In this document: piece by piece, positions 1 through 3,540 of the stretch
How the letters are laid out: each line of letters opens with the position of its first letter
Position numbering within the stretch: position 1 is the stretch's first letter
The notes under the pieces: model-generated
Database searches by the model: none
What the model was told of the DNA's origin: nothing
Seen by the model: only the letters and a program-made list of their open reading frames with translations
Position numbers and translations under genes: made by a program
Assembly: GCF_003334255.1 (NCBI RefSeq)
Contig: NZ_QOWU01000119.1
DNA length: 3,540 bases
Source: Escherichia coli
GTDB taxonomy: Bacteria > Pseudomonadota > Gammaproteobacteria > Enterobacterales > Enterobacteriaceae
Reading direction: 5' to 3' (one strand)

Positions 1-243
1 CATAAACCGGTGCAGTACTATCCCGGGAAACATCCGTGCGAAAAACCGGCAGAAATGCTGCAGCAGATAATCAGCGCGAGCAGTCGTCCGGGTGACCTGG
101 TTGCAGATTTCTTCATGGGGTCAGGTTCGACAGTCAAAGCAGCGATAGCGCTGGGACGTCGTGCAACTGGCGTTGAGCTGGAGACTGAGCGTTTTGAGCA
201 GACGGTCAGGGAAGTTCAGAATTTAGTCAGTCAGAACGGATGA
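1..243 (+). CDS. DNA methyltransferase, C-terminal part (N6_N4_Mtase-type, probably N6-adenine or N4-cytosine); 5'-truncated by the window edge
   Basis: Frame +1 is open from base 1 (HKPVQYYPGKHPCEKP...), so the GTG at 10 in the track is internal. The stop is TGA at 241-243. The sequence has an HPxxKP-type motif (HPCEKP) followed by SAM-binding motif I FxGSGST (DFFMGSGST). A C-terminal motif I is typical of beta-class amino-methyltransferases. Confidence 0.85.
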   Translation, partial: HKPVQYYPGKHPCEKPAEMLQQIISASSRPGDLVADFFMGSGSTVKAAIALGRRATGVELETERFEQTVREVQNLVSQNG

Positions 244-283
244 TATTGCAGAATTAGTTACGTACCGTTATTATCCTATGCCC

Positions 284-359
284 GGCCCTTTAGCTCAGTG
301 GTGAGAGCGAGCGACTCATAATCGCCAGGTCGCTGGTTCAAATCCAGCAAGGGCCACCA
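284..359 (+). tRNA. ileZ: tRNA-Ile2 (anticodon CAU, presumably lysidine-modified to read AUA); formally could be tRNA-Met
   Basis: A 76-nt cloverleaf was folded by hand. Acceptor stem GGCCCTT/AAGGGCC has 7 Watson-Crick pairs. D stem is GCTC/GAGC. Anticodon loop is CTCATAA (CAT). T stem is GCTGG/CCAGC with loop TTCAAAT. Discriminator A and CCA are encoded. It closely resembles my recollection of E. coli ileX, and the position matches ileZ of Stx phages. Confidence 0.9.
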
Positions 360-368
360 TATCACATA

Positions 369-445
369 CCGCCATTAGCTCATCGGGATAGAGCGCCAGC
401 CTTCGAAGCTGGCTGCGCGGGGTTCGAGTCCTCGATGGCGGTCCA
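369..445 (+). tRNA. argN: tRNA-Arg (anticodon UCG; reads CGA/CGG)
   Basis: A 77-nt cloverleaf. Acceptor stem is CCGCCAT/ATGGCGG. D stem is GCTC/GAGC with a GGGATA D-loop (Arg-type A20 context). Anticodon stem is CCAGC/GCTGG with loop CTTCGAA (TCG). T stem is CGGGG/CCTCG with one G-T pair and loop TTCGAGT. Discriminator T and CCA are encoded. It lies 9 nt after the first tRNA. The gene symbol is by analogy with the phage ileZ-argN-argO cluster and is less certain than the tRNA call. Confidence 0.85.
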
Positions 446-501
446 TTATCTGCATTATGCGTTGTTGGTTCTGATGAGTGAATCATTGTCTTTTGAGCAA
501 C

Positions 502-523
502 AGGCTATCATATAAGATAGCCT
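502..523. other. Perfect 8-bp stem hairpin (AGGCTATC-ATATAA-GATAGCCT) downstream of the tRNA pair; function unknown
   Basis: The inverted repeat is read directly from the sequence. No adjacent T-tract follows on either strand (the next bases on + are CAGACTTCCTTGTTTATT), so it is not a canonical intrinsic terminator. It could be a processing site or a protein-binding palindrome. Confidence 0.3.
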
Positions 524-711
524 CAGACTTCCTTGTTTATTCTCGCCGGATGCTTCGTAGATATTTGCAGGCATCTGTATGCAGGGGTATTATTGCGGCA
601 TATATCATCCGGAAAAATAAAAACTACATGCTGATCCGGAGATGATAGTTACAAGTCCTCCCGGATCCCGCATATTTACTATATTTTATAGATAATTGTT
701 CTTGTTAATAT

Positions 712-715
712 GGAG
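712..715 (+). promoter_or_regulatory. Shine-Dalgarno (GGAG) for the lipoprotein ORF
   Basis: GGAG lies 8 nt upstream of the ATG at 724. Confidence 0.6.
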
Positions 716-723
716 ATGGATAA

Positions 724-1152
724 ATGTATTGCCGTGCTGTACCAGTTCTTGTTTTGATATTAGCCAGTCTGACAACTGGCTGCACAAAAGATGTATCGAC
801 AAATAATTATGATGCTTCTCTGTATCACTCAGATAAATTAATAAAGTCGCAAAATTTGAGCTCATCGGAACGTACCCCTGATGCCAGTGAAGAAATCAGG
901 CAGTATGCCATTCAGGTCAGGAAAGCCATAGAAGAACAGTTAAAGGATGCGAGTAAGTATTCAGGAAAAGAGTGTTCACTGAGAATGTATATGGCCCCGA
1001 ATGGTCTTCTGCTACAGGTTAAAAGAGAAAGCGGTGATCCCGATTTATGTCGTGAAGCGATGAATGCAGTAAAGAATGCTGATATACCATCACCACCGTC
1101 TTCAGGAGTATATAAAGCATTTAGAAATGGCGTGCTGGATTTTAAACTCTGA
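724..1152 (+). CDS. Prophage-encoded lipoprotein with a TolA C-terminal (domain III)-like domain; lacks TolA domains I and II
   Basis: A complete 142-codon ORF with a Shine-Dalgarno. The N-terminus MYCRAVPVLVLILASLTTG|C has a basic n-region, a hydrophobic core and a lipobox ending at Cys20, with Thr at +2. Residues 56-142 align without gaps to my recollection of the last 87 residues of E. coli TolA. Shared blocks include YA.Q...AIE....DAS.Y.GK.C.LR...AP.G.LL..K.E.GDP.LC..A..A.K.A.IP.PPS..VY..F.N..LDFK. By hand count about 45 of 87 positions are identical, including both cysteines and the C-terminal LDFK ending. The region is visibly AT-rich and uses rare codons. Confidence 0.85.
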   Translation: MYCRAVPVLVLILASLTTGCTKDVSTNNYDASLYHSDKLIKSQNLSSSERTPDASEEIRQYAIQVRKAIEEQLKDASKYSGKECSLRMYMAPNGLLLQVKRESGDPDLCREAMNAVKNADIPSPPSSGVYKAFRNGVLDFKL

Positions 1153-1188
1153 CAGGGGGAGAAGATTTTCTCCTGTCCTGATGATTTT
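1153..1188 (+). terminator. Probable intrinsic terminator directly after the lipoprotein stop codon
   Basis: An interrupted stem is formed by CAGG (1153-1156)/CCTG (1177-1180) plus GGAGAA (1158-1163)/TTCTCC (1168-1173) with loop GATT. TTTT at 1185-1188 follows 4 nt after the stem. The T-tract is short and displaced. Confidence 0.45.
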
Positions 1189-1328
1189 GGGGCGCTGGAA
1201 AGATATTGTGCTGTGAAGTGTTAAATTCCTCACAATTCAGTAAGTTGACAGTTGCCTGTCAGACTGGGCATTTGTTAAAAAAATTTCGCATGGTGAATCC
1301 CCCTGAGCGGAGGGGCGACTGGTGACGG

Positions 1329-1334
1329 TATAAT
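1329..1334 (+). promoter_or_regulatory. Consensus -10 hexamer TATAAT (candidate promoter for the + strand small transcript)
   Basis: This is a perfect TATAAT. There is no convincing -35 at 17 bp spacing (AGCGGA). A TGGTGA repeat copy abuts it at 1320-1325. The element is supported only by a terminator about 110-130 nt downstream. Confidence 0.3.
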
Positions 1335-1340
1335 CTCTGA

Positions 1341-1462
1341 TTATCAAAACGAGAATGACGCGGGTTTAGTGGCACCGGGCTGAACTCACCGGGAGGCACC
1401 CGGCACCATGTTCATGGTGATACAGAAATGCGGCTTCAGCCCCTCTCCGGAGGGGCTTTCTT
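1341..1462 (+). ncRNA. Candidate small RNA (about 120 nt), 5' end approximate
   Basis: It is bounded by TATAAT (1329-1334) and a strong intrinsic terminator (1439-1462). Internal hairpins are CCGGG-AGGCA-CCCGG (1389-1403) and CACCAT-GTTC-ATGGTG (1404-1419). There is no credible ORF. This is prediction only, with no expression data. Confidence 0.35.
1439..1462 (+). terminator. Rho-independent terminator (+ strand)
   Basis: GCCCCTC-TCCG-GAGGGGC forms a 7-bp GC-rich stem with a 4-nt loop, immediately followed by TTTCTT. The reverse strand has no T-tract, so it is unidirectional. Confidence 0.75.
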
Positions 1463-1468
1463 ATGGAC

Positions 1469-1496
1469 AAAAAAGCCCGCGCTGGGAGACGCGGGC
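1469..1496 (-). terminator. Rho-independent terminator (- strand)
   Basis: The minus strand reads GCCCGCG-TCTCCCAG-CGCGGGC followed by TTTTTT (the plus-strand A-run at 1469-1474). The stem is 7 bp of pure GC. It is unidirectional, and it converges on the + strand terminator 6 nt away. Confidence 0.75.
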
Positions 1497-1536
1497 GGCA
1501 AGGAATAAACAATAAAACGTGAAGTAATATTTCAGC
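1469..1536 (-). ncRNA. Candidate small RNA (about 68 nt) on the minus strand, 5' end approximate
   Basis: A minus-strand promoter-like pair precedes it: TTGCGC (1572-1567), an 18-bp spacer, then TATTAT (1548-1543). The predicted transcript is GCUGAAAUAUUACUUCACGUUUUAUUGUUUAUUCCUUGCC followed by a GC hairpin and U6. It has an AU-rich, apparently unstructured 5' part and then a terminator, the usual Hfq-type sRNA layout. Prediction only. Confidence 0.35.
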
Positions 1537-1542
1537 TGGCGA

Positions 1543-1572
1543 ATAATACCCCATAGTAATCACTCTGCGCAA
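1543..1572 (-). promoter_or_regulatory. Candidate sigma70 promoter on the minus strand (-35 TTGCGC, 18-bp spacer, -10 TATTAT)
   Basis: The hexamers are read from the reverse complement. The -10 matches 5 of 6 and the -35 matches 4 of 6. The orientation and distance fit the minus-strand terminator at 1469-1496. Confidence 0.3.
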
Positions 1573-1587
1573 CTGCGCGGCCTTTTT
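1565..1587 (+). terminator. Weak terminator-like hairpin on the + strand
   Basis: CTGCGC-AACT-GCGCGG forms 6 bp including one U-G pair, then CC, then TTTTT. It overlaps the proposed minus-strand -35. The stem is short, so confidence is low. Confidence 0.25.
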
Positions 1588-1679
1588 CGTATTGCGGGCT
1601 GTAGTCTCCCTTCTGCCATTGTCCTGTAACTTCCGGACTTCAGCTCGCTCCTTATCTGACTCACAACATTATCCCGACC

Positions 1680-1686
1680 GGGAGGA
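1680..1686 (+). promoter_or_regulatory. Shine-Dalgarno (GGGAGGA) for the esterase gene
   Basis: The GGAGG core ends 4 nt before the ATG at 1690. Confidence 0.7.
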
Positions 1687-1689
1687 TTC

Positions 1690-3540
1690 ATGACATTTAA
1701 ACACTACGATGTGGTCAGGGCGGCGTCGCCGTCAGACCTTGCGGAGCGACTGACACAAAAACTGAAGGAGGGGTGGCAGCCATTTGGCAGCCCTGTGGCC
1801 ATCACGCCTTATACCCTGATGCAGGCCATTGCGGCGGAAGGTGATGTCACCACACCGGTGGTGGTGCAACCGTCGGGTGATGGTGGCGCTGTTATCAGCA
1901 CCACCAGCGAACCGGAATATTACTTTGTCATTGCGCTGGCCGGGCAGTCCAACTCGATGTCTTTTGGCGAGGGGCTGCCGCTGCCGGAGACATATGACCG
2001 TCCGGACCCGCGTATTAAACAGCTGGCGCGTCGCAGTACGGTGACGCCGGGTGGTGCCGCCTGTAAATATAACGACATCATTCCGGCAGACCACTGTCTG
2101 CATGATGTGCAGGATATGAGTAACCTGAATCATCCTCATGCAGACCTGAGTAAGGGACAGTACGGTTGTGTGGGGCATGCTCTGCATGTTGCCAAAAAGC
2201 TGCTGCCGTTTATGCCTGCGAATGCGGGTATCCTTCTTGTTCCATGTGGCCGTGGCGATTCGGGATTTACTGCGGGGGCCGAGGGGGCGTTTAACGAAGC
2301 GTCGGGAGCGACCGCAGGCTCGTCCCTGTGGGGGGCGGATAAACCGCTGTATCATGACCTGGTCAGCAGAACCCGTGCGGCCCTGAAGAAAAATCCGAAG
2401 AACGTGCTGTTATCAGTGATCTGGATGCAGGGAGAAAAAGATGTCAGTTCGGGGAGACATGCAGAACACAATGCGCTTTTCCTTGCCATGGTAAATCAGT
2501 TCCGTACGGAACTGGCAGATGTGGCAGAGCAGTGTACTGGCGGGACAACGGCCAGCGTCCCGTGGATTTGCGGTGATACCACGTACTACTGGAAGGAAAG
2601 GTATGCAGCGCCGTATGAGGCGGTTTACGGTGGGTATAAAGGCAAAGCTGCGCAGAATATTCACTTTGTGCCGTTGATGACGGATGAGCATGGTGTGAAT
2701 GTGCCGACAAACGAGCCGTCAGAAGATCCGGACATTATCCCGGCGGGATACTATGGCGCTGCGTCACGCACTGCCAGTAACTGGACGTCAGCCGATCGTA
2801 AAACGCACTTCAGTTCATGGGCGCGAAGAGGCCTTGTTTCAGACCGCCTGGCAGGTGCCATTTTGCAGTACGCCGGGCGGACATTATCGTTCCTTACCGG
2901 GCAGAGCGCACCGCAGTCGGGTGGTACAACTCCCGGTGATGATGTCAGTCCGGGGGTACCGGGTGTTGAGAAACCGCAGGATGGCGGTGTTGCTGGTACT
3001 GGTCATGATGAGGCCGTGAGCAGTACCAGGACGGTGGCTGAATATGATGCGAACAGTGGAAATGGTGTATGGACAGAGCAGCAGTGGGGGGCTGCCGGTG
3101 GCAAAGGCACTGTGACTGATGACGGTGGACGGAAAGCGCTACGACTGGAAAAACAGCCCGGTAAACTGACGTCCTGGAAAATGTTCCGTACTGTTGCAGT
3201 GGAGGAGGCAAAAAATCTTCTCAGCAAGGGGGGTGAAATTGCCGTACGGTTCAAAATTCCGGATGGAAGCGAACTGGTGAACGGACAGTTTGTCTTTGGT
3301 CTCTACTGGCCGGTGTCGCAGTGGGCGTCAGGCGCGGCAGCAAACAGTATGCTGGCATCATTCTTCCTTCAGACGGATGCATCAAATCTGAATCTTATGC
3401 ACCACAAGGGCACGTCGAATGCACAACTGGGTACATTTGGTGCGTTTGACCATAACTGGCATACGGTTGTTTTCCGCTTTGCGGGAAATAACAGCGAAAG
3501 AGTCGTTCCGGTGATTGATGGTACAGAGCAGACGGCGTTT
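1690..3540 (+). CDS. nanS-p: Prophage sialate (9-O-acetyl-neuraminate) O-acetylesterase, NanS-p type: DUF1737 N-domain, SASA/SGNH esterase domain, Gly/Pro-rich linker, lectin/LamG-like C-domain; 3'-truncated by the window edge
   Basis: I translated frame +1 from ATG 1690 by hand and found 617 sense codons with no stop through 3540. That is why the ORF track does not list it. The N-terminus MTFKHYDVVRAASPSDLAE.LTQKLKEGWQPFG matches my recollection of the DUF1737 start of Stx-phage ORF L0105/NanS-p. The esterase block-I motif AGQSNS (Ser codon at 1948-1950) and IWMQGEKD (the WxQGE motif of the SASA family) are present. The strong Shine-Dalgarno and the homogeneous GC-rich coding signal also support it. 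Confidence 0.9.
   Translation, partial: MTFKHYDVVRAASPSDLAERLTQKLKEGWQPFGSPVAITPYTLMQAIAAEGDVTTPVVVQPSGDGGAVISTTSEPEYYFVIALAGQSNSMSFGEGLPLPETYDRPDPRIKQLARRSTVTPGGAACKYNDIIPADHCLHDVQDMSNLNHPHADLSKGQYGCVGHALHVAKKLLPFMPANAGILLVPCGRGDSGFTAGAEGAFNEASGATAGSSLWGADKPLYHDLVSRTRAALKKNPKNVLLSVIWMQGEKDVSSGRHAEHNALFLAMVNQFRTELADVAEQCTGGTTASVPWICGDTTYYWKERYAAPYEAVYGGYKGKAAQNIHFVPLMTDEHGVNVPTNEPSEDPDIIPAGYYGAASRTASNWTSADRKTHFSSWARRGLVSDRLAGAILQYAGRTLSFLTGQSAPQSGGTTPGDDVSPGVPGVEKPQDGGVAGTGHDEAVSSTRTVAEYDANSGNGVWTEQQWGAAGGKGTVTDDGGRKALRLEKQPGKLTSWKMFRTVAVEEAKNLLSKGGEIAVRFKIPDGSELVNGQFVFGLYWPVSQWASGAAANSMLASFFLQTDASNLNLMHHKGTSNAQLGTFGAFDHNWHTVVFRFAGNNSERVVPVIDGTEQTAF

Follow-up and report, generated by a model that had tools for sequence, protein, structure and literature searches.

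The window, that is the whole 3,540-nucleotide stretch of Escherichia coli DNA analysed here, contains the genes and features listed in Table 1. Through Pfam, ARAGORN and RefSeq, we confirmed the flanks that an earlier note had read from the sequence: the C-terminus of an N6_N4 DNA methylase, a tRNA with anticodon CAU and a tRNA-Arg(UCG) on the left, and a nanS-p-type esterase, named SASA family carbohydrate esterase in RefSeq, on the right. Before the esterase lies a small RNA gene of the PasD/STnc100 family, the context of which is given in bioRxiv 10.64898/2026.05.13.724894. The terminator scan placed the terminator of this sRNA gene at 1438-1457, and a TTGACA hexamer was found upstream of it at 1235-1240, in the conserved spacer.

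Table 1. Coordinates of the features in the window
Feature	Position	Strand	Evidence or remark
Phage DNA N6/N4 methyltransferase, 3' end, conserved left flank	10..243	+	PF01555, 2e-21; DNA-methyltransferase annotation in L001
tRNA, anticodon CAU (tRNA-Ile2 type, reads AUA)	284..359	+	ARAGORN; Rfam 72.5 bits; RefSeq tRNA-Ile
tRNA-Arg (UCG)	369..445	+	ARAGORN; Rfam 55.1 bits
Relic of Stx-phage third tRNA-Arg(UCU)	459..500	+	459-466 (first 8 nt) intact; rest tentative
AT-rich cargo cassette in stx slot	467..1196	+	Breakpoints vs L007, L002, L008; GC 0.407
Untranslated leader	467..723	+	123 genomes, 121 at >=99% identity, in no other context
Shine-Dalgarno GGAG	712..715	+	8 nt 5' of ATG 724, direct sequence reading
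CDS, 142 aa, lipoprotein-anchored TolA domain III	724..1152	+	WP_000271631.1; PF06519 5.7e-23; PDB TolA-III 1.6e-25
Signal peptide, lipobox L-T-T-G-C	724..783	+	Cys20 codon 781-783; +2 Thr
Linker, about 33 residues, predicted disordered (tether)	784..882	+	pLDDT <50 for residues 1-52; highest dN/dS
TolA domain III, aa 54-142	883..1149	+	Aligned to E. coli TolA 333-421, 45/89 identical
12-bp hairpin across stop codon, non-canonical terminator	1151..1177	+	Stem 1151-1162/1166-1177
Conserved spacer, common to empty-slot, Stx and TerB prophages	1197..1258	+	82% identity to L007 1840-1901
PasD/STnc100-family prophage sRNA gene, right conserved flank	1259..1468	+	Rfam RF02076, 165.6 bits, E = 1.3e-38
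nanS-p-type sialate O-acetylesterase, 5' 617 codons, leaves window	1690..3540	+	Pfam DUF1737 + SASA + DUF6645

Between these flanks we found the compositional break and the rare-codon usage that the same note had described. In 200-nt windows the GC content drops to 0.355-0.44 at about 450-1250, against 0.50-0.61 on either side. By segment, it is 0.593 in the tRNAs, 0.381 in 446-723, 0.408 in the CDS, 0.533 in the sRNA region (1259-1468) and 0.554 in the nanS-p gene. The GC3 of the CDS is 0.33 compared with 0.56 in nanS-p, and the rare-codon fraction is 0.092 compared with 0.042; AUA accounts for four of the six Ile codons and AGA/AGG for five of the eight Arg codons.

The boundaries were set by alignment with the stx-free prophage of strain O55:H7 CB9615 (L007), whose slot consists of the third tRNA-Arg and 47 nt, followed by the spacer and the sRNA gene. 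Compared with this empty slot, the cassette proper is an insert of 730 bp with mosaic boundaries at 466/467 and 1196/1197, and its GC content is in the lowest 0.7% of the 730-bp windows of a related 30.8-kb prophage (L001). On the left, homology ends at 466, nucleotide 8 of the third tRNA-Arg, in every comparison made; on the right, the junction lies at 1229/1230 against the Stx2 phage L002 and at 1212/1213 against the TerB-cargo prophage L008. The AT-rich block previously placed at 446-1260 is real, but that span extends past the true boundaries, by 21 nt to the left and by 64 nt to the right, and its right edge falls at the start of the PasD/STnc100 sRNA gene, which went unmentioned there. 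The approximately 35 nt after 466 tentatively resemble a decayed D arm and anticodon arm of tRNA-Arg(UCU); 28 of 43 positions of this relic match the Stx2_95 tRNA, and neither ARAGORN nor Rfam finds a tRNA in the 459-500 region.

The gene order of the Stx2a phage Stx2_95 is Q, small ORF, methylase, tRNA-Ile, tRNA-Arg, tRNA-Arg, stx2AB, nanS-p and holin. The window aligns with it at 95.5% identity over 1-466 and at 79% from 1230 onward, and the non-homologous middle stands in for the third tRNA-Arg and stx2AB, so the proposed synteny with the stx locus holds on both sides. Stx homology is absent from the window, and nothing in it corresponds to the part of L002 (3467-4911) that holds stx2AB. 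The late region follows the order Q, (methylase), tRNA cluster, slot, nanS-p and holin that is the mark of Stx phages. Among the sampled E. coli genomes, the slot was found empty, or with stx2AB with or without iraM/IS1, TerB plus DUF3927, iraM plus DUF3927, the tolA-like gene alone, or the tolA-like gene plus an AraC regulator. Since one position receives such varied cargos across E. coli, it is an exchangeable cargo slot, here with non-toxin cargo, as the earlier note had supposed.

A moron in the sense of Hendrix and Juhala is an additional stretch of DNA that separates genes lying side by side in related phages, differing in composition and carrying its own promoter and terminator. The window has 730 bp where L007 has 47 nt, and the GC content of this segment is 0.407 compared with 0.541 in the remaining window. 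As for signals of its own, the promoter matches reach only 9 of 12 positions, a chance frequency, and the hairpin has no U-tract and is not conserved in the other alleles. We have little doubt that 467-1196 is a moron cassette in a polymorphic late-operon cargo slot of a Stx-type lambdoid prophage, and that it encodes a lipoprotein signal, a linker and a diverged TolA-III without domains I and II.

A lipobox of the PROSITE PS51257 type comprises a positive n-region, a hydrophobic h-region and [LVI..][ASTVI..][GAS]-Cys. The N-terminus of the encoded protein, MYCR-AVPVLVLILASL-TTG-C20, agrees with this lipoprotein pattern and leads into a linker of low complexity; the corresponding residues are AAGC or IIGC in other alleles. 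Among seven intact proteins from three alleles, Gly19 and Cys20 never vary while the h-regions differ, and they are nearly invariant with the frameshifted copies counted in. At least 90% of 51 diverse short proteins of the family have the lipobox Cys. Lipoprotein sorting in E. coli is governed by the +2 rule, and the Thr at +2 predicts sorting to the outer membrane.

The rest of the protein is a TolA domain III. PF06519 gave 81.4 bits against a gathering cut-off of 25, with residues 52-140 covering positions 7-96 of the 96-position profile, and the PDB sequence match to residues 333-421 of E. coli TolA shows 51% identity. The disulfide cysteines of E. coli TolA, C363 and C388, have their counterparts in C84 and C109, and both are invariant in the 51 family members. 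L138-D139-F140-K141 corresponds to L417-K420 of E. coli TolA (LDFK, beta3); the beta3 segment reads FRNGVLDFK where TolA has FKNAPLDFK, and the consensus across the short-protein family is FKNAxLDFK. In TolA, D418 and K420 of beta3 are backbone hydrogen-bond donors for g3p, ColN and TolB (PMC4339652). The ColA box (LLQVKR compared with LLDIKP) keeps 3 of 6 residues and the g3p-contact helix 7 of 16; with the exception of beta3, identity at the ligand sites is no higher than domain-wide and does not separate the hypotheses considered below. The AlphaFold2 model, built from a 20-sequence alignment, had low confidence (pLDDT 55) and was too poor for a fold search, so we base the homology on the match in sequence with solved TolA-III.

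We found neither the TolA I membrane anchor nor the helical domain II in the 142-aa protein, which is therefore misnamed "TolA" in RefSeq, and without domains I and II it would not be coupled to the TolQR motor. The equivalog PRK09510 scored 103 bits, below its cut-off of 213; TIGR02794 scored 75.9 against a cut-off of 59.45, yet only profile positions 266-361 of 362 were aligned, which is not a full-length match. The tolQRA-tolB-pal cluster is absent from the context, the neighbours being the phage methylase, tRNAs, sRNA and nanS-p. PHROG 5772 (phrog_5772), the phage family matched, is of "unknown function", and PADLOC-DB 2.0 gave no family at E <= 0.1 for the window protein or a second paralogue.

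The leader always accompanies the window allele (123 genomes), and from about 640 onward it is common to the M3 allele. The earlier note had named no convincing dedicated promoter, and our promoter scan agrees with it, giving three promoter-like sites where 2.8 are expected by chance. The candidates in the leader are weak: TTTGCA-18-TATTAT at 564-593, and GTTACA-17-CATATT at 648-676, whose position is kept in the M3 allele with 4 of 6 matches in each hexamer. No candidate exceeds chance frequency, and a dedicated promoter was rejected. Four ATCCGG hexamers cluster at 546-666 in the leader, a cluster not kept upstream of the M3 allele. The Shine-Dalgarno sequence attributed to the gene is present. 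The hairpin reported directly after the stop also exists as a 12-bp stem, overlapping the stop codon, with -21.5 kcal/mol and z = -2.07 (z = -1.06, unremarkable, for the 53-nt excerpt). Its description as terminator-like is weakened because it has no U-tract directly 3', was not called in the terminator scan, has an ordinary excerpt z and has no equivalent in the other alleles, and for its lack of U-tract, call and conservation we rejected it as a canonical intrinsic terminator. No LexA box was found near the gene, the single match in the window (one mismatch) being at 3110 inside nanS-p.

The gene is co-oriented between Q/tRNAs and holin in all 80 of 80 IMG/VR loci and was found behind at least four different Q types; in a related prophage, tR'-like terminators stand just 3' of Q. 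Given this co-orientation, the tR'-like terminators and the lack of a convincing dedicated promoter, it is reasonable to infer that the gene would be strongly co-expressed with the late genes. It is also kept in defective Qin-type prophages and on plasmids, which points to a role for its expression in the absence of induction as well.

Of 5,426 complete E. coli genomes, 895 carry the gene, in three alleles, and in most of these 895 the ORF is intact, defective Qin-type prophages included; some copies (P0019-P0029 and P0037) are frameshifted or truncated. An intact gene was also found in a Kosakonia prophage remnant, and the index of the assembly collection lists the exact protein in 5,237 blocks. 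The ratio dN/dS is 0.23-0.29 in the domain (dS about 0.45), 0.36-0.87 in the linker and 0.35-0.39 overall. As the ORF is intact under such purifying dN/dS in defective prophages as well, a benefit to the host is favoured over a purely lytic role. The scan of species-representative genomes, made with patterns specific to the E. coli alleles, found the gene only in Shigella flexneri; the wider family was detected solely through HMM search. Related genes are present in 1,324 of 72,556 plasmids, and short lipoprotein-TolAIII genes occur widely on mobile elements of Enterobacterales, with more than 50 clusters of short homologues. We found no description of this short family in the literature.

Several relatives stand beside operons of Tol-dependent bacteriocins. 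At one locus (L020), a short lipoprotein-TolAIII gene adjoins that of a ColA-like colicin, which has a TolB box and a ColA_N TolA-binding domain as well as a perfect LexA box. At another (L021), such a gene is by a colicin pore-domain gene, Bor and lipoprotein-TonB_C, directly 3' of the Bor homologue. On 238 ColRNAI plasmids of 10 kb it is beside a cloacin/E3-type bacteriocin operon, and its ORF overlaps by 4 nt that of a TonB C-terminal domain exported through Sec; from the overlap, the two genes are probably one operon. These cloacin plasmids also encode a dedicated lysis protein. CloDF13 proteins K and L were considered as TolA/TonB homologues and rejected, having no Pfam relation. In the prophage lineage of the window, lipoprotein-TonB_C is encoded 3' of Rz, at 22266-22592 in L001, an arrangement found in 6 of 13 Stx-type loci reaching Rz compared with 15 of 50,697 phage records. 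TolAIII/TonB_C pairing thus occurs on three kinds of mobile element, and what TolA and TonB have in common is that colicins and phages exploit them for import, and not a role in outer-membrane integrity. On the chromosome, three clusters (<50% identity) share one locus, from clcB (CLC channel) to an osmoprotectant-type ABC transporter, near which no mobile-element genes were found; one family member adjoins a TonB-dependent receptor gene in Klebsiella michiganensis.

The explanation we put first, at a probability of roughly 45%, is that the protein would serve as a decoy, an unenergised TolA-III, against filamentous phages and colicins that depend on TolA. To be imported, group A colicins (A, N, K and E1, and by an indirect route the TolB-dependent E colicins and cloacins) and the g3p of filamentous phages must capture TolA-III. 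After lipidation at Cys20, the +2 Thr would direct the protein to the outer membrane, on whose inner face the tethered TolA-III would sit unenergised near porins and TolB-Pal. Ligands bound to it would have no link to TolQRA, import would fail and the lysogen would be tolerant. Production would follow read-through from pR' under Q antitermination upon induction, and low-level expression from a weak promoter of its own may occur in the lysogen. The KD is 1 µM for ColN-TolA and 40 µM for TolA-TolB (PMC4339652); since parasitic ligands bind TolA-III far tighter than TolB does, a modest dose of decoy could titrate them without a full tol phenotype. The lipobox Cys is retained though the allele signal peptides have otherwise diverged, and the repeated linkage of short lipoprotein-TolAIII genes to three kinds of bacteriocin locus also points to the decoy. 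Plasmid-made periplasmic TolA-III, in the work of Levengood-Freyermuth et al. in 1993 and of Wan and Baneyx in 1998, is said to have made E. coli tolerant to colicins and f1, and leaky.

Other points speak against the decoy. Without a convincing promoter the gene may be silent in lysogens, and if the protein is produced only at imminent lysis, colicin tolerance would be of little use; with 3 of 6 residues kept in the ColA box and 7 of 16 in the g3p helix, the protein may fail to bind the ligands. TolB binding, too, requires beta3, so the protein could equally perturb Tol-Pal. An alternative built on this, which we consider unlikely, is that the tethered protein, made in bulk from the Q-antiterminated late transcript, sequesters the TolB N-terminus in competition with real TolA, so that Pal is no longer mobilised and the outer membrane becomes loose; leakiness or vesiculation would then aid the release of virions or periplasmic contents, as lysis frees Stx. 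Such an antagonist would be expected in the late operon, where the gene lies in the common orientation and lacks a convincing dedicated promoter, and the TolB-binding LDFK is intact and part of the family consensus. TolA point mutants without TolB binding show the full tol phenotype with periplasmic leakage (PMC4339652). Engineering offers a precedent, as TolAIII co-expression releases proteins and serves to release a biotherapeutic; Wan and Baneyx in 1998 reportedly used it as a protein-release method. The products of the SOS-induced bacteriocin operons near the gene in L020 and on the cloacin plasmids need release as well, but colicins are cytoplasmic and periplasmic leakiness alone is insufficient to free them, and the cloacin plasmids carry a lysis protein of their own. 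The phage, too, already has holin, endolysin and Rz-type lysis genes, and the gene is intact in defective prophages, remnants and plasmids, where lysis does not occur. Its recurrent partner is the C-terminal domain of TonB, which has no role in outer-membrane integrity.

The pairing with TonB_C, which the decoy would explain, could in the prophage reflect common lineage instead of function, and the chromosomal members at a non-mobile locus hint at a housekeeping envelope role. The prophage gene would then be a mobile copy of a chromosomal family of envelope lipoproteins with a physiological partner apart from import parasites, for example in TolB-Pal or CpoB modulation, or as a Bor-like serum-resistance or colonisation factor. 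The three diverged clusters at the CLC-channel/ABC-transporter locus, the K. michiganensis member beside a TonB-dependent receptor and the L021 gene directly 3' of Bor are in line with this, but the linkage to bacteriocin operons and the TonB_C pairing on three kinds of mobile element are left unexplained, and the data suggest no partner beyond the known TolA-III ligands; we give this reading a low probability. A captured tolA fragment drifting without function in a recombination hot spot, AT-rich as foreign DNA, would account for the weak expression signals and for the frameshifted or truncated copies. This relic is already disfavoured and very improbable, since the domain dN/dS is low at substantial dS, the lipobox, disulfide Cys and C-terminal strand are kept in three alleles and more than 50 distant clusters, a lipoprotein signal was acquired in place of the TolA membrane anchor, and the gene and its exact protein are so frequent among genomes and assemblies.

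More widely, and slightly more tentatively than for the decoy itself, we propose that Enterobacterales mobile elements (lambdoid prophages, ColE1-type bacteriocin plasmids, F-like plasmids and genomic islands) may carry a class of unrecognised "energy-transducer decoys", either lipoprotein-TolA-III or exported or tethered TonB_C, which together would make the carrier broadly tolerant to colicins and phages that depend on Tol or Ton, the window cassette being one of these decoys.

A common gene has thus been systematically misnamed as the housekeeping TolA, and we found no study of it; if the class of decoys is true, its relatives labelled "TolA" or "TonB family protein" are mislabelled as well. 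A decoy would be a simple and portable means of broad tolerance to colicins and filamentous phages through mimicry of an import hub, different from a toxin-specific immunity protein or from receptor loss, and it would bear on colicin warfare, on therapy with Tol/Ton-dependent phages and on phage display hosts in natural E. coli and Klebsiella. If the protein antagonises Tol-Pal on induction, it would bear on prophage-driven release of vesicles and toxin in STEC, many of which carry this prophage together with Stx phages. Under either reading the stx slot is a general cargo site with sharp boundaries, its left edge being nucleotide 8 of the third tRNA and its right edge the PasD/STnc100 sRNA region. 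Successive cargo cassettes are separated by copies of the PasD/STnc100-family sRNA, which suggests a route of stx exchange.

Compared with known systems, the protein is a clear homologue of E. coli TolA-III (PDB 1S62, 3QDP, 1TOL and 3QDR), with the same disulfide Cys, identical LDFK and a like predicted topology of helix, two strands, helix and C-terminal strands. E. coli TolA has TolA I/II and proton-motive-force coupling where the window protein has a lipoprotein signal; it is encoded in the tol-pal operon and not in a prophage late operon, and the ColA box and g3p helix have diverged between the two. The laboratory periplasmic TolA-III, said to have been made by Levengood-Freyermuth et al. 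in 1993 and by Wan and Baneyx in 1998, is the artificial equivalent, isolated and uncoupled from TolQR, whereas the natural protein is predicted to be lipid-anchored via a linker, is 49% diverged and would be under phage control.

With the stxAB moron of the 933W/Sp5 type (Stx2_95, LC567838), the cassette shares orientation and position, downstream of Q, after the tRNA cluster and before the PasD/STnc100 sRNA plus nanS-p; both cargos encode exported proteins, and late read-through is presumed for both. The former is an AB5 toxin, whereas the window carries a single unrelated lipoprotein gene, has lost the third tRNA-Arg(UCU) and suggests no virulence role. Among phage outer-membrane lipoproteins, Cor (phi80/N15/HK022) and Llp (T5) inactivate FhuA, and Bor and Lom are morons of lambda. 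Like Cor and Llp, the window gene is a small phage lipoprotein cargo for which exclusion at the envelope is proposed; those two act on the receptor FhuA, whereas the window protein would act by mimicry of an energy-transducer domain, and no sequence relationship between them is known. The lipoprotein-TolAIII of Klebsiella pneumoniae plasmid pn142_2 (NZ_CP053877) has the architecture of the window protein in 123 aa, with lipobox LLTAC and PF06519 at 2.4e-24. This ColRNAI plasmid gene, about 30-35% identical to the window protein, likewise occupies a variable slot of a mobile element, beside a cloacin/E3-type operon, where CloDF13-type relatives hold the unrelated proteins K and L.

Upstream of the cassette, we found the C-terminus of a DNA methylase, a tRNA with a CAU anticodon (tRNA-Ile in RefSeq) and a tRNA-Arg(UCG), and downstream a nanS-p-type esterase composed of DUF1737, SASA and DUF6645 domains, all as an earlier note on this DNA had named them. 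In the Stx2a phage Stx2_95, the order was Q, small ORF, methylase, tRNA-Ile, tRNA-Arg, tRNA-Arg, stx2A, stx2B, nanS-p, two small ORFs and holin. E. coli G1/2, which among complete genomes is closest to the window (97.7% identity over its full length), keeps this order with a 'tolA' gene replacing the third tRNA and stx2AB. Through alignment with Stx and other prophages, the flanks proved syntenic with the stx locus, and the left junction fell at nucleotide 8 of the third tRNA-Arg(UCU) in every comparison (table). In Stx2_95, stx2B ends 46 nt before the point matching window position 1230, and the empty-slot prophage of O55:H7 CB9615 has 47 nt between the third tRNA and the conserved spacer.

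Across a spread sample of E. coli genomes, the slot was empty or contained stx2AB (with or without iraM or IS1), TerB with DUF3927, iraM with DUF3927, or a tolA-like gene, and these varied contents support the exchangeable moron slot proposed earlier. In some relatives the tolA-like gene is followed by an AraC-family (HTH_18) regulator of 241 aa before nanS-p (7126-7851 in related loci L010 and L011; also IMG/VR loci L032, L033, L035 and L038-L040), thus the slot is able to hold compound cargo. In position and transcriptional logic the slot equals that of the stx moron, and this part is known biology.

Positions 459-500 resemble the 5′ half of the third tRNA-Arg(UCU), with 28 of 43 positions matching and the first 8 nt exact, and are an apparent relic of this Stx-phage tRNA; tRNA detection found none at 459-500, and CTTTTGA now stands in the loop where the anticodon would be.

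Features of the window and BLAST junctions with related prophages
Feature	Position	Strand	Details
tRNAs of the window			GC 0.593
Leader	446-723		GC 0.381
Shine-Dalgarno GGAG	712-715		8 nt 5′ of ATG 724
Cassette CDS	724-1152		GC 0.408
PasD/STnc100-family sRNA gene, full length	1259-1468	+	Rfam RF02076, 165.6 bits; region GC 0.533
sRNA terminator	1438-1457	+
nanS-p			GC 0.554
Junctions, Stx2_95 (L002)	left ends 466; right starts 1230		95.5% over 1-466; right 79%
Junctions, O55:H7 CB9615, empty slot (L007)	left ends 466; right starts 1197
Junctions, TerB+DUF3927 cargo (L008)	left ends 466; right starts 1213

In 200-nt sliding windows, GC content dropped to 0.355-0.44 over about 450-1250 and stayed at 0.50-0.61 on either side, confirming the AT-rich block noticed before; the GC of 0.407 over the exact cassette, 467-1196, is in the lowest 0.7% among 730-bp windows of a related 30.8-kb prophage. 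The rare-codon usage and the gene's own Shine-Dalgarno were also upheld: GC3 was 0.33 in the cassette ORF vs 0.56 in nanS-p, with AUA for four of six Ile and AGA/AGG for five of eight Arg. AGA and AGG are the codons read by the lost tRNA-Arg(UCU). Support was weak for the terminator-like hairpin described after the stop: the 12-bp stem-loop found at 1151-1177, overlapping the stop codon, has no adjacent U-tract, was not called by the terminator scan and has no equivalent in other alleles of the gene.

That the region has no convincing promoter agreed with our scan, which gave 3 promoter-like sites vs 2.8 expected from shuffled sequence, the chance level. The 257-nt leader, which always accompanies the window's allele, contains a 9-of-12 promoter match at 564-593 and the candidate put forward in the earlier note at 648-676, positionally conserved in M3, another E. 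coli allele of the gene. In a related prophage, Q is followed at 35-100 nt by strong terminator-like sites, and no better-than-chance promoter was found between them and the tolA-like gene; Q-dependent read-through of the cassette gene on induction, already proposed, is therefore the default expectation. The leader also contains four exact ATCCGG hexamers (546-, 607+, 634+ and 661-) within 121 nt (546-666), with two more in the other 3.4 kb, a total of six that was reached by 4 of 200 window shuffles; this cluster is absent upstream of the M3 allele.

As the conserved flank on the right, the sRNA gene lies between the cassette and nanS-p, and its family is known from the position directly upstream of the prophage esterase gene (bioRxiv 10.64898/2026.05.13.724894). 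Relatives contain additional STnc100-like copies between successive cargo cassettes, for example in the order tolA-like, STnc100, AraC, three STnc100 copies, nanS; the TerB-cargo prophage contains two, and Qin-type prophages have a copy upstream of the tolA-like gene, not downstream. Plausibly, these repeats and the tRNA cluster are substrates for homologous recombination swapping cargo, including stx. A back-to-back pair of convergent terminator-like hairpins occupies 1438-1457 (+) and 1496-1475 (-; GCCCGCG...CGCGGGC then T6), and the pair (1438-1496) suggests that an opposite-strand transcript also ends there. A further terminator-like site was found at 1565-1580 (+), upstream of nanS-p.

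The 142-aa product matched the Pfam TolA C-terminal domain with 81 bits, and among solved structures it matched E. coli TolA domain III (E = 1.6e-25), with 45 of 89 positions identical to TolA residues 333-421. Both disulfide cysteines of TolA-III and the C-terminal strand LDFK are kept. In this strand of TolA, D418 and K420 are backbone hydrogen-bond donors required to bind g3p, colicin N and TolB, and proline substitutions lead to a complete tol phenotype (PMC4339652). The colicin A box reads LLQVKR vs LLDIKP in TolA, and 7 of 16 residues of the g3p-contact helix are identical. The N-terminus is a predicted lipoprotein signal, MYCRAVPVLVLILASLTTG-C20, not the TolA membrane anchor, and the linker of about 33 residues after C20 is disordered in an AlphaFold model of poor quality. 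With Thr at +2, the protein is predicted to be sorted to the outer membrane under the rule that holds in E. coli. Judged from its sequence, the product is a secreted, stand-alone and probably lipid-anchored TolA-III.

Matches to the NCBIfam TolA equivalogs were confined to the last ~95 profile positions and PRK09510 fell below its cut-off, which makes 'cell envelope integrity protein TolA', as RefSeq names WP_000271631.1, an over-annotation; the protein belongs to the PF06519 domain family but fails every other defining feature of TolA. In E. coli this misannotation extends to hundreds of genomes, and it recurs on over 1,000 plasmids; the proteins concerned are 115-160-aa lipoproteins with domain III only. 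This misnaming is systematic and arises from the TIGR02794 equivalog. In PHROGs the family is PHROG 5772, listed as function unknown.

Parts of 446-1260 were matched by 895 of 5,426 complete E. coli genomes, 123 of which contain the window's own allele and leader, nearly always with at least 99% identity. Three alleles of the tolA-like gene share 65-73% amino-acid identity, and Gly19 and Cys20 are invariant in their intact members despite differing signal peptides. Pairwise dN/dS was 0.23-0.29 for the domain and 0.35-0.39 overall (dS about 0.45-0.6), indicating purifying selection. The common allele sits in Qin-type defective prophages in the order Q, tRNAs, DUF3927, STnc100-like, tolA1, tolA2, essD; tolA2, in tandem with tolA1, encodes a second, more divergent lipoprotein-TolAIII of 124 aa with lipobox VAGC (L003 6533-6907, strain GB089). 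In 80 of 80 IMG/VR loci (about 58 Qin-type and 22 Stx-type), the gene is co-oriented and located between Q/tRNAs and holin, and it was found behind several unrelated Q families. Only one of 50,697 deposited phage genomes, mEp460_ev081, contains it.

Of 1.84 billion representative proteins, 468 were matched in a profile search, dozens of them clusters of 115-160-aa proteins with a lipobox and TolA-III. Their hosts include Serratia, Kosakonia, Klebsiella, Enterobacter, Pseudescherichia and Scandinavium, and automatic annotation calls every one of them TolA. In 51 short members, conservation covers the lipobox Cys, both disulfide cysteines and FKNAxLDFK, the C-terminal consensus. In a small, statistically uncontrolled sample of contexts (about 11 clusters), we found a prophage remnant adjoining icd and dinI, IS66/TIR/resolvase-rich DNA behind a thioredoxin-fold gene (a K. 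pneumoniae cluster on more than 1,000 contigs), and, on the chromosome, a conserved site flanked by a CLC channel gene on one side and an ABC transporter on the other.

Bacteriocin genes adjoin lipoprotein-TolAIII genes in three sampled contexts. On L020, a Pseudescherichia-like metagenome contig, about 490 bp separate the gene from a divergent ColA-like colicin gene (5193-7414; TolB box DGTGWSSE, ColA_N TolA-binding domain, pore domain), which is accompanied by a 113-aa putative immunity gene and, in CTGTATATCCATACAG, a perfect LexA box; this colicin is chromosomal or prophage-borne, and no lysis gene was called at its locus. In L021, the gene follows a Bor homologue, with a colicin pore-domain gene and a lipoprotein-TonB_C within 3 kb. 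In PLSDB, TolA-III-domain genes occur on 1,324 plasmids. The 10-kb ColRNAI Klebsiella plasmids (for example K. pneumoniae pn142_2, L109 5451-6184) contain lipoprotein-TolAIII and Sec-exported TonB_C genes that overlap by 4 nt and probably form an operon, divergent from the adjoining cloacin/E3-type bacteriocin-immunity-lysis operon; at least 80% of this 3.8-kb arrangement is present on 238 plasmids. The slot of the pair is taken up by the unrelated proteins K and L in CloDF13-type relatives. On pO157 of O157:H7 Sakai (L110 4815-5246), a close homologue of tolA2 is located downstream of psiB, psiA and a flm/hok-type stability gene labelled parB.

The window's prophage lineage itself encodes a 108-aa lipoprotein-TonB_C (MKRNLPLIILLSSLVMGC...) just after the Rz lysis genes (L001 22266-22592, E. 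coli G1/2), about 7 kb downstream of the cassette gene. It was found in 6 of the 13 Stx-type loci reaching that far vs 0 of 41 Qin-type loci; of 50,697 phage genomes only 15 contain it, including phage 21 and some Stx1a phages. Shared lineage may account for the co-occurrence of TonB_C with the tolA-like gene within the prophage. The PHROGs label of the family, 'Rz-like spanin', looks wrong.

We tentatively propose, with a probability of about 0.45, that the cassette protein is an unenergised TolA-III decoy. To enter the cell, group A colicins and Ff phages have to capture TolA-III, their hub (PMC7391070); a copy tethered under the outer membrane with no connection to TolQR would catch the epitopes by which they bind TolA. 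Compared with TolB, parasitic ligands have a much higher affinity (colicin N 1 µM vs TolB 40 µM; PMC4339652), which makes titration without a full tol defect plausible. Related genes recur beside Tol-dependent bacteriocin loci and stand-alone TonB C-terminal domains, and the TonB_C pairing is the main discriminator between hypotheses. TolA and TonB are both exploited by colicins and phages without a common role in outer-membrane integrity. Retention in defective prophages and on plasmids also points to a benefit to the carrier cell.

The TonB_C pairing, and retention of the gene where no lysis occurs, argue against a Tol-Pal antagonist expressed late to loosen the outer membrane during lysis; the gene's place in the late operon and the intact strand for TolB binding favour such a role, which we consider unlikely. 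A physiological envelope function unrelated to import parasites, to which the chromosomal family members lend some weight, also seems improbable, and a decaying relic, contradicted by the selection data, is very hard to credit.

Common and mislabelled, the gene lends itself to direct testing, and we rate the cassette as a kind of lysogenic-conversion or exclusion cargo. The literature searched, which did not extend to older colicin-plasmid work, gave no description of a natural mobile-element decoy derived from a captured energy-transducer domain. Cor and Llp are phage lipoproteins that block FhuA, and plasmid-expressed periplasmic TolA-III reportedly makes E. coli leaky and tolerant to colicins and f1. 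These two phage lipoproteins and this laboratory overexpression phenotype are the nearest functional precedents for the proposed decoy.

Follow-up and report, generated by a model that had tools for sequence, protein, structure and literature searches.

Results of our analysis indicate that the gene at positions 724..1152 of the window (the whole analysed stretch of 3,540 nt of Escherichia coli DNA) encodes a predicted lipoprotein carrying a copy of domain III of TolA (TolA-III), and that such genes are frequent on mobile elements but have so far escaped characterisation. TolA is a hub of the host that is exploited by colicins and filamentous phages. We propose that its product acts as an un-energised, outer-membrane-tethered decoy, which intercepts Tol-dependent colicins and filamentous phages; the probability that we assign to this reading is roughly 45%. 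The features of the window to which we refer below are as follows.

1..243, plus strand: 3' end of a phage DNA methyltransferase gene, which follows the Q antiterminator gene (open reading frame; annotation of an identical prophage)
284..445, plus strand: two phage tRNA genes (ARAGORN, RefSeq annotation)
467..1229, no strand assigned: low-GC cargo cassette (blastn against phage Stx2_95; GC content)
712..715, plus strand: GGAG, Shine-Dalgarno-like, 8 nt before ATG 724 (read directly from the sequence)
724..1152, plus strand: lipobox-TolA-III gene, 142 aa, stop codon 1150-1152 (list of open reading frames)
724..783, plus strand: predicted signal peptide and lipobox, Cys20 codon at 781-783, Thr at +2
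784..888, plus strand: Ser/Asp/Asn-rich tether, residues 21-55, predicted to be disordered (composition, pLDDT)
889..1149, plus strand: TolA domain III, residues 56-142 (Pfam PF06519, PDB matches, residue mapping, structural model)
1151..1177, plus strand: 12-bp hairpin over the stop codon, possibly a weak terminator (RNA fold)
1690..3540, plus strand: 5' part of a SASA-family (NanS-p-like) carbohydrate esterase gene, which precedes the holin, lysozyme and Rz genes (sequence, annotation)

The ATG at 724 is the first start codon after the preceding stop in the list of open reading frames, and RefSeq calls the same coding sequence, 724..1152, as WP_000271631.1. The assignment of the C-terminal part of its product to the TolA_C family (PF06519) is supported by a score of 81.4 bits (gathering threshold 25 bits; E=5.7e-23), with residues 52-140 aligned to model positions 7-96 of 96, and the TolA-III chains 1S62, 3QDP and 1TOL of the PDB were matched by phmmer without gaps over residues 54-141 (E about 1e-25). 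In the BLASTP alignment, residues 57-141 correspond to residues 336-420 of K-12 TolA with 52.9% identity and 0 gaps, while residue mapping to E. coli TolA gives 45 identical positions out of 86. An earlier note, made from the letters of the window only, had recognized TolA-III here as a gapless match, identical at about half of the positions and starting at residue 56; the profile search, which covers nearly the whole model, bears out the identity of the domain, and the lack of gaps and the degree of identity stand as well, but the alignable region starts at residues 54-57, and not exactly at 56. The residues singled out in that note also find their counterparts in TolA. Cysteines C84 and C109, both invariant in the family, correspond to the disulfide pair C363 and C388 and can be predicted to form a disulfide bond, while the terminal L138-D139-F140-K141 motif, invariant in 11 family members, corresponds to L417-D418-F419-K420. 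The latter motif is a part of the strand (beta3; residues 136-142, GVLDFKL) to which TolB, the filamentous phage protein g3p and colicin N (ColN) bind, and the substitutions D418P and K420P in TolA abolish the binding of ColN, the N1 domain of g3p and TolB (PMC4339652). The helix-1 face and the colicin A face, as indicated by residue mapping, are unlike those of the host TolA. The strand of the colicin A site comprises residues 96-101 (LLQVKR), and the colicin A contacts K368, D377 and P380 are replaced by Y/H, Q/E and R, respectively, which makes protection against colicin A doubtful.

The AlphaFold2 model of residues 50-142, based on a deep alignment of 93 sequences, has a pLDDT of 92.3 and superposes on the E. 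coli TolA-III structures 2X9A (2X9A_B) and 1TOL with TM of 0.90-0.91 and rmsd of 0.8 Å over 87 columns, in agreement with the assignment to TolA-III in the earlier note; the domain is thus modelled with the TolA-III alpha/beta fold and its three-stranded sheet. The first AlphaFold2 model, obtained with 11 sequences from E. coli only (pLDDT 59.5; TM 0.3-0.5 to TolA-III), was replaced by this one.

The architecture of the protein is distinct from that of TolA proper. The transmembrane helix of domain I, which couples TolA to TolQ and TolR, is absent, and a cleavable-type signal with a lipobox is present in its place, while the long Ala/Lys-rich helix of domain II is missing, with a 35-residue Ser/Asp/Asn-rich linker found instead. 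The absence of both domains, already asserted in the earlier note, is evident from the comparison with K-12 TolA as well as from the NCBIfam models of full-length TolA, which align from position 266 or 297 onward, over their last ~90-95 positions only. In the case of NF007065, the score (103 bits) is under the cutoff of 213, whereas the score for TIGR02794 (75.9 bits) exceeds the cutoff of 59.45 owing to the C-terminal domain alone, and this is probably why PGAP names the window protein 'cell envelope integrity protein TolA'. The database name is misleading whichever of the readings considered here holds, and should be changed. Also the location of the gene differs, as it lies outside the ybgC-tolQRA-tolB-pal operon, in a lambdoid prophage, between the genes for Q and holin.

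The PGAP name and the occurrence of truncated or frameshifted copies in databases would fit the assumption that the gene is a non-functional relic, namely, a host tolA fragment that was acquired in an aberrant recombination event and then wrongly annotated as a gene. This assumption is hardly credible and can be regarded as practically refuted. The comparison with the gene of the second clade of this two-clade family reveals purifying selection (dN/dS 0.35 overall and 0.30 in the domain), and dS in relation to the host tolA is saturated at 2.3, thus the gene is not a recent fragment of tolA. Moreover, the signal peptide with the lipobox is purpose-built and absent from tolA, and the architecture and synteny are kept across elements of E. 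coli, Salmonella and Klebsiella. A neighbour-joining tree was built from 139 domain sequences. It places the window domain at similar distances from K-12 TolA, from other lipoproteins and from the copy in the Salmonella prophage, and does not resolve the mobile-element lipoproteins as a clade apart from true TolAs.

The predicted lipoprotein architecture is a trait of the family. The lipobox, MYCRAVPVLVLILASLTTG-C20-T21 (LTTG-C20), fits a PROSITE PS51257-style pattern (a regular expression), with Thr at position -3, which is unusual as compared to the classical Leu. G19-C20-T21 is invariant in 11 of 11 family members despite the strong divergence of their signal peptides (dN 0.60 for the signal peptide), and a lipobox is present in 46 of 70 short relatives vs. 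4 of 63 long ones. Asp at +2 is the retention signal in lipoprotein sorting. It occurs in 0 of the 46 lipobox-bearing relatives, and the window protein, with its Thr at +2, is predicted to be sorted to the outer membrane. The residues that follow (21-55) include 8 Ser, 4 Asp and 3 Asn among 35, and residues 1-51 have pLDDT below 50 in the AlphaFold model based on the 11-sequence alignment, which was poor overall; the dN/dS of this tether is 0.34. The signal peptide with the LTTG-C20 lipobox and Thr at +2, as well as the Ser/Asn/Asp-rich spacer of about 35 residues, had been described in the earlier note in the same way.

The RefSeq annotation and the viral loci confirm the prophage location proposed there and place the gene downstream of that encoding the late antiterminator Q. 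By blastn, positions 1-466 (95.5%) and 1230-2736 (79%) of the window match the two flanks of the stx2AB genes in the phage Stx2_95, so that the cassette of 467..1229 fills the slot that is occupied by tRNA-Arg, stx2A and stx2B in the Stx2a phage. The tRNA genes that precede the cassette have the anticodons CAT (tRNA-Ile according to RefSeq) and TCG (tRNA-Arg). The GC content of the cassette is 0.38-0.41 vs. 0.50-0.55 in its flanks, and this distinct base composition, together with the interchangeability of the cargo with stx2AB between common flanks, is what can be expected of a phage moron. The two cassettes share the flanks and the slot, which is preceded by Q, the methylase and tRNAs and followed by the NanS-p esterase and holin, whereas the cargo of the Stx phage is wholly different from the lipobox-TolA-III gene; the likeness is positional and bears only on the probable regulation. 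While the clade-2 phages contain two divergent paralogues in tandem, a tblastn search of the window downstream of the gene revealed no remnant of a second paralogue.

Representatives of the family were found on 125 viral contigs of IMG/VR in a search with the single window protein as a query. Wherever flanking genes are present among 80 E. coli viral contigs, the gene lies between those for Q and holin, on the same strand; at least four Q types occur at these loci, and the backbones are mosaic. The homologue of a Salmonella prophage is placed likewise, between Q and holin of the late operon. We could not convincingly assign a separate promoter to the gene: the consensus scan returned a single 9/12 match, 130 nt upstream, which is no better than chance, and no promoter was conserved when the upstream regions of the clades were aligned. 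The hairpin at 1151-1177 (-21.5 kcal/mol; z = -1.85) is followed by a U-run only at 1185-1188, with no proper U-tract, and was not reported by the terminator scan.

This genomic context suggests another function, which we rate as rather unlikely, namely, that of a late-phase saboteur of the Tol-Pal system. In this case, the late transcript antiterminated by Q would be the sole source of the protein, and its tethered domain would capture the N-terminus of TolB, so that native TolA could not pull TolB off Pal, and the resulting loosening of the link between the outer membrane and peptidoglycan would speed the last step of lysis or increase the release of vesicles and virions. The expression of stx2 depends on the late promoter. 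The occupation of exactly the stx2AB slot thus speaks for such a function, as do the conserved position between Q and holin on the same strand with four Q types and also in the Salmonella prophage, the lack of a convincing promoter of the gene itself, and the invariance of the TolB-binding strand. Additionally, TolAIII present in the periplasm perturbs the envelope of E. coli and makes cells leaky (PMC6195910). [quoted passage not shown] Neither does an obvious role in weakening of the outer membrane follow from the association with TonB C-terminal domains described below, which includes a TonB_C-TolA_C fusion encoded in the early nin region.

The gene had been presented as a rarity, which turned out not to be the case: 895 of 5426 complete E. 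coli genomes (16.5%) carry a member of the family. Plasmid relatives were found in 729 of 72,556 PLSDB records (about 1%), 657 of the 729 being from Klebsiella. The lipoprotein homologues occur on plasmids of Klebsiella and Enterobacter, consistently beside a gene for a thioredoxin-fold protein, and the two plasmids that we inspected, of IncF type from Klebsiella, have no lysis genes near the homologue. Outside mobile elements, some short TolA-III lipoproteins are encoded by ordinary conserved chromosomal genes, and at least one chromosomal, non-phage locus with a homologous lipoprotein gene has no lysis genes. The chromosomal genes, the pairing with the thioredoxin-fold gene on plasmids, which suggests an envelope-folding module, and the divergence of the helix-1 and colicin A faces from those of the host TolA might all be explained if the protein were an envelope accessory with a partner beyond the known ligands of TolA-III, and not a competitive decoy. 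We find this improbable, and equally so its more specific variant, in which the protein would serve as a tether or modulator between the outer membrane and peptidoglycan or Tol-Pal, giving the carrier a sturdier envelope. We know of no alternative ligand, and this speaks against such a role; so does the fact that the sole strictly host-like surface is beta3, used by TolB, g3p and ColN, while the association with TonB C-terminal domains points to the two import hubs of bacteriocins and phages rather than to envelope structure.

According to the decoy reading, which we prefer, Cys20 would anchor the protein in the inner leaflet of the outer membrane, and the flexible tether of ~35 residues would hold the folded, presumably disulfide-bonded domain III in the periplasm, at the site where invaders come through the outer membrane. 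Since the TolQR-coupled helix and domain II are absent, the protein cannot be energised by the proton motive force, and therefore it would compete with the TolA of the cell for domain III ligands. Candidate ligands at beta3 (LDFK) are the translocation domain of colicin N, the N1 domains of g3p/pIII of filamentous phages, and the N-terminus of TolB. The affinity of TolA is 1 µM for ColN vs. 40 µM for TolB (PMC4339652), and 1.34 µM for colicin A (PMC3365938). With such a difference between invaders and TolB, the decoy should trap the former in a dead-end complex at a level of expression too low to disturb Tol-Pal more than mildly, and the expected outcome is tolerance of a cell carrying the prophage or plasmid to Tol-dependent bacteriocins and pilus-specific filamentous phages. 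That interference at this interface can protect a cell is indicated by the effects of periplasmic pIII-N1, which causes resistance to colicin A and lowers the uptake of fd by 4 logs (PMC10424213). The envelope perturbation by periplasmic TolAIII (PMC6195910) is a further precedent for competition. Of the two possibilities raised in the earlier note, protection or aid in lysis, our results favour the former because of the plasmid homologues without a lysis module, the pairing and fusion with TonB-C, the location of the fusion in the nin region, and published affinities that favour invaders. Certain results count against the decoy. The late-operon position, between Q and holin, predicts strong expression only after induction; the decoy should bind TolB too, with a fitness cost; and the chromosomal short TolA-III lipoproteins make a housekeeping role of this architecture possible. 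The lack of a promoter above the chance level, the weak hairpin terminator, the changed colicin A contacts and the negative PADLOC-DB search described below belong on the same side.

The same prophage also encodes a lipobox-TonB_C protein. Lipobox-TonB_C-TolA_C fusions exist, one of them in the nin region, away from lysis genes, and a TonB-C lipoprotein is encoded even by the classical phage 21. Possibly, the mobile elements of Enterobacterales contain an unrecognised class of defence or competition genes, for outer-membrane-anchored decoys of import hubs, TolA-III or the C-terminal domain of TonB, by which the carrier cell would tolerate bacteriocins and phages that depend on Tol or TonB, although we put this forward more tentatively than the decoy function of the window protein. 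The heads in such a class might be single, tandem or fused, and un-energised, with the window gene as the TolA arm in the Shiga-toxin slot, a view that we hold with the same reserve. Should the decoy reading be true, the TonB-C lipoproteins would be its sister case.

An exclusion function of the Cor/Llp type, by which the protein would keep the carrier phage or its close kin from re-infecting the cell, or prevent the loss of progeny on cell debris, seems very improbable to us. To our knowledge, no requirement of TolA for the entry of lambdoid siphophages is known. The association with at least four Q types, mosaic backbones and plasmids implies that the gene is not tied to the receptor of one phage, and the domain copies a periplasmic hub of the host and is not a receptor plug. 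What agrees with self-exclusion is that the protein is a phage-encoded lipoprotein, probably of the outer membrane, like Cor and Llp (10.64898/2026.03.26.714494).

That no characterised example could be named in the earlier note is consistent with our literature search: the full texts searched contained no characterisation of the family, the matches for 'TolA' combined with prophage being genome tables, chromosomal tolA and Liberibacter, and PHROGs labels the family as of 'unknown function'. A search of PADLOC-DB returned 0 families at E<=0.01, and a defence-protein model for this family is absent from it. If the decoy reading is true, about one-sixth of sequenced E. coli strains (895/5426) and about 1% of catalogued plasmids (729/72,556 PLSDB records), mostly of Klebsiella, would have a built-in tolerance to a major class of bacteriocins and to pilus-specific filamentous phages, and the copying of a host import hub as a bait would be a new principle of mobile-element defence. 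This bears on therapeutics based on colicins or klebicins, on competition in the gut, and on the use of phage display and M13 tools in wild strains. If, instead, the protein aids lysis, phages would have a natural Tol-Pal inhibitor, their lysis of Gram-negative bacteria would involve a fourth component, and the TolA-TolB force-transduction step could be studied with a tool that already exists.

Among known systems, domain III of E. coli TolA (1TOL, 2X9A, 3QDP/3QDR, 1S62) is similar to the window protein in its Pfam domain, modelled fold, gapless sequence identity of 53%, predicted disulfide and LDFK of beta3. However, TolA is attached to the inner membrane, while the window protein, with its lipoprotein signal, would hang from the outer one, and it has other residues in place of the colicin A contacts K368, D377 and P380. 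In the 1993 work of Levengood-Freyermuth, TolAIII in the periplasm reportedly gave tolerance to colicins. Recombinant periplasmic TolAIII (Levengood-Freyermuth 1993; Wan & Baneyx 1998) resembles the proposed decoy as a free, un-energised TolA-III in the periplasm, but it is a laboratory construct made by fusion to a signal sequence, soluble, overexpressed and of host sequence, whereas the window protein is natural, diverged, under selection, phage- or plasmid-borne, and predicted to have a lipid anchor and a tether. The N1 domain of g3p/pIII in the periplasm of Ff-infected cells likewise competes at the interface of TolA-III and its ligands, with colicin A resistance and exclusion of filamentous phages as the effects (PMC10424213). 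It can be regarded as a mirror image of the window protein: there, the host hub is masked by an overproduced ligand, while the window protein would, as a copy of that hub, sequester the ligands. Cor and Llp plug a specific receptor, FhuA, and are not known to be related to the window protein in sequence and fold, the latter being a copied head of an energy transducer. In 10.64898/2026.03.26.714494, Cor (phi80/N15/mEp167) and Llp (T5) appear as small outer-membrane lipoproteins of phages that block import from the periplasmic side, and it is in this respect that the window protein may be like them.

The window derives from a piece of lambdoid prophage, in which the following features were located:

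1-243: 3' end of a DNA methyltransferase gene
284-359 and 369-445: two tRNA genes
724-1152, plus strand: the ORF under study
between this ORF and the esterase gene: non-coding DNA, about 540 bp
1438-1457, 1475-1496 (minus strand) and 1565-1580: hairpins or terminator-like sites
from 1690: start of a SASA/NanS-p-type esterase gene

The earlier note had described the product of the ORF as a lipoprotein signal and a Ser/Asn/Asp-rich spacer followed by a gapless, about half-identical TolA-III with both disulfide cysteines, lacking TolA domains I and II. Results of our analysis bear out each part of this description. The start codon of the ORF, the first ATG to follow a stop, has GGAG 8 nt upstream, and the N-terminus of the encoded protein (MYCRAVPVLVLILASLTTG↓C) conforms to the PROSITE-style lipobox pattern, with Thr rather than Leu at -3. 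Residues 21-55 are rich in Ser, Asp and Asn and have a pLDDT below 50. The Pfam model PF06519 (TolA C-terminal) matches residues 52-140 (E=5.7e-23), and solved E. coli TolA-III chains align without gaps to residues 54-141 (E about 1e-25). Residues 57-141 correspond to K-12 TolA 336-420 with 52.9% identity and 0 gaps, and C84 and C109 map to the TolA disulfide cysteines C363 and C388. A shallow alignment gave a poor first structure model; the model obtained from a 93-sequence alignment (pLDDT 92.3) superposes on TolA-III of the g3p complexes 2X9A and 1TOL at 0.8 Å rmsd (TM 0.90-0.91).

Judged by its domain, the protein is a member of PF06519. It is not a TolA, because none of the defining features checked, namely domain I, domain II and the operon, was found; the absence of both domains follows from the alignment of full-length TolA models to this protein being confined to the last ~90-95 positions. 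The PGAP name "cell envelope integrity protein TolA" is a misnomer for the 142-aa proteins and a systematic misannotation; it most likely arises because the C-terminal domain alone scores 75.9 bits with TIGR02794, above the cutoff of 59.45. The PHROGs entry for the family is phrog_5772, of "unknown function".

Comparison with the 81%-identical gene of a second E. coli clade gave dN/dS values of 0.30 for the domain, 0.34 for the linker and 0.44 for the signal, while dS relative to K-12 tolA-III is saturated (about 2.3). The signal peptides vary among family members (MYCRAVPVLVLILASLTTGC vs. MGFRSASILTLIISGIIIGC), but G19-C20-T21 does not. On the sequence evidence, this is a real gene under selection and not a scrap of tolA, and its being a relic is the least credible of the readings considered here. 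Database copies (P0001, P0021, P0022, P0037, P0038 and others) include several frameshifted or truncated forms, and some copies are therefore decaying; one database variant has Asn at lipobox position -2 (LTNGC).

A stretch identical to the window is present in a prophage integrated beside ompW in E. coli G1/2, where the order is Q antiterminator, methyltransferase, tRNA-Ile, tRNA-Arg, "tolA" (WP_000271631.1), esterase, holin, lysozyme and Rz. Window positions 1-466 (95.5%) and 1230-2736 (79%) are common to a Stx2a phage, and the 763 bp between them (467-1229) stand in place of a third tRNA, stx2A and stx2B. The TolA-III cassette (window 467-1229 vs. L089, the Stx2a phage, 767-2211) is thus an allelic replacement of tRNA-Arg, stx2A and stx2B. 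It is AT-rich (GC 0.38-0.41 vs. 0.50-0.55 in the flanks). The tRNA with anticodon CAT is assigned to Met by ARAGORN and to Ile by RefSeq; presumably, it is ileX/ileZ-like and reads AUA. ATA serves for 4/6 Ile and AGA/AGG for 5/8 Arg in the ORF, and ATA accounts for 0/617 codons of the esterase gene. The non-coding region 1380-1600, 5' of the esterase gene, contains several GC-rich hairpins or terminator-like sites, and from position 1380 on this stretch is kept in non-Stx phages, e.g., PhiR5_1.

A family member is encoded by 895/5426 complete E. coli genomes (about 123 with the window clade and 772 with the second clade, of about 81% nucleotide identity) and relatives by 125 viral contigs of IMG/VR. 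Among deposited phage genomes, only mEp460_ev081 has one. In the 80 viral contigs examined, wherever flanks are present, the gene lies between Q and holin, all on one strand, in the order Q (one of four unrelated types), optional methylase, TolA-III gene, optional esterase, holin, lysozyme and Rz. A Salmonella prophage encodes a 41%-identical lipoprotein (LSMTG↓C), also between Q and holin. A promoter of the window gene's own was sought and none could be demonstrated; a 12-bp hairpin without a proper U-tract overlaps its stop codon. Both this constant Q-to-holin placement and the negative promoter result would suit the main rival of a protective role, a product of the late transcript that captures TolB and eases lysis or release by loosening the outer membrane. 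We consider it less likely; homologues on plasmids and chromosomes speak against it.

A 144-aa homologue, WP_001567367.1 (LLITA↓C, 34% identical), occurs in 729 plasmid records, 657 of them from Klebsiella. In the two plasmids inspected, both IncF of Klebsiella (L086 6406-7435; L088 10406-11435), no lysis module is nearby and the gene of the homologue immediately follows that of the secreted thioredoxin-fold protein WP_001567366.1 (PF13098); a thioredoxin-fold gene is also near the gene of a distant relative, P0060. At least one relative, the 135-aa TolA-III lipoprotein P0049 (L092 6001-6408; L093 1312-1719), has a conserved, non-mobile chromosomal context with genes of a CLC channel, an OpuA-type ABC transporter and nitrate reductase and no phage or plasmid genes; the architecture therefore also exists outside mobile elements. 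When 1.84 billion representatives were searched exhaustively without a profile, 303 matches were obtained. A lipobox is present in 46/70 short proteins (105-170 aa) vs. 4/63 long ones, and the combination of lipobox and TolA-III is, as read from predicted proteins, a family trait extending beyond phages. P0043 (323 aa) has a signal peptide without a lipobox and two TolA-III-like stretches with an Ala/Lys-rich segment between them. Lipoprotein sorting in Enterobacterales follows the Asp+2 rule, and because 0/46 short lipobox relatives have Asp at +2, sorting to the outer membrane is predicted.

In clade-2 phages and loci, the gene invariably precedes one for a second TolA-III lipoprotein (124-131 aa, 25-28% identical; L003 9533-9907; L002 6580-6975), with the N-terminal sequence ...FWVGFVAG↓CTPLHPS... 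and the C-terminal strand FDMRG, not LDFKP; no remnant of this paralogue was found in the window. The prophage of the window encodes, after Rz (L001 27072-27398), a 108-aa lipobox protein (MKRNLPLIILLSSLVMG↓CTQHK...) with a TonB C-terminal domain (PF03544, E=1e-14); this protein is perhaps to TonB what the TolA-III lipoprotein is to TolA. Its gene occurs in phage 21, Stx1a phages, CP-933N-like prophages and 415/5426 complete E. coli genomes; the PHROGs label of its family, "Rz-like spanin", looks doubtful. P0052 (L090 1856-2563), whose gene, like the one in the window, comes after an N6/N4 methyltransferase gene, and P0104 (L091 6001-6630) each combine TonB_C and, after it, TolA_C in one lipoprotein. 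P0104 is encoded in the nin region of a lambdoid prophage, between replication genes and NinG/Q, with no adjoining lysis genes. This fusion and the TonB-C partner also argue against a role in lysis. TolA-III and TonB-C are the two periplasmic import heads for group A/B colicins and several phages (PMC7391070), and the fusion and co-carriage lead us to argue that the common function of these lipoproteins concerns those import routes.

Ligand-contact residues were taken from the literature and mapped onto the prophage protein. In TolA, the beta3 residues D418 and K420 are hydrogen-bonded to g3p-N1 through the backbone; once they are replaced by proline, ColN, g3p and TolB no longer bind (PMC4339652). 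Colicin A binds the opposite face, via L375-P380 plus K368, K379 and K396 (PMC3365938).

Ligand-binding residues of host TolA and their state in the prophage protein
beta3 strand (TolB, g3p, ColN): host L417, D418, F419, K420; identical, invariant in the family
colicin A site, kept: host L375, L376, K379, K396; retained
colicin A site, changed: K368 to Y/H, D377 to Q/E, P380 to R

The terminal LDFK had already been recognized in the earlier note. As it is identical and invariant, the site for TolB, g3p and ColN looks intact; that for colicin A is in doubt because of the changes at K368, D377 and P380.

The mature lipoprotein would hang from the inner leaflet of the outer membrane by a flexible tether, presenting a TolA-III that could not be energised and would compete with native TolA for beta3 ligands. 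The published KD values for TolA are 1 µM for ColN and 40 µM for TolB (PMC4339652), and 1.34 µM for ColA(53-107) (PMC3365938), so a decoy at the outer membrane would trap invaders preferentially. Cells with periplasmic pIII-N1 resist colicin A, and their uptake of fd falls by 4 logs (PMC10424213); periplasmic TolAIII is a means of inducing leakage of periplasmic proteins from E. coli (PMC6195910). In view of the affinities and the in vivo competition precedents, we tentatively favor a protective decoy (probability of roughly 45%). The lysis-aiding rival invokes the same molecular act for a different purpose; an accessory protein of the envelope, with a partner other than the TolA-III ligands above, seems still less probable.

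Neither the gene, which is common and already annotated, nor the principle of competition is new. Full-text literature searches found no characterisation of the TolA-III lipoprotein family, and PADLOC has no model for it. The new element would be a naturally occurring decoy that copies a host hub domain, is anchored by lipid, is borne by mobile elements and has a TonB counterpart; such a decoy is undescribed in the literature searched. The likeness to Cor/Llp appears limited to that of a phage-encoded lipoprotein blocking import from inside, and Cor-like self-exclusion is a very improbable function. In its action, the window protein would most resemble laboratory periplasmic TolAIII, from which Levengood-Freyermuth et al. 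in 1993 reportedly obtained colicin tolerance. With respect to g3p-mediated tolerance, it would be the mirror image, with the pIII-N1 competition running in the reverse direction.

Follow-up and report, generated by a model that had tools for sequence, protein, structure and literature searches.

An STnc100-family small RNA gene with a predicted pseudoknotted 5′ domain between a prophage cargo gene and nanS-p in Escherichia coli

STnc100 and related prophage small RNAs

Small RNAs of the STnc100 family (Rfam RF02076) are multicopy in EHEC and EPEC and are found directly after stx2, yet no member has a defined target or function. All 11 STnc100 copies of EDL933 are transcribed, one of them with northern-blot confirmation (PMC5331693). 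The closest studied relative of the RNA described here is EcOnc27 of Sakai prophage Sp5, which is the same RNA as sRNA103 of strains EDL933 and 86-24 and is encoded just downstream of stx2B. EcOnc27 crosslinks to Hfq and produces a 247-nt northern band that is destabilised without hfq (PMC4104026). The effects ascribed to sRNA103 come from overexpression, that on espA appearing to be indirect (PMC5030294) and that on fimZ relying on a pairing that is only predicted (PMC7873438).

PasD1 and PasD2 from EPEC E2348/69, corresponding to EcOnc13 of Sakai Sp3, are more distant relatives. Both were validated by northern blot in an EPEC RIL-seq study, which reports Hfq-dependent stability of the Pas sRNAs, shows no fall of pasD in the hfq mutant in its RNA-seq table, and places PasD2 upstream of a sialate esterase gene (PMC8550237, bioRxiv 10.64898/2026.05.13.724894). 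PasD2 also gives the most abundant CsrA-bound chimera (bioRxiv 10.64898/2026.08.12.744399). The EcOnc13 probe, as printed by Tree 2014 (supplement), has no match at the Sp3 PasD locus; it matches upstream of another copy.

AsxR and AgvB (RF02703 and RF02702) share with STnc100 the niche, being part of an sRNA dyad at lambdoid-prophage moron sites, and the design, in which a short variable seed is combined with a conserved scaffold (PMC4104026), but they lie on the opposite strand, are 51-60 nt long and have their variable part at the 5′ end. PasE, a CsrA-guiding sRNA (bioRxiv 10.64898/2026.08.12.744399), offers a functional analogy only, without sequence relationship to STnc100; it likewise combines GGA-containing hairpins with a separate single-stranded seed, although it is 56 nt long with the seed at its 5′ end, and CsrA binding by STnc100 members is hypothetical. 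HnrS (EcOnc10-12) is a different prophage sRNA, of 66 nt.

The window analysed here, a stretch of 3,540 nt of E. coli DNA, contains an RNA gene that shares with EcOnc27/sRNA103 the promoter-like region and the 5′ domain (Sp5 is near-identical over 1230-1325 and 1389-1410), the position, with a moron gene directly upstream and nanS-p and the lysis genes downstream, and the presence of a convergent sRNA partner. The two differ in the middle insert (M1 here, M2 in EcOnc27) and in the tail and terminator (T2 versus T4), and therefore presumably have different targets. They also differ in the upstream gene, which is stx2AB in the relative and encodes a TolA-domain lipoprotein here, and in the convergent partner, AsxR versus a gene of the EcOnc08/21/42 type. 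With PasD1 and PasD2 the window RNA shares the 5′ box GCAUGGUGAAUCC, the architecture of helices P1, P2 and P3b plus a pseudoknot (in PasD2, P1 is GCAUGGUG/CGCCAUGC and the pseudoknot AAUGAUCGA/UUGAUCAUU) and a similar length (172-173 nt for PasD); PasD2 likewise precedes a sialate esterase gene. Column identity is, however, about 65 %, with only the 5′ box and scattered scaffold positions aligning, the P4 region is shortened in PasD, and an RF02076 search at the gathering score does not recover PasD.

Identity of the flagged stretch

An earlier note, made from the sequence alone, had proposed at 1329-1462, between the cargo gene and nanS-p, a prophage sRNA that is non-coding, ends in a terminator and resembles the Hfq-associated RNAs of EHEC, and had advised an Rfam search. 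That search returned a named family and agrees with the proposal: positions 1259-1468 (+ strand) match RF02076 over its full length (165.6 bits, E 1.3e-38, model positions 1-206 of 206), the gathering score in this covariance-model search being 47 bits. The controls Sp5 and 933W scored 207.7 bits in the same position after stx2B, and Fels-1 contains three STnc100 copies, between Q and the holin gene. The other features of the family are also present in the window, which forms every pair of the conserved helices P1, P2, P3b and P4 (G1288-U1411 being a wobble), ends in an intrinsic terminator (stem 1438-1457, 8 pairs, with a T-rich tail) and is situated in a lambdoid late region, after a moron gene and before lysis genes. 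The flagged stretch is, then, the 3′ two-thirds of a catalogued prophage sRNA, which is real and not new. We consider it probable that the locus is an STnc100-family sRNA gene with the full anatomy and mechanism proposed below.

The locus itself adds nothing new: Rfam already includes the family, whose members have been detected by Hfq crosslinking, RIL-seq, RNA-seq and northern blot. A discrete, Hfq-associated transcript is known for the homologues (the EDL933 copies, EcOnc27 and PasD) and is predicted here by analogy with them. A 291-nt stretch spanning the RNA (1230-1520) has matches in 1133 of 5426 complete E. coli genomes, with a median of 2 places per matching genome, where it is unannotated.

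The likeness to AsxR or AgvB that the note had considered did not hold: no Rfam match to RF02703 or RF02702 was found at E<=1 in the window or at E<=10 in 1440-1720, while the Sp5/933W control gave AsxR with 88.1 bits, and identity with either RNA was rejected. StxS was set aside by position only, as its place is in the PR′-to-terminator interval upstream of stx and not downstream of the cargo gene. Identity with PasD was also rejected, because only the scaffold is in common; the window RNA has the 5′ box, the closing helix and the loop-linker pseudoknot, but BLAST-level similarity was not found, the PasD seed/probe CCUUGUGAGUUCUGG and the PasD terminator being absent from the window. A scan of 596 Gb of contigs with the 16-mer GCATGGTGAATCCYCC returned chance matches in unrelated phyla, the query being too short for a collection of that size; among scan loci L004-L123 the extended box pattern was matched only in L009, a Dyella MAG, and this also looks like chance.

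A conserved 5′ domain with a predicted fold and pseudoknot

Comparison among 88 distinct prophage copies, the set used for the RNA boundaries, indicates that the RNA consists of three modules: a near-invariant folded 5′ domain, a hypervariable tail of 25-30 nt, and a terminator. Nucleotides 1288-1411 would fold into a compact 5′ domain made of P1, P2, P3b, P4, a swappable P3a and a pseudoknot. P1 would close the domain by pairing GCAUGGUG (1288-1295) with CACCAUGU (1404-1411), as judged from the pairing count across cores, with 96.9 % of cells paired; E. coli copies contain wobble changes only, and Fels-1 has a compensatory change (CAGUG/CACUG). P2 is the hairpin CCCCU-GAGCGG-AGGGG (1300-1315), paired in 100 % of cells, with a compensatory change to CCCGU/ACGGG in Fels-1 copy 3. 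The variable hairpin P3a (AUAAUC-UCU-GAUUAU, 1330-1344) is one of 15 non-homologous middle modules, while P3b (GGGUUUAGU-GGCACCGG-GCUGAACUC, 1362-1387) includes three pairs with two-sided compensatory changes. P4 (CCGGG-AGGCA-CCCGG, 1389-1403) is near-invariant, with 95.4 % of cells paired, and contains an invariant GGGAGG at 1391-1396. Over the whole fold, 94.8 % of cells are paired among 26 distinct cores, including that of the window, compared with at most 50 % when the partners are slid.

The linker strand CUGGUG (1319-1324) is complementary to CACCGG (1373-1378) in the loop of P3b, forming the proposed pseudoknot. Since differences in loop length put the classes out of register in a MAFFT alignment, this was dropped for the pseudoknot pair counts and we instead measured complementarity sequence by sequence, with comparisons between classes and shuffled loops as controls. 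Complementarity within each sequence averages 6.5, versus 3.3 between classes and 3.5 with shuffled loops. The pseudoknot of the STnc100 5′ domain is supported by eight co-varying versions, five of them sequence classes of E. coli and three from Salmonella, the evidence for the fold being comparative. It was not found in the papers examined, the 2026 PasD/STnc100 preprint among them, or in the Rfam consensus structure displayed by cmscan. Single-sequence folding favours an alternative in which P2 pairs with the terminator arms, and folding of 1336-1465 is modestly better than that of shuffled sequences (z = -2.26).

The two hairpins that the note had described downstream of 1329 fared differently: that at 1389-1403 is the near-invariant P4, whereas that at 1404-1419 (CACCAT-GTTC-ATGGTG), although present, is a local hairpin specific to the window variant, because in the family 1404-1411 pairs with 1288-1295.

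The fold also bears on the possibility of a small protein or dual-function RNA, in which GGGAGG (1391-1396) and the AUG at 1408 would start a 35-codon ORF (1408-1515). In E. coli copies this SD-like motif and the AUG, separated by 11 nt, do not vary, and ribosome-footprint ratios reach 3.2 in some EDL933 STnc100 copies, but are 0.04-0.24 in others (PMC5331693). Both elements are, moreover, base-paired in the predicted structure, in P4 and P1, respectively. Downstream of the AUG the copies are hypervariable and share no homology, and, as the note had observed, the reading frame continues across the terminator, which leaves the terminated RNA with no stop codon. We therefore hold coding to be highly improbable, in agreement with the note's view that no credible ORF is present. 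ORF 1408-1515 and the minus-strand ORFs were rejected as coding, with the non-homologous tails and, for the former, the lack of a stop before the terminator as grounds.

Putative promoter region and predicted 5′ end

We propose a transcript of ca. 175 nt on the + strand (1288-1462), its 3′ end being set by the intrinsic terminator and its 5′ end by alignment with PasD2. G1288 aligns with the PasD2 5′ end (NC_011601 741157, G of GCATGG), which was defined by RNA-seq coverage/northern. Upstream of this G, an extended -10 sigma-70 promoter would direct initiation at about G1288. Its putative elements are a -35-like hexamer, TTGCCT (1252-1257; TTG(C/T)CT is kept at -36 to -31), a spacer of 18 nt, and an extended -10, TGT-TAAAAA (1273-1281, with TG at 1273-1274 and TAAAAA at 1276-1281; TTTGTTAAAA is kept at -17 to -8). 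A further box, TCACAATTCAG (1230-1240), is kept at -58 to -48 in most of 43 distinct upstream sequences. The -10 hexamer does not have the usual final T, and the Rfam model begins 29 nt upstream of G1288. The RNA measures ca. 175 nt by the comparative model and 210 nt by the Rfam match (1259-1468).

The note had instead placed a separate RNA of ca. 120 nt between a point just downstream of TATAAT (1329-1334) and the terminator at 1439-1462. The sequence does contain this hexamer, a perfect -10, with a good terminator about 105 nt downstream and hairpins in between. It is nevertheless without a -35, as the note itself had conceded, or a TG, and a promoter scan gave no call. TATAAT occurs once in the window versus 1.32 expected, with at least one copy in 150 of 200 shuffles. 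Other family classes lack it, having, for example, TATGAT or unrelated sequence at the homologous site. As homologues do not conserve it and it forms the 5′ arm of the variable hairpin P3a inside the RNA, TATAAT was rejected as a promoter. A transcript starting there would also miss 1288-1324, which the co-varying P1, P2 and pseudoknot all require, and the Rfam match is full length from 1259. The boundaries of the 120-nt RNA were misplaced, as the element reaches upstream at least to 1288, with the inferred start G1288 ca. 40 nt upstream of TATAAT, and there is very little chance that such a shorter RNA exists as a separate transcript.

A more serious alternative, which we still regard as rather unlikely, is that all or some of the RNA molecules are not primary transcripts but 3′ ends of cargo-gene or late-operon transcripts, which would stop at the 1438-1462 terminator and be trimmed by RNase E to a stable 3′-UTR-derived sRNA. 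The EcOnc27 northern bands, of ca. 235 and 247 nt, exceed the 171 nt that the model predicts from start to terminator in Sp5, which makes a more upstream start, or processing from the transcript of the upstream gene, possible. The element is also always situated behind a same-strand moron gene (stx2B, or the TolA-like gene here), and the printed EcOnc13 probe covers sequence upstream of the predicted start of one copy. Against processing, the promoter-like geometry relative to the G is kept whatever lies upstream, including in tandem copies without an intervening gene, the 5′ end of PasD2, taken from RNA-seq coverage, coincides with the corresponding G, and a terminator-like hairpin followed by a T run (1253-1270) separates the cargo gene from the RNA. 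No dRNA-seq or Term-seq ends of EcOnc27/STnc100 were found stated in the accessible literature texts.

The predicted promoter near G1288 also relates to natural variation. In the stx2c-phage allele, the T of the TG is changed (T1273 to C in window numbering) and one discriminator T, of those at 1284-1286, is deleted, and the same two changes are reported as linked to haemolytic uraemic syndrome (HUS; PMC12711010). The changes reported to predict HUS most strongly among O157 isolates would thus be located, in the stx2-linked copy, in the predicted extended -10 and the discriminator, so that what was a statistical association can be put as a promoter hypothesis open to testing.

Tail, terminator and proposed modular exchange

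The intrinsic terminator described in the note, GCCCCTC-TCCG-GAGGGGC-TTTCTT, is present on the + strand at 1439-1462, within a terminator element placed here at 1438-1462, and the terminator scan lists it as 1438-1457 plus a T-rich tail; its stem, CCCCTCTCCGGAGGGG, is common to most family members. As the note had suggested, it may also end transcripts coming from the cargo gene. The window contains 6 terminator-like sites, versus 2.5 +/- 2.0 expected. The preceding tail (1412-1437) is hypervariable, with 15 tail classes among 88 unique copies, and is likely the seed and the Hfq site. In the homologue EcOnc27, Hfq crosslinking peaks over the tail and terminator; the U tract of the terminator is interrupted (UUUCUU), which is poor for Hfq binding.

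Middle and tail modules vary in combination, with 15 middle classes and 15 tail classes seen in 28 combinations, and the module junctions coincide with invariant sequence. This last feature would also fit a role of the folded domain mainly as a cis element of the late operon (for example, stabilising the 3′ ends of moron mRNAs or insulating morons with back-to-back terminators) or as a boundary for DNA recombination, rather than as a trans regulator, and so would its fixed position between the late promoter and the lysis genes, its pairing with a convergent terminator and the occurrence of tandem copies. However, the compensatory base changes imply that selection acts on RNA structure, not only on DNA, and homologues accumulate as discrete Hfq-bound RNAs in lysogens and give many RIL-seq chimeras with mRNAs via the tail. 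A mainly cis or boundary role appears distinctly unlikely.

We favour a trans-acting RNA, for which we infer the following mechanism. The tail and the U-rich 3′ end would bind Hfq and serve as a seed for pairing with target RNAs in trans. The folded 5′ domain, with its first nucleotide base-paired, would provide a conserved scaffold, giving the RNA stability and possibly a docking site for a protein. Middle and tail modules would be swapped between prophages by recombination at the invariant junctions, and target specificity would change accordingly. During lytic growth, Q-modified polymerase would read past the terminator into nanS-p and the lysis genes.

A more specific and tentative idea, to which we give only modest weight, is that the 5′ domain serves as a protein-docking scaffold or as a nuclease-resistant cap, with the tail exchanged as a cassette. 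CsrA would be the lead candidate for docking, given two invariant GGA-bearing hairpins and the top rank of PasD2 among CsrA-bound chimeras in EPEC. The GGA motifs, at the edge of the P2 loop (1309-1311) and at the stem/loop edge of P4 (1392-1394), are invariant in E. coli copies, and Fels-1 copy 3 has neither. If either reading were true, the family would be one of guide RNAs built on one chassis, with tail cassettes of 25-30 nt and differing targets. A pseudoknotted scaffold with a swappable tail also gives a guide to which parts to mutate and which to swap.

Genomic setting and convergent sRNA gene

The genes of the window code for a methylase, the TolA-domain lipoprotein and a SASA esterase, and tRNAs are also present. 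The STnc100 RNA is situated between the cargo gene, for the lipoprotein, and nanS-p, for the esterase, and the same layout of moron, STnc100 and lysis genes occurs in strain 2018-166, 933W, Sp5 and Fels-1.

A second sRNA gene, of the EcOnc08/21/42 type, lies on the minus strand at 1468-1661 and is near-identical to the PP6 locus of E2348/69. It has a promoter-like site at 1696-1668, a seed (CCUUGCC) at 1503-1497 and a terminator at 1496-1475, and it matched no Rfam family. The STnc100 RNA and this minus-strand sRNA form a convergent pair, the usual arrangement at lambdoid-prophage moron sites. Positions 1466-1690 are near-identical, seed and terminator included, to the RIL-seq sRNA E2348C_1409.E2348C_1408.IGR, which is 182 nt long and has the target motif GGCAAGG.

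The RNA belongs to the STnc100 family

Positions 1259–1468 (+ strand) match the Rfam family STnc100 (RF02076) over its full length (165.6 bits, E 1.3e-38, model positions 1–206 of 206; gathering score, 47 bits), which establishes the family membership of this RNA. The earlier note had proposed a ~120-nt sRNA between a TATAAT at 1329–1334 and a terminator at 1439–1462; the full-length match indicates a longer RNA, already catalogued, of which this element makes up the 3′ two-thirds. The feature is real and was rightly taken for an sRNA; it is of an already known family, and its boundaries and promoter had been misplaced. What the analysis adds is a corrected anatomy, a pseudoknot, a swappable-tail design and a promoter reading of variants linked to haemolytic uraemic syndrome (HUS).

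The neighbouring genes are consistent with the late region of a lambdoid prophage: a DNA methylase gene (its end only), two tRNA genes, a TolA-domain lipoprotein gene (the cargo gene) and, downstream of the sRNA, a DUF1737-SASA-DUF6645 esterase gene of the nanS-p type. The tRNA genes (284–359 and 369–445, +) have anticodon CAT, annotated as tRNA-Ile (ileZ type) in relatives, and anticodon TCG (tRNA-Arg); argO, the third tRNA of Stx phages, is missing from the window. The cargo gene (724–1152, +) codes for a lipoprotein-like protein of 142 aa whose C-terminal domain is that of TolA (PF06519, E 6e-23) and whose N-terminus, judged by eye, is signal-like and contains a Cys; its homologues are named ‘tolA’ in RefSeq. 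A possible role for this prophage-borne TolA domain III is as a decoy for TolA-dependent colicins or filamentous phages.

Of 5426 complete E. coli genomes, 1133 contain matches to a 291-nt fragment spanning the RNA (1230–1520), with a median of two sites each and no RefSeq feature beneath any of the matches listed. RF02076 also matched Sakai prophage Sp5 and phage 933W (207.7 bits, starting 75 nt past stx2B) and three sites between Q and the holin gene in Salmonella Fels-1. All 11 Rfam-predicted STnc100 copies of EDL933 are transcribed, STnc100_4 being confirmed by northern blot (PMC5331693). The Sp5 copy, EcOnc27, was discovered through Hfq crosslinking (PMC4104026); overexpression of the same RNA from EDL933/86-24, sRNA103, increases espA and fimZ transcripts, although the effect on espA is apparently indirect and pairing with fimZ is only predicted (PMC5030294, PMC7873438, PMC12711010). 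A preprint of 2026 (Storz laboratory) concludes that STnc100 and the EPEC RIL-seq sRNAs PasD1 and PasD2 derive from a common ancestor, and reports a sialate esterase gene downstream of PasD2.

Predicted promoter and 5′ end

A 26-base pattern retrieved 129 STnc100 copies, 88 of them distinct, from the prophage contigs of IMG/VR, and the set was extended with PasD2, Sp3, Sp5, 933W, phage 2851 and Fels-1. In the compared copies, TCACAATTCAG, GTTGACnGTTGYCTG and TTTGTTAAAA are kept at fixed spacing from an invariant GCATGG. Relative to G1288, TTGCCT occupies −36 to −31, TG −15/−14 and TAAAAA −12 to −7, which is the geometry of a putative extended −10 promoter. Additionally, the mapped 5′ end of PasD2 (172 nt, start at NC_011601 741157; PMC8550237 Table S6) coincides with the G homologous to window 1288. 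Together these data place the probable transcription start at ca. 1288 and predict an RNA of ca. 175 nt. The northern bands of EcOnc27 (~235 and 247 nt, the latter destabilised in an hfq mutant; PMC4104026) are longer than the 171 nt predicted for Sp5, and one printed probe maps upstream of the predicted start in one copy; for this type of upstream region, both would favor a start farther upstream, or processing from the cargo-gene transcript, readings that we regard as unlikely and that are compatible with the main model.

The TATAAT at 1329–1334 is present, but nothing distinguishes it as a promoter: it occurs once in 3540 bases against 1.32 expected (at least once in 150 of 200 shuffles), has neither a −35 nor an upstream TG, and was not called by the promoter scan. 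Instead, it belongs to the 5′ arm of hairpin P3a (AUAAUC-UCU-GAUUAU, 1330–1344), within a variable insert that has 15 unrelated versions across the copies. A separate 120-nt transcript is therefore very improbable.

Where Sp5 reads TTTG, the stx2c phage 2851 reads TTCG, so that its TG motif lacks the T, and a single T is missing ahead of the G (locus L245, 1937–1951, versus locus L247; window equivalent, 1273–1287). These are the two changes, +90 (T/C) and +103 (T deletion) after stx2B, whose absence constitutes the strongest HUS-predictive features (PMC12711010). In the stx2-linked STnc100 copy, the +90 change hits the T of the TG in the predicted extended −10, and the +103 change lies in the discriminator; the phage 2851 allele can be read as a natural experiment supporting the predicted promoter. 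The window carries the stx2a-like form at 1273–1287.

In most family members, and irrespective of the sequence farther upstream, the predicted promoter is preceded by conserved boxes TCACAATTCAG and GTTGACAGTTGCCTG (1230–1258, +), which may mark a second promoter or the site of a regulator. A perfect TTGACA (1245–1250) is separated from the −10 by 7 nt more than its −35 would be.

A conserved fold with a pseudoknot

Except for the swappable insert, the 5′ domain (1288–1411) is nearly invariant in the compared copies. It folds into helices P1 (1288–1295 with 1404–1411), P2 (1300–1304 with 1311–1315), P3b (1362–1370 with 1379–1387) and P4 (1389–1393 with 1399–1403), all on the + strand, which in 26 distinct cores were paired in 94.8 % of cells, versus at most 50 % with the partners slid. 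P3b shows double-sided changes at three pairs among these cores, and the Fels-1 copies contain compensatory changes in P1 (CAGUG/CACUG) and P2 (CCCGU/ACGGG).

In every copy, the P3b loop is also complementary to the 6–7 nt immediately after P2, with sequences that differ by class: CUGGUG/CACCGG in the window (1319–1324 with 1373–1378, +), CUGGUG/UACCAG in 933W, AUCAGC/GCUGAU, AAUGAC/GUCAUU and CUGGCU/AGCCAG in other classes, AAUGAUCGA/UUGAUCAUU in PasD2, and UGGUUAU/AUAGCCA, ACCAGUC/GACUGGU and UUGAUCA/UGAUCAA in the three Fels-1 copies. Complementarity scores averaged 6.5 (minimum 5.5) within own sequences, versus 3.3 when classes were crossed and 3.5 when loops were shuffled; only 1.9 % of the shuffles reached 6. 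This analysis thus establishes a conserved fold that includes a pseudoknot, a pairing absent from the Rfam consensus structure displayed by cmscan and not mentioned in the 2026 preprint on PasD/STnc100. That STnc100 acts purely in cis, or is a recombination boundary, is quite improbable given the clear covariation at the RNA level and the many chimeras that its homologues form with mRNAs.

Hairpins had been noted at 1389–1403 and 1404–1419, and both are present; the second, which is not conserved, relies on a CAUGGUG repeat in the tail of this copy. Across the family, 1404–1411 pairs with the 5′ end of the RNA. Folding of 1336–1465 was modestly better than shuffles (z = −2.26). The terminator noted at 1439–1462 (GCCCCTC-TCCG-GAGGGGC-TTTCTT) was recovered by the terminator scan as a stem at 1438–1457 plus a T-rich tail. 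It has arms, CCCCU...GGAGGGG, in common with the P2 hairpin (1299–1316), so that a single-sequence fold of 1288–1465 favors long-range P2-terminator pairing (−66.8 kcal/mol). This pairing is probably incidental, because copies that end in other terminators (Sp5, PasD) do not preserve it.

The invariant GGGAGG-N11-AUG (GGGAGG, 1391–1396; AUG, 1408–1410) raises the possibility of translation, and some EDL933 copies show ribosome footprint/transcript ratios of up to 3.2 (PMC5331693). Nevertheless, both the Shine-Dalgarno-like GGGAGG and the AUG are base-paired in the model, the sequence after the AUG is hypervariable, and the RNA, once terminated, contains no stop codon, the 35-codon ATG ORF (1408–1515) extending across both terminators as the earlier note described; translation is therefore unlikely. 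The GGA motifs of P2 and P4 are both invariant in E. coli copies. The top CsrA-bound chimera of EPEC joins PasD2 to the yjbJ 3′UTR (20 % of chimeric reads), and another sRNA, PasE, guides CsrA to targets (bioRxiv 10.64898/2026.08.12.744399). By analogy, the scaffold might, speculatively, dock CsrA, although neither GGA motif is found in Fels-1 copy 3.

Swappable tails and tandem copies

The 25–30 nt following the invariant CACCAUG fall into 15 unrelated tail classes among the 88 distinct copies. These tails combine with the middle classes in 28 ways, one middle type being joined to seven different tails, indicating a modular mosaic with modules swapped at invariant junctions. Most copies, including that of the window, share the CCCCUCUCCGGAGGGG terminator. 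The Hfq crosslink peak of EcOnc27 spans tail and terminator, after correcting a 142-nt coordinate shift between genome versions, and the proposed PasD seed sits at the equivalent position in the tail. In our model, the tail (1412–1437) and U-rich 3′ end would bind Hfq and pair with target RNAs, and the 5′ domain, with its first base already paired, would stabilise the RNA or dock a protein; during lytic growth, Q-modified polymerase would pass through the terminator.

Tandem copies are frequent within one prophage, each with its own middle and tail modules. Many E. coli prophages contain two, ~470–483 nt apart (e.g., 8576 and 9059 in locus L002); of eight IMG/VR loci with two same-strand matches, six had this spacing and the others 267 and 2108 nt. 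The three Fels-1 copies lie at 12432–14187 of locus L248.

A convergent sRNA gene

At least eight Sakai prophages carry convergent sRNA gene pairs at moron sites downstream of PR′ (Tree et al.; PMC4104026). A RIL-seq sRNA candidate of E2348/69, E2348C_1409.E2348C_1408.IGR (182 nt, minus strand), has homologues EcOnc08/21/42 and targets sharing GGCAAGG; its locus in PP6 is nearly identical in sequence to positions 1466–1690. By this likeness, a minus-strand sRNA is predicted from ~1649–1661 to 1468, with a seed CCUUGCC at 1503–1497, a terminator at 1496–1475 and, from the promoter scan, a promoter-like site at 1696–1668. It matched no Rfam family, the best hit being OmrA-B at 21.8 bits, under the cut-off of 40. 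With STnc100, it forms the usual convergent pair, although the partner differs: an EcOnc08/21/42-type sRNA in the window and AsxR in Sp5. On the plus strand, immediately before nanS-p, positions 1565–1590 contain a hairpin resembling a terminator (CTGCGCAACTGCGCGG, then CCTTTTTCGT). This hairpin, which Sp5 and E2348/69 conserve, runs antisense to the body of the minus-strand sRNA.

Follow-up and report, generated by a model that had tools for sequence, protein, structure and literature searches.

The window analyzed here, a 3,540-nt stretch of Escherichia coli DNA, comes from a lambdoid prophage resembling Stx phages, of which it covers the moron site in the late region. It opens with the 3' end of a DNA methylase gene (10-243; PF01555), followed by two plus-strand tRNA genes (284-359 and 369-445) with anticodons CAT and TCG. 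Sakai Sp4, Sp5 and the inspected Stx2a phage have three tRNAs at this slot (ileZ, argN and argO), and the argO-type tRNA-Arg(TCT) is missing from the window. A plus-strand moron ORF of 142 aa (724-1152) occupies the position of stxAB in Stx phages. It has a lipobox-like N-terminus (LTTGC), a TolA C-terminal domain (PF06519, 81 bits) and a weak TonB_2 match, and its product might serve in the periplasm as a TolA-domain-III decoy for colicins or filamentous phages. Downstream of the moron, rather than directly after Q, lies a full-length plus-strand STnc100 RNA (1259-1468; Rfam RF02076, 165.6 bits versus a gathering score of 47). This RNA corresponds to Sakai EcOnc05 and EcOnc27, and its terminator (1438-1457, plus strand) is the own terminator of a PR'-type short transcript. 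Farther downstream, the hairpin CTGCGCAACTGCGCGG (1565-1580) is followed by CCTTTTT, forming an element that is terminator-like in the plus direction (1565-1587); in all, three terminator-like hairpins are clustered within 1438-1587. The plus-strand gene nanS-p, which encodes DUF1737, SASA esterase and DUF6645 domains, begins with an ATG at 1690.

Between STnc100 and nanS-p, the minus strand carries a compact candidate transcription unit, whose 3' end meets that of the convergent STnc100 RNA within a few bases. All motifs that a first-pass annotation had described for this unit, from the -35 hexamer through the spacer, -10, body and terminator to the U6 tract, were found where it had placed them. 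The proximal promoter candidate (1572-1543) consists of the -35 TTGCGC (1572-1567), the 18-nt spacer AGAGTGATTACTATGGGG and the -10 TATTAT (1548-1543). After the -10, the minus strand reads TCGCC-AGCTGAAATATTACTTCACGTTTTATTGTTTATTCCTTGCC, then GCCCGCGT-CTCCCA-GCGCGGGC, and then TTTTTT. If +1 is A1537, as the mapped AsxR start site suggests, the predicted short isoform would be 69 nt long and coincide with the 3' Hfq-binding module (1469-1537). The intrinsic terminator (1496-1469) pairs 1496-1489 with 1482-1475 around a 6-nt loop (1488-1483) and ends in the U6 tail (1474-1469); a terminator scan rates it as strong, with 7 G-C among its 8 pairs. The 69-nt RNA folds at -17.9 kcal/mol (z = -2.9) with the terminator formed. 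Its first 41 nt are essentially open in the centroid fold, in agreement with the previously proposed body of about 40 nt that lacks self-pairing. The unit thus has the general features of an Hfq-dependent sRNA: a Rho-independent terminator ending in six or more U, an upstream U-rich stretch and an accessible seed.

This element is already known, although it has neither a name nor an Rfam family. It is very probably the 3' module of a prophage sRNA recorded as EcOnc08/21/42 in EHEC and as E2348C_1409.E2348C_1408.IGR in EPEC, an Hfq-bound RNA with a primary transcript of ~190 nt that pairs in trans via CCUUGCC. The EcOnc08 Hfq-CRAC peak of EHEC Sakai lies on the minus strand at 1179938-1180010 and was present in 5/5 datasets (Tree 2014, PMC4104026 Table S2). 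On the Sp4 copy this peak is TCGCCAGCUGAAAUAUUACUUCACGUUUUGUUGUUUAUUCCUUGCCGCCCGCGUCUCCCUGCGCGGGCUUUUU, which runs from just after the -10 to the T-run (TCGCC to CTTTTT) and shows single-base differences only from window positions 1469-1542. The EcOnc21 peak (1180016-1180101) adjoins EcOnc08 on its 5' side, and EcOnc42 is the Sp15 copy of the EcOnc21 region. For this comparison, the Table S2 coordinates were mapped to NC_002695.2 with no shift assumed at Sp4 (for Sp5 and Sp15 the shift amounts to +135), and the zero shift is supported by the exact fit of the peak ends and by the position of the northern probe between the two peaks. The probe EcOnc08/21/42 detected a band of ~271 nt (PMC4104026); its sequence matches at 35/35 positions in Sp4 and at 30/35 in the window. 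In EPEC E2348/69, the RNA was reported as a new minus-strand sRNA of 182 nt (1444978 to 1444797), and its authors remarked on its homology to EcOnc08/21/42 (Pearl Mizrahi 2021, PMC8550237 Table S6).

Alignments show that the window cassette is also carried by Sakai Sp4, where it is near-identical, and by EPEC PP6. The copies share their position, promoter hexamers, terminator stem and seed with the window, and one base separates the 41-nt bodies of the window and these copies (A instead of G at window position 1513). Relative to the EHEC and EPEC copies, the window allele has a few spacer substitutions, one loop substitution and a U6 instead of a U7 tail. The upstream moron varies, being a TolA-domain lipoprotein in the window and stx1 in Sp15, while Sp4 has no moron ORF. 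In the window, as in EcOnc08/21/42 and the EPEC sRNA, the RNA lies on the minus strand between an STnc100-type RNA and nanS-p. RNase E-CLASH in Sakai yielded a few low-count hybrids for EcOnc21 and EcOnc42, and the CLASH fragment ATTATTCGCCAGCTGAAATATTACTTC occurs exactly in the window. Sought in the literature, the sequence strings of the RNA were printed in the main text of no paper found. By sequence and position, the window copy appears to be the same RNA as those of EHEC and EPEC. Since that RNA was already found Hfq-bound in two pathogenic E. coli strains, the element is a rediscovery rather than a new element. The Hfq-CRAC (EHEC) and RIL-seq (EPEC) data on the homologs support the earlier call, made from the letters alone, of a real, non-coding minus-strand sRNA gene of the Hfq type, while the 5' end given in that call is not supported by the published RNAs, which appear to start upstream.

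Using 501 bases around the element as the query, we obtained matches in 1160 E. coli records and 337 phage records. Of 5426 complete E. coli genomes, 1109 carry the element, among them UTI89, APEC O18 and O157 strains, and so do 58 phage records, most of them Stx-converting; in the Stx2a phage Stx2_14040 it lies just downstream of stx2B. The RNA is common, occurring in about one fifth of complete E. coli genomes, ExPEC included, and in Stx1, Stx2a and Stx2d phages. Annotation of the sRNA was absent from every inspected record. When GTDB species-representative genomes were scanned twice for patterns from the core of the body, the first scan returned 0 matches and the second 9, all of them chance matches in unrelated surroundings. 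Within the collections searched, this accessory RNA turned up nowhere but in E. coli and Shigella phage DNA.

An IMG/VR scan with the conserved hairpin pattern returned 120 loci, 82 of which carry window-type cassettes and 33 AsxR/AgvB/EcOnc03-type cassettes; in both families 18 nt separate the shared TTGCGC from a TATTAT or TAAAAT. Among the 45 unique contexts with a window-type cassette, there were no variable columns in the -35 hexamer (0/6), the -10 hexamer (0/6) or the U-tract (0/6), 4/18 in the spacer and 6/41 in the body, the latter all rare variants. The corresponding counts were 83/131 in the flank towards nanS-p (1581-1711) and 27/56 in the flank within STnc100 (1380-1435). In the terminator helix, 93% of cells were paired over 13 variants, with 2 pairs changed on both sides, versus 29-59% for slid controls. 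More divergent homologs retain parts of the same design. Two of them, L139 and L140, keep TTGCAA-18-TATTAT or TACTAT, CUUCACGU, UUAUUCCUUGCC and the terminator within an unrelated upstream context and with unrelated spacers; the unit is preceded there by a terminator-like hairpin on the same strand. Another (L137) adjoins a holin gene and lacks the distal promoter described below, and a fourth (L136) keeps the promoter and CUUGCC with a different body. The spacers of L139 (383-400) and L140 (386-403) are themselves almost perfect dyads (AATCTG..CGGATT and AACCTGAT..ATCAGGTT, respectively), and a compensatory change distinguishes the two; such a dyad could be a regulator's operator or a hairpin in a longer RNA.

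The putative seed, CCUUGCC (1503-1497, minus strand), lies directly 5' of the terminator stem. The RIL-seq target motif of the EPEC sRNA, GGCAAGG or GGCAGGG, is complementary to the segment 5' of the terminator (PMC8550237 Fig. S5, motif table), and the CCUUGCC of the window is the complement of GGCAAGG. CUUGC is invariant in 13/13 aligned variants, including L136 with its otherwise different body. By RNAduplex, the seed region pairs with most quoted target sites at -10 to -21 kcal/mol, values to be read with a seed that is short (7 nt) and GC-rich and a MEME target motif with E = 0.0096. In EPEC, the sRNA is the second chimera partner in 9/10 interactions (PMC8550237 Tables S3, S5, S6), a position that is the signature of an sRNA. 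EPEC RIL-seq chimera counts were 767 for the cfa 5'UTR, 197 for the dppA 5'UTR and 118 for pcm, followed by perA (30), tir (29), espC (26), E2348C_3965 (16) and emrA (15) (PMC8550237). RIL-seq and CLASH chimeras represent proximity on Hfq or RNase E, rather than regulation. The RIL-seq data point to trans targets (cfa, dppA, pcm and others) reached via CCUUGCC, rather than to action in cis. Because the documented partners are mRNAs or UTRs and not core sRNAs, sponge activity is not indicated. The linked targets bear on membrane cyclopropanation and acid resistance (cfa) and on peptide and haem uptake (dppA), and from the published interactions with cfa, dppA and LEE genes it is reasonable to consider the RNA a candidate by which prophages modulate the physiology of their host.

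Where this RNA starts is a separate matter. The first-pass annotation had proposed a discrete primary transcript of ~68 nt from TTGCGC/TATTAT and regarded this unit as the only credible minus-strand signal. The published forms are longer (182 nt and ~271 nt) and do not support the first point as stated; the second is contradicted by a better-scoring promoter at 1696-1668 on the same strand, within the same transcription unit. The PWM score of the proximal promoter, 8.05, is the fourth best on the minus strand, and shuffled controls gave 4.9 +/- 2.2 matches per strand at 8.05, placing the proximal match alone at chance level. A stricter promoter scan of the window did not list TTGCGC/TATTAT, and a match this good would be found 40-120 nt upstream of a given terminator in ~10% of cases by chance. 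Thus, the case for the proximal promoter rests on comparative and published evidence. The distal promoter candidate, ATGTCA-17-GATAAT (1696-1668, minus strand), scores 9.1 and overlaps the nanS-p start codon. Transcription from it would start at ~1661 and yield a long isoform of ~182-193 nt (1469-1661) antisense to the nanS-p 5' leader, the form documented in the EHEC and EPEC homologs.

Several published observations locate the 5' end in this upstream region. The contiguous CRAC peaks EcOnc21 and EcOnc08 span the long isoform, the EPEC RNA-seq start estimate (1444978) maps ~11 nt downstream of ~1661, and CLASH fragments assigned to EcOnc21/42 start 2-5 nt after ~1661. Other CLASH fragments, AUAUUAUUCGCC... 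and AUUAUUCGCC..., span the proximal -10. The northern probe is the plus-strand sequence over the -10, spacer and -35, and hence detects a minus-strand RNA crossing the proposed proximal promoter. Taken together, the probe site, the 182-nt RNA-seq form and the CLASH fragments across the -10 indicate that the documented RNA starts upstream, near 1650-1661. The sizes themselves disagree, being ~271 nt by northern blot, 182 nt by RNA-seq and ~193 nt as predicted here.

In the mechanism that we propose, the minus strand of the moron slot, which the PR'-type short transcript and nanS-p flank, would be transcribed towards STnc100. A primary transcript of ~190 nt would be initiated at the distal promoter and would end at the intrinsic terminator. 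It would bind Hfq, presumably via the U-rich stretch and the U tail, and CCUUGCC would then base-pair in trans with host and virulence mRNAs; the mRNA partners recovered, which would be among those targets, are cfa and dppA (both at the 5'UTR), pcm, tir, perA, espC and emrA.

In addition to this long transcript, a form of 69-75 nt is likely to exist, generated either from the proximal promoter or by RNase E cleavage at the AUUAUU boundary. We regard as a serious contender, though somewhat short of an even chance, a separate primary transcript of 68-69 nt that starts 6-7 nt after TATTAT and coexists with, or dominates, the long form. AsxR, EcOnc03 and related cassettes have the same -35 and 18-nt spacer, followed by TAAAAT, and the 5' ends of AsxR were mapped as primary by RLM-RACE (PMC4104026). 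Given this mapped start, the shared promoter geometry and the hexamers kept in divergent homologs, a 69-nt primary transcript is plausible. Both proximal hexamers are invariant while the spacer varies in the 45 unique contexts. In L139 and L140 the hexamers hold their 18-nt spacing in an unrelated context, where they are among the top-scoring promoters, and in L137 the unit stands beside the holin gene with the distal promoter absent. Moreover, the CRAC peaks EcOnc21 and EcOnc08 part exactly at the -10. Against these points stand the chance-level score of the proximal promoter, the 182-nt size found by RNA-seq in EPEC and CLASH fragments, including ATTATTCGCC, that lie upstream of the proposed +1. 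The sole northern probe also lies upstream of the proposed start and is therefore blind to a short form. The conservation of the hexamers could instead reflect a weak RNA hairpin in the long form, and RNAalifold does predict a hairpin over the promoter region of that form, with a covariation term of ~0.

A somewhat less probable source of the short form, which we hold tentatively, is processing, in which RNase E would cut the ~190-nt transcript at GGAU|AUUAUUCG (GGAU|AUUAUU) to release a 3' Hfq-bound fragment of ~75 nt. RNase E prefers RN|WUU, and the GGAU|AUUAUU site fits this preference. The boundary of the two CRAC peaks falls in AUUAU, and two RNase E-CLASH fragments start at AUAUUAUUCG and AUUAUUCG. 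These fragments have 1-2 reads each, however, and CLASH fragment ends come from RNase trimming and are not natural ends. PasA, from the same prophage region, has been reported as processed from a longer transcript. Cleavage leaves unexplained the exact 18-nt hexamer spacing in divergent homologs that are devoid of the upstream transcript context.

It is unlikely that the main role of the RNA is in cis, through pairing with Q-antiterminated late transcripts across 1469-1661 or through interference by convergent transcription, so as to modulate nanS-p and the lysis genes. Complementarity between the long form and the nanS-p leader is perfect, the distal promoter overlaps the nanS-p start codon, and placement beside nanS-p or holin genes recurs. 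Yet the EPEC chimera list contains no chimeras with an antisense partner while trans targets are abundant, and the conserved part is the seed and 3' module, not the part that overlaps the leader. Family members also exist without nanS-p upstream, and the RNA is expressed in uninduced lysogens, where late transcripts are absent. Finally, it is highly improbable that the region has no RNA function and is a mere terminator or insulator, as the cluster of three hairpins might suggest, or that the 68-aa ORF across 1366-1572 is the gene. Conservation is higher in the unpaired body and seed than in the flanks, and published Hfq binding and specific chimeras contradict such a reading. The ORF, already discounted by the first-pass annotation, has no Pfam or NCBIfam match, and its frame is lost in homologs, whose T-runs vary in length from 6 to 9 and which carry indels of 4 nt and 7 nt.

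The position of the sRNA is shared with other prophage RNAs. The window flanks (STnc100, the hairpin CTGCGCAACTGCGCGG and nanS-p) align with those of the Sakai Stx2 phage, Sp5, in which AsxR fills the segment between them. For the moron site located 3' of PR', this arrangement has been described under the name 'convergent sRNA pairs' (Tree 2014, PMC4104026). STnc100/PasD (RF02076), with which the element makes up such a pair, is the convergent neighbour on the opposite strand and a different RNA from the element. AsxR, AgvB and EcOnc03 occupy the same slot as the element: they converge with an STnc100-type RNA, and nanS-p or holin lies downstream of the slot. They share with the element the -35 TTGCGC within the same conserved hairpin and the 18-nt spacer, but the AsxR-type -10 is TAAAAT whereas that of the element is TATTAT. 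All are short Hfq-binding RNAs in which a UUGCC motif abuts a GCCCG-type terminator, while the body of the element is unrelated to those of AsxR and AgvB and the RNA is longer (69 nt versus 51-60 nt). Membership in the AsxR or AgvB families (RF02703, RF02702) was rejected, with no model match at E <= 1 in the window or at E <= 10 in 1440-1680 (241 nt); the model region sought includes the ~42-nt 3' part GUAUCUCAUGC..UUGCCCGAACCCAYUCGGGC. The positive control, Sakai Sp5, scored 88.1 bits (RF02703) and 40.9 bits.

The complement of the hairpin at 1565-1587 supplies the -35 TTGCGC used by both AsxR-type and EcOnc08-type cassettes. The hairpin is kept in the window, Sakai Sp5 and Stx2_14040, and its 3' arm and T-tract are common to the 120 IMG/VR loci, whichever cassette is present. 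At least three types of body (AsxR/AgvB/EcOnc03, EcOnc08 and phiSTEC1589) stand behind TTGCGC-18-TAWWAT. A fourth RNA, EcOnc32-like, is in an equivalent position convergent with PasD1 in EPEC PP4. It is possible, although we consider it doubtful, that the slot is a modular sRNA expression site and that the EcOnc08-type cassette is a two-isoform gene. The fixed -35 within the plus-strand terminator hairpin would then drive interchangeable cassettes of spacer, -10 and sRNA. From the EcOnc08-type cassette, a ~190-nt form would be antisense to the nanS-p leader, and a ~69-nt form from the internal promoter would act in trans. If so, the ~69-nt form would tie prophage carriage to the expression of host cfa, dppA and pcm and of the LEE (tir). 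Genome scans should recognise the slot for convergent sRNAs that follows PR'-type transcripts as the hot spot it is already known to be.

The RNA in EPEC PP4 (L143 813-902, minus strand; NC_011601 ~1060612-1060701) is a homolog of EcOnc32 and differs from the element; it gives a weak score of 32 bits on the Esr41 model. The RIL-seq annotation places it within the 'CDS' E2348C_1013, and as a second partner (of entC and nlpD, among others) it is very abundant.

We also compared the element with other known RNAs. Rfam searches of the window and of the narrow region assigned no family to the element. A match to OmrA-B (RF00079) was rejected at 21.8 bits, below the gathering score of 40; the match reaches across the promoter region and is based mostly on the terminator, outside which many of its pairs are non-canonical. 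Matches to anti-hemB and Leu_leader were likewise below the Rfam threshold, apparently resting largely on the terminator. Nor is the element one of the Pas sRNAs of EPEC: the STnc100-type partner corresponds to PasD, PasA and PasC are encoded between the esterase and holin genes, and PasB is found within the structural genes.

A likeness to Spot 42 deserves separate mention. An 11-nt identity, UUACUUCACGU, joins window positions 1517-1527 (minus strand) and L141 939-949 to Spot 42 nt 40-50. It was reached in 34/20000 shuffles, in a comparison made post hoc among several sRNAs. We treat Spot 42 mimicry as no more than a lead. By our pairing of the sequence, most of the 11 nt fall within the 3' strand of the first stem of Spot 42, outside its seed region III, and a search of the element with the Spot_42 model gave no match. 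Spot 42 regulates nanC, and its likeness beside nanS-p may be a coincidence. Spot 42 and the element both have GCCGCCC at the start of the terminator.
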